In this document: positions 1-64,000 of the stretch, in pieces | Layout of the letters: each line of letters begins with the position of its first letter | How positions within the stretch are numbered: the first letter of the stretch is position 1 | Origin: an uncultured Haloferula sp. | Lineage (GTDB): Bacteria > Verrucomicrobiota > Verrucomicrobiia > Verrucomicrobiales > Akkermansiaceae | NCBI GenBank assembly: GCA_965652295.1 | Contig: CBFGTS010000008.1 | Span: forward strand, 151,332-215,331 | Length of the DNA: 64,000 nt | Reading direction: 5' to 3' | Notes under the pieces: generated by a model | Databases searched by the model: none | Told to the model about the DNA's origin: nothing | The model's input: the letters and a program-made list of their open reading frames with translations, nothing else | Program-made: the position numbers and the translations under genes

Positions 1-348
1 GTCGGCGGAGACGATCACGCCGGAGCCCATGCCGGTGACGCGTTCCTGCGGGCCATCGGACTCGTCGCCGTCCTCCTCCTCGCTTCGATCCTGACCGAAG
101 AAGCGCTCCAGCGGTCCGGCTTCCGCGTCCTTGCCGAGGATCATCGCGGGGAAAACCGAAACCACCGAGGGAGTCACCGTTTCCAGCAGGGGGGCGAACG
201 AACCCGCCCGGGGAACGGAGACCGGAGCGGCGGGGGAATCGTCGAGCTGACAGAGTGCCGCCGCCTGGTGGGCGAGCAGGCGCGGGCCGTCTTCGGCCGC
301 GGCGGCGAGGACGAGGGCGGGAAGGATCAGGAGGGTCGGATGGAGCAC
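1..348 (-). CDS. HtrA/DegP-family serine protease, N-terminal part (runs off the window)
   Basis: Manual translation: MLHPTLLILPALVLAAAA (signal peptide)...FAPLLETVTPSVVSV...ERFFG...GMGSGVIVSAD, a typical Do/DegP N-terminus. Not in the ORF track. Confidence 0.85.
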   Translation of the reverse strand, partial: MLHPTLLILPALVLAAAAEDGPRLLAHQAAALCQLDDSPAAPVSVPRAGSFAPLLETVTPSVVSVFPAMILGKDAEAGPLERFFGQDRSEEEDGDESDGPQERVTGMGSGVIVSAD

Positions 349-352
349 GGAT

Positions 353-3300
353 TCAGCGTTGGTTTTCCCAGACCTCACCGCCGAAGTCATCGGAGAGGTC
401 GCGGAAGTAATCTTCGATTTCACGGCGGCTCTCCTCGGGCAGCTTGCCGCGGGCGGAGGCGATGTTCGGGTCGGTCGGAAGGCGTTCGATCAATGCCCGC
501 AGGCGGCGGTCGGCGGCATCCACGAGGGGTATCGTACTTCGGTCGAAGGGGGCGGCACGCAGCGGGATGGCCAAGCGGCCGACGCCGTCCTCGCCACGGT
601 CCTCGAGCAACTCCAGCGTGTCGGCGAAACGGTGGAGGGTGGGACCGCCGGTGATGCCGGGCGCATCGCCGCCGCCTTGAGCTCCGGGCGATTCCGAGGA
701 CCCGCTGCTTTCGGCCTGGTTTTCCTGGGATGCCATTTCGCCCTCACCCTGCCCACCGGGTGTTTCGCCCTCGCCTCCCTTGCCGGGCTTGTTGCCTTCG
801 CCGCTGTCTTGGCTGGCCAGGGCTTCCTTCAAAGCGGCGGCCTGTTCACGGGCTTCGGTGAGTTCGGTCAGGCGACTGGCGTCGAGCTGGTCGGCCGCCT
901 CGCGGAAACGTCCGGCCAAGGCCCCGAGCCGGGCGGCGGCACCCTCGCGGGCCGCCTCGCCGGCTTCCCCCTGTTGCTGCTGTCCGGCCAGTGCCTCCAG
1001 CTCCTGGGCCAGCTCGGCGAGGCCCGCGCGCTCGGTGAGTGCTTCCAGAGTGGACTCGGTCGCGGAGGGCGGTCCGTCTGGATCGGCGCGGCCGGACTCC
1101 GCCTTCTTCGCGAGTTCCTCGAGAATCTCGGCGGCCAGTTCGGTTTCCCGGGCTGCTTCCGCGGCGGCCTGGCCGGCCGCTTCGGAGGCTCCGCCGGAGC
1201 TTCCGGGCGCGGGTTGCTGCGACTCGCTTGGTTGCTGCTCGCGGGCACCTTGTTCGGCACGGTCGGCCAGCTCGCGGAGCGTTTCCGAGAGCCGTTGGAG
1301 GTCGAGTGATTCGAGGAAAAGGGCGAGGTCGAGGAGGTTCCGTTCCGCCGCAGCGAGATCGGGTGCGGCGGCGGTCGGCGGCTCGGAGCGCAGGCCCTTG
1401 TCGGCACGGGCTGCGGCTTTCTCCGCCTCGTCGATCAGCCGTAGCGCGCCCTCGCTGCGCTCGGGATGATCGACCAGAATCGCGTAGAGTTCGCCGCTGT
1501 CCGCCAGTGCGACCTCCTGTTGCCGGCGGGTCGCCTGGATGTTGTTGCCTGCCATGTTCTCCGGCGTGATCTGGCTGGCGACGTTCTGTTCCTCGGCGGC
1601 GATCCGGCGGGCTTCCTTGGCCAGGTCCATCATCGAGGGCGGAGGCGGATCCTTCGGGGGGTGCGGGCTTTTTCCGCGGCCGACGATAGTGATGAGTTCC
1701 TTGCGCAGGCGGAGCAGGGTGGAGAGCGCGCGGTCGGCCGAGTCGAACCCCTTGGCCAGGTCGGGCCGGGCGAGGATTTCCGCGGCCTCTCCCATCTGGG
1801 TGCCGGCGGTTTCGAGAAGCATGACGTCGTCCAGCGGAATCCCGCCCTCGGCATTCCACTCGGCGGCCGTGTTGAGGGTTTCGTTGTAGAGTGCCGCCTC
1901 GCGCATCGACTGCTCGCCCACCTTCTCCAGTGCTTCGGGGGTGAGACGGTTGCGGTGGGACTCCTTGGTTCGGAAAACATCGGAGACGATGCCGCGCTGG
2001 CTGCCGATGATCTCGTCGAGCTTCATGATGGCATCGCTGACGGCCTCGGGGTCGGCTTCGTCTTCTTCCTCGTCGCCCCCACCGCCGACGGCGAAATACC
2101 AGCGCATCTGGAACTGGCGGATATCGACCGCCCGCAGCGGGCTCACCGACCGCGGGCCGCCGCGGGGCTTGTGGTCGAGCGCATAGGCATGGAAGCGGAC
2201 GTTGTCGGTGATCGCGAGCGGGACCTGATCGAGCATCAGGCGGGCGATTTCGTTGATCTCGCGCTGGTTCTTTGGATCGACCACTCGCTCGAGCAGCCAG
2301 CGGCGTTCGCCGCCGGCATCGAGGATGAGACCGATCTCCGAAACCCCGAAGTCGTCCGTGGCACGGATGCGGACCGGCATTTCCGCGGTGGCGATGAGTT
2401 CGAGGTCCTTGCCGGGCTCGATGATCTCGACCACCGGCAGCTTGTCCACGACGCCCTCGACCTCGAACCGCCAGGCGTCGAGCCGCTCGCCATCAGCGTG
2501 ATGAATCACCAGCTCCGCCCGGGTTGTTCCGGGCACGATCGCGGTGGAGGTGGAGAACACCGCGCCCTCCTGCGGGGACAGCTCGACCGGCGGGGCACCG
2601 CCGAGGCTCCAGGTGACGCGGGCGGGGAGCGCATCGAAGGCGAAATTCCAGGTCGCCGTGCTGCCCTCGACCGCGCGGACATCGCCGCCGGCCACGGTTT
2701 CGGAGGGCAGCCCGGTGTAGTCGGGGAAACGAAGCTCGGCCTCGGCCTTGACCAGCTTCGGGATGGGTCGGTAGGCGATCGTTTTCTCCTCCACCCGCGC
2801 ATCGCCGGCGAGGATCCGAAGGCGGATGTCGGCGGTCTTTCCGGTGAAAACGGCGTCCCAGGTGCGGCCATCCTCGCGGCGGGTCAGATCGAGCGGTTGC
2901 CAATCGCCATCGCCCACCGCGACCTGAAGCTCCGGCTGGGCGGCACGGCCGTGGACGGTGATCTCGACCCGCGGCGGGTGGGTCTCGTCGAAATGGCGCG
3001 GCAGCGAGTTCCACGCGATGGTCGTATAGGTGAGGTCGCGGTGAGGCTGGGCGAGCCGGTGCAGGGCATGGCGGAAATCGGCCTGGAACACCGCGGTCGC
3101 TGCTACGGCAAGGATCGTAGCAAGGGCGAACGCCTGCCGCGTGCGAAGCCGCCGTGTGGGCAGCAACGGTGCCATCGGCGTCAGGTGCAGCGTCTTGCCG
3201 GTCTCACGCATCAGGCGCTCCGCGAAGGCGGCTGACTCGGCGGATGGCGCTGGCGGCCGGGTTGATACATCGAGCGCGGTGCGGATTTTCTGGCCCAGAT

Positions 3301-3583
3301 CGGGATGGGCGGCCTCGACCACGAGGGCGGCCTCGTGGAGGTCGTGACGGCGGGTGCGGCGCAGCCAACGGAGGTAGAGGAAGGTGAATCCGGCGAGGGT
3401 GATCCCGACCAGCAGGAGACGCACCGGGGGCTGCCATTCCAGCCAGGTGTCGAGGCCGGCGACGGCCGCGACGGCCCCAGTGAGGATGGCCAGCGCCGTG
3501 GCCAGGGCGATCCGCCGCGCGTGACGGCGGCGGGCCTGGGCCAGGGTGGCGAGGGGTGCGAGGACGGGTGGTGGCGGCTTCAT
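353..3583 (-). CDS. Large membrane-anchored coiled-coil protein (DUF4175-like) of a MoxR/VWA-associated cluster
   Basis: N-terminal TM helices, Ig-like repeats with 'ATDDFGVSEIGL', Q/E/G-rich helical C-terminus ending 'IEDYFRDL'. ATG at 3583 overlaps the upstream stop. Confidence 0.7.
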   Translation of the reverse strand: MKPPPPVLAPLATLAQARRRHARRIALATALAILTGAVAAVAGLDTWLEWQPPVRLLLVGITLAGFTFLYLRWLRRTRRHDLHEAALVVEAAHPDLGQKIRTALDVSTRPPAPSAESAAFAERLMRETGKTLHLTPMAPLLPTRRLRTRQAFALATILAVAATAVFQADFRHALHRLAQPHRDLTYTTIAWNSLPRHFDETHPPRVEITVHGRAAQPELQVAVGDGDWQPLDLTRREDGRTWDAVFTGKTADIRLRILAGDARVEEKTIAYRPIPKLVKAEAELRFPDYTGLPSETVAGGDVRAVEGSTATWNFAFDALPARVTWSLGGAPPVELSPQEGAVFSTSTAIVPGTTRAELVIHHADGERLDAWRFEVEGVVDKLPVVEIIEPGKDLELIATAEMPVRIRATDDFGVSEIGLILDAGGERRWLLERVVDPKNQREINEIARLMLDQVPLAITDNVRFHAYALDHKPRGGPRSVSPLRAVDIRQFQMRWYFAVGGGGDEEEDEADPEAVSDAIMKLDEIIGSQRGIVSDVFRTKESHRNRLTPEALEKVGEQSMREAALYNETLNTAAEWNAEGGIPLDDVMLLETAGTQMGEAAEILARPDLAKGFDSADRALSTLLRLRKELITIVGRGKSPHPPKDPPPPSMMDLAKEARRIAAEEQNVASQITPENMAGNNIQATRRQQEVALADSGELYAILVDHPERSEGALRLIDEAEKAAARADKGLRSEPPTAAAPDLAAAERNLLDLALFLESLDLQRLSETLRELADRAEQGAREQQPSESQQPAPGSSGGASEAAGQAAAEAARETELAAEILEELAKKAESGRADPDGPPSATESTLEALTERAGLAELAQELEALAGQQQQGEAGEAAREGAAARLGALAGRFREAADQLDASRLTELTEAREQAAALKEALASQDSGEGNKPGKGGEGETPGGQGEGEMASQENQAESSGSSESPGAQGGGDAPGITGGPTLHRFADTLELLEDRGEDGVGRLAIPLRAAPFDRSTIPLVDAADRRLRALIERLPTDPNIASARGKLPEESRREIEDYFRDLSDDFGGEVWENQR

Positions 3584-5517
3584 GCGCCGGGGCTGGGTTG
3601 AAGGGGTGGAGGACGGCGGGTGGCGACGATACCTTCGGCCACGAGCAGGAGGAAACAGAAGAGGACCAGCCAAGGCCACCACTCGCCGGTCTTCGTCCCG
3701 GCGGCTTGGTCGGGCTCCGTTTGGACGGAAGGCGCAGGTGCGGTGGCATCGGGCAGCCCGTAGGCTTTGCGGAAGGTGGCGGCATCGACGGCGGCGACCG
3801 AGGCCTCGCCGGGGTCCGCCGCGACCACTTCGGCCGCGCCGTCGGGCAGGGAGTAGCTGCCGATTTCCCGGTTCTCACGGAGGCCCGGATGGCGAACGAC
3901 CGCGCTGTGTTGCTGCGGTTGATAGCGGGTGAGGTGAGCGAAGAGGCTTTTCACCAAAGGCACGAACAACGGCTCGCGGGGAAGATCGGTCCACTCGCGG
4001 GTCAGGCCGTGCGCGAGCACGATGACCGGCCCGGCGGCGGGGTCGGTGGCGACTTTTTCCAGCAGCACCGGATGCCCGCCTTCAAGCGTGGCGAGCGGTT
4101 TCCAGCCCTCGCCATGATGGATCAGGAACGCATCGCGCCAGGTCAGCAGTCGCAGGTCACCGCCATCAGGCTCATGGAAAGGCGATAGGGCGGGGTGCTC
4201 CCGGTCCCACGAGGCGAGGTGGCGCTCCAGCATGCCGCCCCGGAGATCGACGGAGGACGGGAAAAGCCCGAGATCGGCGAGCAGGGCGGTGGCTTCCGGC
4301 GTCCAGCGGGCGTCGATGGCGATGAAAAGCCCGGCTCCGGCGGCGACGCGGGCGGCGATCTCGCGGGCATCGCTGAAGGAAATCTGCGTGGGACCGCAGA
4401 GGGCGATGGCGGAAAACGCGTCGAGATCGATCGCCCCGAGCGGCGCGGCACTGGTGTCGTCCCCGGTGGGCTCCCGTCCGGCGATACCGTAGCGGATCTC
4501 CGGGCGGAAGGGCGAGAGTCCGTGGGCGGCTCCGGACGCGGCGAGGGCCTTGTCGAGGAAGTAGCCTTGGCCCTCGAACGGGGTGCTGCCCGGCGAGCCG
4601 TCGAGGATGAGCACCGGTTCCGGTTCCATCCAGCGTATGGCGAAGGGCCGTTGGTCGTCGGCAGGCCAAGCGTCGTTTCCTGCCAAGGACACCGTGCCGC
4701 GGACGACCTCGCGTGGCGGACGGAAGGAAAACAGCGCCCGCGCCAGACCCGCAGGGACGGCTTGCTTCAGGTTGAGTCCTTCGGCCGAAAGGGTGATCTC
4801 GCGTGGATGATCGGCGGGCGTGACGCGGGCCTCGATCTGCATTTCCTCGGTGACGAAGGGCGTGATCAGCTCGGCGGACAGGACGGCGTCATTGTTGTCG
4901 GAGGGCGCCTCGATGGCGATCGCCTCCACCGGCACCCGCGGCGGCCAGACGCGCGGTGGCGAGCTGGGAAGGGCGGCGGTCGCGAAGTGTCCGGCGATGA
5001 TCACGCGACCGGATTCCAGGCCTTCGTTTCTCAAGTGCTCGAGTGCCCAGTCGAGCGCTTGTCCGACATCACCCGCCGCCCCGGGAATGGAGCGGTAGTC
5101 TTCGAGGCGATCGAGCACTTCGACGCCATCGGTGAAACGGGCGAAGGTTACGGTTTCGTCGGGATCGAGCGCCTTGCGGGCTGCTTTGGCCGCTTCTTCC
5201 GCCATCTCGCGGGTCATGCTGCCGGAGGCGTCGAGAAGGACGATGGTTTTCCCTCCGGCGGAGTTCGTTTCGGTCGCGCTCGGGAAGAACGGCCGGGCGA
5301 AGATCAGCGCGAGAAGCGCGACCGCGGTGACTCGCAGCAGCAGGAGCAGGCGTTCCTCGATGCGCAGCCGACGGGTACGTTTCTTTTCCGCGAGGTGGAG
5401 AAAGCGCAGCGTGCCGATGGCGAACTCCTTGAATTTCCGTCGCTGGCTCAGGTGGATGACCACCGGAATCACGGCGGTGGCCAGGGCGAAAAGAAAGGCG
5501 GGGTGGAGCAAGGACAT
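3580..5517 (-). CDS. BatA-domain / VWA-like membrane protein
   Basis: 'LLHPAFLFAL...IPVVIHL...LLLLLR...ARP' BatA N-terminus, 'LLDASGSM' MIDAS-like motif, C-terminal TM helix. Confidence 0.8.
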   Translation of the reverse strand: MSLLHPAFLFALATAVIPVVIHLSQRRKFKEFAIGTLRFLHLAEKKRTRRLRIEERLLLLLRVTAVALLALIFARPFFPSATETNSAGGKTIVLLDASGSMTREMAEEAAKAARKALDPDETVTFARFTDGVEVLDRLEDYRSIPGAAGDVGQALDWALEHLRNEGLESGRVIIAGHFATAALPSSPPRVWPPRVPVEAIAIEAPSDNNDAVLSAELITPFVTEEMQIEARVTPADHPREITLSAEGLNLKQAVPAGLARALFSFRPPREVVRGTVSLAGNDAWPADDQRPFAIRWMEPEPVLILDGSPGSTPFEGQGYFLDKALAASGAAHGLSPFRPEIRYGIAGREPTGDDTSAAPLGAIDLDAFSAIALCGPTQISFSDAREIAARVAAGAGLFIAIDARWTPEATALLADLGLFPSSVDLRGGMLERHLASWDREHPALSPFHEPDGGDLRLLTWRDAFLIHHGEGWKPLATLEGGHPVLLEKVATDPAAGPVIVLAHGLTREWTDLPREPLFVPLVKSLFAHLTRYQPQQHSAVVRHPGLRENREIGSYSLPDGAAEVVAADPGEASVAAVDAATFRKAYGLPDATAPAPSVQTEPDQAAGTKTGEWWPWLVLFCFLLLVAEGIVATRRPPPLQPSPGA

Positions 5518-5602
5518 CGGCAGCTTGCATGAGCTATCAACATTGCCGGGCGAGGCAAAGGAAGAGTTGCCACCCCCGGCCATCTTGTTAGCGTGCGCCA
5601 GC

Positions 5603-6454
5603 ATGCCGGAAAGCCACGCCCTTGCGCAGCGATCGCGCCGTCACCGCCTCATGCGGTGCGGAGTGGCAGCTGCGCTGGTGCTGGCTCCGATGGCCCTCGC
5701 CGCGCCGAAAATCTGGATGTTCACCGGCGATCCGGGCGATCAGGAACACCATCAGCGCTTCGAGAAGCAACTGACCGAGTGGCGGCGGATATTTCAACGG
5801 ACTTATGGGGTGTCTGCGGCGGACATGAAGGTGTTCTACGGCCCGCTCGACGCCGGATATCATGGAGTTTGCACCAAGGAAACGCTGCTGGCGGAGTTGA
5901 AGGAAGCGGCCGCTGCGACGCGGGATGGGCATGAGGTATGGCTGATCTTCCAAGGTCATGGGAACACGATCCCAGGTGGCGCGCTTTTCAATCTGCCCGG
6001 TCCCGATGCCTCAGCGCGCGAGATTTCCGAAGCGTTGGAGACGGCCTCGCCGGACACGCCGATGGTGGTCTTTGTCACCATGGCGGGGAGTGAAAACTAC
6101 CTGCGGCCCCTGGCGGTGCCGGGGCGGGTGGTGGTGACGGCGAACTCCAAGGGCGACCCGGAGAACGAGAACGACTTTCCACTGGCCTTCACCGCGGCGC
6201 TCGAGGAGCGGGAAAGTGATCTGGATGGTGATGGCATACTCTCCGTCACCGAGCTGTTCCGCGCCTGCCATGCCCGCATCGAGGCCATGGCCACCAGCAA
6301 AGGTTACATGATCCGCGAGCATGCCCAGATGGATGGCAATGGCGACGGCCGGGGCAGCCGCCGGCCGGCACTGGCCGATGCCGAACCTGCGTCACGGATC
6401 GGTCTGCGCATCGGCGGCGGTGCCGCCGACGGTGCTCCACCGGACTTCGATTGA
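5603..6454 (+). CDS. Secreted hypothetical protein, caspase/hemoglobinase-like fold with EF-hand-like DxDGDG motifs
   Basis: 'LIFQGHG', 'DLDGDGILSVTELF', 'MDGNGDG'. The start could instead be the ATG at 5651. Confidence 0.5.
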   Translation: MPESHALAQRSRRHRLMRCGVAAALVLAPMALAAPKIWMFTGDPGDQEHHQRFEKQLTEWRRIFQRTYGVSAADMKVFYGPLDAGYHGVCTKETLLAELKEAAAATRDGHEVWLIFQGHGNTIPGGALFNLPGPDASAREISEALETASPDTPMVVFVTMAGSENYLRPLAVPGRVVVTANSKGDPENENDFPLAFTAALEERESDLDGDGILSVTELFRACHARIEAMATSKGYMIREHAQMDGNGDGRGSRRPALADAEPASRIGLRIGGGAADGAPPDFD

Positions 6455-6481
6455 TCTCCTTTTTTCCTGCAAACAGACCCC

Positions 6482-7459
<978 letters not shown>

Positions 7460-7463
7460 TTTC

Positions 7464-8342
7464 ATGACCGCGACTTCCGTCATGGATCCCGAGGTATTCC
7501 TCGCGGTGGACGATCTTGAACTCGTCGGCCGTGGCTTGGCGGAATCGGTCTGGCACGGCCGTCATGGATCACGACGGAGTGGCTCGGGGACCGAGTTTCA
7601 CCGTCACCGCGGCTATCTGGCGGGTGACGATCTGCGGCGGGTGAACTGGGCGCTCTATGCCCGGCACCGGCGGCTCTACACGAAGGAAAGCCGGCTCGAA
7701 TCGCGGCGGCCGCTGCATGTGATGGTCGATGCGACCGGCTCCATGGCCACGGCGCACGGGCGGTGGACGAAGCTTCATTACGCCGTGCGGATCGCGGCGG
7801 GGTTGAGTTGGTTGGCGGAGGGCCAGGGCGATCCGGTTGCCCTGGCGTTGGTCCGGGAGGGCCTGGAGGGCGTGGTCGAGCCCGGCAGCGGGCAGCGTCA
7901 CTTCGCCGGCATCTGCGCCGCCCTGGCATCCGCGGAGCCCGAAGGTACGGGTGATCTAACGGTGGTCGCGGAACAGATCCCGGTCTTTTGCAAGCAGCCG
8001 GGATTCGTGGTGGTGCTGTCGGATTTTTTCGAAAACGAAAACCGCTGGCTGGCGGAACTCGCGGGACTGAAGGCGCGGGGTCACGATGTGATGGCGCTGC
8101 AGATCCTCGACCCGGCGGAGGTCGAGCTGCCGGAGAAGGGCGACTTCGAATTCCTCGACCTTGAATCCGGCTCGCGGCTCAAGACGAGCGCCGAGGCGCT
8201 GCGGACCGAGCACAGGGAGGTGGTCGCCGGTTGGCGCGCGGGCTTGAGGTCCGAGGCCCACGCCCGCGGCATCCGCTGGACGGGCGCGACGACGGACGAG
8301 CCGATGGTGCCGCTGCTGCGCGAGTGGCTGGACCGCCGATGA
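7464..8342 (+). CDS. DUF58 domain protein
   Basis: 'EFHRHRGYLAGDDLRRVNW', DATGSM, VVLSDF; follows moxR. Confidence 0.9.
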   Translation: MTATSVMDPEVFLAVDDLELVGRGLAESVWHGRHGSRRSGSGTEFHRHRGYLAGDDLRRVNWALYARHRRLYTKESRLESRRPLHVMVDATGSMATAHGRWTKLHYAVRIAAGLSWLAEGQGDPVALALVREGLEGVVEPGSGQRHFAGICAALASAEPEGTGDLTVVAEQIPVFCKQPGFVVVLSDFFENENRWLAELAGLKARGHDVMALQILDPAEVELPEKGDFEFLDLESGSRLKTSAEALRTEHREVVAGWRAGLRSEAHARGIRWTGATTDEPMVPLLREWLDRR

Positions 8343-8360
8343 AGGAACCGGCGCTGCTTG

Positions 8361-8927
8361 TCAGAACCTCCAACCGAGGCCGACGGTGACGCCGAGGGCG
8401 TCGATGCCGGGGTTCGGGGAGGTCTGGCCGCCGTTGGAGTGATGGACAAAGTACGCGCCGCCTAGTAGCGAGACGTTTTCACACAACTCACGGCGCAGGC
8501 CGAGGTTGGCGAACCAGTTCAGGGTGAAATCCTGGCCCTGGCCGCCGGGAACGCGGGTGGAGTCGGTGAGGCCGATGCCGCCGCCGATGGAGAAGAACGC
8601 GGACGTCGCCTCGTCGGCGAACCAATACTCGATCGAGGGCGCGCCGGAGACGCCGAGGTAGGCGGTTTCCGGACCCACGGTGAAAAGCTCCATCATCAGC
8701 GAGTAGCGACCGCGGACGACAAGGCGGGCACCGTTTTCCCCCTCCCACCAGTGGAGCTGGGCGGGGGTGCGGAAGGTGAACTGGGTGGGAACGATTTCGT
8801 AGTCGATCGGCGTGTTCGAGCCGACGTTCCAGAGGTAGCCGGACTCGAGGGTGAACTCCCACGACTCGGAGGGGTGGTCGGCGAGGGCGGTGGCGGAGCC
8901 GGCAAGGAGCAGCAGGAGCGGTTTCAT
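8361..8927 (-). CDS. Acyloxyacyl hydrolase / PagL-like outer-membrane beta-barrel
   Basis: Signal peptide, 'GQDFTLN', 'HHSNGG...NPGIDALG', terminal Phe. Confidence 0.75.
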   Translation of the reverse strand: MKPLLLLLAGSATALADHPSESWEFTLESGYLWNVGSNTPIDYEIVPTQFTFRTPAQLHWWEGENGARLVVRGRYSLMMELFTVGPETAYLGVSGAPSIEYWFADEATSAFFSIGGGIGLTDSTRVPGGQGQDFTLNWFANLGLRRELCENVSLLGGAYFVHHSNGGQTSPNPGIDALGVTVGLGWRF

Positions 8928-8961
8928 GGGGAAATCGGTAATCTGAAATCAAAAAATCCTT

Positions 8962-9477
8962 TCATGGCGTGTCGTCTTCGTCTCCGGGAACAGGGGGGAT
9001 GAGGTCTTCTCGCAGCAGCAGGCGCTCGATGTCGAGATCGTCGAGGAGGTCGGCAGGGGTGCGGACGATGGTGACGGCGTAGGGCGTGAGGCGGTCGAGT
9101 TCGGCCACGGCGCAGTGGACCATCGAGGTGATGATGTCGCCGTCGTACTTCTCGCGATCGAAGAGGTTGGTGATGCGGAAGACGAGGCGACTGCGGTCGA
9201 GATCGAACTCGAAGCCGCCGAGGTTGAGGTTTTTGTTGGCGCGGGCGAGGAGTTCGAGTACGGCGTGTTGGTGGTCCTCGTCGACCGGCAGGGCGGTTTC
9301 GCCGATGATCGCGAGCGCGTTCATGGGCGGGTAGGCCTGGGCGATGAGCTCGATGCGGGTGTGGTGGCCGGAAAAGACGGCCCGCAGGACGTCTTTTCCT
9401 TCCACGGGTTCGCAGTGCCAGCTGTTGCGCCCGAAGGCTTCTTCGACGGAGAGAATCTGGAGCGAGGGTGGTCGCAT
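8962..9477 (-). CDS. YbjN-domain protein
   Basis: 'ELLARANKNLNLGGFEFD' resembles the YbjN/T3SS-chaperone-like family. Start placed at MRPPSL. Confidence 0.6.
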   Translation of the reverse strand: MRPPSLQILSVEEAFGRNSWHCEPVEGKDVLRAVFSGHHTRIELIAQAYPPMNALAIIGETALPVDEDHQHAVLELLARANKNLNLGGFEFDLDRSRLVFRITNLFDREKYDGDIITSMVHCAVAELDRLTPYAVTIVRTPADLLDDLDIERLLLREDLIPPVPGDEDDTP

Positions 9478-9637
9478 GGCCGGAGCTTGGGTGAGGGCGG
9501 CGGTGAGGGAAATGCCGAAATGGGAATGAAACTCGGACGGCCTGAATGCTTGCGGTGCCATGGAAGCACGGGTAGCTTGCGCCTATCCGATCCGTCGCCC
9601 GGAGTGGCGCGGCGGGATGAATTCCCAAAAACCTGTG

Positions 9638-10228
9638 ATGAAGAACAACCTGAAATACCCGGCCCGGCGTCGTGGCTTCACCCTGATTGAATTGCTCGTC
9701 GTGATCACCATCGTGGCGGTGCTGGCGGCGATGAGCTTTGCGGGGGTGAGCGTGGCGATCAAAAGACAGCGCACCGTCGAAGCGCAGACGATCGCCACCG
9801 GTCTGGAGACGGCGATCAACTCCTTTTACAGCGACTACAACCGCCTGCCGGATTTCACTCAGGATGAGATCAAAACCAACACCGCGCAGGGTGAGGACCT
9901 TCTCCGGATCCTGCTCGCGGAAGAAGCCGGTCAGCGGGACCTCGATAACAGCCGCAAGGTGCGTTATCTGGAAGTGAAGGAAGGCAAAAGCAATCGCGGC
10001 GGCTTGATCCGCAGCAAGAGCGGCCAGCAATCGCCCGAGGCCCTCTACGACCCGTTCGGCAATCCCTTCACCGTGGTGCTGAATCTGGATTACGAAGACG
10101 AACTTCGCTTCTCCATGGGCGGCAAGCAGTTCCGCCTGCGTGGCAAGAACGTGGCGATCTACTCGCCCGGCGCTGACGGCGAAGAGGGTACCTCGGACGA
10201 CGTGACCACTTTCAACAAGCAGCCCTGA
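9638..10228 (+). CDS. Prepilin-type N-methylation protein (pseudopilin GspG-like)
   Basis: 'RRGFTLIELLVVITIVAVLA', C-terminal 'DPFGNPF...YSPGADG...DDV'. Confidence 0.9.
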   Translation: MKNNLKYPARRRGFTLIELLVVITIVAVLAAMSFAGVSVAIKRQRTVEAQTIATGLETAINSFYSDYNRLPDFTQDEIKTNTAQGEDLLRILLAEEAGQRDLDNSRKVRYLEVKEGKSNRGGLIRSKSGQQSPEALYDPFGNPFTVVLNLDYEDELRFSMGGKQFRLRGKNVAIYSPGADGEEGTSDDVTTFNKQP

Positions 10229-10253
10229 ACGAAGGCTGCCTGAAGCATTTCCG

Positions 10254-10286
10254 ATCCCCGCAGGTTTGCGACCTGCGGGGATTTTT
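10254..10286 (+). terminator. Intrinsic terminator between convergent genes
   Basis: ATCCCCGCAGGT-ttgcg-ACCTGCGGGGAT 12-bp stem followed by a T run. Confidence 0.75.
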
Positions 10287-12010
10287 CATTTGAACAGCGA
10301 GTCGATGCCCATGGCGGACTTGCGGAGGAACTTGGGCATGTCCTGTTTCCGGCGGGGCTTGAAGGCGCGGTAGGCGAAGCCGAGCAGGTGGAGTGTGAAG
10401 AGGTGGTCGATGAGCCGGTAGCCGCGCTTTTTCCGGAGCAGCAGGCCGGCCAACCAGCCGAGCGTCCGGCGTTTGACCTGAAAGGGCGTGAAGGAGAGTT
10501 TGATGCGGTAGCGCTGGCGTGCGGTCTTCGGCCACTGGCGCTTGTAGGCGGCCTTGGCGGACTTGAGGGCGGTGACGATTTTCTCGTCGTAGGGAAGGAA
10601 ATAGTAGCGGCGGGCGAGGCAGACGATCCGGCAGAAATCGCGCCAGTGTTCGATGTCGCGGACCGGTAGGCCGGCTTCCTGAGCCAGGCGGATCATCCGC
10701 GGGAAAAGGTCCAGCGCTGCCTCGCCCTCGCGGAGGGCACGTTCGGGATCGCGGACGAAGCTCCGCAGAATCTTGCGAACCGGGTGGTTGATGAACAGGC
10801 AGTCCCAGTAGAGATGAAGCAGCGGGGGGATGCGGACGCGGCGGAAGAACAGCTTCTGTTCGGCGAAATCGCGGATATAGAGCAGCTCGTTGACGACCGT
10901 TTCGGCGTTGCGGAGCAGCTCGACGACTGCCGGCGCGCGTTCCGGACCGAACATCTCGCGCATGGCCTCATCGGTGGTCTTTTCCTCCGCAAGGATGGCG
11001 GGGATAAGACGGGCGTTGATGCGGATCCAGGTATCGTCGCCAGCCTCCGGGAGAAACGCGAGCCGCCGGAAGCGGTGCCAGCCGCCGGTTTGGCACCAGG
11101 TGGAGATGCCGACGAGGTTCTGCGCCTGCCGCAGCTCGCGGGCGAAACGTTCGCAGTCGGTGCCGACGGGGGCGGGATACTCGCCCGCGCCCTCGTATTC
11201 GCGGCGGGCTTGGAACTCGATGATCTTCGGGTGCGGAATCCGGAAGAACGCCCGGTTCAGCGGCAGGTAGCGGAAGAAGTCGCTCTCGCCGTATTTCATC
11301 GAGACGATGAAGCGGGACGAATCGATGCCCTCAAGGGTTTTGGCGAGGGTGCGGCGGTGCCAGATGAGGTCGCCCACGCGATACGCGCCCACGGTCCAGG
11401 TGCGGAGAATCAGGTTTTTCCCGGCGGCCTCGGCGATGGGAACCAGCGCTTTCAACGTGCGGTTGGTATGGGCGGTGGTGGTGAGGTGGAGGCGCGTGCG
11501 GATGGGGTCCTGAACGTCGATGCCATCGCTCTCGCCCAGCCGCAGGATCAACCCGTCGAGCGCGGGGAAATCGACAAAAATGTCACGTACAAGTCCCGCG
11601 TAGTAGGTATCGAGCGCCTGGCGGTCGGTGCCGAGGATTTCCGCCAGCCGCGGTGTGAGCGGCAGGATGTCGGAGGTGAGGTAAATGCCGAGTTCCGCGG
11701 CGCGGATGATCTCGAAGATGGCTGCAAATTCTTCGCGGAAGACGGCGATCCGTTCGGCGATTTCCGGTTCATGCTCAGGGTGGGGAGCGAGGTGCCCGAG
11801 GTCGTCGAGGGTGACGGCGTTGTATCCCAAGTCTTTGACCTCCAAACAGAAATGCTGGATGTCTTCACGGACTCTGTGCCATTGGGCGGTACGACGAGGT
11901 CCCTCGGTGGCGAGGTGGGTGAAGGGGATCTTCGACCAGTTGATGCGGGATTTCTCATGCCCGCGGAAGAAGGGTCCGATGGCGTCGATGAGTAGCAGGC
12001 GGGGCGGCAT
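10286..12010 (-). CDS. Hypothetical protein, possible glycoside-hydrolase-like TIM barrel
   Basis: 574-aa ORF; 'LDGLILRLGESDG', 'EFQARREYEGAG' loosely resemble GH67-like barrels. Confidence 0.5.
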   Translation of the reverse strand: MPPRLLLIDAIGPFFRGHEKSRINWSKIPFTHLATEGPRRTAQWHRVREDIQHFCLEVKDLGYNAVTLDDLGHLAPHPEHEPEIAERIAVFREEFAAIFEIIRAAELGIYLTSDILPLTPRLAEILGTDRQALDTYYAGLVRDIFVDFPALDGLILRLGESDGIDVQDPIRTRLHLTTTAHTNRTLKALVPIAEAAGKNLILRTWTVGAYRVGDLIWHRRTLAKTLEGIDSSRFIVSMKYGESDFFRYLPLNRAFFRIPHPKIIEFQARREYEGAGEYPAPVGTDCERFARELRQAQNLVGISTWCQTGGWHRFRRLAFLPEAGDDTWIRINARLIPAILAEEKTTDEAMREMFGPERAPAVVELLRNAETVVNELLYIRDFAEQKLFFRRVRIPPLLHLYWDCLFINHPVRKILRSFVRDPERALREGEAALDLFPRMIRLAQEAGLPVRDIEHWRDFCRIVCLARRYYFLPYDEKIVTALKSAKAAYKRQWPKTARQRYRIKLSFTPFQVKRRTLGWLAGLLLRKKRGYRLIDHLFTLHLLGFAYRAFKPRRKQDMPKFLRKSAMGIDSLFK

Positions 12011-12139
12011 GGAATCTGCCTATCTCGGCTATGGAAGCCCCGCTTGCAAAGAAGGTGAATCTGTCAGGATCGTCACTTCCAGCAGTTCGCATCCCGAGGC
12101 TTGGCGACCGATGAAAAGCATGATCTTCTTCGATAACTC

Positions 12140-12796
12140 ATGGATATGAGAGGTCGTTATATCCCCCCTGTTTCACGTCATCTTCGGGTCAGTCGCGGCG
12201 CGGGCTTTTCGCTGGTGGAAATGCTGGCGGTGGCGCTGATCATTTCGGCGCTGCTGGCGGCGGGTGCCGGGCTTTTCCAGCGGACGGGTTCGGAAGCGGT
12301 GAAGACCGGCACGGAGAAGTTCGCTGCGCTGGTAGAGCAGGCCCGGACTTCGGCGATCACCCGCCGCAAACCGGTGGCGCTGGCCTTGATTTCGCCTGGC
12401 GACCTGAGCCAGGGGGACGAGCTGTGCCGGATCGGCGTCTTCGAGCTGGAGGATTGGAAGAGCGGCGAGAAGGTCGAGGGGAGGCTGATCCAGCGATGGC
12501 GATCTCTGCCCGGCGGGGTGGGGTTTGTGGCAGGAGAATACGAGACGCTGGAGAACGTGATGGACGTCTCGCGTCCGTCCCTGAGCTGGAAGAACGGGGA
12601 CGAGGAGGCCGAAGTCCCCTTATTGGTCTTTTCGGCTCGCGGCGGTTTGATGTCGCCGGCCGGGTCGAAGCCGGTGGTGGTGATTCTTTCCTCCGGAGTG
12701 CATCAGGACGGGCGGTTCATCCCGAGAAATGGCGGGGGACGACGTGTGATCCGAATCGGGAGGGTGGTGGCGAGGCCATGGATTCTGGACGTATGA
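12140..12796 (+). CDS. Minor pilin/pseudopilin (FimT/GspH-like)
   Basis: 'GFSLVEMLAV', 'EQARTSAITRRKPV'. Confidence 0.85.
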   Translation: MDMRGRYIPPVSRHLRVSRGAGFSLVEMLAVALIISALLAAGAGLFQRTGSEAVKTGTEKFAALVEQARTSAITRRKPVALALISPGDLSQGDELCRIGVFELEDWKSGEKVEGRLIQRWRSLPGGVGFVAGEYETLENVMDVSRPSLSWKNGDEEAEVPLLVFSARGGLMSPAGSKPVVVILSSGVHQDGRFIPRNGGGRRVIRIGRVVARPWILDV

Positions 12797-13281
12797 AAAC
12801 GGCGGGAGTCCGGCGTCAGCGGGGCGTTTCACTGGTGGAGGTGGTGGTTGCGATCTCGGTGCTGGCGGTCGCGGTTCCGCTTTCGCTGGCGGCGATGACC
12901 AAGGCGGCGGGAGTCTCGGGCAAGGCGCGTGCGGAGACCCGCTCGCCCTCGATCGCGGAATTCGTGAAGCTGGAGCTGGAAATGGCGCGGCGGGACCGTT
13001 CGGAGATTTTCGGCAAGCTCGAGGAAGGCCAGCTTTTAACGGAGGGGACGGCTCCGGTGCTGGGATTCGGGCGGGATGGTGCGTTCGTCGCGAAACTGGA
13101 GGCGGAGGAGTATCGCGACGGCGTCGAACGTAGATCCGGCCGGGACGAGATCTTTTTCGTGGCCCTCGCCACGACGCGCGAAGAGGAGCGGGGGACCCTC
13201 GTCACGGTCCACGTCTGCCACCCGGCCGCCCGCAAGGCCGAGGATCGGGAAGAAGTCGCCTTCCACACCTTGCTGCCGTGA
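12793..13281 (+). CDS. Minor pilin (PilV-like)
   Basis: MKTAGVRRQRGVSLVEVVVAISVLAV; 4-nt overlaps with both neighbours. Confidence 0.85.
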   Translation: MKTAGVRRQRGVSLVEVVVAISVLAVAVPLSLAAMTKAAGVSGKARAETRSPSIAEFVKLELEMARRDRSEIFGKLEEGQLLTEGTAPVLGFGRDGAFVAKLEAEEYRDGVERRSGRDEIFFVALATTREEERGTLVTVHVCHPAARKAEDREEVAFHTLLP

Positions 13282-14024
13282 GAAAGGACCGTGGATTCAC
13301 TTTGATCGAGCTGATGGTGGCGATGGGCATCGGCATGGTGGTCCTGCTGCTGGCGGTGACGAGTCTCGACTCGGCGAGCACCGGGTACGGGCGGAACACC
13401 GATGGCATCGCCGCCGAGCGCGAGGCCCGGGCGGTGCTCACGCAGATCGCCGGGGATCTTTCCTCCGCGGTGTGGCACGAGGACACGGTGCTCGAGAACA
13501 AGGGCGGGGATCGACCGACGGATCGCCTGGGTTTTCTGATGCTCCAACCGGCCGACGCCCAGACGGAAGGCAAGCGGATCGGCGATCTGTGCGCGACGGT
13601 GTATTACATCAAGGACATCGAGACCAGCGGGCGGTCGATGCGCTGCCTGATGAGGGGCTTCCGGAACAGCGAGGCGACTTTCGACGCGTTGCGGGACCAC
13701 GACGTGCCCTCGCTCTTCGCCGAGGAGGAGGCGGACGAGCCGGTTTCGTTCGGGGTGCTGTCGTTCGATGTCTCACCGTTGCGGCGAAACGCGAACGGAG
13801 GCTGGGAGGAGTGGCAGGAGGATATCGTTGAGGCGTCTCCGCGCGTGCCTGAACCTGACGCGGTGAGAATCCGGCTGGTGGTGGCCCGGCGTGAACTCGC
13901 GGCGAAATTAGTCCGCGCCGAGGACTGGACGGCCAGCCCGCGGCTGCCCGCCCACGACAGGGTCGGGGAATCGAACCAAGTGGAAACCTATGAGATCGTC
14001 CAAGCATTCGCCCACCCCTCCTAA
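13278..14024 (+). CDS. Minor pilin (PilW/GspJ-like)
   Basis: 'RGFTLIELMVAMGI'. Confidence 0.85.
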   Translation: MRKDRGFTLIELMVAMGIGMVVLLLAVTSLDSASTGYGRNTDGIAAEREARAVLTQIAGDLSSAVWHEDTVLENKGGDRPTDRLGFLMLQPADAQTEGKRIGDLCATVYYIKDIETSGRSMRCLMRGFRNSEATFDALRDHDVPSLFAEEEADEPVSFGVLSFDVSPLRRNANGGWEEWQEDIVEASPRVPEPDAVRIRLVVARRELAAKLVRAEDWTASPRLPAHDRVGESNQVETYEIVQAFAHPS

Positions 14025-16956
14025 CCGTGGCTTCACGCTGGCTGCGGTGCTGGTGGTGATGGCGGCGATCCTGCTCCTCGCCGTCGGGGCGCTGGCGCTG
14101 GTGGGCATCGAGCGCAAAACAGCGCGCTCGTACGTCGATGCCCGGCGGGCGGAGTGGATGGCGGAGTCGGGCATGGAAGACTTCCGGGTCCGCCTGAAGG
14201 AGCTGACGGCCAACGACCACTATCTGGTTTTCAGCAAGGCTGATGAGGAGGTGGACCCGCTCCGCGAACCGGCGGATTATCTTTTTCTGGCCCGCGGCAG
14301 CGGTGGCGGGGACGGCCTGACCTTCGAGGTGACGCCGCTTTTCAGCGCCGAGTTTGGGACCGAGGAAGTGGGGGATCTTGAAGAAACCGGGGACGTGGGC
14401 GATTTCCGCGGGATGGAACCGACGGCCTTCGAAACCCTGCCGTGGGCCGATGAGGTGCAGGTCGATTGGATCGAGGTGAAGGACGATGCGAACCGGGTGG
14501 TGGGGCGCTATGCTTATTGGGTCGAAGACTTGCAGGGGAAATTGGACGCCAGCAAGGCGGCCTCCGACCTCGCCAGGGTGGAGCATCCGCTGACGGCCCC
14601 GGGAGTGGCGCTCGATCCCGACGATGGAGCCCGCGAGGGAGTGGAGCTGGCGTTTTACGCGCTGGATCCGGAGAGCGAGGGCGACGAAGACGACAGCACC
14701 CTCGACGACCGATTGGAGGAAGGGCGGGAGCTGCTCGTCTCGCCGGGTGCCGTGTTGGCTGCGGCGGGGATACGTCCGCCGCTGGAGCGGGATGAACAAG
14801 GGGCGCTTGAGGATGAGCTCGCGGGTGTTCTGGAACGTCATGTGGCGGTGGGCTTGCAGCCGTATGAGGAGCGGCCGGTGGTGCCGTTCACGGCGGGCAT
14901 TTCCGACGAAGCCGCGGGACAACCGAAACGGAACCTCAACGAGATGCTGCTCGATCAAAGCACGGAGGCTGCCGTGAACTCGTTCGCCGACTGGGTGGAT
15001 GAAGCGTTGCCGGAGTTCGCCGAACGCGGTGGGGGATTCCCCGACGACTACCTCCGTACCATGGCGGCCAATGCCCTCGACTACGCCGATGCCGACAACG
15101 AGCCGACGCTTCGGGAAGGCGTTTATCGAGGCCTGGATGGCTATCCTTTGGTAAGCGAACATCTCGTGCGTTACCGATGGGACAAGGTTTCCACCCGTGA
15201 CGGCCGGAAGTATGTGGAGATCACGGTGAAGGTGGTCGCGGAGCTTTGGAACATGACCGATCAAGCGGTCGGCGGGGAAATGCAGCTCAGCTACGAGACG
15301 AACTACCAGTTTCCCCTCGGCCCGGTGCCGGATCTGAACCTCGGGGCACCCGAGTTCATCGAGGATCCCGACGTGTTCTCGCCGCAGTTGGAGAAATCCA
15401 ACGGCTACTACTGGTTTCCCGCCCAGAACGTGGCGATGGAGCCGAATGAGTATCGCCTCATGGTTTTCCCGGAACTCAAGTATGTCATCGATGCAGGGCC
15501 TTCGAGCGTGTTCGTCCCCAGCCCGATCTACATGACCGGTGAGGATCTCTGGACCTCCGCCGGAACCAACGTCGGCTACCGGATGCGCTGGAACGGGAAG
15601 ATGGTGGACCAGTCCCGCGGTTATGTGGTCCACCCGGACATGTCGCTCAACTATCCCGCGGACACGCAAAAACAGCCGCGCCAGAATGTGTGGGGGACGA
15701 TCCCGGGGCACAGCTATTCCACCGCCCCGTTCCAGCATGCCAACAACATGGGGGACCCGCGCATGGCTTTCTACATCGGCCTGCCTCAAGATCCGAATGA
15801 TTATCCGGACAACTACAGCCCCAACCGTCGCACCGTCCGCTGGGGGAATATCTATCAGGGAGACGGATCGACGAAGGCCAAGGTATATGGCCGCGTGATG
15901 CCTTCGGAATGGCCGGACGGCGGACACAATACGGGCTTCGGATCGATACCGTCCGCCGTATCGGCAGGACGGGGAGGCCAGGACGGAGACCAGCGGATTG
16001 ATCCGGACCACGCCCAGTTCTTTCAAAACATCCCGGAAACCGAGCCTTACAAGGCGCCCATGCGGATCTCGAACCTGGGTCGCTTCGTTTCCGAATCCGA
16101 ACTCGGTCGTGTCTACGATCCCGTCATGTGGCTGCCGACCTATGACAACACTTCGGAGACGAACCAGATCCGTCGTGGTCTCATGCCCGGCTCCCGGGCA
16201 TCCTGGCCGTTGGTGGTGGAGGCGGCACCGCCTTCCGGCGACTACGGTGGGGGTAATAGTTTGCGCATCGGGCGGCCGGAGCATCCGAAGTTCGATGTGC
16301 CGGGACTGCACGCCGCGCACCTGTTGGATCTCTTCCACGCAGGCATGGAGGGCGATGAAGATGATATCACCGGGGATCGGGTGAGGATTGATGGCAAGGT
16401 GAACCTCAATACCGCCTCGCGCGAGGTGCTGAGGGCGCTGGCTGTGGGCTACCTGAAACAGGATCCCGTCCTGGCGGAACAGCTCAGCCGGTCGCATCAG
16501 CCGACCCATCTGATGGCACCTCCGACGCGGAGCGCGGAAGAGGGGGCGCCGCGGCTGGAGATCGCGGGCGATGTGCTGGCGGATGCCATCATTCTGCGCC
16601 GCCCGATCACCTGCGCGGCTGAGCTGGCTGCGGTGAAGACCGCGGAGGATGAACCGGTTTTCGGAAACCCGGAATTCCATCAACTGGGCGAGGATCTGGA
16701 GTGGAACGATTCGGCCGCCGAGGAGGTTTTCGAGCGGGTTTACAATGCCTCCACGCTGCGCTCGCGGAACTTCCGGGTGTGGGTCGTAGGCCAGTCACTC
16801 GCGCCGAAAGAGGCGGACTCGACCTCCGCTCCGGTGGTGATGGCCGAGTCACGCAAGGTCTTCACCATCTTTGCCGACCCGGGCGACCGCACGGACTCCG
16901 GCGACATCGATTCCTCCAACTACCGCCCGCGTGTCATCCATGAAAACGGTTTCTAA
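13990..16956 (+). CDS. Large PilX/GspK-like protein (Verru_Chthon cassette A-like)
   Basis: 'GFTLAAVLVVM' lacking E5, 'GRYAYWVEDLQGKLD', 'GKVNLNTAS', 'RSRNFRVWVVGQ'. Confidence 0.8.
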   Translation: MRSSKHSPTPPNRGFTLAAVLVVMAAILLLAVGALALVGIERKTARSYVDARRAEWMAESGMEDFRVRLKELTANDHYLVFSKADEEVDPLREPADYLFLARGSGGGDGLTFEVTPLFSAEFGTEEVGDLEETGDVGDFRGMEPTAFETLPWADEVQVDWIEVKDDANRVVGRYAYWVEDLQGKLDASKAASDLARVEHPLTAPGVALDPDDGAREGVELAFYALDPESEGDEDDSTLDDRLEEGRELLVSPGAVLAAAGIRPPLERDEQGALEDELAGVLERHVAVGLQPYEERPVVPFTAGISDEAAGQPKRNLNEMLLDQSTEAAVNSFADWVDEALPEFAERGGGFPDDYLRTMAANALDYADADNEPTLREGVYRGLDGYPLVSEHLVRYRWDKVSTRDGRKYVEITVKVVAELWNMTDQAVGGEMQLSYETNYQFPLGPVPDLNLGAPEFIEDPDVFSPQLEKSNGYYWFPAQNVAMEPNEYRLMVFPELKYVIDAGPSSVFVPSPIYMTGEDLWTSAGTNVGYRMRWNGKMVDQSRGYVVHPDMSLNYPADTQKQPRQNVWGTIPGHSYSTAPFQHANNMGDPRMAFYIGLPQDPNDYPDNYSPNRRTVRWGNIYQGDGSTKAKVYGRVMPSEWPDGGHNTGFGSIPSAVSAGRGGQDGDQRIDPDHAQFFQNIPETEPYKAPMRISNLGRFVSESELGRVYDPVMWLPTYDNTSETNQIRRGLMPGSRASWPLVVEAAPPSGDYGGGNSLRIGRPEHPKFDVPGLHAAHLLDLFHAGMEGDEDDITGDRVRIDGKVNLNTASREVLRALAVGYLKQDPVLAEQLSRSHQPTHLMAPPTRSAEEGAPRLEIAGDVLADAIILRRPITCAAELAAVKTAEDEPVFGNPEFHQLGEDLEWNDSAAEEVFERVYNASTLRSRNFRVWVVGQSLAPKEADSTSAPVVMAESRKVFTIFADPGDRTDSGDIDSSNYRPRVIHENGF

Positions 16957-17623
16957 ACTGCTCGCCGCCCTCGTGGTTGCGGGTCCTCTTTTTGCTCAGG
17001 ACCCTCCACCGAACATCGGCTTCATCCGCATGGTCAATGCCGTGGCCGCCGGCGAGGGAAACACCGAGGTGCTGGTGGACGGAGAGACACTCTACCCGAA
17101 AGGCTACAAGTTGGGTCAGAAGACGGGCGGCATCGGCCTGCCGGCGGGCAGCCGCCGGATCACGATCCGCAAGCAAGGCGTCGAGGAGGGCTCGACCTCG
17201 CTGGGCGTGGCTGCGGGGGCGACCACGACCCTGATCGCGTTTGCGGAAAGGGTGGAGCCGAAGGATCCCGAGGAGGAGGTCACGTACCGGGCTCGGATCT
17301 TACGGCTGAAGCAATCCGACCCCGAGCGGGGCTATCGGCTCACCGTGATCAGTGTGTGCACGGAGGAGGAAGTGGCCTTCAACGTCGCCACCGCGGCCCG
17401 GCGGGTGTTCGAGAAGACGGCGGTGAAGCGTTTTGATACCCGGACGATGGACCTGGGGAACGGACGCGGAGACGTGCAGATCAAGTTGCGCGGACGGCAG
17501 GAAACCCTTTGCGGCATGTCGCTCGCCGCGCCGGGCAACTATGTGGCGGTGTTCTACAACGACGCCGAAGGCAACATCAAAGCTCTCACGTTCTACGATC
17601 CGAAGTTCGTGATCGCCGGGTGA
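16940..17623 (+). CDS. Secreted hypothetical protein (DUF4397-like) ending the pilin operon
   Basis: Signal peptide MKTVSKLLAALVVAGPLFA, 'FIRMVNAV'. Confidence 0.6.
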   Translation: MKTVSKLLAALVVAGPLFAQDPPPNIGFIRMVNAVAAGEGNTEVLVDGETLYPKGYKLGQKTGGIGLPAGSRRITIRKQGVEEGSTSLGVAAGATTTLIAFAERVEPKDPEEEVTYRARILRLKQSDPERGYRLTVISVCTEEEVAFNVATAARRVFEKTAVKRFDTRTMDLGNGRGDVQIKLRGRQETLCGMSLAAPGNYVAVFYNDAEGNIKALTFYDPKFVIAG

Positions 17624-17630
17624 CGGACGT

Positions 17631-18281
17631 TCAGACGATCTCGACCACCTGTTCGCGGGGAAATCTCGCCTTGGGGCGGGCGGCGGTGTGATCGCTCTCC
17701 GCGCGGTGGCCGATGGCGCAGGCCACGCAGGTGGCGTAGCCGGTGCCGCCGAGGCCGAGCGCGACGTCGTATGCGGCGGGATCGATACCCTCCAAGGGGC
17801 AGGAATCCAGCCCCAGCACGGCGGCGGATGTCATCAGCTGGCCGAGCGCGATGTAGCACTGGCGGGTGTTCCAAGCGTGGCGTTCAGCGCGCGACATGCG
17901 GCCGGCGAAGCCTTCGATCATTCCCTTCATGGGGTCGAGCGCGTCCTTGGGCTGGCCTTGGGTTTCGGAAAGACAATCAATCCAGCGCTCGATGTCGTCC
18001 TGGGTCACATCGGTGCGGGCGGTGAGGACGACCAACTCGGCGGCTTCGGTGAGCTGGGGCTGGTTCCACGAGGCGGCCTTGAGCTTCAGCCGCAGTTCCG
18101 GGTCGCGGACGATGAGGAATTTCCACGGCTGCAATCCGAATGACGAGGGAGTGAGCACCAAGCCCTCGAGCAAGGCCTCCATGGTCTCCTGAGGGACCGG
18201 CCGGGCGGGGTCGAAATGCTTGGTGGCGTAGCGGCGCTGGAGGGCGGAAAGAAGATCGTTGGGAGACATGAAGCGGGTCAT
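17631..18281 (-). CDS. NAD(P)H nitroreductase (NfsB-like)
   Basis: 'RRYATKHFD', 'TPSSFGLQPW', 'DSCPLEGID', 'KARF'. Confidence 0.92.
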   Translation of the reverse strand: MTRFMSPNDLLSALQRRYATKHFDPARPVPQETMEALLEGLVLTPSSFGLQPWKFLIVRDPELRLKLKAASWNQPQLTEAAELVVLTARTDVTQDDIERWIDCLSETQGQPKDALDPMKGMIEGFAGRMSRAERHAWNTRQCYIALGQLMTSAAVLGLDSCPLEGIDPAAYDVALGLGGTGYATCVACAIGHRAESDHTAARPKARFPREQVVEIV

Positions 18282-20791
18282 TGGGCGTCGAGATCGAAGG
18301 GCACGGTGGCCGACGGGAAATCCTTGAGAGTGAAAGCGAAGACGACGCCGTATTCGTTGTCGATCCGGTTGTCCCTTGCAGTGATGCCGATCGAACCGAC
18401 CCAGAAATCGAAGTCGCGGTGAATGGTGTACTGTTGGAGTTCGAGGGTGCCGTCATCCATTTCCCATACTTGCGTGGCACCGAGGCCCCACTTGTCGTTC
18501 AGGCGCAGGAATGCCTGCGCATCGAGGCGGGTGGAATCGACCAGGATCGGGTGGTTGTTGAGGACCCGGTTACCCACGGTGAACTCGAAGTTTTCAGTGG
18601 GCATGAAGCGCAGCCGGGCGGCCACTTCCGAATAGCCGGAGCCATCGTCGACGATGGGGAACTGCGTTTCCAGTCTCAGGTCCAGCCATGGCAACGGATG
18701 CCAGGTGAGGTCGTTGTAGAGATTGGAAAACCGGCGGTTGAGACCTTCGGGATCCTCGAAAAACCCATCCATGTAGCTATCGAGATAAAGCCACTCAAAG
18801 CTCTGGCCGTCGCGCCGGGTGATGAGATGGTTGCGGGCACCGAGACGGATGATCGACCAACCGCGGAGCGAGTCGATGGCGGTGAAACGGTTCGGCGAGA
18901 TGGTCCGCGGCCGGGTGCTGTAGGTTTCCCGGTCGATGGTGGGGAAGAGGGGATTGACGTCGTCAGTGCTGAGGTGGGAGAAGCGGGCGTAAGGCTGGAG
19001 GATGTGCAGCAGGCCTTCGAGGCCCCAGAAGCGGTCCTGATAATCGGCGTAGTCGCGCGAGAATTTCACCGAGGTTTCCGCCCCGGTATAGAACAGGGCC
19101 CGGTCGAAAGAGCCGGCCGGTCCGTTGACCGAATCGTAACGGGAATAGCCGAAACCGACCTCGGGCGTGAAGTTGAGCCAACCGCCCAACTTGGTAGGCA
19201 GCGAGAACTCCTGGTAGGTGTGGAAGCGGTTGTAGCCGGGATTGAGCAACTGGGTGGTCAGGGCGGGGATCAGCGGACTGCCGGCAGGGAGGGAGCGGAG
19301 CGTCTGGACGAGCTGCTGCTCATAGATCGGGAGGCGGTCGTAAAGGGTGGCGACGAGCGGGTTGCCCGGTGCCAGGGAAAGCAACGTCCGGGCGTCGTTG
19401 TCCGCGGCGGCTCCGATCCGCTCGTCGATCACGGCGAAGGAGGTGTTCCCCTCATGCAGGATCCGGGTGCCGAAGATCGGACGTCGCGATTGGTCGAAGG
19501 CGATTTCCGGCAGCCGCGTGTCGGAGCGGTAGAAATCGTTCGGCTGGAGGCGGGTGAAGAGGCTGAACAGCGAGCTGTCGTCGTGGCGGAAGATCCCGAT
19601 GGTGTTGTCCGGTGCGGGATCGACGCGGAAGGCGCGCGGGTCGAAGTCCTCAAGGAAGTATTTGTCGCTCAGAACGTTCAGGTTGTAATCGGCGCGCCAT
19701 TTGTCGCCGCCCTCCAGACCCAGCGGAACGCGATACTGGAGCGACGCCTGCCAGCGGTCTTCGTTCACCCGCCCGCGGGGAAGACCGGTGCGCGACACGG
19801 TTGGGTCGAGGTCGTTGGCGTAGTAGAGCGAGAAACCTTCGAGGTTCTTGTTGTCCTTCTGGCGGCGGTCCACCAGGTCGACGCCCATGCCCACGCCCCG
19901 CCGCGACCGGAGGTCGAGATTCCAGCGGGAGAGCAGCCAGGGATCCTCGTCGTCGCCGAGCAGGACGCCATAGCTGTTGAGGAGGTAGGCACCCCAGTTG
20001 CTGCGGGCCCCGGGGATGAAATGGTAGCCGAGATCGGCGTCCAGTGGCTGCGCGAAGTAGGGCAGCCAGAAGATCGGCGTGTCGCCGGCGAAGACCTTCA
20101 TGTTCTTGAAGGTCACGCGGTCGTCCGGGTAGACGCGGGTCTCGTCCGCCCGCACCCAGAAGCGGGGGTTTTCCACATCGTCGGTGGTGATGCCGGCGTG
20201 CTGGCCAACGAAGACCTGCCCGGCATTTCCCTGCTCAAGCACGAAGCCATCGGCCTCCAGCAGCAGCGGATCGACTCCGGTGCGCAGGCCGGAAGCGTCG
20301 AGCTTGCCGGTTTCCATGAAGTAAACGACCTGGCGACCCCGCTGGACGCTCTGGCCTTGGTAAATGGAGACGTCGCCCGTGAGTGTGACGGTTTTCGATG
20401 TGTCATCGAGTTCGCCTCGGTCGGCGAAAACCTCGACGCCGGTCTCGGTGCGCAGTTTCACGTCGCCGGTGACGACGAGTTTCTTGTCGTTGCCGCGGTA
20501 GACCGCCTTGTTGGCGCGGAGGGTCATTCCGGTGTCGGCGGTCGCCACGATGGCTCCCTTTGAAATCACGGAGTTCGTCGATTGTTCCGCATCGAAGCCG
20601 CCGTCGAAGTCGATCGTGACCGATTCCGGCATGGCCGGTTGGATGTCCTCCGCGAGCATCAGGTCGGAATCCGTCGGCAGCGGCACCGGGGTGATCGGAC
20701 CGATCTCCGGCGCGGATTCGTTGACCTCCGGCAGCACGTCCTGGGCGGCGAGGGGAAGGAGCGGGAAAAGCAGGGCGGCGGCGAACCTCAT
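18278..20791 (-). CDS. lptD: LPS-assembly protein LptD
   Basis: Signal peptide, OstA-like N-domain, 'TPIFWLPY', large beta-barrel. Confidence 0.85.
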   Translation of the reverse strand: MRFAAALLFPLLPLAAQDVLPEVNESAPEIGPITPVPLPTDSDLMLAEDIQPAMPESVTIDFDGGFDAEQSTNSVISKGAIVATADTGMTLRANKAVYRGNDKKLVVTGDVKLRTETGVEVFADRGELDDTSKTVTLTGDVSIYQGQSVQRGRQVVYFMETGKLDASGLRTGVDPLLLEADGFVLEQGNAGQVFVGQHAGITTDDVENPRFWVRADETRVYPDDRVTFKNMKVFAGDTPIFWLPYFAQPLDADLGYHFIPGARSNWGAYLLNSYGVLLGDDEDPWLLSRWNLDLRSRRGVGMGVDLVDRRQKDNKNLEGFSLYYANDLDPTVSRTGLPRGRVNEDRWQASLQYRVPLGLEGGDKWRADYNLNVLSDKYFLEDFDPRAFRVDPAPDNTIGIFRHDDSSLFSLFTRLQPNDFYRSDTRLPEIAFDQSRRPIFGTRILHEGNTSFAVIDERIGAAADNDARTLLSLAPGNPLVATLYDRLPIYEQQLVQTLRSLPAGSPLIPALTTQLLNPGYNRFHTYQEFSLPTKLGGWLNFTPEVGFGYSRYDSVNGPAGSFDRALFYTGAETSVKFSRDYADYQDRFWGLEGLLHILQPYARFSHLSTDDVNPLFPTIDRETYSTRPRTISPNRFTAIDSLRGWSIIRLGARNHLITRRDGQSFEWLYLDSYMDGFFEDPEGLNRRFSNLYNDLTWHPLPWLDLRLETQFPIVDDGSGYSEVAARLRFMPTENFEFTVGNRVLNNHPILVDSTRLDAQAFLRLNDKWGLGATQVWEMDDGTLELQQYTIHRDFDFWVGSIGITARDNRIDNEYGVVFAFTLKDFPSATVPFDLDAQ

Positions 20792-20876
20792 TGCCGTCGG
20801 ATTGCAGGGCGGGCCGGGCTGCAAGTAAAGGTGGAAAGCGATTGCGTGGCACCGCAGCCGGAGGATGTTGGAGAGC

Positions 20877-21764
20877 ATGGATGGAGGAAGTCTAGGAATC
20901 GTGGGTGCCAGCGGATTCATCGGCGGGGCGCTGGGTCGCCTCGCGTCCTCCAGTGGTTGGCGGGTGATCGGTTTCAGTCGGCACCCGGGGCTGGCGGAGG
21001 GGTCGGTGGCGGAGTGGCGGGAATGGGGCGCGTCACCGGATCTGAGCGGCCTGGGTGCCATCGTGAATCTGGCGGGCGAGGCGATCGATAAGCGCTGGAC
21101 GGACGAGCGGAAGCGGCGCTTCCGCGAGAGCCGGGTGGGCACGACGCGGACTTTGGTCGACGCGCTGGCGAGGACGGACGACGGACCACGGGTGCTGCTG
21201 AACGGCTCCGCCGTGGGTTTTTACGGCAACCGGGGTGATGAGCGGCTGACGGAAGACTCGGAACCCGGCCATGGTTTCCTGGCGGATCTTTGTCGGGATT
21301 GGGAGGCCGCGGCCTTCGCTGCGACCCAGAAGCGGGTGATCACCTGGCGGACCGGCGTGGTGCTGGGCGCGGGCGGCGCGGCGTGGAAAAAGATGCGGCT
21401 GGCCTTTTCGCTGGGCCTCGGCGGCCGGCTCGGTGGCGGGCACCAGTGGATGCCATGGGTGCACATCGACGACCTCGTCGGCGGGATGCTTCACGCGCTG
21501 GAGCGTGGTCTTTCGGGTCCGGTGAATGGAACCGCGCCTTCGCCGGTGCGGAACTCCGAGATGACCACGGAACTTGCAAAGGTCCTGCGCCGACCGGCTT
21601 TCATGCATGTTCCGGGATGGGCCTTGCGTATCGGGCTGGGAGAGTTCGCCACCGCCATCCTGGCCAGTCAGCGTGTCGTGCCGAGGGCTCTGGAGGCTTC
21701 GGGATATACGTTCCGCTTCCCCACGCTCCGGGCTGCGCTGGAGGATTTGGTGGACGATGACTGA
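20877..21764 (+). CDS. TIGR01777-family NAD-dependent epimerase/oxidoreductase
   Basis: 'GASGFIG', 'NLAGE', 'SAVGFYG', 'GGGHQWMPWVHIDD', 'SQRVVP'. Confidence 0.92.
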   Translation: MDGGSLGIVGASGFIGGALGRLASSSGWRVIGFSRHPGLAEGSVAEWREWGASPDLSGLGAIVNLAGEAIDKRWTDERKRRFRESRVGTTRTLVDALARTDDGPRVLLNGSAVGFYGNRGDERLTEDSEPGHGFLADLCRDWEAAAFAATQKRVITWRTGVVLGAGGAAWKKMRLAFSLGLGGRLGGGHQWMPWVHIDDLVGGMLHALERGLSGPVNGTAPSPVRNSEMTTELAKVLRRPAFMHVPGWALRIGLGEFATAILASQRVVPRALEASGYTFRFPTLRAALEDLVDDD

Positions 21765-21821
21765 AGCGGGCGCTGCCTCGCATTGAGTTTCGTTTCCGGT
21801 TCGGCTGAAATGGGCCCGGCG

Positions 21822-24143
21822 ATGAAAAGGCAGGAGGATCTCGCACTGGAAAGGCACCCGGGTGTGCTCAAGGTCGAGGAGCGGCCGGACCACACGGTGG
21901 TCGATGTGGCGTTCGACCCCTCGGTGCTGAGCGATGGCGAAGTGAGGGAACTGATCCGCGAGCATGTGGGGCGGTCGCTGCCGGAGATGCGAAAATCCGT
22001 TTACCGCCTCGAAAGCCACGCCTGCGAGGCCTGTGCGGCGAAGTTGGAGCGGCGGGTGGCGGGTTTGCCGGGAGTCCGGCGGGCGTTGGCCACCTACCTC
22101 GGGAAGGTGCTTTCCATCACCTTCGATCCGGCGGTGGAAAGCGAGGAAGGCATGGAGCGCCGGCTGCGCGCCGCCGGGGCCAGGATCGCGCCGCTGGGCG
22201 AGCGCCGTCCCCAGCCTGCCGGTCTTGCCGAAAGGCTCCGGAGCGGCGCATTGAACGAGGAAATTTCCTGCGGTCTGGGGCTACTCTGTCTGATCGCTGC
22301 CATCCTCGTGGAGAAAACCGCCGGGATCGGGCTGTCGACTCATCTGCTCTACGGAGGGGCCTACCTTTTCGCAGGCCAAGCGGGGCTCCGGTCGGCGTGG
22401 GCTTCGCTGAGGGAGCGGGAACTCGATGTCGATGTCCTGATGGTGCTCGCGGCCTTGGGTGCGGCGGCGATCGGTCAGCCATTCGAGGGCGCGTTGCTGC
22501 TGTTCCTGTTCAGCTTTTCAAACGTGCTGCAGCGCCACGCGATGGACCGCACCTCGCGTGCGATCGAATCGCTGCTGACCTTGCGGCCGAGCGAGGCCTC
22601 GGTGAAGCGGAACGGCGGCTTGGAGATGGTAGCAGTCGAGGAGCTGCACGTCGGCGAGATCGTGGTGGTCAAGCCGGGCGAGCAGATTCCTGTCGACGGC
22701 GAGCTGATCGAGGGGCGGACCAGCGTCGACGAATCCTCGCTGACCGGGGAATCAATGCCCGTCTCCAAGGGCGAGGGTTCCCTCGTGTTCGCGGGAACGA
22801 TCAACCAGACGGGTGGCATTTCCCTGAAGGTCACCAAGCGCGCCGAGGACTCGACGCTGGCGCGGATGGTCAAGCTGGTGGCGGAAGCACAGGCGGAAAA
22901 ATCAGGGACCCAGCGGTTCCTCGAAAGGGCGGAGCGCTGGTATGCGCTGGGAGTCATCCTCCTGACGATCGCGGTCCTGTCGGTGCCGTGGTTGTTGCAT
23001 GGCGAGGTTTTCTCCCAGGCCTTCTACCGGGCGATGACCGTGATGGTGGTCGCCTCCCCCTGTGCCCTGATCATCAGTACGCCGGCCACCGTACTTTCCG
23101 CGATTGGTGGAGCGGCGCGGAAGGGGATCCTGATCAAGGGCGGGTCGCATCTCGATCGGGCGGCGACGATCGACATCGTGGCGATCGACAAAACCGGCAC
23201 CTTGACCCTCGGTCGACCGTCCGTGACCGAGATCGTGACGGGCGGGCGGATCGAGCAGGCTTCGTCTCTCAGCGGGCAGGCGCGCGAATGGCTGAGGCTG
23301 TGCTCCGCGCTCGAGGCCCGGTCCGAGCATCCGTTGGCGCAGGCGATCGTGGCAGCGAGCGGCGGCGGGCTTCCGGAGGCGTTGGATTTCCAGGCGGTGA
23401 CGGGAAAGGGCGCGGAGGCCCGCGTCGAAGGCCGGAGCTTCGTGGTCGGCAGCGCGCGCTTCATGGAAGAACTGGGTGCCACAGCGGTGCCGGAGGTTTC
23501 CGAGGCGGTGAGTCGGTTGCAGGATCAGGGCAAGACCTGCGCCTGGTTCGCCGAGCGGGACGGGGAGGGTGTGGTGGTCCGGGCGGTGATCGCCATGGCC
23601 GACACGGTGCGGCCGGGTTCGGCAAGGTTGGTCGCGGAGCTGAAGGCGTTGGGTGTGCGGCGGGTGGTCATGCTGACCGGCGATCAGCAGCGGGTGGCCG
23701 AGGCGATCGGCCGTGAGACCGGCGTCGATGAGGTGCGCGCCGGACTGCTGCCGGAGGACAAACTGAAGGTCATCCGAGCGCTCAAGGAGGAGGGTCGGGT
23801 GCTGATGGCGGGGGACGGCGTCAATGACGCGCCGGCGCTGGCGGCGTCGGATCTAGGGGTGGCGATGGGCGCGGCCGGGACCGATGTGGCGATGGAAACG
23901 GCCGATGTCGTGTTGATGGGCGATCGGGTGGAAAATCTGCCGATCCTGCTGCGTCACGCCCGTCGGGCACGGCGGGTACTGTTGCAGAACCTGGTTTTCG
24001 CGGCCTCGGTGATCGCGATCCTGGTGCTTGCCGCCCTCGGATTTTCCCTGCCGCTGCCGGTGGGTGTGGTGGGCCACGAGGGCAGCACGGTGCTGGTGTG
24101 CCTGAACGGCCTGCGACTGCTCATGATCCGGAGTGGGAGCTAG
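21822..24143 (+). CDS. Heavy-metal P1B-type ATPase (SPC/HEGST, P1B-4-like) with N-terminal HMA domain
   Basis: [26 protein letters not shown] and HEGST motifs; N-terminal CEAC. Confidence 0.92.
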
Positions 24144-24208
24144 TGTCCCCCGGGCTCTTCCTTTGCTCTTGCGGATGGCCGGGCGGCTGCTTGGCTGGAA
24201 GCCGCTCC

Positions 24209-25090
24209 ATGGCCGCACCCCAGAACCGCATCGCGCTGGTCTTCGACTACGACCAGACCCTCAGCCCGCGTTACATGCAGGACGACGTGTTGTTTCCCGA
24301 ATTCGGGATCGACCCGGTGCAGTTCTGGAAAAAGTGCAATGATCTGGTGAAGGACCAGCAATGGGATGGCGAACTTGCCTACCTGAAGTGCCTCCTCGAT
24401 TACCTGGAAATGGACCGCGTGACGAACGCACGGCTCAAGGAGCTGGGTGCGGGACTGCGGTATTTTCCCGGCGTGCCGGAAGTCTTCGACGAGCTTTCGA
24501 AGTCGGTGCTTTCCCCCGACCACGAGGCGGCCGGGATCACCGTCGAGTTCTACATCATCTCCTCCGGCCTCAAGGCCTTGCTTGACGGCTCGCCCCTCGC
24601 CAAGCGGGTCGAACGGATCTTCGGCTGCGAGTTCGGAGAAAACGCAGCCGGCCAGATTTCGTTCCCGAAACGGGCGATCTCGCACACCACCAAGACCCAG
24701 TTCCTTTTTCGCATCAACAAGGGCATGCTGGATTATTCGCAGGACGTGAACGACCACATGCCGCCGGAGATCCGGCCGATTCCGTTCGAGAACATGATCT
24801 ATGTCGGGGACGGTCCGACCGACGTACCGTGCTTCACCGTGATTGCGAGAAACGGTGGGCACGGCATCGCGGTCTACAACCCGGAGGACCCGACCGGCCG
24901 CAGCTTCCGCAAATGCTTCCAGCTCTGTGCCCACGCCAACCGGGTGAAGCACATCGCCCCGGCCGACTACCGCCAGGGCAGCCACTTGTGGCTCCTGATG
25001 ACCGAGATGGTCCGGGAAATCGCCGACCGCATCCTGCGCAACCGCGCCGAGGAAAAGGCGCGCGGAACGATTGCCGCGCCGACGTTCTGA
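24209..25090 (+). CDS. HAD-family hydrolase
   Basis: 'FDYDQTL', 'IISSG', 'YVGDGPTD'. Confidence 0.88.
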
Positions 25091-25281
25091 GGTGACTTGG
25101 TGGACGATTCACCCGGCTTTCGGATGAGCCGCAAGGCGAATAGATAGTGCCAATGCTGGGTGCGTTGCACCCAGCCTCAATTCCCGTCAAAGGAACACCC
25201 CCATCATCAATGTGGCAAAAATTCTTGCCATGGTCCGATGATTTATCATCTCTTGTCGCGTCCGCTCCGGCGGATGAGGAC

Positions 25282-25432
25282 TTCAAAACCTCGCACTACG
25301 CGGTCGGCATCGGCCGTGAACGATGTCGCCAAACCGACAAAAAGGCCGGGGAGGCGGCGGCGTATGTCCAGGCCGCTGTCCCACGGGATGTCGGCTAAAG
25401 GCCGTTGCGGCCGACGTAGTGCGGCTTTTGAA
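25282..25432. repeat. Imperfect ~33-bp inverted repeat pair (MITE/REP-like)
   Basis: TTCAAAACCTCGCACTACG... at 25282 versus ...CGTAGTGCGGCTTTTGAA ending at 25432. Confidence 0.55.
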
Positions 25433-25473
25433 CTCCCCGTCCACCGGAAGGTAAATCATCCCCCTTCCTGATC

Positions 25474-26295
25474 ATGTTATCCCGTTCCCGTATCCCCCTT
25501 CTGTTCCCGGGGCTTCTCTTTTGCGCTGCTGCGGGTGGTGCCTTGGCCGAGTCGCCCCGGAACCCCGTCCGCCTTGAGGTCACGCCGGGCATTCCGGACC
25601 CGGCTGAGATTCTTTTCACTCCTCCTCCTCCGCCCCAGCCGGTGCCGGCGATGAGGGTCGATTCCGCGGTGGTCCGGCAAGTGGCGGGTCACCGGATCAC
25701 GGTCGTGCGCGGAGAGCCATCGGCTCTGCCCGATATCCCCGTGCCTCCAGTGGCAGCCCGCTCTGCGGAGCCCGTCGACTTCTCCGGGCCCGCGGTGAAA
25801 TCATTTTTCATCGGCATGTCGGTGACGGTGTACGATCACCGCATCAGCCAGGTGAAATGGTCCGATCCGGAGACCGGCGAACGCCATGAAGCATGGTGCG
25901 GCTGGGATTGGGAACTGCTCTCGCCCATCCAGCAGGTCGAGGGAGAAGGAGTTTCCTATGGTCTGTTTTTCAGTCCGTTGCATGAGCAACGCTCGGCCGC
26001 GTTCGATCTACCGGAGGGAGAGTTCCGGTTGACGCAGGGAAACCCGGAGTCCCCATGCGGGGAGGCTCTGATCGCCGCGATGCAGTCTTTCCACGCGGAG
26101 CATCGCACCCGGCTGCATGAGGTGCTGGCCGCGCGGCAAAGGTGCCGCGAGGAGGCGGTGGCGTGGAAGAAAGCGAATCCGCCCACGGCGCAGAATCACA
26201 CCGTCTGGCTCCGGCCCCACCGCGGGAGCCGTTATTTGCGGGAAGCTGCCGGCACCATCACGCAGGCTGCGGGCGGAAAGGAGGAGTCGCGATGA
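25474..26295 (+). CDS. Secreted hypothetical protein
   Basis: Signal peptide and Pro-rich linker; ATGA overlap with the next gene. Confidence 0.7.
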   Translation: MLSRSRIPLLFPGLLFCAAAGGALAESPRNPVRLEVTPGIPDPAEILFTPPPPPQPVPAMRVDSAVVRQVAGHRITVVRGEPSALPDIPVPPVAARSAEPVDFSGPAVKSFFIGMSVTVYDHRISQVKWSDPETGERHEAWCGWDWELLSPIQQVEGEGVSYGLFFSPLHEQRSAAFDLPEGEFRLTQGNPESPCGEALIAAMQSFHAEHRTRLHEVLAARQRCREEAVAWKKANPPTAQNHTVWLRPHRGSRYLREAAGTITQAAGGKEESR

Positions 26296-28958
26296 ATGCC
26301 GCGTCTTTGCTTCGTGTGGTCTTCCTTCTTCTTTTGTTCCTGAACAACGGCTTCGTCCGTGCCCAGGATCAGAATTCGGAGGTCATCGTCGTCCCGCCCG
26401 GCGACAAGTTTCTGCGTTGGCACGGCCATGCCGGTCGGACGTATTTCATCCAAACCTCCGACCCCGCCGCCCACCTCGAATCGTGGTTCTGGGCCCCCGT
26501 GATCGAGCTCGGGAACGACGAGGAGATCAGCTACGAGGTCGGGAGTAGTGCCGGGAAAGGATTCTTCCGGCTCCACTACACCGACGACCCTTCTCCGGTC
26601 GGCGTTTCCCTTGAGGACTGGGACATCGATGCCGACGGGCTTACCAACTGGCAGGAGATCGCGACTTATCACACCAACCCCTTGCTCCCGGATACCGATG
26701 GCGACGGGCTCTCCGACGGATGGGAAGTGCAGAACGCCCTCGATCCGCTCGATCCCTCCGGCAACAACGGCGGCGGTGGGGATCCCGACGGCGATGGCAC
26801 CAACAACCGGGACGAACAGGACCATGACACCGATCCGGGAAACGCGGCGGACTTTCCACCGCAAGTGTGGTCGGTGACCGCCATGGTCAGCGGGAGCTCT
26901 TCGGCGCAGCTCCAGGCCGAAAAGCACATCCGCGAGCGGAACTGGAACGAAGCAACGTACGGTGAACCCGAGGATAGCGAGGGTCATCTCACGCCGGAGG
27001 ATCTGAAATCCCGCGCCGAAGGCCTGCCTTTGCCCGGAACGCTGGCCGAAGCCATGGCTGAGCCCGACCACATCCAGATGGGGGAGTATGAAGCCTACGC
27101 CCACGGCCATTTTTACGCTTCGACCAGTTATTATGAGAACAAGACCGGAAATCACACCGTGACCCGCGTCTGGGTCCGGGTGCCTCCGAAAAACGAGCAG
27201 CAGACCTTCCACTTCGCCAAGCTCACGTCCCGCAACGACCCGGACCCGAGCACCCTGCTTGAGGGGGAAGTCGTCACCTTTTCCGTTCCGGCCAATCAGA
27301 CGGACTCCTTCTACATCGACATGAAGTGCGACAGCATCTCGGTGCTGGGGAAGGACGTTCATACCCAGGTCAGGCTTCGGGCGATCGAGCCGGCCCCCGC
27401 GGTGCTGGCGGTGAACTCGGACTTCGACGAAGGCCGGATTGATCCGGATACCGGCTACGCCATTCCCGATTGCGACGATGTTCCCGGCGTGAACCGCGAC
27501 ACGGGGGCGGGCAATGATGAGATGGTGATCGGCACCCAGCGGGCGCACCTCGACGGACTGTATGCGAACGGGGAGCACATTACGGATGACCTGCACAAGG
27601 GGTGGTTCGGAGTGAATCCCCACGACCTGGAGGATGAGTTTTGGGATGGCACGACCGTCACCATCCGGAAGCTCGACAAGATCGACCCCGCAACGGGACA
27701 GACGGAGAGCGGTCAGGTCCGTTTCTACTCCAAGTGGGGGGATACGAGGTTCGGGTCCTATTATGGAATCACCCCTTACAACCTTGGAGGGTTCCAACCT
27801 AAAGACTTGGTCGTCAGCGGGGTGAACAAAAGGTCGGGCGAAGGAGTTTACGGCTCCACATCGACGATTCCCGAAGAAGCCACCTTCTGGATGGAAGGCG
27901 TCCGCCCCGGCAAGATCACGCTGCAGTGGCGTTTGACCAAAGAATCGGTGGATCTTATCTATGAACAGACCTTCCTGGTGGAGACCCGACAGTCCGTGGA
28001 GGACTGGCGGGAGGAGGTCCGTTATCAGATCCGGTTGCAGACCAAGGCGAAGACAGGCAGCGAGGTGGATATTGCGCTTTATGATCCGGCCAACGGCTTC
28101 CGCAACACGCTTTTTCCGAGCCCGCCGGAGAACGACAACGTACTACGGGTGCGGGCCATCTATTACTATTACCAACAGCTCTTCCAGCAGATGCCGGAGA
28201 AGTTCATGTGGGCGGGGATGGCCAAGACCGCGGCCGCACCGATCTACGCCGCCATGAGCGACCTCACGACCTGGTGGCAACTCCAATGGGCTCTGCCTGG
28301 AGGGGATGACGGTGCTGGTACCAAAGAACTCATCGAGGGACTGCTTTTGAGTGGCCAGAAGGCGATCTGCGCCGACAAGGGATGGGCGCATCGGGCCTAC
28401 ATGGCGAGTGGAATAGGGGCGTTGAATTGGGTTAAGGACAATGGCAATGCGAACGCGACGGATTTTGACGCATGGGATGACTTGAATACAGGAATTTTAT
28501 ATGAGAGTCAGCCCACGATCAATCAGGCAAACCAGGACCTTCTCGAACGAGAACAGTTCGAAGTGGTCCAACAGTATTATTTCGACCACGCTACCAATGT
28601 TCGGATGAGACAATCCCCTGCGTGGATAGATTGGGGTGCCGCCGTCCATGTGGAGGAAGATGCCGACGGCTTGGTCAACGTCGGTGTGTGGCTTTCGGCG
28701 AATTCCAACAAGAACCCCATGCCGGGTGGTCCGGGGTTTCATGCGGTGGTTCCGGACGGTCGGATTGATTTCGTCAACGACCGATGGGCCTGGACGAACA
28801 ATGCGGTCAACGGAATGCTACAGATCTGGACGGGGGATGCAAGTTCTTCGGTCGCTCCCCATTTCGATGCCCCCACGCGCATGGCGGAGAACAACAAAAC
28901 GATGTATTCGGCTGCCTCTGACTACTCGAATGACACAGGAGAATTACCCGTTGAATGA
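26292..28958 (+). CDS. Secreted protein with Ca-binding DxDGDG (TSP3-like) repeats and a divergent C-terminal domain; candidate toxin
   Basis: Signal peptide, 'DIDADGLTNWQE', 'DTDGDGLSDGWE', 'DPDGDGTNNRDE'; the C-terminal part is visibly lower in GC. Confidence 0.7.
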   Translation: MNAASLLRVVFLLLLFLNNGFVRAQDQNSEVIVVPPGDKFLRWHGHAGRTYFIQTSDPAAHLESWFWAPVIELGNDEEISYEVGSSAGKGFFRLHYTDDPSPVGVSLEDWDIDADGLTNWQEIATYHTNPLLPDTDGDGLSDGWEVQNALDPLDPSGNNGGGGDPDGDGTNNRDEQDHDTDPGNAADFPPQVWSVTAMVSGSSSAQLQAEKHIRERNWNEATYGEPEDSEGHLTPEDLKSRAEGLPLPGTLAEAMAEPDHIQMGEYEAYAHGHFYASTSYYENKTGNHTVTRVWVRVPPKNEQQTFHFAKLTSRNDPDPSTLLEGEVVTFSVPANQTDSFYIDMKCDSISVLGKDVHTQVRLRAIEPAPAVLAVNSDFDEGRIDPDTGYAIPDCDDVPGVNRDTGAGNDEMVIGTQRAHLDGLYANGEHITDDLHKGWFGVNPHDLEDEFWDGTTVTIRKLDKIDPATGQTESGQVRFYSKWGDTRFGSYYGITPYNLGGFQPKDLVVSGVNKRSGEGVYGSTSTIPEEATFWMEGVRPGKITLQWRLTKESVDLIYEQTFLVETRQSVEDWREEVRYQIRLQTKAKTGSEVDIALYDPANGFRNTLFPSPPENDNVLRVRAIYYYYQQLFQQMPEKFMWAGMAKTAAAPIYAAMSDLTTWWQLQWALPGGDDGAGTKELIEGLLLSGQKAICADKGWAHRAYMASGIGALNWVKDNGNANATDFDAWDDLNTGILYESQPTINQANQDLLEREQFEVVQQYYFDHATNVRMRQSPAWIDWGAAVHVEEDADGLVNVGVWLSANSNKNPMPGGPGFHAVVPDGRIDFVNDRWAWTNNAVNGMLQIWTGDASSSVAPHFDAPTRMAENNKTMYSAASDYSNDTGELPVE

Positions 28959-29935
28959 AGTTGAAATGTGTCATGTGTTTCATCCTGCTTGTCTTTTCCG
29001 CATACGCGGAGGTGGCGAATCCGGTGCCCAGGCTGAATGACGAATACGACCCGGCGAAGTGGCCGAAGGCGACACTGAAGCTGTCGCAGGCAGCGACGTT
29101 GAAGAATGTCTTTGATTCGGGTCTTCGGCCGTACCGATTCCCAGGGCTTGAAAACACAACGCTGGAAGTAAAGCATCTGAATCTCATGGTCAGTCTGGGT
29201 TCGGGGAACAAGCTTCCCTTGATCCAGGCTGAGGTCATGCGAATCAAACCTTTCAGGGATGGAGAGATCGCCACCATCGAGGGATTTACGCCCAAACTCA
29301 CTCTTGATCAGGCGCGTGCGGAAATGCTTAAGTGGCTTCCCTATGCCGAAAATGATAGGACGAAAAACGATATCGAGATCTATTTAGATGCGGTAAGAGC
29401 GGATTATTTGGATTTTGATGATCCTTATCGCGGTATTTCCCATGGCTGCTCGGTGTATTGGAAGGAGCCGGGATGGAAAACAAAGGGCGGTGGACCTCAA
29501 GTGGTGGCTTGGTTTAGAAAAACGACCAGCGTGACTCATCCCTTACGTATCCATTTCAAAGCGACTTGGTCATCGAACCGTCCTCAGAAAAATCGTGGCA
29601 CCTACCGTCCCGATCCGATTGAGCCCCCGCCCGGCTACGAAGATGTGGACATGACCGCGCCTGAGAACATCGGGCCGGACAGCATGGTGGGACTTTTGCG
29701 CTCGAAGGGCGTGGACGTCGGGGATGGCAACGGCGGAATTCCCCAGGAGGAGTATTTCCGCTCGCTCAAGGGCCAGCAAGAAGCGGAACCGGAGGAACCG
29801 GAAACGGTCGTGCAAACGGATGAAGAGGAGCGTGGAAATCTTCGCATCTTCTGGTTGCTGGGAGCCGTCCTCGCGCTGGCCTTTCTGATTTGGCAGATCA
29901 TGCAGAAACACGACCGCCGTGGTTCGGCCGGATGA
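28955..29935 (+). CDS. Hypothetical exported protein with C-terminal TM anchor; candidate immunity protein
   Basis: Signal peptide, lower GC, C-terminal hydrophobic helix plus basic tail; overlaps the upstream stop. Confidence 0.65.
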   Translation: MKLKCVMCFILLVFSAYAEVANPVPRLNDEYDPAKWPKATLKLSQAATLKNVFDSGLRPYRFPGLENTTLEVKHLNLMVSLGSGNKLPLIQAEVMRIKPFRDGEIATIEGFTPKLTLDQARAEMLKWLPYAENDRTKNDIEIYLDAVRADYLDFDDPYRGISHGCSVYWKEPGWKTKGGGPQVVAWFRKTTSVTHPLRIHFKATWSSNRPQKNRGTYRPDPIEPPPGYEDVDMTAPENIGPDSMVGLLRSKGVDVGDGNGGIPQEEYFRSLKGQQEAEPEEPETVVQTDEEERGNLRIFWLLGAVLALAFLIWQIMQKHDRRGSAG

Positions 29936-30182
29936 AGGGGAAAGCATGTCGAATGGGTCCTCGCGGCGTTGAAGGAGCGATACGAGATCGTCGTCTATCC
30001 AGCGCCAGAAGCAGAACCGCACGAATGACAGGCGAACTAACCAGAAGCCGAACCGAGCCGCGCCGTGGTAACCGCTACCAACCTTTCTTTTCTCATGATC
30101 TACCGTAACTACACCACCAACCCTGAACTCAGCGTGCGCTGCCGTTGGTAGTGCTGAACGCGTTTTACATTCGTTCGAGAAT

Positions 30183-30695
30183 ATGAACACGATCAAGCAT
30201 ACGCGTATTGTTAAGGTTCCCGCCGATTTTCTGTTCGATTATTCCCAACGGAATTCTTGCCGAATGGACTGGGGTCCATTCGTGGCTGAGGTGCATCTGC
30301 ATGATGACACCGACCTTCCGGCTGCGGGCACCGAAGTAACCGTTAAGACTTGGAATCGGATGGTTATGACCTGTCGCTACATCCAATTTCGGAGACCAGA
30401 TTGCATTGCCATCAAGATGCTGAGAGGTCCTTGGGCACTAGCGTCCTTTGGAGGTGGTTGGAGATTCGAGCCAGTCGAACCAAAGGAGACAAGAGCCTCC
30501 TTTTCCTACAGCTTCACCCTCAAAATAGGCCTCCGATGGCTCACTCCATTTGCCAAAGCGTATTTCTCATGGGACATGCGACGGCGATTAAAGGCGCTCC
30601 AGAGCGGCGCTGATCGCGCCTATCGAGATTACGAGGACAAGGGAGTCTTGCCGTGGTCCATCCCAACCTCACAGATCATCCCTCCTAATGCCTGA
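30183..30695 (+). CDS. SRPBCC / polyketide cyclase-like protein
   Basis: 'IKMLRGPWALASFGGGWRF', 'WDMRRRLKAL'; lower GC. Confidence 0.75.
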   Translation: MNTIKHTRIVKVPADFLFDYSQRNSCRMDWGPFVAEVHLHDDTDLPAAGTEVTVKTWNRMVMTCRYIQFRRPDCIAIKMLRGPWALASFGGGWRFEPVEPKETRASFSYSFTLKIGLRWLTPFAKAYFSWDMRRRLKALQSGADRAYRDYEDKGVLPWSIPTSQIIPPNA

Positions 30696-30714
30696 ATTAA
30701 TTACCTCAACCTTC

Positions 30715-30915
30715 CACGAAAACCTGCGCCACCGCTGCAAGTCCGGCAGCAAGCGCGGCTCGGAGCGGGAGAAGCGAGGACGACTCAAGAACCAGGTGAT
30801 GATCGACGAGCGTTCGCGCATCGGAGACCGGGAGATGGACACGGTCATCGGTCGGCCCGGAGGACCGGTGCTCGTCACGATGGTCGAACGCGTCAGCCGC
30901 TACACACTGCGATGA
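30715..30915 (+). pseudogene. IS30-family transposase fragment
   Basis: 'DERSRIGDREMDTVIG...VLVTMVERVSRYT' matches the IS30 rve-domain start (G.WE.DT..G...L.TLVER.SR); truncated at both ends. Confidence 0.8.
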
Positions 30916-31225
30916 AGGGGAATGCGGCAATGGTGCCATCGGAGGGGCGCTCGGCAGGCTTGGCAGCCCACAGGACTTTGCGATTTGGCTGGGGACTGTC
31001 ACGGACCTGATCTGACCTCCGCGACCCAAAGGAGTGATGATCCAGCTTGAGGAATGCCGAGCGGTGGTGGAGTCCGGATTCGAGCGGTGCGAGGGTTCGC
31101 GAGTGGAGCAGCGGGCAGCGACGAAGAGCGTTGCCCGGCCTCCGCGCGTTTTTCGAGGCAGACAGTTCCCGGGCGGATTCCGCATTGGCAGGGGCGATCC
31201 GTCTCCCTAGCTTCGCGCCTCGAAC

Positions 31226-32617
31226 ATGGCCGGGGTTACCAACAAGCATTTTCATTTCGTCGGGGTGTGCGGCACGGCCATGGGGTCGGTGGCCGTGGCC
31301 ATGAAGCGCAAGGGGTTCACGGTGACGGGTTCGGATGCCAACGTGTATCCGCCGATGTCCGATTTCCTGCGCGCCGAGGGCATCGAGCTTTCCGAGGGCT
31401 ACCGGGCGTCGAACATCCCGGACGGCGCGGAGGTGATCGTGATCGGCAATGCGATCAGCCGCGGCAACGAGGAGGCGGAGGCGGCGCTTGAGCGGCGGCT
31501 GCTCTATTGCTCGCTGCCGGAGGTGATGAAGGAGTATCTGCTGCGGGGAAAACGGAACTTCGTGGTCAGTGGGACGCACGGGAAAACCACCACCTCGTCC
31601 ATGCTTGCGTGGCTGTTCCAGTCGGCCGGGCGGAACCCGGGCTGGATGATCGGCGGCCTGCCGCGGAATCTCGGTCGCGGAGCGGAGTTCGGCGAGTCGG
31701 AGTTCAACGTGCTGGAGGGCGACGAGTACGACACCGCCTTCTTCGACAAACGCTCGAAGTTCCTCCACTACCTGCCGGAGGTCGCGGTGGTCAACAACAT
31801 CGAGTTCGACCACGCGGACATCTACAACTCGCTCGACGAGATCAAGCTGGCCTTCCGGCGCCTGCTGCTGGTGGTGCCGCGGAACGGTCACGCCGTGATC
31901 AATGGCGACGACCCGAACTGCCTCGACGTGGCGGAAAAGGCACCGTGCCAGGTGATGAAGGTGGGGCTGGGCGAGGGCTGCGATTTGCGGATCACGGACA
32001 TCGATTTCCAGCCGGGGCACAGCGCGTTCACGATCGGTGGCGAACGCTATCAGGTCGCGATGCCGGGAGAATTCAACGTCCGCAACGCGGCGATGGCGGT
32101 GACGGCGGCGCGGCTCGGTGGGCTGACGGTCGACGAGGTGCGTGCGGGGTTGCTGAGCTTTCAGGGGATCGCCCGCCGCCAGGAACTGCGGGGAACGGCG
32201 GGAGGGGTGCGGGTGGTCGATGACTTTGCCCACCATCCGACCGCCATCCGCCAGGCCATCCGGGCGCTGCGGCAGCAGTATCCGACAGGACGGCTATGGG
32301 TGGTTTTCGAGCCGCGCTCGAACACGACCAAGCGGAAGGTTTTTCAAACCGAGCTGGCGGAGTGCTTCGAGGGCGCGGATGTCGCGATCATCGCCGCCAT
32401 GCCGGATCCGGAAAAGGTCCCGCTGGAGGACCGGCTCGACCCGGAAAAGGTGGCCGCCTCGGTGCCGGGCGGGGTGGGGCGCTATCTGCCGACGGTGGAT
32501 GACATCGTCGATGCCGTCGGCCGCGAGGCGACGGAGGGCGACACGGTCGCGGTCCTGAGCAACGGCGGCTTCGGTGGCATCCACAAGCGCTTGCTGGAGC
32601 GCCTGGAACAACGCTGA
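31226..32617 (+). CDS. mpl: UDP-MurNAc:L-Ala-gamma-D-Glu-mDAP ligase
   Basis: 'GVCGTAMG', 'GTHGKTTTSS', 'EGDEYDTAFFDKRSKF', 'DDFAHHPTAI', 'FEPRSNT'. Confidence 0.93.
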   Translation: MAGVTNKHFHFVGVCGTAMGSVAVAMKRKGFTVTGSDANVYPPMSDFLRAEGIELSEGYRASNIPDGAEVIVIGNAISRGNEEAEAALERRLLYCSLPEVMKEYLLRGKRNFVVSGTHGKTTTSSMLAWLFQSAGRNPGWMIGGLPRNLGRGAEFGESEFNVLEGDEYDTAFFDKRSKFLHYLPEVAVVNNIEFDHADIYNSLDEIKLAFRRLLLVVPRNGHAVINGDDPNCLDVAEKAPCQVMKVGLGEGCDLRITDIDFQPGHSAFTIGGERYQVAMPGEFNVRNAAMAVTAARLGGLTVDEVRAGLLSFQGIARRQELRGTAGGVRVVDDFAHHPTAIRQAIRALRQQYPTGRLWVVFEPRSNTTKRKVFQTELAECFEGADVAIIAAMPDPEKVPLEDRLDPEKVAASVPGGVGRYLPTVDDIVDAVGREATEGDTVAVLSNGGFGGIHKRLLERLEQR

Positions 32618-32630
32618 GACCCAGCGCCTC

Positions 32631-33503
32631 TCAGGAGGCGTTCGAGAGGCGGTGGTTGAGCGAGATCGAGCGTCGCAGCGCCGCGATGACTTCGACCATC
32701 GGACGGAACTTCGCCGTGGCCTTGCGGCAGGCTTCATCGCGGCGGGCGTGGAGGCTGACGTGGCGGCCGATCTCGGCGTAGAGTTGATACATCTCGGTCT
32801 CGACGACTCCAAGCTCGGCCTTGCAGCGGGAAATCTCGCGGTTCATGTCGCCGATCACATGGAAGGTGCCGGAGGTGTCCTCGCGTTGGACCTTGCGGTC
32901 GGCTTCGAGTCGCTTGTCCAGCTCGGTCACCTCGGCGTCGATATTCTTCACCTCGGCGGCGATCCGGTCGCGTTCGGTCTTGAAGCCATCGAACTGCTCC
33001 CGGAGCTCGGTCATGCGTTGACGTGACTTGGCGGCACTTTCTTCGTCGGTGCTTTCCTCCTGCTTCAGGACTTCGAGCTTGGCCTTCATGCCGTCGTAGA
33101 CGCGGCGCACTTCGCGGGCCTTGACGACCACCGCATCGCGCTCGCGGGCGAGGGATTCGAGCTTTTGCACGAGTTGTGCGCGCTCCTTGATGATCGACTC
33201 GTTTTTCTCGGACGCGGCGCTCAGCAACTGCGAGCGTTCGTCATGAGCATCGCGAAGCTTGGCCTCGGCTTCCGCGAGGGTGGAGGTCAGCTCGTCGCGC
33301 TTCTTTTGGAGACGACGGAGATTCCAGTATTCGATGCCCAGCTCTTCGACGTTCTCGACCTCCATCCACACCTGAGCGCCAAGATGCTGTTCCGCCTCGC
33401 GGAGCAGGTGGGCCTCCGCGGCGGCGTCGGCCATGCGCTTCTGGCGACGGCTGATTCCGAAGGCGAGGGCGAGACGGGCGAGGAAATAACGGCCGGAGGT
33501 CAT
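32631..33503 (-). CDS. Hypothetical coiled-coil protein
   Basis: 290-aa E/K/R-rich helical ORF directly downstream of acs. Confidence 0.7.
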   Translation of the reverse strand: MTSGRYFLARLALAFGISRRQKRMADAAAEAHLLREAEQHLGAQVWMEVENVEELGIEYWNLRRLQKKRDELTSTLAEAEAKLRDAHDERSQLLSAASEKNESIIKERAQLVQKLESLARERDAVVVKAREVRRVYDGMKAKLEVLKQEESTDEESAAKSRQRMTELREQFDGFKTERDRIAAEVKNIDAEVTELDKRLEADRKVQREDTSGTFHVIGDMNREISRCKAELGVVETEMYQLYAEIGRHVSLHARRDEACRKATAKFRPMVEVIAALRRSISLNHRLSNAS

Positions 33504-33513
33504 GGGAAGGAAA

Positions 33514-35451
33514 TCAGGGCTTGGCCAGACGTTGTTGAAGGCTCTCGATCACCGAGAAGTCCTCCAGAGTCGTCAGGCTCCCGGAGACGCTGCCGGTGGT
33601 GACCAGCTCTTTCAAGAGCCGACGAATGATTTTTCCGGAACGGGTCTTCGGCAGCGCGGGTGCAAAATGGAGATCGTCCGGCTTGGCGATCGCGCCGATG
33701 ACCTTGCCGACGTGGTTCCGGAGCTCTTTCTGCAGCTCGGCGGACTCCTCGAAGCCGGTCTTGAGGGTGACAAAAGCGACCACGGCCTGGCCCTTGAGGT
33801 CGTCCGGGCGGCCGACGACGGCAGCTTCGGCCACGGCCTTGTGAGCCACCAGCGCGCTTTCGACCTCGGCGGTGCCGAGGCGGTGGCCGGAGACGTTGAG
33901 GACGTCGTCGAGGCGACCGATGATCCAGAAATTGCCGTTCTTGTCGCGCCGCGCGCTGTCCCCGGCGGTGTAGAGACCGTCGTAGTCGGACCAGTAGGTC
34001 TTCTTGAAGCGCGCCTTGTCGCCGTAGATCGTGCGGGCCATGGAGGGCCACGGTTTGCGGATTACGAGCCGGCCCTGCTCGTTCGCTTTGACTTCATTTC
34101 CGGCGTCGTCGAGCACCGCGGCGTCGATGCCGAAGAAGGGGAGGGTGGCGGTGCCGGGAGGCGTCGGGGTGGCTCCGGGCAGCGGGCTGATCATGATGGC
34201 GCCCGTTTCGGTCTGCCACCAGGTGTCGACGATCGGGCAACGACCGCCGCCGATCTTCTCGTGATACCAGCGCCAGGCTTCGGGGTTGATCGGCTCTCCC
34301 ACCGAGCCGAGCAGGCGCAGGGAGGAGAGGTCGTGCTTCTCGGGGAAATGATCGCCCGCCTTGATGAATGCGCGGATGGCGGTTGGCGCGGTGTAGAAGA
34401 TCGTGACGCCGTGGTCCTCGATCATTTTCCAGAAACGGCCGAAGTCCGGGAAGTTCGGGGCACCCTCGTAGATGACCTGGGTCGCGCCCATGGCCAGCGG
34501 GCCGTAGACGATGTAGGAGTGGCCGGTGATCCAGCCGACGTCGGCGGTGCACCAATAGATATCATCGTCCTGCATATCGAAGATATACTTGCAGGTCGTG
34601 TAGGTGCCGGTGAGGTAGCCGCCGGCGGTGTGGAGGATGCCCTTGGGCTTCCCGGTGGAACCGGAGGTATAGAGGATGAAGAGCGGGTGCTCGCTGTCGA
34701 AGGCCTTGGCTTCGTGCTTCACTGAAGCGGTTTCGGCCAGTTCGTGCCACCAGTGGTCGCGCCCTTTTTTCATGGCGACTTTCTGACCGGTGCGTTGATG
34801 GACGATCACGCTCTTGACGGCCTTGTTGCGTTTGATGGCTTCATCGACGTTGTCCTTGAGCGGGACGATCTTGCCGCGCCGCCAGCCGCCATCGGCGGTG
34901 ATGATGTGCTCCGCGCCGCTGTCGGCGAGGCGGTCGGAGATCGACTCCGCGGAGAACCCGCCGAAGACCACCGAGTGGACCGCGCCGAGACGGGCGCAGG
35001 CGAGCATGGCGACCGCGGCCTCCGGGATCATCGGCATGTAAATCAACACCCGGTCCCTGGCTTTCACGCCTTGAGCGGCGAGGACGTTGGCGAATTGGCA
35101 GACCTCCTTGTGGAGTTGGGCGTAGGTGATCGTGCGGCGGTCACCCGGTTCGCCTTCGAAGATGATGGCGGCCTTGTTCTTGCGCGGGCCGGTGGCGTGG
35201 CGATCGAGGCAGGACTCGGTGATGTTGAGCTTGCCGCCGACGAACCACTTGGCATCCGGGGCCTTCCACTCGAGCACCTTTTTCCACGGCTGGCGCCAGG
35301 CGAGCTCCTTGGCCTCCGCGGCCCAGAACTTCTCCGGTTGGTCGACCGACTCCTTCCACATCCGCTTGTACTGGGCGAGCGAGGAGACGCGGGCGGCTTT
35401 GGAGAATTCCTTGGTGGGCTTGTAGACGTCGGGCGCGGTGCTTTTGCTCAT
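33514..35451 (-). CDS. acs: Acetyl-CoA synthetase
   Basis: '[11 protein letters not shown]', '[14 protein letters not shown]', 'DTWWQTETG', 'PKTRSGKI'. Confidence 0.97.
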
Positions 35452-35556
35452 GAGTGCGGAGTTTTGTAAGGCCGCACCTTAGAAATCCCGCCCGGCGGGC
35501 CAATCAAAAGTTGACCGCGGGAGATGACTTTTTTGGGTTAGGGAAAGGCCAACCTC

Positions 35557-36396
35557 CTACCGCTTCGGCTTCTTCGTGGCCGGGCGTTTCTTGGCGAAGG
35601 ATGCCAGCTTCTTCTTCGCGGGCTTGGCCCTCCGGCGGTCGGCGGGAACCTCGCGCTTCGCTTTGGCGCGCTGGCGGGTGTTGGGATTGGTGGTGAGGGC
35701 TTCGATCTCCGCCGCTTCGAGCTGACGGTAGCCGCCGATGGGGAGGTCGTTGAGAAAGAGCGAGCCGATCCTCACGCGGACGAGTCGCTGGACGCCGTAG
35801 CCCATGGCTTCGAGCATCACCCGGATCTGGCGCTTGTAGCCGGTGGTGAGGACAATCCGCAGGCGGCGTGGCGAGAGACGTTCGATTTCCTTGGCCCGGA
35901 GCTTGATCTTGCCTTCCTCGACGAAGATTCCGCGGAGGAACTGATCGAGGTGTTCGTCGCTCACCGGCTGGTTGGCGGTGACGAAGTACTCCTTTTCCAC
36001 GTCTTTGGACGGGTGGAGCATGCTTTGGGCGAGGTTGCCGTCGTTGGTGAGGACAAGCAGGCCCTCGGAGTCGCGGTCGAGCCGGCCGACGTGGTTGAGG
36101 TGGGAAAGGGTCACCGGCAGGGCCTCGAAGATCGTTTGCCGTCCAAGTTCGTCATCCTTGGAGCACACCAAGCCCTTCGGCTTGTTGAAGGCGATGGTGG
36201 TGGTGCGTTTCGGTTGGACGCGTTTGCCATCGACCCGCACGAAGTCGCCCGGGGAGACCCGCTCAGCCGGATTGAGGCAGGGCTGGCCGTTGATTTCCAC
36301 ATGGCCGTCCTGGACCATGGCATCGCAGGCGCGGCGGGATCCGACGCCGCAGGAGGCGAGGTATTTGTTGAGGCGGATGCCGTCGGAGTCGTTCAT
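35557..36396 (-). CDS. rRNA pseudouridine synthase (RluB/RsuA family)
   Basis: S4 'RLNKYLASCGVGSRR', 'VGRLDRDSEGLLVLTNDG'. Confidence 0.93.
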   Translation of the reverse strand: MNDSDGIRLNKYLASCGVGSRRACDAMVQDGHVEINGQPCLNPAERVSPGDFVRVDGKRVQPKRTTTIAFNKPKGLVCSKDDELGRQTIFEALPVTLSHLNHVGRLDRDSEGLLVLTNDGNLAQSMLHPSKDVEKEYFVTANQPVSDEHLDQFLRGIFVEEGKIKLRAKEIERLSPRRLRIVLTTGYKRQIRVMLEAMGYGVQRLVRVRIGSLFLNDLPIGGYRQLEAAEIEALTTNPNTRQRAKAKREVPADRRRAKPAKKKLASFAKKRPATKKPKR

Positions 36397-36487
36397 CGGA
36401 GTGGAAACGGGAGAGAGCCGGAAACACAAAAGGCGCGGCCCCGGCAAGGACCGCGCGCTTCTGTAAGGAACAGGAAGCGGCCGGGAA

Positions 36488-36643
36488 TCAGGCCTCGCCC
36501 TTGGTCTTCGGGAGACCGATGGGGCTGCGGCCTTCCTGCCACTGGCCACGGGACTTGAGAACCTTGATGCGCTCGAAACGCTTCATCACAGAGCGCTTGC
36601 CTTCGGCGCCGCCCTTGAGCTTGAGACTGTTGTGCTTGGACAT
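36488..36643 (-). CDS. PVC-superphylum signature small basic protein
   Basis: Manual translation MSKHNSLKLKGGAEGKRSVMKRFERIKVLKSRGQWQEGRSPIGLPKTKGEA (51 aa); below the ORF-track cutoff. Confidence 0.88.
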   Translation of the reverse strand: MSKHNSLKLKGGAEGKRSVMKRFERIKVLKSRGQWQEGRSPIGLPKTKGEA

Positions 36644-36866
36644 GGGAAAAAATCGCGGTTTGCCTGACGCGGGGCGCGGAAACTAGGAGCAGACCCCGGC
36701 CATGGCAAGGCGAAAGACGCGGGAGATTTTTTGCCGAAGGTCCGGGGCGGGGGAATCGATCGGGTTTCAGATCAGGGGGAATAGGGGCTCGGAGGGAATG
36801 GCGTTGACAGGAGGAGAGGGGGGATGGATGAGGATGCGACATGCGTGGAAGAGTTTTTCTCAAGTC

Positions 36867-38432
36867 ATGAATGCGCGGAACCTTATCCTGGTGGGTGCCG
36901 CCTGGACGGTGGCGCTCGGGGCCGGTTTCGGAGTCCGGAGAGCCATGCAAAATCCCGGTCCCGGGGCATCGGACCGTGATCCGGACATGGGCGAGGAACG
37001 AGCGGTGCCGGAAGCGAAGCATGGCAGCCCGTCTTCCCCGGGGGGAGTGGACGTGGAAAGCCAGGTCCGCGAGTTGATGGCACGGGCGGACGGGACGCGC
37101 TCGCGGGATACGCTGGAGACGATTCTGGAGATCGATCCCGTGGCGGAGTATGGCAGGCTGGCGTTGTGGATGGTGGATGCCAGCGGGGAGGAAATCGGAA
37201 GCTACTGGGACGCCTACCGGCAGCGCGAAAACCGCAGCAACGAGGTCAACGACCTGATTTTCATCAACTGGACCCGGGCCGATCCCGAGGCGGCGGTGAC
37301 GGCTTCATCCGGGACGGATGACGAGCACTATGCCTGGTGGGCATGGGCCTGCCATGATCCCGGCAAAGCCTTGGCGGAGGTGGTGGTGCGGGATCCGGAG
37401 CGGTTGAACAACGTCACCTGGGGCATTGGGGAATTCCACGCGGAGTGGGCGATGAAGCACTTCGATGAGATTCCCGAGGAAGCGAGGGACAATATCTTCC
37501 GCGGGATGGTGAAATGGGACGACACCGCGGACCCGGGAGCGATCCTCGATTTCCTGAGTGAGCATGGCCGCGGGACCGACGGGCGGATGTTCCGGGCGTT
37601 GGTGCGCAAGGACCCGTGGGCGGCCTACGACCGGGTCATCGGAGGAGGCGGACGGGTTTCGGAGCCATGGACGGGCGACAACTCCATGGATGTTCTCATC
37701 TCCACGATGGCCAGTGCCCACCCGGATCTGCTGGAAAGGATGTCGCAACTGACGCCGCCCGGTGAGTTGAAGCGGAAAATGGAAGCGTCCGCTTTCGACA
37801 GCCTGCTCGACAAGGACCCCGAGGCGGCCGTCGAGCTGGCATTGGCCCAGAAGGCGCCGCTTGCCGCTGCGAATCAGCTCAGCAAGGTGGGAAAGAGCCT
37901 GCTTGAGAGCGATCCCGATCGGGCGTTCGAGATGGCGGAGCGCTTGTTCGATCTGCCGCAGGATGCCGTCCTTGGCAGGACCCGGGTGGAGTATTCATCG
38001 GGCACATCGAGCCACGGTGGAAACGGGGGAAACGACGGATTCCTCTCCCTGCTGGTTGCGGAGGACGCCCGGCGGACCATGGACCTGGCCATGAATGCCG
38101 GTGGGGCGGAAAGTGGTCATCACGAGACGGTGGAACTCGTCGCCGACAGCTGGCTGCAACAGGATCTCTATGGGTTTTCGGAGTGGGCGGCGGAGCTTGA
38201 GACTTCTCCGCAGCGGACCGTGGCCATCAACTCGCTCGTCAACCACCTTTCCAACGAGAGTCTCCACCTCGAAGCCGTGCAGTGGTGTGCGACCGAGGAG
38301 ACCTTGCGAAGTTCCTTGCCGTGGCGGGTGCAGAGGTGGGCCCAAGCCGATCCCGACGGAGCCCGTGCCTGGGTCGAACAGGCGGATCTGAACCCGGCGG
38401 AGCGGATCTCCATCGAACAACAACTCAAATGA
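36867..38432 (+). CDS. Hypothetical helical-repeat membrane-anchored protein
   Basis: N-terminal TM helix and recurring 'W...DP..A..W' motifs. Confidence 0.7.
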   Translation: MNARNLILVGAAWTVALGAGFGVRRAMQNPGPGASDRDPDMGEERAVPEAKHGSPSSPGGVDVESQVRELMARADGTRSRDTLETILEIDPVAEYGRLALWMVDASGEEIGSYWDAYRQRENRSNEVNDLIFINWTRADPEAAVTASSGTDDEHYAWWAWACHDPGKALAEVVVRDPERLNNVTWGIGEFHAEWAMKHFDEIPEEARDNIFRGMVKWDDTADPGAILDFLSEHGRGTDGRMFRALVRKDPWAAYDRVIGGGGRVSEPWTGDNSMDVLISTMASAHPDLLERMSQLTPPGELKRKMEASAFDSLLDKDPEAAVELALAQKAPLAAANQLSKVGKSLLESDPDRAFEMAERLFDLPQDAVLGRTRVEYSSGTSSHGGNGGNDGFLSLLVAEDARRTMDLAMNAGGAESGHHETVELVADSWLQQDLYGFSEWAAELETSPQRTVAINSLVNHLSNESLHLEAVQWCATEETLRSSLPWRVQRWAQADPDGARAWVEQADLNPAERISIEQQLK

Positions 38433-40171
38433 TGAAGGAACTTTCACCCACTCTCCGTTCCGCGGTCTTCGCCGGGGCGGGGGCGATGCTGTTGCTCGGC
38501 TGGACTCTGGGCGGAAAAAGGGAGGAGGCCGCCCATGAGGAGGTGCTCTCCCGCGCGGATGCCAGGCTGACGGATCGCGCGGCGCGGCCCGACGGCAAGT
38601 ATCGTACTCCGGACCACGCGGTGAGCCGTGTTGCGGCGATCCGTGCGCTTTCCTCCCGCGGCGAGCAGATGCGGGCGACGATCGCCTTGGTGAACTCCCT
38701 GACGCTTGAGGAGCTGGCGGAGTGGATCGAAGGCCGTTGGTTCGATCACGGAGGGGACTTCAACCTCACGCTCTTCAACAAGATCGCGGAGAAGCGTTGG
38801 CAGACCGAGGATCCGGACGGCTACCTCGCTTACCAGATCCGGCAGGGCGGGGGGTCGGCGTATGAGGCCATGGATCGCCTTGCACGGGAGGACCCGGAGC
38901 GATTGTTTGCGTATTTCAGGGAGCATCCGGATGCGTCGATGGAGCTAAGCTTGCTCCAACGGGTCGCCAACGACCACCCGGACCTCGCTTTGGCTCGCGC
39001 CCGCGAATTGATCGAATCCGGCGTGGGGCTGGGGGACTCGGTGCGGCACCAATTGGGCTACACGCTCCGAACCATCGCTGCCAAGGATCCTGCCTTGGTG
39101 GAGGGTTTGTTGGAATCCGTGCCGACGTTCTTCGCGCGCGAAATCGAACGGGGGATCGTGTCCAAGGGACTGCAGGATTCGTTCTCAGAAACGATGCGGG
39201 ATCTCTGGGGCCGGGCGGATGGCTGGAGCCTCTTCAGCGGGGCGGATTTGGAAGGAAAGGGCGGGAAACTGCTGGCGGAGATCCACGATCTGCCTGCCGC
39301 CTGGAAAAACATGATCGCCCAGCAGCCTCATTCGGTCATCGACGGCGAGAACGCCGCCCAGTGGCTGGGCGTGGATTTCAAGGGGGCTGGTTTCACCGAC
39401 AAACAGGCCAAGGATATCGTTTCCCGCTCTCTTATGTATCTTGCGAGCGAAGACCCTCAGGAGACGCTCCGCCAGATGGACAAGTGGGAGATCTCGGAGA
39501 ATGACCGGAACAATCTGATTCAAAGGATCTTCGGAGCGAACTCTGTCGAGCAAACGAGGGCGCTACTGGACAGCCTCCCCTCCGACCAAGAGAGGGCGAA
39601 AGCGGCGGGCATGCTGGAGGCGAGGATGCGACATGAAACGGTGGACCAAGTCACCGCCCCCACGACTCCGAAGGAGTGGATGGAAACGCTGAGCGGAATG
39701 GATGAGGCATCGGTTTATCCTCTGGTCAGTCAGCTGAGGAATTGGAACTCGGAGAAGATCGCTGAAATCACGGCGGGGTTCCATGACCTGCCGGCGGAGA
39801 CCAAGGACAAGCTGGCGGCCTCGCTGCTCGACTATGGCAACTCCGTGGATCCCGCGCTGCGGGGTGAGGCGGTGAGGCATCAACTGACATCGGCGTCGGA
39901 CGAGAGTGGAAATCCCTCAGACGACCCCTTCCGCGGTAGGAATCCGGAGGAGCGTGCGTCCGCCCTCGCCGTGGAGTGGATGAAGTCGGACCCTGGAGCG
40001 GCTAGCCAATGGGTCAACTCACTGCCTGCCGGCGATGCGAAGCTCTGGGCCCAGAAGAACCTCGCGCGGAACTGGGCCCTCTACGATCCGGACTCGGCGA
40101 AGCTGTGGGTCAGCTCGCTGCCGGGCCATGCCAAGACGGAAGTGACGCAGTTCCTGAAAGACAAAGAATAG
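38429..40171 (+). CDS. Hypothetical helical-repeat membrane-anchored protein (paralog-like)
   Basis: N-terminal TM helix, 'WMKSDPGAASQWV', 'WALYDPDSAKLWV'; overlaps the upstream stop. Confidence 0.7.
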   Translation: MMKELSPTLRSAVFAGAGAMLLLGWTLGGKREEAAHEEVLSRADARLTDRAARPDGKYRTPDHAVSRVAAIRALSSRGEQMRATIALVNSLTLEELAEWIEGRWFDHGGDFNLTLFNKIAEKRWQTEDPDGYLAYQIRQGGGSAYEAMDRLAREDPERLFAYFREHPDASMELSLLQRVANDHPDLALARARELIESGVGLGDSVRHQLGYTLRTIAAKDPALVEGLLESVPTFFAREIERGIVSKGLQDSFSETMRDLWGRADGWSLFSGADLEGKGGKLLAEIHDLPAAWKNMIAQQPHSVIDGENAAQWLGVDFKGAGFTDKQAKDIVSRSLMYLASEDPQETLRQMDKWEISENDRNNLIQRIFGANSVEQTRALLDSLPSDQERAKAAGMLEARMRHETVDQVTAPTTPKEWMETLSGMDEASVYPLVSQLRNWNSEKIAEITAGFHDLPAETKDKLAASLLDYGNSVDPALRGEAVRHQLTSASDESGNPSDDPFRGRNPEERASALAVEWMKSDPGAASQWVNSLPAGDAKLWAQKNLARNWALYDPDSAKLWVSSLPGHAKTEVTQFLKDKE

Positions 40172-40172
40172 T

Positions 40173-40790
40173 TCAGGTCCCGAAGAGCCGGTCGCCGGCG
40201 TCGCCGAGGCCGGGGAGGATGTAGCCTTTTTCGTTCAGGCAGCGATCGAGCGCGGCGGCGAAGACGGGGACATCCGGAAGAGCGTCTTCCATGGCCTTCA
40301 CGCCTTCGGGGGAGGCGACGAGCACGGCCAGCGAAACATGCCGGGCTCCGGCCTCACGGAGGGTGCGGATGGCTTGGATGGCCGAACCGCCGGTGGCGAG
40401 CATCGGGTCCAACACGATCACATCCGAGTTTTCCAGATCGGCCGGCGCTTTGAAGTAGTAGGGTTCGGGCAACAAGGTGCTCTCATTCCGCGCCAGACCG
40501 ATGTGGGCGACGCGGGCATCGGGAAGCAGGTCGAGAAAGCCGTCGAGGAAGCCGATGCCGGCCCGCAGGATCGGGGCGAGGACGATCGCCCGCTGCAGCG
40601 CGACGCCGGAAGTCACCTCCAGCGGGGTTTCGCAGGAAACCGCACGGGTGGGGAGGTGGGCGGTGACGGTGGGCACCATCAGCGAGGCGATGCGGCGCAC
40701 CCGCTGGCGGAACTCGGGGCCGGGGCAGGCGCGGTTGCGGAGCCGCGTCAGCTCGGTGTGGATCAGCGGGTGTTCTGAAACGTGCGGCAT
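40173..40790 (-). CDS. upp: Uracil phosphoribosyltransferase
   Basis: 'PILRAG', 'LDPMLATGGS', 'YILPGLGDAGDRLFGT'. Confidence 0.97.
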   Translation of the reverse strand: MPHVSEHPLIHTELTRLRNRACPGPEFRQRVRRIASLMVPTVTAHLPTRAVSCETPLEVTSGVALQRAIVLAPILRAGIGFLDGFLDLLPDARVAHIGLARNESTLLPEPYYFKAPADLENSDVIVLDPMLATGGSAIQAIRTLREAGARHVSLAVLVASPEGVKAMEDALPDVPVFAAALDRCLNEKGYILPGLGDAGDRLFGT

Positions 40791-40893
40791 GCCCTTTGCA
40801 TAGCGATCTCCACGCCAAGCGGAAGCACCGATGAGGTTCGCTGGAGCGAAACTGATAGACCCCACTGGCAAGGCGGGTAGGTTCGTCGCGTTC

Positions 40894-41916
40894 ATGACCC
40901 ACGACATCGTTCTTCAAGCCCCTGTCGAACTCGGCTTCGTGCCGACCCATGCCAAATTCGTTGGCGCCCTGGTTCCCGAAGCTGACGGCCGGCTGCCGCG
41001 GACGGACAACGGAAAATCCAAGGTCGTGGAGGCGGTCGAGGCGGTGCTGGAGTACAGCCGCGTCGCCGTCCCGGCCGTGCAGATCCCGGTCTTTGCCGGC
41101 ACCGCGGAGGGGGAGTGGGACGCGATGATTTCCGACCTGCGCGAGCTGGGACTGACGGTGCATCTGGTGATCATGATCGGCGGCGTGGATCCGATGGACC
41201 CGGCGGATGAGGACGCGACGGTCGCGCAGCTCCGCGCGCCCTTGGAGGCAGCGAAGCGGAACGGCATCCGTCACGTTTCGGCGACCTCCGTGGAGCTGTG
41301 GATGCAGGAAGGTGCCCGGCGCAAGGAGGGCGCGGAGTTCGAGGCCGCGGTTGCGCAGTTGGTGAAAATGCACCTGCGGACCTACCGTGAGGCCGGATTG
41401 GAGGGCTCCTGCGTCGAGGCCTGGCACGTCGAGTTCCTGCGGCCCGGCGAGTTCGTCACCTTCACCGACCTCGGACGCCTCTGGGCTTTCGTGAAAGCTG
41501 CCAACGACGAGCTGGGTCGGCCGTTTTTCCGGTGCCTCATCGATGCCTCGCACTGTGGTGATTCCGCTCTGGACATTCCGGCGCACGAGGCGCTGATCGC
41601 CGAGATCGCCGCGGGCGGCGGACTCGGGATCATGCATGCCTCGGCCAAGACCACGCGCGGCTGTCTGTCCACCGACGACGGATGGACGGCTGCCCTGCTG
41701 GCGGCCGCGGCGCAAACGGGCGGGCTGAGGCAGGTTTTCGTGGAGGTCTTCCATCACGAGGATCCGGCCCTGGAAGCGCTCCGAAAGCTCGATCCACGGC
41801 ACGGCGTGGACACCCGTGACGGTCGCAGCTACGCCCAACTGGTCGCCGATGGCCTCGGCTCCGTCGCGCGGATGCTGAATGGCTACGTCATCCGCGGCTG
41901 GTTGGCGGGGGAGTAG
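40894..41916 (+). CDS. Xylose-isomerase-like TIM-barrel protein
   Basis: 'HVEFLRPGE', 'LIDASH', 'HAS', 'VEVF' metal-ligand pattern. Confidence 0.55.
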   Translation: MTHDIVLQAPVELGFVPTHAKFVGALVPEADGRLPRTDNGKSKVVEAVEAVLEYSRVAVPAVQIPVFAGTAEGEWDAMISDLRELGLTVHLVIMIGGVDPMDPADEDATVAQLRAPLEAAKRNGIRHVSATSVELWMQEGARRKEGAEFEAAVAQLVKMHLRTYREAGLEGSCVEAWHVEFLRPGEFVTFTDLGRLWAFVKAANDELGRPFFRCLIDASHCGDSALDIPAHEALIAEIAAGGGLGIMHASAKTTRGCLSTDDGWTAALLAAAAQTGGLRQVFVEVFHHEDPALEALRKLDPRHGVDTRDGRSYAQLVADGLGSVARMLNGYVIRGWLAGE

Positions 41917-41980
41917 CGGTAAAGGACAAGATTTCGCATCCTTTACGTCGGGTCTGTCGGAGGTTAGCATGGGCAGCGTC

Positions 41981-42196
41981 ATGGAACGAATCACCTTCAA
42001 TCCCAACCAGTGCGGCGGGCGCCCGTGCATCCGCGGCATGCGCGTGCGGGTGAAGGATGTGCTCGATCTGCTTGCCGCCGGAGTGAGGGAGGGGGAGATC
42101 CTGGAAGACTTTCCGTATTTGGAAGCCGAAGATATTCGGGCCTGCTTGGAATACGCTGCCGCTGAGGCGGACCATCCCGTGCTCGTCGCGCGGTAA
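41981..42196 (+). CDS. DUF433 antitoxin
   Basis: 'RITFNPNQCGGRPCIRGMRVRVKDVLDLL...ILEDFPYLEAEDIRACLEYA'. Confidence 0.92.
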   Translation: MERITFNPNQCGGRPCIRGMRVRVKDVLDLLAAGVREGEILEDFPYLEAEDIRACLEYAAAEADHPVLVAR

Positions 42197-42201
42197 ACGC
42201 C

Positions 42202-42531
42202 ATGCGTTTTGTGGTCGATGCTCAGCTTCCTCCTGCGCTCGCGCGGCTGCTGAGTTCTTACGGTCATCATTCCGAGCATGTGGCCGATGTTGGCCTGAGA
42301 GATGCGGAAGACTCTTCAATCTGGAGCTACGCCGTCGAAACGGATGCCATACTGATCACCAAGGATGAGGACTTCCCACACCGCCATCGGCAGGGCGGCC
42401 CGTCGCCGGTCGTCCTCTGGCTGCGGATCGGAAATACCAGTCGCAGGGCTTTGCTTGAATGGATCGAGCCGCTTCTCCCGCAGATTGAAACAATGATTCA
42501 GAGAGGGGAACGCCTGATAGAAATCCGCTGA
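42202..42531 (+). CDS. DUF5615 PIN-like toxin
   Basis: 'MRFVVDAQLP', 'D..IW..A...ILITKDEDF', 'LRIGN'. Confidence 0.92.
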   Translation: MRFVVDAQLPPALARLLSSYGHHSEHVADVGLRDAEDSSIWSYAVETDAILITKDEDFPHRHRQGGPSPVVLWLRIGNTSRRALLEWIEPLLPQIETMIQRGERLIEIR

Positions 42532-42593
42532 ACTCGGGTGGCTTGGATGGGTCCTACGGGTGTTCGGGGGGATAGGGCTTCCCTCGCCGATCC

Positions 42594-43295
42594 CTAGCGG
42601 GCGGGGCCTTCCTGTGGTGGCGCGGTGAGATCGATGAAGTGGCGGCGTGAGGAAAGCAGATGGCGGCGCATCGCCTCGGCGGATTGCGCGGCGTGCCCGG
42701 CTTCGATGGCTTCGAGGATGGCGGCGTGCTGCTCGATCACCGCATCATACCAGTCGGTCTCGGTGCGGTTGGCCTGGGCGAACTCGATGCAGGGCTTTTC
42801 CAGCGCGCCGAGCATGGCGGTGTAGAGCCGGTTGCCGGAGGCTTCGGCCAGGGCCACGTGAAAGGCGATGTCGGAGCGGCTGAACTTCGCCTGCTGACCG
42901 GCGGTGGCTTTCATCCGCTCGATGGCGTCGCGCAGCCGGCGGATGTGGCGCTGCCCGGCTTCGGTGGCGGCGAGGCGGGCGCATTCGGTTTCGATCAGGA
43001 TGCGGAAATCGATGAGTTCGAGGAAATCCGGCGTGTCGGCGAGGACCGAGTAGGCCTCGAAGGCGGTGCCGAGGTTGTCGAGCGAGGGCAGGGCGATGTA
43101 GGTGCCGGAGCCCTTGCGGGAGATGAGCAGACCGCGCCCGCGGAGCTGCTGGATCGCTTCGCGGATGACGGTGCGGCTGGCGGTGAAGCGTTCGCTGAGC
43201 TTCTCCTCCGAAGGCAGGCGTGAACCTGCGGGCATCTTCCCGGCGAGAATCTCGTGTTCGAGTTCGCTGGCGATCTGGGCACTCCGGCGCGGCAT
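42594..43295 (-). CDS. FadR/GntR-family regulator
   Basis: 'LPSEEKLSERFTASRTVIREAI', FCD 'DIAFHVALAEASGN'. Confidence 0.93.
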   Translation of the reverse strand: MPRRSAQIASELEHEILAGKMPAGSRLPSEEKLSERFTASRTVIREAIQQLRGRGLLISRKGSGTYIALPSLDNLGTAFEAYSVLADTPDFLELIDFRILIETECARLAATEAGQRHIRRLRDAIERMKATAGQQAKFSRSDIAFHVALAEASGNRLYTAMLGALEKPCIEFAQANRTETDWYDAVIEQHAAILEAIEAGHAAQSAEAMRRHLLSSRRHFIDLTAPPQEGPAR

Positions 43296-43363
43296 GATGC
43301 CGGAGGGTGACCGCCGAACCGTGTCGAGTCGATCTTTAGGAGGTGGGACGTTTTCAACCCCAC

Positions 43364-43470
43364 GGGGAGCGCCGGCATCCTGCCGGCTGTGCCCGGCGTC
43401 CCGCCGGGCACCTCCGGAGAGCGGGTTCCGCAGGATGCGAAACCCAGCCGGCAGGATGCCGGCGCTCCCC
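43364..43470. repeat. REP doublet (REPIN-like): perfect 26-bp inverted repeat with an internal hairpin
   Basis: GGGGAGCGCCGGCATCCTGCCGGCTG (43364-43389) / CAGCCGGCAGGATGCCGGCGCTCCCC (43445-43470). Confidence 0.8.
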
Positions 43471-43538
43471 TTTTGGGCGGCGCTCCGACTTCGAGGTTTA
43501 CCGCCGGGGCAAGTTCTCTACGTTCCACACAGGAAGGG

Positions 43539-44291
43539 ATGACAACAGGCGAAGCGGAGCGAAGACTGGATACGCTGCAGGCGATGGAGCTCGCCGAGGG
43601 CGTGGAAATCCGTCTGAGGATCGCCGGGCCGCTGCCGCGGGGCGGAGCTCTGCTGCTGGATCTGATGTTCCAGCTCGTCTTGCTGACGGGGATCGCATTC
43701 GTCGGCGGTTTGATGTCGCTGGCGATCGGGGATTTCACGATGCAGGGCGTCACCCTGATCGCCTGGTTCGGGATCACCTGGTGGTACCCGGTGCTGTTCG
43801 AGGCGGGCAAACGGGGTGCCACGCCGGGCAAGATGATCTGCGGCCTGCGGGTGGTGCAGCAGTCCGGCTCGCCGATCACCTTCGGGCAGGCGGTGCTGAG
43901 GAACTTCCTGCGCTACGCCGATGGCATGCCTTACATGATCGGGGGCATCGCCGGGATCCCGACTTATACCTTCGCGCTGGTTTCGATGCTGGCGACGCGG
44001 CGTTTCCAGCGGCTGGGGGATCTGGCGGCGGGGACGGTGGTGGTTTACGATCGGCGCACTCCCTCGGCCGGCATGCCGGTGGCGGATGTGGGGGAAACGC
44101 GGGCACCTTCGGTGGCGCTGCGGCCGGAGGAGGTGAGGGCGGTGGCGAGTTTCCGGGACCGGCTTGCCAGCTGGTCGCCGGGGCGGCAGGCGGAGATCGC
44201 CGACCACGCGCGGGAACTCAGTGGAACGACCGGGTCGGCAGGAGTTTCGCGCCTGCTGGCGATGGCAAAGTGGTTGCAGGAAAGGGACTGA
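43539..44291 (+). CDS. RDD-family membrane protein
   Basis: 'AGPLPRGGALLLD', 'GATPGKMICGLRVV', 'QRLGDLAAGTVVV'. Confidence 0.9.
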   Translation: MTTGEAERRLDTLQAMELAEGVEIRLRIAGPLPRGGALLLDLMFQLVLLTGIAFVGGLMSLAIGDFTMQGVTLIAWFGITWWYPVLFEAGKRGATPGKMICGLRVVQQSGSPITFGQAVLRNFLRYADGMPYMIGGIAGIPTYTFALVSMLATRRFQRLGDLAAGTVVVYDRRTPSAGMPVADVGETRAPSVALRPEEVRAVASFRDRLASWSPGRQAEIADHARELSGTTGSAGVSRLLAMAKWLQERD

Positions 44292-44295
44292 GCTC

Positions 44296-45258
44296 GTGAA
44301 GGAAGCGGATTTCGAAGCGCGGCGGGAGAAGGCCTGGCAGGAGTTCGAAGGCCTGGTGAACGGGCTGGAGAAGAACCAGCGGCGGCCGGGCTCGCACGAG
44401 CTACCGAAACGTTTCCGCGAGGTCTGCGCTGACCTCGCGCTGGCGAGCCACCGGATGTACCGCAGCACCACGCTCGACCGGCTCAACGCGCTCGTCATCC
44501 GCGGCTACAAGCTGCTCTACCGGCAGCGGCGCGGAGGGACGGAGAAATTCGTGCGTTTCGTGGCCCACGATTTCCCGGCGGCGGTGCGCGCGGACTGGAA
44601 GTTGTTCTGGCTGTGCAGCCTGATGTTCTGGGTGCCGTTCTTCGCCATGTTGGCGATCGCCTCGAACGATCTCGACTGGACCCGCGCGATGCTGGGGCCG
44701 CAGCAGACGCAGGCGATGGAATCGATGTATGGCAACGGGACCGACCAGATCGCGTCGATGCGCAAGGAGTTCGGGTCGAACTTCGCGATGTTCGGATTCT
44801 ATATCTGGAACAACATCAGCATCGATTTCCGGATCTTCGCCGGTGGGATCGTGGCGGGGCTGGGGACCTTGTTTTATCTGGTTTTCAACGGGCTCAACAT
44901 CGGTGCCTCCGCGGGCTACGCGACCTATGCCTGCGATCCAGAGGCGTTCTGGACCTTCGTCTCAGGGCATTCGGCGCCGGAGCTGATCGGGATGATCGTG
45001 GCCGGGATGGCGGGCATGAAGCTGGGCGTGGGCATCCTGCGGCCGGGGCGGATGACGCGCGGGAAATCGCTGGCCGCGGCGGCGAAGAGCGCGCTGCCGC
45101 TGATCTACGGTGCGGGAGGGATGACTTTTCTCGCGGCAATGATCGAGGGATTCTGGTCGGCTCAGGCGATTCCCGCGGAGGTGAAATACGGCTTCGGAGG
45201 CGTGGTCTGGTTACTGCATGGGGCGTACTTCGGGTTGTTGGGAAGGAGGCGGAAGTGA
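44296..45258 (+). CDS. Stage II sporulation protein M family membrane protein
   Basis: 'YIWNNISI', 'FNG..IG', 'HSAPEL', 'AAMIEGF'. Confidence 0.88.
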   Translation: MKEADFEARREKAWQEFEGLVNGLEKNQRRPGSHELPKRFREVCADLALASHRMYRSTTLDRLNALVIRGYKLLYRQRRGGTEKFVRFVAHDFPAAVRADWKLFWLCSLMFWVPFFAMLAIASNDLDWTRAMLGPQQTQAMESMYGNGTDQIASMRKEFGSNFAMFGFYIWNNISIDFRIFAGGIVAGLGTLFYLVFNGLNIGASAGYATYACDPEAFWTFVSGHSAPELIGMIVAGMAGMKLGVGILRPGRMTRGKSLAAAAKSALPLIYGAGGMTFLAAMIEGFWSAQAIPAEVKYGFGGVVWLLHGAYFGLLGRRRK

Positions 45259-46700
45259 GGATTGAGGCGGTGACGGCGGAGCTGCGGCCGCGCAGCGAGT
45301 GGGAGGCGGTCGATCTGGGGCTGGCGCTGGTGCGTCGCGACTTCCGCCGGCTGCTGGGGGCGTGGTGGCTGGGGATGATGCCGGCGGTGGCGGCGGGCGC
45401 GGCGCTGTGGTGGCTGCATCCGCTGTGGGCGGTGTTGTTTTTCTGGTGGTGGGTGCCGGTGGGCTCGCGGCTGGTGCTGTTTCGGCTCAGCCGCACGCTT
45501 TTCGGCGATCGCCCGGGCTGGCGGGATCTGCTGCGCGAGCTGCCGCGTGCGATGACGCGTCGCTTTGCCTACCGCATGCTGTGGGCGCGGATGTCGCCAT
45601 GGCGGCCGTTGACGATGGCGGTTGAGGATTTGGAAGGTCTGCGCGGGTCGAACTACCGGCTGCGCTGCCGGACGCTGATGCGGCGGGGGGATTCGAGCCT
45701 CGTCCTGCTGTTCTTCTGGCGGCTGGGCCTGCTGGCGTGGTTGATGGTGGCGCTGGTGAGCACGGTGGCGGTGTTTCTTTCCCAAACCGCGCAGGCGGAG
45801 TGGGGCGAGGCGATCGAGGCGTGGTTCGGGGAGACGAGTTATCCGGTGCCTGCGGGGTTCGCGTTCGTGTGGTTGATGGCGGCGCTGGTGGCGATGTGCC
45901 TGACGGATCTCTTCGCGACCGGAGCGGGCTTCGCGATCTACGTGAACCATAGGACTTGGATCGAGGGCTGGGACGTGGAGCTGGCCTTCCGCCGGATCTC
46001 GGCGCGGCTGGCGAAGGTGGCCGTGGCGGTGGTGCTGGCGTTTTCCGGGATCGACCGCGGGCTGGCGCAGGAGCCGGAGGACGTGATCGGGCAGGTGCTT
46101 TCGCATCCCGACTTCGAGGTTCACGAGAAAACGACGAAGGAACCGGTGCCCTGGGATTGGTGGGAGAGGCTGTGGGACGGCTTCGGCTCGGGAGGGTCGG
46201 GCGCTGGGGCCGGGGTCATCAGCTCGATCGGTTGGGTGTTACTGGTATGCACCATCGTGCTGGCGCTCGCGGCGCTCGTGTGGCTGTTGGTGCGTTTCCT
46301 CCACGTGGTGAAACCCCGGGAGGGGAGCCGCATCCCCGGGGCTGCTCCGCAGGCGCGGGTGGTGATGGGGATGGAGGTGACCCATGGCAGCCTGCCGGAG
46401 GACGTCGCCGCGGTGGCGCTGGCGGCATGGCATGCGGGGCGGCGTCACGAGGCGCTGGCGCTGCTGTACCGCGGGGCGATCTCATGGATGATCCGGGTGC
46501 CGCGGGTCGAGATCGCCGAATCCGACACGGAGATGGACTGCCTGCGGCGGGTGCATGGGGCGTCGTTGGTGGAGGCGGGGTATTTCGAGCAGCTCACGCA
46601 GGTCTGGAGCCGACTGGCCTATGCGCGGGTGGAGCCGGGCGATGAGGTGGTGGAATCGCTCTGCGCGCGCTGGCCCTTCGGGAAAGGAGGCGGGGCATGA
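45255..46700 (+). CDS. Membrane protein with C-terminal DUF4129
   Basis: 'LRPRSEWEAVDLG', 'EGWDVEL', 'EALALLYRGA...SDTEMDC'. Confidence 0.8.
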   Translation: MRIEAVTAELRPRSEWEAVDLGLALVRRDFRRLLGAWWLGMMPAVAAGAALWWLHPLWAVLFFWWWVPVGSRLVLFRLSRTLFGDRPGWRDLLRELPRAMTRRFAYRMLWARMSPWRPLTMAVEDLEGLRGSNYRLRCRTLMRRGDSSLVLLFFWRLGLLAWLMVALVSTVAVFLSQTAQAEWGEAIEAWFGETSYPVPAGFAFVWLMAALVAMCLTDLFATGAGFAIYVNHRTWIEGWDVELAFRRISARLAKVAVAVVLAFSGIDRGLAQEPEDVIGQVLSHPDFEVHEKTTKEPVPWDWWERLWDGFGSGGSGAGAGVISSIGWVLLVCTIVLALAALVWLLVRFLHVVKPREGSRIPGAAPQARVVMGMEVTHGSLPEDVAAVALAAWHAGRRHEALALLYRGAISWMIRVPRVEIAESDTEMDCLRRVHGASLVEAGYFEQLTQVWSRLAYARVEPGDEVVESLCARWPFGKGGGA

Positions 46701-47791
46701 GACACGGCTGGCTTGGCATGGGGGCGCTGCTGCTGGTGCTGCTGCTGGCGGGCTGCCAGTTCCGCGAGGAGACGCGGGAGATCGGCCACAAGGGCCGGGC
46801 GAAAGCGAACCCGTATCTGGCGGCGGAGCGTTTCCTGGCGAACTACGGCTTTTATCGTGGTGAGGGCGTGCGCTGGCCGGCGTTCGATTCCGAGGACGTG
46901 CTGGTGGTGGCTCCTTTGCCGGTGCTGGAAGCAGCAGGACGCGAGGGCGCGGTGAAAAGCTGGGTGGCCCGGGGCGGACACCTGGTGGTGCTGCTGCGTT
47001 ACGGCGAGCCGGGTTTCGATGACTGGGACCCGCCGCGGTGGCTCCCGCCGGTGGAGGAAGGCGGGATGCGGCGATACGCCGATTGGCTGGAGGATGCGGG
47101 GATGGAGGTGGATTACGACGAGAAGGAGTCCGTCGAAAGGGTGCGCTTCGATGGCGAGCGCTATGAGGTTTTCCTGGAGTCGGACGCCCGGATCTCGTCG
47201 GGACGCCACTTCGCTTCGAAACGCTGGGGCGATGGTCGGATCACGGTGCTGACGAGCGCGAGGCCGTTCCGCAACCGTCACATCGGCGAGCACGATCACG
47301 CCGAGCTGCTGCTGGCGTTGGCCGAGGTCGGCGGGTTTGCCGGACGGGTGACTTTCCTGCGCTTCGCCACCGAGTCGTTCTGGGCGCTGATTTGGGAAAA
47401 GGCGTGGCCTTTCCTGGTGGCCCTGCTGGCGCTGACGGGCGTGTGGCTGTGGCGGAACCTGCCGCGTTTCGGTCCGGTGGACAGCGCGGAAACGACCAAG
47501 GCGCTGCTGGCGAGCGACCACCACCTGGAGGCTCTCGGCGGTTTCCACTGGGGGCTCGATCACGGCCGTGCGCTGCTGGCTCCGCTGCGCGAATCGCTGA
47601 TGGAGCGGGCCCACCGTTTCGCGCTCGCGGCCGGCAGGCAGGATGACGATGTTTTCCAGCTCATCGCCGAACGCACCGGGCTCCCGCGCGAGCGTGCCGA
47701 ACGGGCGATGACCGTGGAGGTCACCCGCGACAGCGCCAGCTTCACCCGCCTCACCGCCGACCTTCAACAGATCCATCACTCCCTGCCATGA
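46697..47791 (+). CDS. DUF4350-domain protein
   Basis: '[10 protein letters not shown]', 'WVARGGHL', 'RFGP'; operon context. Confidence 0.75.
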
Positions 47792-48777
47792 ACGACCTGC
47801 CAGCCGATCCCTCACCGCCCCATCCCGAACCGTCCTCGCCGGGCGTGGCCCAGCGCATGCGCGAACAGATCGAGTCCGTGGTGCTCGGCCAGCGGGAGGT
47901 GATCCATCAGGTACTCGCCGGTCTGCTGGCGGGCGGCCACGTGCTGCTGGAGGGAAAGCCGGGCCTCGGGAAAACCCAGCTGGTGCTGGCGATGGCGCGC
48001 AGCTTCGCCGGCAGGTTCGGGCGCATCCAGTTCACGCCGGACCTGATGCCCTCGGACGTGACCGGGTTCCGCCTCTTCGACATGAAGAGCCAGACGTTCC
48101 AACTCCGCCAGGGCCCGATCTTCACCCACCTGCTGCTGGCGGATGAAATCAACCGCGCGCCTGCCAAAACCCAGTCGGCCCTGCTGGAGGTGATGCAGGA
48201 ACGGCAGGTGACGATCGATGGCGAAACGATGCCGCTGAGCCCGCCCTTCATGACGCTGGCGACGCAGAACCCGATCGAGCACGAGGGCACCTATCCGCTG
48301 CCCGAGGCGCAGCTCGACCGTTTCCTGATGAAGGTCATCCTCGACTACCCGGAGCACGCCGCGGAGCACCAGATCGTCGCGAGGGCGGCGGCGGAGGTGC
48401 CCGGCGGATCGCCTGTGGCGGCGGTGCAGCCGGTGGCCACGCCGGAGGATGTGGTGCGTGCGCAGGCGGAAACGGCGGCCGTGAGGGTGGTGCCGGAGGT
48501 GGTCGATTACGCCGTGGCGCTGGTGCAGGCGACGCGGGAATCGCGCGCCGTCGCGCTGGGCGCAGGCACCCGGGGAGCGATCGCGCTGGTCCGCATCGCC
48601 AAGGCGATCGCCCTGCTCCACGGCCGCGATTTCGTCACGCCGGATGACATCAAGGCCGCCTCGCTGCCGGTTCTGCGCCACCGCGTGCAGCTCGCTCCGG
48701 AGGTGGCGATCAGCGGCCAGGAGGTGGACGGGATTTTGAAATCCCTCGTCGAATCGGTGCCGGCACCCCGCACGTGA
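47788..48777 (+). CDS. moxR: MoxR-family AAA+ ATPase
   Basis: [39 protein letters not shown]. Confidence 0.95.
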
Positions 48778-50078
48778 TTCCGACTTCCAGAGCGGTCTGG
48801 CTGGCCGTGGCGTGGCTGCTCGCCGGGCTGGCGGCCTCGGCCGAGCGGTCGCTGGTGATGCCGTGGCTCGTACTCGGTGCGGGGACGGTCGTGCTGCTGG
48901 GGCTCGATGCCCTGGCGGGCTTTTCCCTCAAGGGCCTGGCGCTGACCCGGGAACTGCCGGGACGGTTCGCGGTGGGCGAGTCCGGCGAGGTGCGGCTGCG
49001 TCTGGTCAACGGCTCGCGTCGCGGCCGGTGGATCGAGATTTTCGACGGCATCCCGGAGGGGGCGGAAGCCCCGGCGATGCCTTGGGTCGGGAGACTGGCG
49101 GCGGGAGAAAAGGCACGGATCGATCACCCGGTGCGGATGCTCGAACGCGGGCTGGTCCGCTTCCGGCCGATGCATCTGCGCTCGCGCTCGCCGCTCGGGC
49201 TGTGGTGGCGGCGGAAAACGATCGGCGGCGAGGAAGAGGCCAAGGTTTTCCCGGACTACGAGCCGGTGGTCCGGTTCGCGCTGCTGGGGATGGAGGCGCG
49301 GCAGGACCAGATGGGGATCGTGCGGAAAGCGAGCGCCGGCTCGAGCCGCGATTTCCACCAGCTCCGCGAATACCGCGAGGGCGACCCGCTTTCACAGCTC
49401 GATTGGAAGGCGACCTCGCGGCGCATGCAGCTCATCAGCCGCGAGTTTCAGGAACAGCGGAACCAGACGATCGTATTCCTCGCCGACACCGGTCGGCGGA
49501 TGCGCGCGATGGATGGCGATCTCCAGCAATTCGACCACTGTCTCAATGCGATGCTGCTGGTGTCCTACATCGCGCTCGGCCAGGGCGACCGGGTGGGGGT
49601 GCAGTCGTTCGGCGGCAGCGATCTGTGGCTGCCGCCGGTGAAAGGAAGGCACGCGATGCCCACGGTGCTCGACCATCTCTACGACTACCGCACCACTCCG
49701 GCACCGAGTGATTTCACCGCCGCCGCGGAAAAGCTCCAACTGCGCCAGAGTCGCCGCGCGATGGTCGTGCTGCTGACCAACCTGCGCGGCGAGGACGCCT
49801 CCGAGCTGGTGCCGGCGCTGGCCACGCTGACCCGCCGCCACCTGGTGGTGCTGGCCAGCCTGCGGGAGAACTCGCTGCAGGAAGCGCGGGCACGGCCGGT
49901 CTCGTCGTTCTCCGACGCGCTGAAGTTCGCCGCCGCCGAGCACTACGATCGCGAGCGGGCGCAGACGCTCGCGATGCTGCGCGGCCACGGCGTCGTCACT
50001 CTCGATGTCCCCGCCAGGGAGCTGCCCACCGCGCTGGCGAACCGCTATCTCGACCTCAAGGCGGCGGGACGGCTCTAG
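48774..50078 (+). CDS. DUF58 domain protein
   Basis: '[23 protein letters not shown]', 'DTGRRM'. Confidence 0.92.
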
Positions 50079-50182
50079 CAGACCGGTAGACCGGACCGGC
50101 GGGGAGGGGAACGCGTTGGCGTAATGGCCGGGGCGGAAATTCCTGACATTCTCCGCGGTGTGGGGCAGCCATGCTCCAGCCA

Positions 50183-50766
50183 CCACGGGCGCCGGGATTC
50201 TCCCCCCTCGGCGCCCGCGGTTTTTTACCCCCCCGGTCCGAGAGGCTTCGGCGAAGGGAGGCGGCGTGGTGGGGTTCCCGCGGAAGCACAAAGGCCGGAA
50301 GCACCCGGCAACCGTCGCAAAACGGACGGAGCCTTTTCCTGAGTCCGCCGGAAGGCACCGTGATCACGTGATGGAGACCATCTAACGACTGTGAGAGTCT
50401 CTCCGGCGTAAGGGAAATGCACAGCCCCCCAGGGGCCCACGGGCGTCGGAAGTATCCCCTTCCGGTGCCCGTGGACATTTTCCCGGCGGCTCGTTTTGCG
50501 GAGCCCCGAAGGTCCACGACCATCCGTGAAAAAGAAGACTCTCCGCCCGTTCTGCGACGGTTGCCGGGTGCTTCCGGCCTTTGGATCACAGAGGCACAGA
50601 GAGAAAGGCACGAGGTCACAGAGGGAGATGGATCGTGAGCGATTTTCGGAGAATGCCGGATTTCACCCACCTCAAAGAACCTCTGTGATCTCCTGCCTTT
50701 TCCTCTGTGCCTCCGTGTTTGAAGAAAGCCCTTCAGGCCGCAGGTGCATGCAAAACGGACGGAGCC
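50183..50766. repeat. Cluster of interleaved inverted repeats in an ~830-bp intergenic region
   Basis: 43-bp IR 50289-50331/50541-50583; 38-bp IR 50587-50624/50680-50717; twin hairpins at 50183-50220 and 50437-50474. Confidence 0.75.
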
Positions 50767-50912
50767 CCAAAAAGAAGACGTTCAAGGGTTTGATAGCAGG
50801 ATGAATGGGACGGAGGAAAAGGGGTCACCCCGAAAACTACGGAGCGGATTTCCCGACGCGGGTTTTAAGATTGTTCAAGAGCGGCCGGGGCGTGTGGGAT
50901 GCCGCGTCTCGC

Positions 50913-52547
50913 ATGAAAATCGGTATCGCGCAAATCAACGCCGTGGTCGGCGATTTCCCCGGCAACGCCAAGCGGCTGCTCGCGGCCTACCGCGCGTGCC
51001 TCGATCAGGGCGCGGAGCTGGTGATCAGCCCGGAGATGAGCCTCGTCGGCTACCCGCCGCGCGATCTCGTGCTGAAGAGCGCCTTCGTGCCGAAATGCCT
51101 GCAAGCGCTCGACTACCTCGCCGGAGAAATCGGCGAGGTGCCTTTCCTGGTCGGCTACATCGATCACAACGACCCGGACGACCGCGGCCAGCCGTTTCGC
51201 AACGCGGCGGCATTCCTCCATCGCGGCTCGGTGCGCGCGCGACGCTGGAAAACCCTGCTGCCCACCTACGACGTGTTCGACGAATGGCGCTACTTCGAGC
51301 CTTCCGAGGCCAGCGAGCCGATCGAATGGAACGGTCTGCGCCTCGGCGTGACGGTGTGCGAGGACATCTGGACCGATGCCTACCTCCAGCGGCCGCTCTA
51401 CGATCGCGACCCGGTGAAGGAGCTGGTTGCCGCCGGCGTGGATCTTCTGCTCAACCTCTCCGCCTCGCCCTTCCACGCCGGCAAGCCCGCCATCCGGCGG
51501 AGCATGATCGCCGAGGTGGCCGAGGCCGCCCGGGTGCCGCTGGTGTATTGCAACAGCATCGGCGCGAACGACCAGCTCGTCTTCGACGGCCATTCGCTGG
51601 TCGCCGTCCCCGGGCAGGGCATCGTGTTCGAGGGTCCCGGCTTCGAGGAGGCGACGGTCACGATCGATCTGGGAAGTACGGCATCCTTCGTGGATCGACC
51701 CGCCTGCGAGGCGGAGCACCTGTGGAAAGCCCTCGTGCTCGGCTTGCGCGACTACGCGGGGAAGACCGGCTTCAGCAGCGTCTGCCTTGGACTGAGCGGC
51801 GGGATCGATTCCGCCCTGACCGCCGCCGTCGCCGCCGAGGCGCTCGGTGCGGACAACGTCCACGGCCTCACCCTACCCAGCCCGTATTCGTCCGGCGGCA
51901 GCGTCGATGACTCCATGGCCCTCGCCGCGAACCTCGGGATCCGCTGCGACCGGGTCGAGATCTCCGCGATTTTCAAGGAGGTGAAAGCCACCATGGCTCC
52001 GCTTTTCGAGGGTCGTCCGGAAGACGTCACCGAGGAAAACATGCAGGCCCGCATCCGCGCGGTGCTGCTGATGGCGCTCTCCAACAAGTTCGGTCACCTG
52101 CTGCTGACCACCGGCAACAAGAGCGAACTCGCCGTCGGCTACTGCACCATCTACGGCGACATGTCCGGTGGCCTGGCGGTGATTTCCGACCTGCCGAAGA
52201 CGAAGGTCTACGAGGTTTGCCGTTGGTTGAACCGCGAGCGCGAGGTGATTCCCTGGAACACCATCGACAAGCCCCCCAGCGCCGAGCTGCGGCCGGACCA
52301 GAAGGACCAGGACACCTTGCCGGAGTATGAGGTGCTCGATGCGATTCTCGAGATGTATGTCGAGCGGCAGTGGTCGGTCGATGACATCGTCGCCGCCGGC
52401 CACGAGGAGACCCTGGTGCGTTGGATCCAGCGCCGGGTGGACCTGAACGAATGGAAGCGCCAGCAAGCCGCCCCCGGCATCCGCGTGACCTCGAAAGCCT
52501 TCGGCATCGGCCGCCGCATGCCCATCGTCCAGCGGTTTGTGGGGTAG
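50913..52547 (+). CDS. nadE: Glutamine-dependent NAD+ synthetase
   Basis: Nitrilase domain (PE, K, VCEDIW) plus 'LSGGIDS', 'ENMQARIR', 'TGNKSE', 'PSAELRPDQKD'. Confidence 0.96.
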   Translation: MKIGIAQINAVVGDFPGNAKRLLAAYRACLDQGAELVISPEMSLVGYPPRDLVLKSAFVPKCLQALDYLAGEIGEVPFLVGYIDHNDPDDRGQPFRNAAAFLHRGSVRARRWKTLLPTYDVFDEWRYFEPSEASEPIEWNGLRLGVTVCEDIWTDAYLQRPLYDRDPVKELVAAGVDLLLNLSASPFHAGKPAIRRSMIAEVAEAARVPLVYCNSIGANDQLVFDGHSLVAVPGQGIVFEGPGFEEATVTIDLGSTASFVDRPACEAEHLWKALVLGLRDYAGKTGFSSVCLGLSGGIDSALTAAVAAEALGADNVHGLTLPSPYSSGGSVDDSMALAANLGIRCDRVEISAIFKEVKATMAPLFEGRPEDVTEENMQARIRAVLLMALSNKFGHLLLTTGNKSELAVGYCTIYGDMSGGLAVISDLPKTKVYEVCRWLNREREVIPWNTIDKPPSAELRPDQKDQDTLPEYEVLDAILEMYVERQWSVDDIVAAGHEETLVRWIQRRVDLNEWKRQQAAPGIRVTSKAFGIGRRMPIVQRFVG

Positions 52548-52856
52548 GATGCGGGGAAGTTTGCTGGTTTTCAGTGTTCAGTTTCTAGGAAGGGAGCGGA
52601 GCCGTGAAGGGGAAGCCGCAACGGGACAGCGCCCGTTCAGAAGAGGAAGGCCTCCTTTTGGAACGCGACCTTTAGGTCGCCCGCATCATAGCATCAACGA
52701 GACCGCGCCCGTGAACGGGCGATGCCGAGGAGCGGCGGGCGTTCGAAGATGGGCATGGGGAGGTGTGGAAAGTGAAAAGCGAAAAGGGGAAAGTAGAAAG
52801 TGGGGCTCGCGGACGGGGGCGGGCGGAGGAGCAGTCTTGGCTGAAGTTCTGCAGAG

Positions 52857-53049
52857 TTATTCGAGGAAGGGGTTGAGGATGGTCAGGTCGGCAATCCGGC
52901 GTCCGTGCTGAAGGTCCTCCGAGTAGAGGGTGGCGACGCCGGATTCGATCGCGGCGGCGACGATGAGCGAGTCGTAGAGACGGTATGGGGTCTGCCGATG
53001 GATCTCCAAGGCACGCGCGTGGATCGAGGGCGTGGGGGGGAGAGCGGGA
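52857..53049 (-). pseudogene. N-terminally truncated PIN-domain (VapC-like) gene
   Basis: 'RALEIH...YDSLIVAAAIESGVATLYSEDLQHG...ILNPF' is a PIN C-terminal half; its 5' part is replaced by the CRISPR array end. Confidence 0.8.
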
Positions 53050-54335
53050 GGTTCAATCCACACCCCCTTGTGAGGGGCGACCCGGATCCGCGAACGGATC
53101 GAAGTCCTGGGTCGAGTTTCAATCCTCGCCCCTCGTGTGAGGGGCACCCCCGCTGTCGAAGATGCTCAGACCCGTTGCCATGTTTCAATCCGCGCCCCTC
53201 GCGTGAGGGGCGACTCTTCGTGCCAGTTGATGACGTTGACCGCCGGGTAGCTTCAATCCACGCCCCCTTGCGAGGGGCGACCCAAGTCGTGGAGCCCCAT
53301 GGGGAAGCGGTAGAGGTTTCAATCCACGCCCCCTTGCGAGGGGCGACTGCGGAAATCCCGCGTCCCCACCGCGTAGAGCGGGTTTCAATCCGCGCCCCTC
53401 GTGTGAGGGGCGACTGGTGTTCGGTTCGGCACGCAGCCGGGATTCGAGGTTTCAATCCACGCCCCCTTGTGAGGGGCGACCGCAGCCAAGTGGGCCGCCA
53501 AGCAGGACGCGAAAGTTTCAATCCACGCCCCCTTGTGAGGGGCGACCGAGTGCCCGCCGGCTGGGGCTGGTGTGGGACATGTTTCAATCCACGCCCCCTT
53601 GTGAGGGGCGACCGAGAGGACGCTGACTGCCATCGCGGACCATCCTGTTTCAATCCACGCCCCCTTGTGAGGGGCGACCAGATCCAGCCGCCACGCCTCG
53701 CCCGCCTTGAAGTTTCAATCCACGCCCCCTTGTGAGGGGCGACTGGTCTTGCGTTTCGGTTTGGTGGCCATGGTAGTGTTTCAATCCACGCCCCCTTGTG
53801 AGGGGCGACTACCGGAGATTTCTCTGCGGTTCTGCCCGCGCTGTTTCAATCCAGGCCCCCTTGTGAGGGGCGACGTTGCAGGGATGGCGGTGCGATCCAG
53901 CGTCTTGTTTCAATCCACGCCCCCTTGTGAGGGGCGACCGCATGCGCAGAGCTTCCTGCACTGCCGGGGCGTCGTTTCAATCCACGCCCCCTTGTGAGGG
54001 GCGACCCTAATCCTATCAGGCAACAATTGAATCAGCGAACGGTTTCAATCCACGCCCCCTTGTGAGGGGCGACTTAGAAACTTCCGGGGGAGTAACAACC
54101 GAGTCTCGGTTTCAATCCACGCCCCCTTGTGAGGGGCGACGAGGCCCGCGCCAGCCGTTGGCCGACTGGAACTGTTTCAATCCACGCCCCCTTGTGAGGG
54201 GCGACATAATAACGAAATACTTGCCGAATGTGATGAAGTTTCAATCCACGCCCCCTTGTGAGGGGCGACTGAGTGAGGAGCGTGCGATGCAGCTGGTGAG
54301 GGAGTTTCAATCCACGCCCCCTTGTGAGGGGCGAC
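53050..54335 (-). CRISPR. Type I-C CRISPR array, 20 repeats / 19 spacers (32-36 nt)
   Basis: Consensus on the minus strand GTCGCCCCTCACAAGGGGGCGTGGATTGAAAC (32 nt); variant repeats are concentrated at the low-coordinate (trailer) end. Confidence 0.98.
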
Positions 54336-54519
54336 GGCGGAACTCTGAACCCGCTTGCCATCAATGACAAGCAGTCGTGGTTCCGCGAAGGTCGCGATCC
54401 GGCGGGATCAGCCGCCTGCGACTTCCTGTTTGATCATGTCAAAGATCTCAAAACCAACGACTTGAGAAGATCGCGAACCGACCGGGGTTTTCGTGATCGA
54501 TTCGGGTTCGCGGAAGTCG
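54336..54519 (-). promoter_or_regulatory. CRISPR leader
   Basis: Non-coding stretch between cas2 and the first consensus repeat, with GCGAAC(C)/TTCGCG motifs resembling those of I-C leaders. Confidence 0.75.
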
Positions 54520-54810
54520 TTAGAGAATCAGCGGGCCATCGACGTCGTAGCCGTCCCTGGCTCCATGGTGCTCGACTTTGTGATGCCAGTTCGAGCCAAG
54601 ATGATAGAAACGCAGGGAATCGGTTTCCGGGTCGATGAGATCAAGCAGTCGCCCCTTCAAGGCGGCGAGCTGACCGGGATCGACCTTGCACTCGAAAACG
54701 GAGTTCTGCACCCGCTGACCGTAGTCGAGGCAGATCTTCGCCACCCGCCGGAGCCTCGTCCTGCCCTTTGGGGTGGTCGTGGAGACATCGTAGGTGACAA
54801 GGACGTACAT
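54520..54810 (-). CDS. cas2: CRISPR-associated Cas2
   Basis: 'VLVTYDV', '[11 protein letters not shown]', 'DSLRFYHLG'. Confidence 0.97.
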
Positions 54811-54843
54811 GGGAAAGTTTGAAGCGCTGAAAGCGACGAGAGA

Positions 54844-55884
54844 TCAGCGGCTGAGGAATGCCGGATAGGCATCGAGGTCGCCGCGGAGGTGGCGGGCGAG
54901 GAGACGGGCTTGCAGGTGGGGAAGGAGACCGAGGGTGGTTTTTTCGTCGAGGAAGGGGTGAAGGATCTCGTCCTGTTTCCGCTCTTGCCAAGCTTGGAGC
55001 ACGAGCTTTCGAGACCCTTCCTTGAGCAGCACCGCTCCATTTTCCTTCGTTTCGAAATCACCGCTCTGAAGCTGTTTCCGGTTGAAGAGGGACAGTGCGA
55101 GCCGGTCCGCGAAATAGGCGCGGAATTCTTCCATGAGGTCGAGTGCGAGGGACGGACGGCCGGGGCGGTCGCGGTGGAGAAATCCGCATTGGGGATCGAG
55201 CCCGCAGCTCTCCAGCGCACTGCGGCAGTCGTGGGTCAGCAGGCTGTAGAGAAAGGAAAGCAGGGCGTTGACGGGATCGAGCGGCGGTCGGCGGCTGCGC
55301 CCGCTCATGCGGATGGATGGATCGTGGTTGGTGAAAAGATGGGGGAAGGCGGCGAAGTAGAAGGAGGCGCAGTCGCCTTCGATCCCGCGTAGGGAGTCGA
55401 GGCTCGTGGCACGGGGAACCATCCGGAGGCGATTGGCGAGTTTGTCGGCGGCGGCAATGAGGATGGCGGCGCCTTCGGGGTTCTTGGTGCCGTGATCGCG
55501 GGCGGCGCGTTGGAGGACGCTGCGGCTGTTGGCGATCTTGGCGGAAATGACGTTCGCTGCGATCGCCACGGATGCCGGCTCGTGGTCGGCGCGGCGGTAC
55601 TGTTCACGCCGTAGCAGGATGTTTCCCGAGGTGAAGCCGTTGGTGCAGGCGAGAAATTTCCCGTGGGGATTGTGCAGGCTGAGGGAGACTCCGGCGTCGG
55701 CACATGCGGCCATGAGGGAGGCGGAGAGGGTGGTATCCCAGGCGAGGGTGACGATGCCGTCGAGATTGTGAAACGGTACACGCAGCCGGGTTTCGCCCTC
55801 GTGGCGGATCTCGACTGCTGCGCCGTCCTTGCGGAGATAGGCTCCTTCAAGAGTGACGAAGAGCGTGTTGAGGTGGCGCTTCAT
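54844..55884 (-). CDS. cas1: Cas1 (I-C)
   Basis: 'MKRHLNTLFVT', 'RGIEG', 'RRPPLDPVNALLSF', 'GFLH', 'SLALDLMEEFR'. Confidence 0.97.
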   Translation of the reverse strand: MKRHLNTLFVTLEGAYLRKDGAAVEIRHEGETRLRVPFHNLDGIVTLAWDTTLSASLMAACADAGVSLSLHNPHGKFLACTNGFTSGNILLRREQYRRADHEPASVAIAANVISAKIANSRSVLQRAARDHGTKNPEGAAILIAAADKLANRLRMVPRATSLDSLRGIEGDCASFYFAAFPHLFTNHDPSIRMSGRSRRPPLDPVNALLSFLYSLLTHDCRSALESCGLDPQCGFLHRDRPGRPSLALDLMEEFRAYFADRLALSLFNRKQLQSGDFETKENGAVLLKEGSRKLVLQAWQERKQDEILHPFLDEKTTLGLLPHLQARLLARHLRGDLDAYPAFLSR

Positions 55885-55905
55885 GGGCGACGATGGGGGT
55901 TGGAA

Positions 55906-56541
55906 TTACGAAGACGGGAGCTGGGAGTTGATTCGACTCGAGAACCATGCGGCGGCTCCGCGTTTGAAGCGCAGGGACTTGGGTTTGCAGAGGTCGAGCA
56001 GCGAGCAGGCGTCGCAGCGTTTGGCGTCGTATTCGGCGATGGGCGTCAGTCGGGTCTCCATCATTTCATGCAGAGAAGCGGCGAGGCCGTTGGTGAGGGA
56101 GCGGAGCGTCTGATCGAGAACGACGTCCTTGCGGCGCCGGGTTTTGCCATAGAAGAGGAGCCCGAGGGGGATCTCGATGCCGAGCATTTCCTCAAGCGCC
56201 ATGGCCTGGGCGCAGACCTGCACTTCGTCGGCGCGATGGGCCTTGGGTTTGCCGCGTTTGTATTCGATCGGTAGTACGGCGCCGTCGGCGTGGAACTCGA
56301 CCACGTCGCACTGGCCGGAGAGGCCGAGCTTTCGAGAGGCGACCGGCAGCCCCCGGGTGATGCGGACCCCGGGTCGCGATTCGTCCGGGCCGTCGTGAGC
56401 GCGGGCGTGCATCTGGTTGCCCTCCACGGTGAACTTGTTCTCCGCCCAGACCTGCTCCAAATGGATCAGCGCGCACTGCCTCGGGCAGTAGAGGAAATGC
56501 TGAAGCGCGGAAAGGGGAAGCAGGTCGGCCTCGGCGATCAT
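55906..56541 (-). CDS. cas4: Cas4
   Basis: 'YCPRQCAL', 'DVVEF...IEYKRG', 'QVCAQA', 'CDACSLLDLC'. Confidence 0.96.
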   Translation of the reverse strand: MIAEADLLPLSALQHFLYCPRQCALIHLEQVWAENKFTVEGNQMHARAHDGPDESRPGVRITRGLPVASRKLGLSGQCDVVEFHADGAVLPIEYKRGKPKAHRADEVQVCAQAMALEEMLGIEIPLGLLFYGKTRRRKDVVLDQTLRSLTNGLAASLHEMMETRLTPIAEYDAKRCDACSLLDLCKPKSLRFKRGAAAWFSSRINSQLPSS

Positions 56542-56604
56542 GGAAGGGCGGCTTCGAGGTGGGCGTGGTCGGAGGGCATGGGGGGATTCTACTTGGTCGC
56601 TTGC

Positions 56605-56922
56605 TTAGTCGCTTGCTTGGTCGGAAACGATTTGCTTCCAGCGCTCCATGGGTATGAAGACAGGATTCTCGTCGCCCGCTATTTCAGGGTCCCAAGCCCA
56701 CCAGTCCCCGGCGATCTCGGCGAGTATGCGGAGATCTTGTGAAATCTCACGCCGGACTTGCCCCGACGGGCTGTTGTCATCGTCGGGGACGTCCCACAGG
56801 ACATACTCAAGTCCGCTGAGCCAGTCGGCACAGTGAAAGTCCTCCGAATATTGGCGCATGCGGCGAAGGAGAACCTCCTGCGCAAGCTCGGCGCGGGTGG
56901 GGCCTGGCGGGATGGAGGACAT
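56605..56922 (-). CDS. Hypothetical 105-aa protein inside the cas operon
   Basis: ATG 3 nt after the cas7 stop on the same strand; 'SEDFHCADWLSGLEYVLW'. Confidence 0.65.
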   Translation of the reverse strand: MSSIPPGPTRAELAQEVLLRRMRQYSEDFHCADWLSGLEYVLWDVPDDDNSPSGQVRREISQDLRILAEIAGDWWAWDPEIAGDENPVFIPMERWKQIVSDQASD

Positions 56923-56925
56923 GAG

Positions 56926-57777
56926 TCAGAGGCGTTCGATAATTTCGACGCCGTCGGGGATGACGGAGCGGTCGATCTCCACGATGTAGTCTGAAATGGA
57001 ACGAGCGACTTCGACCTCAGGCTTGCGCGTGATTTTGACGGCGTCGAAGAGCTTGTGGCTCGGTGCGGCCCCAAGGGCGCTGCTGTGCTTGAAGACGATC
57101 AAGCCACGGGGATTCATGCTTCCGGCGGGACGGGCGGCGGACTGATCGAACTGGAATGCGTTTTCGAGCGCGGTGAAGAGGAGTTCGAGGTCCTCGTCGT
57201 CAAAGCCGGTTTGCGTTGCCAGGAAGGGGTTCACGAAGCCCTGGGCCTTGTAGAGGCCGTAGGGGATGGTGAACTTGCGGCCCATGGTGCGCTCTTTCTC
57301 GATGTCCTTCTCATTGGTCACCGAGGTGCGGGTGATGGCGTGCTCGCTAGAGACGATGGGATCGATGGAGCGAGCGAAGGAGATCTGGACAGGGCCTCGG
57401 ACCTGACCGCAGTTCACCTCGGTCGACATGACGGCTCCGAAGGTTCGGATATCGTAGTAGTTTTGGCACATCCAGGCGGTGGCTCTGTCCTTGATCTCCG
57501 GTTTGACCTTCTTGTCGGGCTTCTCACCGATAGCCTCGTAGGCTTTCTTGTGCTGGAGATTATGAACGGCTCCTTCGGTGAAGTAGATGCGCTTGCCGTC
57601 TTTCCCCTCGCCAGTCATGGCGACGAAATTGCGAATCTTGCGTTTGAGGCAGACGTCGGTGACGAGACCTTGGCCGGACTCGACGTCGATGCGGGGAAGG
57701 TTGCCGGCATCGGGATCGCCATTGGGGTTGGCGTCCTGGGCGTCGAAGAGGAAGAGGAAGTCGTAACGATGGTTCAT
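56926..57777 (-). CDS. cas7: Cas7c/Csd2
   Basis: '[15 protein letters not shown]', '[10 protein letters not shown]', 'DIRTFGAV', 'TMGRK'. Confidence 0.97.
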
Positions 57778-57812
57778 GTTCGGTGGTTCAGGTGGAGGTT
57801 TTAGAAGAAGGT

Positions 57813-59621
57813 TCAAACAGTGGTGGTCTCGGGTTCAAGCTGTTCGGTGGTGCTGTTGGACGTGAACAGGGATCTGCGCTGGTGGTAGTAGCCTAAGATG
57901 AACCGGCCTTGCTCAATGAGCGTGTGGGTCTTCTTGGTTCCGGAGAGATCCCATTTGATGTCTCCGACCATCTGCTCGAACTGGATGCGACGGCCAGGGT
58001 TCAGATGGCGTTGGTGGTGAACCGACAATGTTTCCAAACGAGGGAACACCGCTGCCGGGGTCGCGCAGGCGCTTGAGAAATACTTTTCCTTTATGGTGTG
58101 TTCGAGTTTGCGTTGGGTCTGGGCGTAGTGGCCTTCCTCTTGGATTTTTTCCAGAACGGCGAAGAGTCGACCGTGGCGGTAGGCGGAATCTGGGTTGGTC
58201 GGGTCTAGCATGACGGTGATGGTTTGGTTGTGATTTCTGACAAGCACGGCTTTGATGGCGGCGGCGCGGAGATAATTGATGGTGTGATCGGCATGGATCC
58301 GGCGGATGATGGCGGCGAATAGACCTTCGGGGTAGAGGCCGCCTTCGATGATCGCTCTGGCATAGGCTCCGCCAAGTAGTGGTGGGATCTTATCGCGATC
58401 AGGTTTGCCGCCTTTCGGCGGTGGAGTCTGATCAAGGATTCGCCAGATGGCGGGAAACTCGGGATCGGGAAAGCCTTTTCCTGTCTGATCGTTGAACTGC
58501 CGCACGATCTCAAGACACCGATGGTGATCGTGGAGCTTGCCGATCAGATCCGAGATGGTGGAGCGGTGAAAGAAGCGGATGGAGAATCGACCTGGGTTAG
58601 GCTGTTCAAGTCCGAGAATGAAAAAGGGTGTCTCAGGGTCACCGAATTCCTGGTATTTACCACCGCTTTTGATCGCCGCCAGAAGTCTGGAGATTTGGTC
58701 CAAGCGGTTCTGGTCCTGCGATTCCGTTCGCGACGACGATGGTTCCTCAAAGACTTCCGCAAAGACGCTCTCAAAAATGGTTTTCTCCTTGGTCCAGTGG
58801 ACGACCGTTGTGTCCGCGATTCGAGTTCGATGTCGATTTCGCATCGGGCCGTCGGTCAACGCGTTGAGGGCGGTTGCATAACGGAAGGCAGCCGATTCGC
58901 TGACAGGGCAGTTCTCGGTTTTGCTCAAACCGTAGGACTCGTAAGAAGAGTTCTCCTGGATGCCGACAAGGGCGACAGAGCTTTTGAATCCCTTAATGTC
59001 GGGATGAATCCTGCAAATCGAGCTGACTGCACCGGTTACCAAGCACTGGGACGCTTCCGAAGGGTCTTTGCTGTTCTGGTGCGAGATCCACCAGCTTCTC
59101 ACTGGCGGGTGTTCATGGATGCCTACTTTCTCTTCCTGAAGGACCCAGATGCCGAAATTGGTGCCAATTTCTGATAGCTTCGCCAATTCATTGGCGACCT
59201 CGGGTGATTGTTGTTCGGTTTGCCATTTCTCAAGGAATCGGCAAACCGAAGAGTAGCCGAGGTCCATGATCTCCGCCTCTTTCGCCAGATGAGTGGTTTT
59301 GAACGCTTCGAAACATTCCTTTGCCGCGTTTTGCTTTTCAGGGACTGACGTCCAGCCGAGCATGTATTCCGGCTTGTCGCAGAGAAACTGTGATTTCACT
59401 CCGCTCGTTCGCTTCTCGTGCGCAGGGACCTCTTGCCGATCCGGAATGGCTCTACCTCGGTCGCTTTTGATTCGCGCGTCCTCGATTTGGACGAGGGAGC
59501 CGTCGGGCCGGATGCGAATGCGGAAGCTGATCTTTTGCGGGGAGAAGCCGGGCGGGGCGATCTCGTAGGTGGGATCGTCGGCGAGGCGGGCGTAGAGGTC
59601 GTTAAGGGCTTGGAGGATCAT
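57813..59621 (-). CDS. cas8c: Cas8c/Csd1 (C-terminus probably also encodes Cas11 from the internal ATG at 58211)
   Basis: '[10 protein letters not shown]', 'CLVTG', '[11 protein letters not shown]', '[11 protein letters not shown]'. Confidence 0.95.
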
Positions 59622-60343
59622 GCGCGGACGGGGAAAGGGAGTTCGGGGACCGAGATGATGCCGTCGGTCATGGAGGCGCGGAAGAAGTGTGGGGTGGTGG
59701 AGCGGACGTTCTTGGTGGCCCGGTCCTGATCGAACTCGATGTCATGGAGCATGAAGCCGAGGTCCTTTTCGCCTCCGAACGACTCGTGGGGTGAGGGGAG
59801 GTCGGACTCATTCTCGATGAGCTCGAAACGGACAGGGAACTCTCGGCACCCGAAGTAGGGCTGGTGGAAGGCCTGACCCTTGCGTGCGCGGCGTTTGAAC
59901 ATGTCGAGGTGCTTGCCGATGGCCTCGCTCTCCGGTGACGGCGAGTCGTCCTTCTCCGGGCGGGAATCGAGGATATGGACGTGGGCCCTGATGAGGTAGG
60001 CAACGTCCTTGAGCAGGAGGGAGGCGCGTTGCTGGCGGTTTTCGGCGACATCCATGGTGGGGCGAATGTCAGGATCGCGCATGGCCGCGTTGACACCCGT
60101 GCCGCCTTTGACCGGGATCTTGGAGGAAACCTCATTGCGGCGGATGTTGGTGAAGCGGATGGGGTTGAGGACGTGGATTTCGTCGATGATCCAGCGGATC
60201 TGGGGCTTCCAGTAGATGGCTTCGAGAATGCCGCGGGCGGCGGAAGGGGTAATCACGTCGTAGGAGACACGCTCGACCTTCATTTCGGGACGGCTGAAGA
60301 GGGCATAGTCGCCGGAGACTTTGAGGTGGATGCCGTAGTTCAT
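59618..60343 (-). CDS. cas5c: Cas5c (Cas5d), crRNA-processing subunit
   Basis: '[34 protein letters not shown]', 'PYFGCREF', 'DLGFMLHD'. Confidence 0.97.
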
Positions 60344-60357
60344 GGGCTGGATGGGGC

Positions 60358-60392
60358 TTGATTTGATGGCAATCTGATGTCAGTTTGCAGTC
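60358..60392 (+). promoter_or_regulatory. Putative leaderless antitoxin promoter with operator-like repeats
   Basis: TTGATT-N17-CAGTTT ends 6 nt before the GTG start and overlaps TGATGGCA/TGATGTCA repeats. Confidence 0.35.
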
Positions 60393-60647
60393 GTGGCGAC
60401 GTTGACGATACGAAATGTGCCGGATGAATTGCACCGATGGCTCAGGGAGCAGGCGAAGCGGAATCGCCGCAGCCTGAACCAAGAGGTGATTGCGGAACTT
60501 GCGATGAGAGTAGGATTGGCGGATGAAGAGGCGAAAAAAGAGAGGGTGCGGAAAATGACAGCCCTCGCAGAAGATCTGAGGAGAGAGCTTGGTGCCCCCC
60601 TGTCTGCTGAACAGATCCGAGCAGGGATTGAGCAGGGTCGAAGGTGA
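60393..60647 (+). CDS. FitA/Arc-like ribbon-helix-helix antitoxin
   Basis: 'MATLTIRNVPDELHRWLREQAKRNRRSLNQEVIAEL'. Confidence 0.9.
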   Translation: MATLTIRNVPDELHRWLREQAKRNRRSLNQEVIAELAMRVGLADEEAKKERVRKMTALAEDLRRELGAPLSAEQIRAGIEQGRR

Positions 60648-60655
60648 TTTTTGCC

Positions 60656-60697
60656 TTCACTGAATCTATGCTAAAAAGGATGGGGTTGACTTTGCAA
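60656..60697. promoter_or_regulatory. TTC PAM and partial protospacer for the crRNA-like unit, overlapping predicted promoter elements
   Basis: TTC-ACTGAATCTATGCTAAAAAGG; minus-strand TTGCAA-N18-TAGCAT; plus-strand TATGCT. Confidence 0.75.
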
Positions 60698-60719
60698 TCC
60701 GAAAAGGCAGGATGCGGAC

Positions 60720-61136
60720 GTGATTGTCGTGGATTGCACTGTCATCGCGGATTTTTTCATCGCGGAAGCTGGAGACCAACGGGCTGCTCAACGGCTATTG
60801 GAAAAAGATGCGGACTGGATTTCGCCGATGTTGTGGCGCTATGAATTCGGGAACGTTCTGCGCACTCAGGTCCGTGGAGGACGGCTGTCCGCGGAGTTGA
60901 TGTCGCGCTACCTGCGAGCGGGGGAAGGTTTGGTGGTCGATAGTGTGGTGGAATTGGACGTCGTGGCCGTTGGAGAAATGGCCAACGAACGGGGGCTGTC
61001 GTTTTACGATGCGAGCTACGTGTGGCTGGCGCGGGAGCGGGGGCTCCCCTTTTATTCCCGGGATGGGAAACTTTGGAGGAAATGCCCCGACCTTGTGACC
61101 CACATGGATTCGCTTGGTCGAGCGTCTCCCGGCTAG
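60720..61136 (+). CDS. vapC: VapC-family PIN-domain toxin
   Basis: 'MIVVDCTV', 'YEFGNVL', 'LSFYDASYVWLA', 'SRD': acidic PIN residues are intact. Confidence 0.92.
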   Translation: MIVVDCTVIADFFIAEAGDQRAAQRLLEKDADWISPMLWRYEFGNVLRTQVRGGRLSAELMSRYLRAGEGLVVDSVVELDVVAVGEMANERGLSFYDASYVWLARERGLPFYSRDGKLWRKCPDLVTHMDSLGRASPG

Positions 61137-61137
61137 A

Positions 61138-61242
61138 GTCGGCACCCTGCATGCAACGGGTTCCGCGGATTGAAACACTGAGTCTATCGCTAACAAGGTC
61201 AGTGGCGAGGCGGGGCGTCCTTCGGGATGCCCCGCCGGTTTT
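61138..61242 (+). ncRNA. Solitary repeat-spacer crRNA-like RNA (CreA/CreR-like)
   Basis: Pseudo-repeat GTCGGCACCCTGCATGCAACGGGTTCCGCGGATTGAAAC (61138-61176), 32-nt spacer (61177-61208), 12-bp hairpin with a TTCG loop (61209-61236), then GGTTTT. Confidence 0.85.
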
Positions 61243-61265
61243 CCATGTGGCGGGAGAAGGGTTCA

Positions 61266-63650
61266 TCAACTGCATACCAAGGTGGTGGTTCCGGTATCCT
61301 GTTCCTCGAAGGTGATGCCTAAGTCAGGTGAATAGTTGATCTCGGTGGAAATCAGGGCGTGGAATTCTCCGTCCCGGAGGACCTCGAAGGAGCGGAGGTT
61401 TTCGTCCCGATGTTTCGGAGAAATCTGGACGATGTAGCGCTGGAGACCGCGGAGCAGGTTGCGGTTGAGGGGAATGCTTGGAATACGAAGTTGCTCGATC
61501 AGCTTGCGCGCTTTGTCGTCGTAGGGGATGAGGACGGGAACTTGCCAGTCGTCGATGAGGCGGAACTTTTCAGCAACGGTGGCGAATTGAAAATGGAAGG
61601 GAAAAGCGCGGTCGTTTTCCCTACGGAAGCTCTCGGTCGAGACGATGCGTTTGGAGTCCCAGCGACTTTTCTGCTGGTAGTAGTAGAGGTCGAAGTAGTG
61701 GTGGATGGCCTGCTGCTCGAGGAGGTCGGGATGGAGCTCGATGAGGCCGCTCGCGACCTGGGCGGTTTCCCGGAAATAGGCTTCACCTTTCTGGTCTTCG
61801 GGGATGAAGACATGGGTTTGGCCGGGCTGGGAGAGTTTGCCGTTGCGGTTGCAGCGCCCGGCAGCTTGGGCGATCGAGTCGAGTCCGGCGAGGGAGCGAT
61901 AGACGACGGGGAAATCGACATCGACTCCGGCTTCGATGAGCTGGGTGGAGATGAGGCGAACGGGGAGCTTTTTTTGCAGACGCTCGCGGACCTCGGCGAG
62001 GATGCGGGAGCGGTGTTCCGGACACATGAGGGCGGAGAGGTGGTAATTTCCCTCGCCCTGGCCGAGGAGACGGAAGATTTCGCGAGCATGCTTGCGGCGG
62101 TTGACGATGCAGAGAGCCTGCGGCTGATCGAGCAATCGCTGGACGAGGTTGGCGTCTGGGAGTTTGCCGAGGAAGTGAACGTCAACCCGCTTGAGGGCGG
62201 CGAAGAGTGCGCCCGGGTCACGGATGATTTCCCGACAGTTTTTCAAGCCAATGGGAAATTCATCAGGGTGATGATGGATCGCGGGCTGGGTGGCGGTGCA
62301 GAGGACGGCGGTGGTGTGGTAGTGGTCGGTGAGCTCACGGAGGACGCGAAGGCAGGGTGAGAGATAATCGACGGGGAGCGTCTGGGCTTCGTCGAGGATG
62401 ACGACGGAGTTGGCGATGTGGTGAAGCTTCCGGCTGCGTGAGGTTTTCGAGGCGAAGAGGGATTCGTAGAACTGGACGGCGGTGGTGATGATGATTGGGG
62501 CGTCCCAGTTCTCGGCGGCGAGGCGTGATCGTTCGGTTTCGTTCTCCGGGGACAGGGCGGAATGGTGCTCGATGAGCGGGGTGAAGGTGTCCGTCTGGAG
62601 AGAGGCGACGATTTCTCGGATGACTTCGGCGTTTTGCTCGATGATCGAGGTGAAGGGGACGACGAATATGACGCGCGTCTTGCCATTTGCGATGGCGTGG
62701 AGGAGTGCGAACAGAAGAGACGACAGGGTCTTGCCTCCGCCGGTAGGGACGGTGAGAGTGAAGAGGCCGGGCTTTTCCCCGGAGGCGGCGCGGCAGTCAT
62801 CGACGACCGCTTTGCGCTGGATGTTGACGATGTCGTGACGAGCCGGGGTGCCGAACGAATCGATGTGGGTGCTGACGAGATCGGCAATTTGTTGGAGTGT
62901 GTTGTTGGGGATCGAGTTTCGGGTCGAGGCCTGGTGGGGATCCATGAAGGCCTCGGTGGCGAGGAAGTCGGCATCAACGAGGCGGGAGAAGATGAGACGG
63001 CTGAAGAAGCCGAGGGAGAAGTCGTTGGGTGTTCTCAGAAATGGCGGGAGAGGCGGGACGGGCACATCGAGGACATCGGGAGGAGCGCAGGACCAGTCGG
63101 GGAGGTCGGGTTTGGTGAGTCGATGGCGCTGGCAGGTATGGTTTGATTCGCCATCAAGGAGTCCGGAGTGGTGACCGGCGATAGGGTATGCAAGCAGGTG
63201 TCCGAGAAGGTGTTTGGAGGCGGCATGTTGCGCTCCGGCGGTGGAGTGATCCAGCTTGCCGGTGACTTCGGCTTGGTGCGGATCGGCCTTAGATGTGAGG
63301 TAGGCTTGCCACTTGGGAGCGAACTTTCCGAGATCATGCCAAAGCCCGGCGAGATAGCCCCATTGGCGAGCGGCGTCGCGGTCCGGTCCGGTCGGAAACA
63401 TGTCCGCGGCGAATTTAGCGGTCCACCAAGCGACTTTGTTGAGGTGGCCATGGTAGGGATCGAGGGCTTCACAGGCCTCGCAATGTCCTCCGCGGAGGGC
63501 GGGGCAATCTTCGCTGAAAAGTGGTTCCCATGGCTGCCCCGGCGGGGCGGTGTGGGCGTATGGGGGAGAGGTTTCCACAATGGGTGTGAGTTCTGGCTGT
63601 TGAAGGCCTCCTGGCTTTTGGGGCAAGTCCGGCGGCGGGTCAGGGTTCAA
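61266..63650 (-). CDS. cas3: Cas3 HD nuclease-helicase
   Basis: 'YAH', 'WHDLGK', 'HSTAG', 'GHHSGL', 'VPTGGGKT', 'DEAQ', 'QAAGRCNR'. Start codon uncertain. Confidence 0.96.
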   Translation of the reverse strand: MNPDPPPDLPQKPGGLQQPELTPIVETSPPYAHTAPPGQPWEPLFSEDCPALRGGHCEACEALDPYHGHLNKVAWWTAKFAADMFPTGPDRDAARQWGYLAGLWHDLGKFAPKWQAYLTSKADPHQAEVTGKLDHSTAGAQHAASKHLLGHLLAYPIAGHHSGLLDGESNHTCQRHRLTKPDLPDWSCAPPDVLDVPVPPLPPFLRTPNDFSLGFFSRLIFSRLVDADFLATEAFMDPHQASTRNSIPNNTLQQIADLVSTHIDSFGTPARHDIVNIQRKAVVDDCRAASGEKPGLFTLTVPTGGGKTLSSLLFALLHAIANGKTRVIFVVPFTSIIEQNAEVIREIVASLQTDTFTPLIEHHSALSPENETERSRLAAENWDAPIIITTAVQFYESLFASKTSRSRKLHHIANSVVILDEAQTLPVDYLSPCLRVLRELTDHYHTTAVLCTATQPAIHHHPDEFPIGLKNCREIIRDPGALFAALKRVDVHFLGKLPDANLVQRLLDQPQALCIVNRRKHAREIFRLLGQGEGNYHLSALMCPEHRSRILAEVRERLQKKLPVRLISTQLIEAGVDVDFPVVYRSLAGLDSIAQAAGRCNRNGKLSQPGQTHVFIPEDQKGEAYFRETAQVASGLIELHPDLLEQQAIHHYFDLYYYQQKSRWDSKRIVSTESFRRENDRAFPFHFQFATVAEKFRLIDDWQVPVLIPYDDKARKLIEQLRIPSIPLNRNLLRGLQRYIVQISPKHRDENLRSFEVLRDGEFHALISTEINYSPDLGITFEEQDTGTTTLVCS

Positions 63651-63904
63651 GTGGTGCTGAGGACGGGAGAGGGAATTTTGAGCGAGTCGTGAAGAAGCCT
63701 TGTGGATGAGCGGCTGGAAGCCGCTGGGACGGCCTGCGGCAGGATGCCGCAGCCACCGTAGGAAATCGGGAATGCTGATGCGGGAGGATTCATCGAGCGA
63801 GCATTGGAGTTAGGGATGTGAATCGACGCGTGACCAGATGAAACCTAGGGTAAATACGAAGATGTGTGTCATGCTGTTCGGAAGAGCGAGATAAGTTTGC
63901 TAGT

Positions 63905-64000
<96 letters not shown>

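What the first reader, a model, noticed from the sequence alone, without database searches (positions are those of the whole stretch)
60644..60720. Guide target overlaps back-to-back promoter elements; the cas promoter may fire antisense through the antitoxin
Seen: the protospacer covers TATGCTA. On the minus strand this gives a -10 TAGCAT (60668-60673) with a -35 TTGCAA (60692-60697) 18 nt away. On the plus strand it gives a -10-like TATGCT (60667-60672) facing vapC. Only 49 bp separate the cas5 start from the antitoxin start, which leaves little room for a cas5 promoter there. Inference: the minus-strand promoter could drive cas5-cas8-cas7 with an ~320-nt leader antisense to the whole antitoxin gene. 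One Cascade site could then auto-repress cas expression, block vapC transcription and, on derepression, silence the antitoxin by antisense RNA or polymerase collision. That would couple Cascade shortage to both Cas replenishment and toxin release.
Basis: inference. Interest (0 to 1): 0.82.

Follow-up and report, generated by a model that had tools for sequence, protein, structure and literature searches.

The report
CRISPR-gated toxin promoter inside toxin-antitoxin operon
A toxin-antitoxin gene pair sitting inside a bacterial CRISPR locus has been split by a short insert that looks like a toxin-only promoter, which the CRISPR complex is predicted to keep shut with a small built-in guide RNA, so that disabling CRISPR would tip the cell towards toxin.

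Summary
A solitary type I-C repeat just after the PIN toxin gene gives a guide matching one TTC-PAM site in the genome, in the 72-bp gap between a FitA-like antitoxin and the toxin. The match co-varies in 10 of 12 related split loci; 19 unsplit rows have no guide behind the toxin. Downstream of the site lies plus-strand TTGACT-16-CAGGAT, 6 nt before the toxin start: a leaderless toxin-only promoter, in register in 7 of 12 loci (0.11 expected) and built like the antitoxin promoter but without its operator. A cas-facing promoter is not excluded: it is the best generic sigma-70 hit in this gap, and loose minus-strand sites occur in 7 of 12 gaps (1.8 expected), at scattered positions. Verdict: new variant of CRISPR-supervised toxins (CreTA, CrePA, CRISIS). 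The novelty is a protein toxin-antitoxin operon split by a Cascade-gated promoter, seen with two antitoxin families. No expression data.

The parts
59618..60343 (-). cas5c (type I-C), first gene of cas5-cas8c-cas7
   Evidence: TIGR01876 over cut-off
60358..60386 (+). predicted leaderless antitoxin promoter TTGATT-17-CAGTTT, 6 nt before the start; fills the 49-bp gap
   Evidence: same layout in 28 of 34 distinct antitoxin upstream regions
60364..60382 (+). inverted-repeat operator candidate (two 8-nt half-sites 3 nt apart) over the antitoxin promoter; binding by the antitoxin is inferred
60393..60647 (+). antitoxin, FitA-like ribbon-helix-helix, 84 aa
   Evidence: PF22513, E 2e-14
60656..60658 (+). 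TTC PAM
60659..60679 (+). guide target; 19 of guide positions 1-22 match, with mismatches at 6 and 18 and an unpaired guide base at 12
60686..60713 (+). predicted toxin-only leaderless promoter TTGACT-16-CAGGAT; predicted start 60720
60720..61136 (+). VapC-type PIN toxin, 138 aa, acidic residues D5, E42, D97, D115 intact
61138..61176 (+). solitary degenerate I-C repeat: hairpin followed by an 11-nt tail matching the array repeat at 10 of 11
61177..61208 (+). spacer of the regulatory guide RNA
61209..61236 (+). 12-bp hairpin with T-rich tail on the plus strand only: 3' end of the guide transcript
61266..63650 (-). cas3, HD and helicase domains, open frame (true start probably a few codons in)
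53050..54335 (-). main CRISPR array, 20 repeats and 19 spacers of 32-36 nt

Best explanation
A type II toxin-antitoxin operon (RHH antitoxin, PIN toxin), whose genes normally overlap by 4 nt, sits inverted between cas3 and cas5 and has been split by a 72-bp insert carrying a second, leaderless promoter for the toxin alone. The antitoxin promoter keeps an operator and stays under toxin-antitoxin autoregulation; the toxin promoter has no full operator and is held shut by Cascade loaded with a guide cut from the 3' end of the same transcript, with partial pairing so that DNA is not cut. When Cascade is blocked by anti-CRISPR proteins, titrated by other guides or lost, toxin mRNA rises without antitoxin mRNA, free nuclease appears and the cell stalls: an addiction and anti-anti-CRISPR trap. 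Shown by sequence and comparison: guide, PAM, target, co-variation, the split, promoter register, intact catalytic residues. Inferred: Cas5c processing, Cascade binding and repression, promoter activity, antitoxin-toxin binding, toxicity, feedback through co-transcription of the guide.
For: Unique genome match with TTC PAM. 10 of 12 distinct split loci have a cognate target in the gap, on the toxin's sense strand, TTC PAM, 12-19 matched positions, first mismatches at positions 6, 12 or 18; non-cognate pairs score 7 or less except L052/L053, which share a guide seed. Of 39 parsed rows all 15 with a guide behind the toxin are split by 61-125 bp; none of 19 overlapping or abutting pairs has one. 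TTG[AC]NN-16/17-nAnnnT ends 6 nt before the toxin start in 7 of 12 gaps, 0.11 expected; the same rule fits 28 of 34 antitoxin promoters. Operator half-sites 6/6 and 6/6 at the antitoxin promoter, 1/6 and 4/6 at the toxin promoter. No Shine-Dalgarno-like word in 11 of 12 gaps; the old overlap start is out of frame with the toxin in 6 of 7 loci of the close clade. Four acidic residues invariant in 33 of 33 toxins. Repeat hairpin, 11-nt tail and 3' hairpin kept in 10 of 10 folded (L076's hairpin ends 6 nt short of the tail). In three distant loci (L054, L058, L076) the target has moved to 29-33 nt before the toxin start. The near end of the target is 40 nt from the predicted start; CRISIS reports 37-46 bp and a -35 next to the target, as does CrePA.
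Against: No RNA or bench data. 5 of 12 gaps do not meet the in-register rule (L038, L073, L054, L058, L076). Six of the 7 that do belong to one 7-member clade, so they are not independent. The promoter rule and matrix were drawn from antitoxin promoters whose operator supplies the 'CA' of the -10. Under the generic matrix the plus site is weaker than the minus site (6.6 against 8.1 bits). L051 and L072 have lost the guide-target match but keep an intact toxin frame and the toxin promoter, so loss of control is not always lethal. 5 rows (L078, L080-L083) have a 39-53 bp gap and no guide behind the toxin. Minus-strand promoter-like sites are in excess.
Confidence: 0.7

Rival explanations
1. First reader's model (compatible with the best explanation): the same site also covers an active minus-strand promoter that feeds cas5-cas8c-cas7 through a 318-nt leader antisense to the antitoxin, so derepression refills Cascade and lowers antitoxin.
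For: Canonical A-11 and T-7; best generic hit of the gap, 2% of shuffles. Loose minus-strand sites in 7 of 12 gaps against 1.8 expected, strict ones in 5 of 12 against 1.8, while 312 AT-rich upstream regions of this genome have fewer antisense sites than shuffles (6% against 12%). A TTGAC word on the minus strand is kept in the six closest relatives. L005 has a leaderless cas5 promoter candidate abutting the PAM. Precedent: divergent PcreT and Pcas8 flank one CreA site; 18 bp is the commonest spacing of bidirectional starts in E. coli.
Against: Register not shared: at target positions 10-15 none of 6 relatives gives a hexamer with both A-11 and T-7. The six relatives with the TTGAC word are near kin. 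No CarD C-terminal domain found in the 98% complete genome, so -10 boxes without T-7 are less likely to work (role of CarD partly recalled). 5.8% of matched windows hold such a site per strand. cas5 abuts cas3 in 32 of 54 loci. The loose rule was chosen after seeing the data.
Confidence: 0.28
2. Roadblock autoregulation without a second promoter: cas3-to-cas5 read-through runs across the inverted cassette and Cascade bound at the target slows it, so one site throttles both the toxin promoter and cas5-cas8c-cas7.
For: cas3-cas5 adjacency in 32 of 54 loci; the hairpin has a T tail on the plus strand only. The guide pairs with the non-template strand of the cas transcript, the side on which E. 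coli I-E Cascade blocks elongation (PMC4288209).
Against: For dCas9 and dCas12a the PAM-distal approach, which is the cas direction here, is the permissive one (PMC9758054); that rule would block antitoxin-to-toxin read-through instead. Partial R-loops are weak blocks (inference). The cas3 promoter was not located.
Confidence: 0.3
3. The circuit only tunes guide and toxin levels and is not a trap: antitoxin excess absorbs the extra toxin, and the cassette is a dispensable passenger in an insertion hot spot.
For: L051 and L072 persist with the match lost; intact pairs without a guide sit between cas3 and cas5 in L007, L010, L011; most related loci have no insert.
Against: Repeated co-variation of guide and target and intact catalytic residues; the split recurs with a second antitoxin family.
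Confidence: 0.2
4. The guide-target match and promoter words are chance or relics.
For: Single promoter words are near chance level.
Against: Unique genome match with PAM and co-variation in 10 of 12 loci.
Confidence: 0.03

Closest known systems
CRISIS, CRISPR-supervised immune systems of type I-C (bioRxiv 10.1101/2024.12.27.630466)
   Same: Cargo between cas3 and cas5c, solitary repeat directly after the cargo, 11-nt handle, 3' hairpin, TTC PAM, mismatches at 6 and 12, -35 next to the target.
   Different: There the target precedes the first cargo gene and whole defence systems are repressed; none named in the parts read is a PIN toxin-antitoxin pair (0 hits for PIN). Here the target lies between antitoxin and toxin and the cassette faces against the cas genes (orientation there not seen; figures are not held).
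CrePA (type I-F, Acinetobacter baylyi; bioRxiv 10.1101/2024.01.05.574328) and CreTA
   Same: A CRISPR-like RNA represses a toxin promoter in the gap after cas3; -35 immediately downstream of the target; anti-CRISPR proteins trigger the toxin.
   Different: The RNA is the only antitoxin there; here a protein antitoxin gene is kept as a second layer, the toxin is a PIN nuclease and the subtype is I-C.
Haloarcula hispanica CreA dual repression, and CreR (bioRxiv 10.1101/2023.03.10.532045)
   Different: There the cas promoter lies next to cas8 and the toxin is an RNA; here a cas promoter would have to read through the antitoxin gene, and it is not established.
Mini-array regulation of toxin-antitoxin cargo (bioRxiv 10.1101/2023.03.03.530964)
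   Same: Mini-arrays facing against cas3, toxin-antitoxin cargo enriched, targets predicted in cargo promoters.
   Different: Described for I-D, with enrichment in I-B, I-E, I-F1; targets upstream of cargo; no split operon in the sections read.
FitAB/VapBC type II pairs
   Same: FitA-like RHH plus PIN domain; 4-nt gene overlap and operator over the promoter in unsplit relatives; nearest solved toxins PAE2754 and PAE0151.
   Different: Overlap replaced by a guide-controlled promoter; translational coupling lost.

Membership tests
Type I-C crlRNA-regulated cargo (CRISIS-like) | Non-cas cargo between cas3 and cas5c of a I-C operon | tested here: met
Type I-C crlRNA-regulated cargo (CRISIS-like) | Solitary repeat directly after the cargo with hairpin, 11-nt handle and 3' hairpin | tested here: met
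Type I-C crlRNA-regulated cargo (CRISIS-like) | Partial match with TTC or TTA PAM next to a -35 element | tested here: met
Type I-C crlRNA-regulated cargo (CRISIS-like) | Target precedes the first cargo gene so that the whole cassette is repressed | tested here: not met
   target lies between antitoxin and toxin in 10 of 10 matched loci
Type I-C crlRNA-regulated cargo (CRISIS-like) | Guide-dependent repression and anti-phage activity of the cargo | not testable with these tools
   needs reporters and phage assays
CreTA/CrePA (type VIII toxin-antitoxin) | CRISPR-like RNA targets the toxin promoter | tested here: met
   by prediction only:
CreTA/CrePA (type VIII toxin-antitoxin) | The RNA is the sole antitoxin | tested here: not met
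   a protein antitoxin gene is intact in 12 of 12 split loci
CreTA/CrePA (type VIII toxin-antitoxin) | Toxicity on Cascade loss | not testable with these tools
   L051 and L072 argue it is not absolute
CreR (cas autorepression) | Target in or next to a promoter of the cas effector operon | tested here: inconclusive
   minus-strand candidate present but not conserved in register; target 316 bp from cas5
VapBC/FitAB type II toxin-antitoxin | RHH antitoxin upstream of a PIN toxin with four acidic residues | tested here: met
VapBC/FitAB type II toxin-antitoxin | Overlapping, translationally coupled bicistron | tested here: not met
   72-bp gap; old overlap start out of frame
VapBC/FitAB type II toxin-antitoxin | Antitoxin binds and neutralises the toxin | not tested
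   no complex model was obtained
Bidirectional sigma-70 promoter (18-bp class) | Shared -10 with starts 18 bp apart on both strands | tested here: inconclusive
   geometry fits but the plus side has no good -35 and the box is not conserved; no start data

The most novel reading that the evidence does not exclude
Type I-C systems of Verrucomicrobiota have repeatedly turned ordinary protein toxin-antitoxin operons into Cascade sensors by wedging a guide-controlled promoter between antitoxin and toxin (RHH-PIN pairs in inverted orientation, MazE/AbrB-PIN pairs in cas orientation), and the same single site also controls cas5-cas8c-cas7: directly in the cas-oriented class, where the toxin promoter runs on into cas5, and in this window through a cas-facing promoter or a roadblock whose transcript is antisense to the antitoxin. 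Cascade shortage would then raise toxin, lower antitoxin and refill Cascade from one switch.
Probability: 0.25. Interest if true: 0.8.

Novelty: new variant of a known kind. Interest (0 to 1): 0.6.

Why it matters
What naturally frees toxins of type II pairs from their antitoxins is a long-standing question (own knowledge). This layout offers a defined, testable trigger: loss of a CRISPR repressor switches on toxin-only transcription. It extends CRISPR-supervised toxins from RNA-antitoxin modules and whole defence cassettes to split protein toxin-antitoxin operons, gives natural before, after and decayed states for comparison (overlapping pairs, split pairs, L051/L072), and predicts that anti-CRISPR carriers are punished in a phylum with little known CRISPR biology.

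Tried and rejected
Public RNA runs: no RNA holder listed; no reads were laid. Promoter model learnt from the genome by EM: collapsed to codon periodicity and gave no usable -10; dropped. Complex prediction of antitoxin and toxin: no verdict, the job never ran. Rfam on four loci and ARAGORN on twelve: nothing for the guide or the L002 RNA. Plus-strand start near 60679 from TATGCT: rejected, no good -35 and not conserved. Own promoter for the guide: only TTCGCT-19-TAGAGT; the repeat ends 40-64 nt after the toxin stop in 11 of 12 loci, so co-transcription is preferred but not shown. Toxin promoter as a duplicate of the antitoxin promoter: 8-18 of 37 positions alike, suggestive only. Leaderless cas5 promoter in the 49-bp gap: none in the relaxed scan. 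Other targets for the shifted guides of L051 and L072: none in the fetched loci, genomes not searched. Array self-targeting: no match longer than 24 of 32-36 nt. Class-wide search added no new split locus (3 of 400 genomes with the toxin). One origin or several for the split: the tree needs 4 changes, 2 forced by starred branches, unrooted; not settled. Earlier findings: none near, in relatives or by sequence.

Full report
Locus. The stretch lies in a complete type I-C locus: cas3 (minus, 61266-63650), cas5c, cas8c, cas7, a 105-aa frame of no family, cas4, cas1, cas2 and a 20-repeat array. Between cas3 and cas5, on the plus strand, lie a FitA-like RHH antitoxin (60393-60647), a 72-bp gap, a PIN toxin (60720-61136), a solitary degenerate repeat (61138-61176), a 32-nt spacer and a hairpin with a T tail. 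The nearest named relatives are Verrucomicrobiota (record titles).

Observation. The minus-strand site scores 8 of 12. Sites this good lie in 159 of 2724 GC-matched 72-nt windows per strand. It tops the gap under a recalled E. coli-like matrix (2% of 150 shuffles) but not under a family-trained matrix (56%). The plus-strand TATGCT has a 3/6 -35 only.

Guide and target. The spacer matches 60659-60679 behind TTC at 19 of positions 1-22, with mismatches at 6 and 18 and a bulge at 12; no other site in the genome has the seed. I parsed 39 of 49 toxin loci; dropped were L066, L086, L120, L121 (no antitoxin parsed) and L061, L065, L077, L079, L084, L085 (short contig or start not found; L061, L077, L079 overlap by eye). 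Fifteen rows (12 distinct) have a repeat behind the toxin, and all are split by 61-125 bp; 19 rows overlap by 4 nt or abut and have none there (L039 and L042 have guides elsewhere with other targets); 5 rows have a 39-53 bp gap and none. In 10 of the 12 the guide matches a TTC-PAM site in its own gap on the toxin's sense strand, and guide and target change together. L051 and L072 share a 4-nt shift of the guide and a deletion in the target.

Which promoter. Upstream of the antitoxin, TTG[AC]NN-16/18-nAnnnT ends 5-7 nt before the start codon in 28 of 34 distinct regions: a leaderless promoter, which explains the 49-bp gap. The same layout stands before the toxin in 7 of 12 gaps against 0.11 expected; here it is TTGACT-16-CAGGAT, 6 nt before GTG 60720. 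Six of these seven belong to one clade; L040 is the outside case. The five misses are L038, L073, L054, L058, L076; in the last three the target lies 29-33 nt before the toxin start, where a toxin promoter would have to be. The antitoxin promoter carries two full operator-like half-sites, the toxin promoter does not. The TATGCTA box is absent at the PAM-anchored position in 6 of 6 relatives.

Does cas5 need a promoter here? cas3 ends 50 bp or less before cas5 in 32 of 54 related loci (estimated from alignment ends; 3 undetermined), and only weak minus-strand hairpins inside the antitoxin gene precede T runs. Read-through is therefore the default, but the contig ends 350 bp above cas3 and no cas3 promoter was found. 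Against my reading: loose minus-strand sites occur in 7 of 12 gaps against 1.8 expected (strict rule 5 against 1.8), whereas 312 AT-rich upstream regions of this genome show 6% against 12% and antitoxin promoters 3 against 3.2. The sites are scattered, except one shared by L058 and L076. A minus-strand TTGAC word is kept in the six nearest relatives without a proper -10, and no CarD domain was found.

A second class. In L008, L009 and L131 a MazE/AbrB antitoxin and a PIN toxin face with the cas genes (Pfam for L008 and L009; L131 by likeness) and are split by repeat, guide and target. A TTGAC[AG] word lies 8-9 nt from the PAM facing the toxin, whose gene ends within about 10 nt of the cas5 start; their -10 boxes are poor. 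The same pair is unsplit and guide-free in L007, L010, L011. L032 and L039 look similar with another antitoxin.

Mechanism. Shown: anatomy, co-variation, register, invariant D5, E42, D97, D115 in 33 of 33 toxins (duplicates and the 37-aa L049 left out). Inferred: Cas5c cuts the guide from the toxin transcript, Cascade covers the -35, and Cascade loss gives toxin-only mRNA. Whether bound Cascade also blocks elongation, and in which direction, is unresolved: the I-E strand rule favours a block of cas read-through, the dCas9/dCas12a polarity a block of antitoxin-to-toxin read-through.

Known systems. It works like CRISIS and CrePA but fails one defining feature of each (target before the whole cargo; RNA as sole antitoxin). 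One site between divergent toxin and cas promoters is shown for H. hispanica CreA. I found no description of a type II operon split by a guide-controlled promoter in six searches; the library lacks most subscription papers, bioRxiv supplements are closed, and only two small supplement files of PMC10120712 were searchable (no hit), so such loci may be listed in tables I could not see.

What I read. 10.1101/2024.12.27.630466: parts 1-3 of 6 (abstract, results, discussion) and a term search, no figures. 10.1101/2023.03.03.530964: abstract, sections 22 and 24, passages. Passages only: 10.1101/2024.01.05.574328, PMC12737573, 10.1101/2024.10.29.618823, 10.1101/2023.03.10.532045, PMC9758054, PMC12825309, PMC4288209, PMC10865793. 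Recalled, from no call: the generic promoter matrix, the operator role of RHH antitoxins, the catalytic role of the PIN acidic residues, CarD's help for weak -10 boxes.

Verdict. Real regulatory site; first reading partly supported; new variant of a known kind; interest 0.6.

Noticed in passing
L008, L009, L131 (cas3-cas5 gap); L032, L039 similar: Cas-oriented MazE/AbrB-PIN pairs split by repeat, guide and target; one site lies between a toxin-plus-cas5 promoter candidate and, in L009 and L131, a divergent guide promoter candidate.
   Followed up: partly
L131 guide at 742; L008 guide at 2789; window 61188: Guides carry extra bases at positions 6, 12 or 18 that the target lacks (three in L131), suggesting bulges are tolerated at flipped-out positions.
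   Followed up: partly
L002:2216-2350 (+): Guide target sits on the cas5 start codon, followed by a plus-strand TTGACT and an RNA with tRNA-like D- and T-arm words; no ARAGORN or Rfam hit. Candidate guide-repressed small RNA.
   Followed up: partly
L005:2205-2300: Guide target between a leaderless cas5 promoter candidate abutting the PAM and a plus-strand promoter candidate: likely CreR-type autorepression.
   Followed up: partly
L051, L072: Shared 4-nt shift of the guide and deletion in the target, with toxin frame and promoter kept; cas3 in L051 is in pieces.
   Followed up: partly
L141, L142 (cas3-cas5 gap): Mini-array and a small gene of unknown family (HNH-like by eye) before cas5; the L142 guide matches a nearby TTC site.
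   Followed up: no
L038 (= L026, L062), after the toxin: Two repeats instead of one; the first spacer has no target found.
   Followed up: no
window 56605-56922 (-): 105-aa frame between cas7 and cas4 with no Pfam or NCBIfam match.
   Followed up: no
window 52857-53147 (-): Remnant of a second PIN gene at the trailer end of the array (weak PF01850); trailer repeats are degenerate.
   Followed up: no
window 63900-64000: Two abutting 7-nt tandem repeats above cas3, running to the contig end.
   Followed up: no
window 60644-60844 (+): The old overlap start opens a 66-aa out-of-frame ORF across the toxin start; similar in L037, in frame in L073.
   Followed up: partly

What the first reader, a model, noticed from the sequence alone, without database searches (positions are those of the whole stretch)
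61138..61242. Hidden solitary CRISPR repeat-spacer unit after vapC that targets the toxin-antitoxin intergenic DNA (CreA/CreR-like guide in a type I-C locus)
Seen: 1 nt after the vapC stop is a 39-nt pseudo-repeat. It starts GTCG like the array repeat, can fold (CGGCACCC/GGGTTCCG, one mismatch), and ends in CGGATTGAAAC, the same 11 nt as the 33-nt array repeat variant. It is on the opposite strand from the array and about 7 kb away. A 32-nt spacer follows (ACTGAGTCTATCGCTAACAAGGTCAGTGGCGA, within the array's 32-36 nt range), then a strong UUCG hairpin with a short T run. The spacer aligns to 60659-60679 (ACTGAATCTAT-GCTAAAAAGG), which directly follows TTC. Positions 1-5, 7-11, 13-17 and 19-22 match; the departures are position 6 (mismatch), 12 (unpaired base) and 18 (mismatch). 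Established: TTC is the type I-C PAM; Cas5c cuts at the hairpin base leaving an 11-nt 5' handle; every sixth spacer base is flipped out in Cascade; partial pairing gives binding and repression without Cas3 cleavage, as in CreA/CreR RNAs. Inference: Cascade is guided to repress transcription here, so loss or anti-CRISPR inhibition of Cascade would release it. A guide placed at the 3' end of a conventional vapBC module would form a self-contained feedback loop.
Basis: partly seen in the sequence, partly recalled or inferred. Interest (0 to 1): 0.96.

Follow-up and report, generated by a model that had tools for sequence, protein, structure and literature searches.

The report
CRISPR guide that gates a VapC toxin
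A lone CRISPR repeat and guide sitting just after a toxin gene inside a type I-C CRISPR locus matches the DNA in front of that same toxin gene, and the match co-evolves in twelve related loci, so the CRISPR machinery most likely keeps the toxin switched off.

Summary
A vapB-vapC cassette lies on the + strand between cas5c and cas3 of a type I-C locus. It ends in a 39-nt repeat-like hairpin with the 11-nt handle CGGATTGAAAC, then a 32-nt spacer and a terminator hairpin. Spacer positions 1-5 and 7-11 match one TTC-flanked site in the 72-nt vapB-vapC gap. That site is the only such match in the 4.37-Mb genome.

Comparative evidence settles that the pair is functional. Twelve Verrucomicrobiota loci share the architecture, with 11 distinct seeds, each matching its own gap. 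Positions 1-5 and 7-11 pair in 12 of 12 loci and positions 13-14 in 11 of 12. Positions 6 and 12 match at chance (3 and 4 of 12), and pairing is lost after about position 15. The PAM is TTC in 12 of 12. Guide-less homologues have abutting vapB/vapC (-4 to 13 nt) instead of a 61-116-nt gap.

Best reading: a crRNA-like RNA holds I-C Cascade in a partial R-loop on the vapC promoter, so that loss or inhibition of Cascade releases the PIN toxin. The kind is known (CreTA, CreR, and type I-C "CRISIS" solitary repeat units). New here are the type II VapBC cargo, control of the toxin gene alone, and the inverted cassette. No RNA or binding data exist.

The parts
53050..54352 (-). Type I-C CRISPR array, about 20 repeats. 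The repeat on the minus strand is GTCGCCCCTCACAAGGGGGCGTGGATTGAAAC; older degenerate repeats lie at the low-coordinate end.
54520..56541 (-). Adaptation genes: cas2 (54520-54810), cas1 (54844-55884), cas4 (55906-56541).
   Evidence: Pfam
56926..60343 (-). Cascade genes: cas7 (56926-57816), cas8c/csd1 (57813-59621), cas5c (59618-60343).
   Evidence: Pfam
60358..60386 (+). Predicted vapB promoter: TTGATT (60358-60363), 17 nt, CAGTTT (60381-60386), 6 nt, then GTG. The layout fits a leaderless transcript and is visible in the 10 loci printed.
   Evidence: inference, the sigma-70 scan did not call it
60393..60647 (+). vapB, an 84-aa FitA-like ribbon-helix-helix antitoxin.
   Evidence: Pfam PF22513, E 2e-14
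60656..60658 (+). TTC protospacer-adjacent motif (type I-C PAM).
   Evidence: TTC in 12 of 12 loci
60659..60690 (+). Target (protospacer). 60659-60669 pairs with spacer positions 1-5 and 7-11. 60670-60679 pairs with positions 13-17 and 19-22 only if spacer base 12 is bulged.
60686..60713 (+). Predicted vapC promoter: TTGACT (60686-60691), 16 nt, CAGGAT (60708-60713), 6 nt, then GTG. The -35 lies inside the PAM-distal end of the protospacer.
   Evidence: inference by analogy with the vapB promoter and with the CRISIS geometry
60720..61136 (+). vapC, a 138-aa PIN-domain toxin. The acidic residues D5, E42, D97 and D115 are invariant in the 9 aligned sequences.
   Evidence: Pfam PF01850
61138..61176 (+). 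Repeat-like sequence: a hairpin (61138-61166) and the 11-nt handle CGGATTGAAAC (61166-61176). The expected Cas5c cut lies just before 61166.
   Evidence: cut site by analogy
61177..61208 (+). 32-nt spacer-like guide.
61209..61242 (+). 12-bp GC-rich UUCG hairpin plus a short T run. It is an intrinsic terminator for the + strand and the likely 3' end of the guide RNA.
61266..63650 (-). cas3 (HD nuclease and helicase), convergent with the cassette.
   Evidence: Pfam

Best explanation
This is a CRISPR-supervised toxin cassette inserted, in inverted orientation, between cas3 and cas5c of a type I-C locus.

Proposed steps:
1. Transcription through vapC runs on into a solitary repeat unit.
2. Cas5c cuts at the base of the repeat-like hairpin. 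This releases a crRNA-like RNA with an 11-nt handle, a 32-nt guide and a 3' hairpin.
3. Cascade loaded with this RNA recognises the TTC PAM in the vapB-vapC gap and pairs over positions 1-5, 7-11 and, in relatives, 13-14.
4. That pairing is enough for a stable partial R-loop but not for a full R-loop, so Cas3 is not recruited and the chromosome is not cut.
5. The bound complex sits on or beside the -35 of a vapC-specific promoter and represses vapC, and probably the guide made from the same transcript.
6. vapB has its own promoter and is not gated.
7. If Cascade is lost or blocked by an anti-CRISPR, vapC is derepressed, the PIN RNase outruns VapB, and growth stops. This would be addiction to the cas genes or an abortive response to anti-CRISPRs.

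Shown here: the anatomy, the uniqueness of the match, and the co-evolution with its positional signature. Taken from published type I-C work: processing, repression and absence of cleavage. Inferred: which promoter is hit, the toxicity, and the feedback loop.
For: (1) The locus is type I-C and the cassette is RHH antitoxin plus PIN toxin.

(2) The repeat-like hairpin with its handle, the 32-nt guide and the terminator are present.

(3) PAM plus seed is unique in the window and in the genome.

(4) Twelve loci share the architecture cas5c(-) | vapB, gap, vapC, repeat, guide, hairpin (+) | cas3(-). These are the window, L005, L007, L008, L009, L013, L017, L028, L031, L103, L105 and L106.

(5) Per-position pairing in those 12 loci: positions 1-5, 12 of 12; position 6, 3 of 12; positions 7-11, 12 of 12; position 12, 4 of 12; positions 13-14, 11 of 12; later positions 0-5 of 12. 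There are 11 distinct seeds and the PAM is TTC in 12 of 12. Shuffled-seed controls gave 1 hit in 2400. In a 9 x 9 cross test each guide scores 10 of 10 on its own gap. Against other gaps it scores 2-9, except L007 and L008, which share one seed and score 10 on each other.

(6) The hairpin stems differ between loci but always close just before the conserved handle.

(7) The vapB-vapC gap is 61-116 nt in the 11 guide-bearing loci measured and -4 to 13 nt in the 8 guide-less homologues measured.

(8) Promoter-like elements with the same layout as the conserved vapB promoter lie between the target and the vapC start codon.

(9) The closest type I-C relatives (Cas5c 80-87% identical) have cas3 abutting cas5c, so the cassette is an insertion.

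(10) In two decayed copies (L006, L027) the guide has a 4-nt insertion after the handle and the target is lost.

(11) Literature, sections read: type I-C solitary repeat units with one repeat-like sequence, an 11-nt handle and a 3' hairpin give 48-50-nt RNAs. They repress cargo promoters 4.8- to 60-fold, have a TTC PAM and mismatches at positions 6 and 12, and the transcription start lies 37-46 bp after the target (10.1101/2024.12.27.630466). Passages read: type I-C Cascade has a stable 12-bp partial R-loop state and recruits Cas3 only at the full R-loop (10.1101/2023.08.05.552134).
Against: There are no expression data. No listed sequencing run that holds this DNA is RNA, so neither the processed RNA nor any transcription start is shown.

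The sigma-70 consensus scan found no promoter in 60200-61500. The promoter assignments rest on hand-read weak hexamers, and at least two + strand readings and one minus-strand reading fit the same AT-rich, partly palindromic gap.

In the window the ungapped pairing is only 10 bp plus the PAM. Positions 13-14 pair in the 11 other loci but in the window only across a 1-nt bulge.

VapB is still made and could neutralise derepressed VapC, so toxicity on loss of Cascade is not assured.

On the VapC tree the guide-bearing sequences fall in four lineages mixed with guide-less ones. The backbone is unresolved, so the history (one gain with losses, or several gains) is unclear.

The module is rare. Besides the window's genome, only 1 of 400 sampled genomes of the phylum carries it.
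Confidence: 0.8

Rival explanations
1. CreR-type autoregulation. The main job of the bound Cascade is to limit transcription of cas5c-cas8c-cas7. It would act either as a roadblock to read-through from cas3 across the inverted cassette, or by occluding a leftward promoter in the gap. vapC control would be secondary or absent.
For: In close relatives cas3 abuts cas5c as one operon, so after the insertion cas5c must be transcribed through or from within the cassette. The hairpin after the guide has a T run only on the + strand, so cas3 transcripts could read through. The guide pairs with the strand that is non-template for leftward transcription, the orientation that a type I-C CRISPRi paper says earlier reports prefer for targets inside transcribed regions (PMC10865793, passages). 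In Haloarcula one CreA site represses both the toxin promoter and the cas8 promoter (10.1101/2023.03.10.532045, passages). An earlier scan note reports a CreR-type element between cas3 and cas5 of another type I-C locus.
Against: In all 12 loci the target lies in the vapB-vapC gap, 27-61 nt before the vapC start and about 300 nt or more from cas5c. The gap exists only where the guide exists, which ties the site to vapC. Minus-strand promoter readings have poor spacing or poor -10 hexamers. Type I-C relatives without the cassette carry no solitary repeat there: 23 of the 26 evaluable loci have neither a vapBC cassette nor a solitary repeat unit in that slot.
Confidence: 0.12
2. Roadblock inside a single vapB-vapC operon. 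There is no internal vapC promoter. Cascade simply stops RNA polymerase coming from the vapB promoter and so sets a high VapB:VapC ratio.
For: The vapB promoter is strongly conserved, no terminator is seen in the gap, and the sigma-70 scan calls no promoter in the gap.
Against: The guide pairs with the template strand for rightward transcription. The type I-C CRISPRi paper says earlier reports suggest a strand bias, and it preferred the non-template strand for targets inside open reading frames (passages). Promoter-like elements with conserved spacing to the vapC start are present in the 8 class A loci. In the characterised type I-C units the target lies next to a -35, with the transcription start 37-46 bp downstream, which matches this geometry. 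With a pure roadblock the guide, which lies downstream of the block, would shut off its own supply completely.
Confidence: 0.06
3. Non-functional relic or a decoy. The unit is a decayed fragment of a former array or a duplication of the gap sequence, or it is a repeat decoy that merely soaks up Cas proteins.
For: The repeat-like sequence is degenerate, and Rfam's CRISPR repeat models did not pick it up at E <= 1. Phage solitary repeats that act as decoys are known (PMC10651486, abstract in the search listing).
Against: Twelve loci carry 11 different seeds that track their own targets. Positions 6 and 12 evolve neutrally. The PAM is conserved in 12 of 12 loci, and the hairpin and handle are conserved. 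A relic or a decoy needs no matching PAM-flanked target.
Confidence: 0.02

Closest known systems
CRISIS: type I-C CRISPR-supervised immune systems and their solitary repeat units (Shu et al., bioRxiv 10.1101/2024.12.27.630466; sections 4, 5, 6 and 9 read)
   Same: Non-cas cargo is inserted between cas3 and cas5c of a type I-C operon. The cargo is directly followed by a solitary repeat unit with one repeat-like hairpin, an 11-nt handle, a guide and a 3' hairpin. The PAM is TTC, and pairing of about 14-16 nt is PAM-proximal with mismatches at positions 6 and 12. The target lies next to the -35, with the start about 40 bp downstream. The proposed pay-off is control of a harmful cargo and a response to anti-CRISPRs.
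   Different: The cargo here is a classical type II VapBC pair. The text read lists Nezha, Gabija, sole-Sir2, Wukong, Erlang, Tianpeng, Shaseng, Longwang, Guanyin, Tudigong and SMRD; a word search of that text finds no VapC or PIN, and antitoxin only in naming CreTA. Its supplementary data could not be seen. Here the cassette is inverted relative to the cas genes, so the unit abuts the 3' end of cas3 instead of preceding cas5c. The target sits inside the cargo, between antitoxin and toxin, not in front of the whole cargo. The host phylum is Verrucomicrobiota, whereas the text read names mainly Neisseria strains as hosts.
CreTA (CRISPR-repressed toxin-antitoxin RNA pairs, type I-B and I-F) and its protein-toxin form CrePA (as described in 10.1101/2023.03.10.532045, PMC12737573 and the abstract of 10.1101/2024.01.05.574328)
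   Same: A degenerate mini-CRISPR RNA acts as antitoxin by guiding the effector to repress a toxin promoter through seed-only pairing. Loss or inhibition of the effector releases the toxin.
   Different: The CreT toxins are small RNAs, and the CrePA toxin is described as a phage-derived protein that blocks cell division. Here the toxin is a PIN RNase that also has its own protein antitoxin, so two antitoxins of different kinds act on one toxin. The subtype is I-C and there is a single repeat.
Mini-arrays predicted to regulate toxin-antitoxin cargo in CRISPR-cas loci (Shmakov et al. 2023, bioRxiv 10.1101/2023.03.03.530964; passages read)
   Same: A computational prediction that repeat-like units next to cas3 target promoter regions of toxin-antitoxin cargo inside cas loci, with the idea of an addictive or anti-anti-CRISPR circuit.
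   Different: Those cases are mainly in subtype I-D, with enrichment in I-B, I-E and I-F1. The term I-C does not occur in the preprint text. They are two-repeat mini-arrays upstream of the cargo. The NAR version was not available, and the two held supplements contain none of the search terms.
CreR (Cas-regulating RNAs; 10.1101/2023.03.10.532045, passages read)
   Same: A degenerate repeat-spacer unit in a cas intergenic region with seed pairing. creA-like elements are noted for I-C in a supplementary figure.
   Different: CreR targets the effector cas promoter and has no toxin. Here the conserved target is tied to vapC.
Canonical VapBC type II toxin-antitoxin modules
   Same: A ribbon-helix-helix antitoxin gene followed by a PIN toxin gene with intact acidic residues.
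   Different: In guide-less homologues the two genes overlap or abut (-4 to 13 nt). Here they are separated by 72 nt (61-116 nt across loci) carrying a Cascade target and promoter-like elements.

Membership tests
crRNA-like regulatory RNA / solitary repeat unit of type I-C (CreA/CreR/crlRNA class) | Repeat-like sequence with a hairpin followed by the conserved 11-nt 5' handle of the local CRISPR repeat | tested here: met
   61138-61176 folds with the stem closing before CGGATTGAAAC, the same 11 nt as two array repeats. GCGGATTGAAAC is present in all 12 loci.
crRNA-like regulatory RNA / solitary repeat unit of type I-C (CreA/CreR/crlRNA class) | Guide with PAM-proximal, partial complementarity to a chromosomal site flanked by the subtype's PAM | tested here: met
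   TTC plus positions 1-5 and 7-11, unique in the genome. Pairing ends by about position 15 in 12 loci.
crRNA-like regulatory RNA / solitary repeat unit of type I-C (CreA/CreR/crlRNA class) | Guide and target conserved or co-varying in related loci | tested here: met
   11 distinct seeds in 12 loci, each matching its own gap. Positions 6 and 12 are unconstrained.
crRNA-like regulatory RNA / solitary repeat unit of type I-C (CreA/CreR/crlRNA class) | Encoded in a locus with the cognate effector genes | tested here: met
   cas5c, cas8c, cas7 and cas3 flank the cassette (relatives).
crRNA-like regulatory RNA / solitary repeat unit of type I-C (CreA/CreR/crlRNA class) | A processed RNA is made and loaded into Cascade, and the target promoter is repressed without cleavage | not testable with these tools
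   No RNA run holds this DNA. Supported only by analogy.
CRISIS (type I-C CRISPR-supervised immune systems) | Non-cas cargo between cas3 and cas5c, directly followed by a solitary repeat unit | tested here: met
   vapBC lies between cas5c and cas3, and the repeat-like sequence starts 2 nt after the vapC stop. The closest relatives without the cassette have cas3 abutting cas5c.
CRISIS (type I-C CRISPR-supervised immune systems) | The unit precedes cas5c, as stated in the text read; co-orientation of cargo and cas genes is not stated there and is my reading | tested here: not met
   The cassette is on the opposite strand in all 12 loci, and the unit abuts the 3' end of cas3.
CRISIS (type I-C CRISPR-supervised immune systems) | The target lies right in front of the cargo genes, next to their promoter | tested here: inconclusive
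   The target precedes vapC but follows vapB, so only part of the cargo is downstream of it. The promoter is predicted, not mapped.
CRISIS (type I-C CRISPR-supervised immune systems) | The cargo confers anti-phage immunity | not testable with these tools
CreTA (type VIII RNA toxin-antitoxin) | The toxin is a small RNA (CreT) repressed by CreA | tested here: not met
   The gene downstream of the target is a 138-aa PIN protein.
VapBC type II toxin-antitoxin | Antitoxin with a DNA-binding fold followed by a PIN toxin with conserved acidic residues | tested here: met
   PF22513 and PF01850. D5, E42, D97 and D115 are invariant in 9 aligned sequences.
VapBC type II toxin-antitoxin | The two genes form one tightly coupled operon (overlapping or abutting) | tested here: not met
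   The gap is 72 nt here and 61-116 nt in 11 guide-bearing loci, against -4 to 13 nt in 8 guide-less homologues.

The most novel reading that the evidence does not exclude
VapC is held by two antitoxins of different nature: the protein VapB and a Cascade-bound guide carried in the 3' untranslated end of the toxin's own mRNA. Every toxin transcript would then deliver the RNA that silences the next one. Cas5c cutting would couple toxin mRNA fate to guide supply, and the circuit would measure free, working Cascade. Because the cassette is inverted inside the cas operon, the same bound Cascade could also stop read-through from cas3 into cas5c-cas8c-cas7. One site would then set the level of both the toxin and the effector, and an anti-CRISPR would raise both.
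Probability: 0.3. Interest if true: 0.75.

Novelty: new variant of a known kind. Interest (0 to 1): 0.6.

Why it matters
This locus links two widespread systems. It shows a natural case in which a CRISPR effector has taken over control of the toxin gene of an ordinary protein toxin-antitoxin pair. The twelve-locus covariation gives an unusually clean in-silico read-out of what type I-C Cascade needs for binding without cutting: the PAM, positions 1-5, 7-11 and 13-14, with positions 6 and 12 free. If the circuit works as proposed, it is a compact sensor of Cascade loss or anti-CRISPR attack. It also extends the CRISPR-supervised cargo idea to type II toxin-antitoxin modules, to an inverted gene order and to Verrucomicrobiota. 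The class of mechanism is already published, so the value lies in the new cargo and wiring, not in a new principle.

Tried and rejected
- DNA search of the 922-nt cassette in 60 relatives found only weak vapB-like matches elsewhere.
- A phylum sample of 401 genomes searched with a VapC profile gave 8 hits. Only one besides the window's genome carried the unit, and it is the same record as L013.
- The Rfam scan matched only array repeats, all below gathering score, and not the solitary unit.
- The sigma-70 scan of 60200-61500 found 0 promoter-like sites.
- No RNA holder is listed for this DNA.
- Laying contigs of four DNA runs showed no differing letters. The only loose end is one contig that diverges at 60344.
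- The NAR version of Shmakov et al. is not held. Its preprint supplements (2 files) hold none of I-C, Verrucomicrobi, Luteolibacter, VapC or PIN.
- Two type I-C structure papers did not contain the words sought on sixth-position flipping. That point rests on the CRISIS text and on general knowledge of type I Cascade.
- I read the gap for a minus-strand promoter for cas5c and for a + strand promoter with its -10 in the AT-rich stretch. Neither could be excluded. Both were ranked below the reading that mirrors the vapB promoter.
- I looked for an independent promoter for the guide inside the 3' end of vapC. A possible one appears in the L005 group and none convincing in the window.
- The VapC tree did not resolve whether the guide arose once.
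- Literature searches for VapC with CreA, Cascade and CRISPR, for CreTA with type II toxin-antitoxin, PIN and mini-array, and for CRISIS with crlRNA found no description of a Cascade-gated VapBC.
- The scan's own notes hold nothing near this place.
Full report
**What is there.**
The right end of the window is a complete type I-C CRISPR-Cas locus on the minus strand. It holds the array (53050-54352), cas2, cas1, cas4, cas7, cas8c/csd1, cas5c (59618-60343) and cas3 (61266-63650) (Pfam; repeats).

Between cas5c and cas3, on the opposite strand, lies a cassette:
- vapB (60393-60647; FitA-like ribbon-helix-helix, E 2e-14);
- a 72-nt gap;
- vapC (60720-61136; PIN);
- one base after the stop codon, then a 39-nt repeat-like sequence (61138-61176);
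- a 32-nt spacer (61177-61208);
- a 12-bp GC-rich UUCG hairpin followed by GGTTTTCC (61209-61242).

The repeat-like sequence starts GTCG and folds into a hairpin whose stem closes just before the last 10-11 nt, as the array repeat does. It ends in CGGATTGAAAC, the same 11 nt as two older array repeats.

**Is it more than chance?**
- GGATTGAAAC occurs once outside the array on both strands of the window.
- The genome has 24 copies: 18 in the array, this one, and 5 scattered. The scattered ones are about what a 10-mer gives by chance in 8.7 Mb of two strands.
- The spacer's first 11 nt (position 6 free), preceded by TTC, occur once in the window at 60656.
- They occur once in the 4.37-Mb genome, with no hit for the reversed control.
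As a plain local alignment it is only modestly unusual (3 of 100 shuffles reach it). The weight lies in the register and the PAM.

**Relatives.**
- A scan of species-representative genomes with VapC gave 22 loci.
- A metagenome scan gave 48 loci.
- A Cas5c search of 201 genomes of the order gave 30 type I-C loci.
- Twelve loci in all have the same layout, namely cas5c(-) | vapB, gap, vapC, repeat-like hairpin, guide, hairpin (+) | cas3(-). They are the window, L005, L007, L008, L009, L013, L017, L028, L031, L103, L105 and L106.
- L040 is a partial duplicate of L031, and L085 is the same record as L013.
- The titled genome records are Verrucomicrobiota MAGs, among them Luteolibacter, Akkermansiaceae, Rubritalea and Opitutales.
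- VapC identity to the window falls to about 42% and Cas5c identity to about 54%.

**Covariation.**
In each of the 12 loci, the sequence after the handle matches a TTC-flanked site in that locus's own vapB-vapC gap. The seeds differ between loci: 11 distinct 10-nt seeds among 12.

| Spacer position | Loci where spacer and target match |
|---|---|
| 1-5 | 12 of 12 |
| 6 | 3 of 12 |
| 7-11 | 12 of 12 |
| 12 | 4 of 12 |
| 13 and 14 | 11 of 12 each |
| 15-24 | 0-5 of 12 |

- Shuffled seeds found a TTC-flanked perfect site in their own locus in 1 of 2400 trials.
- In a 9 x 9 cross test every guide scores 10 of 10 on its own gap. Against foreign gaps it scores 2-9, apart from L007 and L008, which share one seed.
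- Positions 6 and 12 match at the rate expected for unconstrained bases. This is the signature of a Cascade guide, in which every sixth base does not pair. The CRISIS preprint states this for positions 6 and 12.
- The stems of the repeat-like hairpins differ in sequence and length between loci but always close before the invariant GCGGATTGAAAC.
- A strong hairpin always begins 27-33 nt after the handle, even where no T run follows, as in L028 and L105.

**The window's one oddity.**
Ungapped, the window's pairing stops at position 11. It is the only locus where positions 13-14 do not pair. Whether Cascade tolerates a missing target base at a flipped position cannot be tested here. A published type I-C structure shows a stable partial R-loop of 12 bp, so the seed alone may suffice.

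**What the target is.**
- The gap exists only where the guide exists. It is 61-116 nt in the 11 guide-bearing loci measured and -4 to 13 nt in the 8 guide-less homologues measured.
- Upstream of vapB, the 10 loci printed show TTGATT-like, 17 nt, CAnnnT, 6 nt, then the start codon. This layout fits a leaderless transcript.
- The same layout recurs before vapC in 8 loci (class A, including the window). A TTGnnn hexamer lies at protospacer positions 23-33, followed by 16-17 nt, a -10-like hexamer, 5-7 nt and the start codon. The protospacer starts 57-61 nt before that start codon.
- In the 4 class B loci the distance is 27-33 nt, and the PAM lies in or next to the -35-like hexamer.
- In the window the predicted elements are TTGACT (60686-60691) and CAGGAT (60708-60713).
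- This geometry matches the characterised type I-C units, where the -35 is adjacent to the target and the mapped start lies 37-46 bp downstream.
- The consensus promoter scan called nothing in this region, so these assignments are inference. An alternative + strand reading puts the -10 in the AT-rich stretch at protospacer positions 14-20. A minus-strand reading also cannot be excluded.

**The cassette is an insertion.**
- In the four closest type I-C relatives (Cas5c 80-87% identical), cas3 ends 6-34 nt from cas5c.
- Of 26 evaluable loci, 3 carry the cassette and 23 do not.
- Two decayed copies (L006, L027) have a 4-nt insertion right after the handle. They have also lost the seed match and the AT-rich stretch of the gap. 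L006 sits beside only a fragment of the cognate cas3.
- VapC keeps its four acidic PIN residues in all 9 aligned guide-bearing sequences.

**Mechanism proposed.**
1. Transcription through vapC continues into the unit.
2. Cas5c cuts before 61166.
3. The RNA is loaded into Cascade.
4. Cascade binds the TTC site, forms a partial R-loop, cannot recruit Cas3, and represses the vapC promoter.

vapB stays on from its own promoter. Loss or inhibition of Cascade would release VapC.

The supporting experiments are from other type I-C loci:
- processing to an 11-nt handle with the 3' end in a hairpin loop;
- 4.8- to 60-fold repression;
- Cas3 recruitment only at the full R-loop;
- type I-C Cascade without Cas3 as an efficient repressor at TTC sites over promoters.

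Read-through from the vapB promoter or a promoter within the 3' end of vapC could also supply it.

**Rivals.**
- *Cas-regulating role.* Control of cas5c-cas8c-cas7 through read-through from cas3 is plausible as an added effect. The hairpin terminates only + strand transcription. The guide pairs with the non-template strand for leftward transcription. One Haloarcula CreA site represses two promoters. As the main function it fits poorly with a target tied to vapC in all 12 loci.
- *Pure roadblock within a vapB-vapC operon.* Possible, but it would cut off the guide's own supply and ignores the promoter-like elements.
- *Relic or decoy.* Excluded by the covariation.

**Comparison with what is known.**
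- The class is established: CreTA and CreR, predicted mini-arrays controlling toxin-antitoxin cargo, mainly in subtype I-D, and, closest, the type I-C CRISIS systems.
- The CRISIS text read names ten cargo systems and a gene cluster. A word search of it finds no VapC or PIN, and antitoxin only in naming CreTA. Its supplementary data could not be seen.
- Three literature searches found no Cascade-gated VapBC.
It led me to the literature on solitary repeat units.
- The differences here are the type II VapBC cargo, the target placed between antitoxin and toxin so that only the toxin is gated, the inverted cassette, and the phylum.

**Verdict.**
The feature is real and almost certainly functional.

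Noticed in passing
window 63902-64000: Two adjoining 7-nt tandem repeat runs, AGATTTC then GGAGAGC, run to the end of the window (families D6 and D7).
   Followed up: no
L006:3631-4520 and L027:2100-2960: Decayed copies of the cassette. They have a 4-nt AAAC insertion right after the handle, and the gap has lost the seed match and the AT-rich stretch. vapB and vapC stay intact. L006 lies beside only a cas3 fragment and a different type I-C cas3/cas5.
   Followed up: partly
L104 (G518:C5), about 800 nt between cas5c and cas3: Another small gene pair fills the same cas3-cas5c slot, co-oriented with the cas genes and without a solitary repeat: an AbrB/SpoVT-like ORF followed by a PIN-like ORF. 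The family names come from my reading of the translations, not from a family search. L102 and L119 also have unexplained inserts there. The junction looks like a hotspot for cargo.
   Followed up: partly
L014:6001-6700: A guide-less vapBC homologue with overlapping genes lies directly beside a type I-C-like CRISPR array (repeats GTTTCAATCCGCGC...), with no solitary unit.
   Followed up: no
window 60344 (edge of the cas5c start): One low-depth contig of run X3 matches cas5c up to 60344 and then continues in unrelated sequence. This may be a strain without the cassette or with another insert (table 7).
   Followed up: no
window 60358-60392 and the same place in 9 other loci: vapB has a conserved promoter-like layout ending 6 nt before its start codon and no Shine-Dalgarno-like sequence. 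This suggests leaderless transcripts in these Verrucomicrobiota cassettes.
   Followed up: partly
window 53050-53415: The low-coordinate end of the array carries degenerate repeats and 33-nt variants with irregular spacing (200 and 133 nt steps), as expected for the old end of an array.
   Followed up: no
G000 contigs C9 (58786, 121157, 166046), C14 (85965), C15 (54327): Five further copies of GGATTGAAAC lie outside the CRISPR locus. That is about the chance expectation, and they were not examined for hairpins or targets.
   Followed up: no
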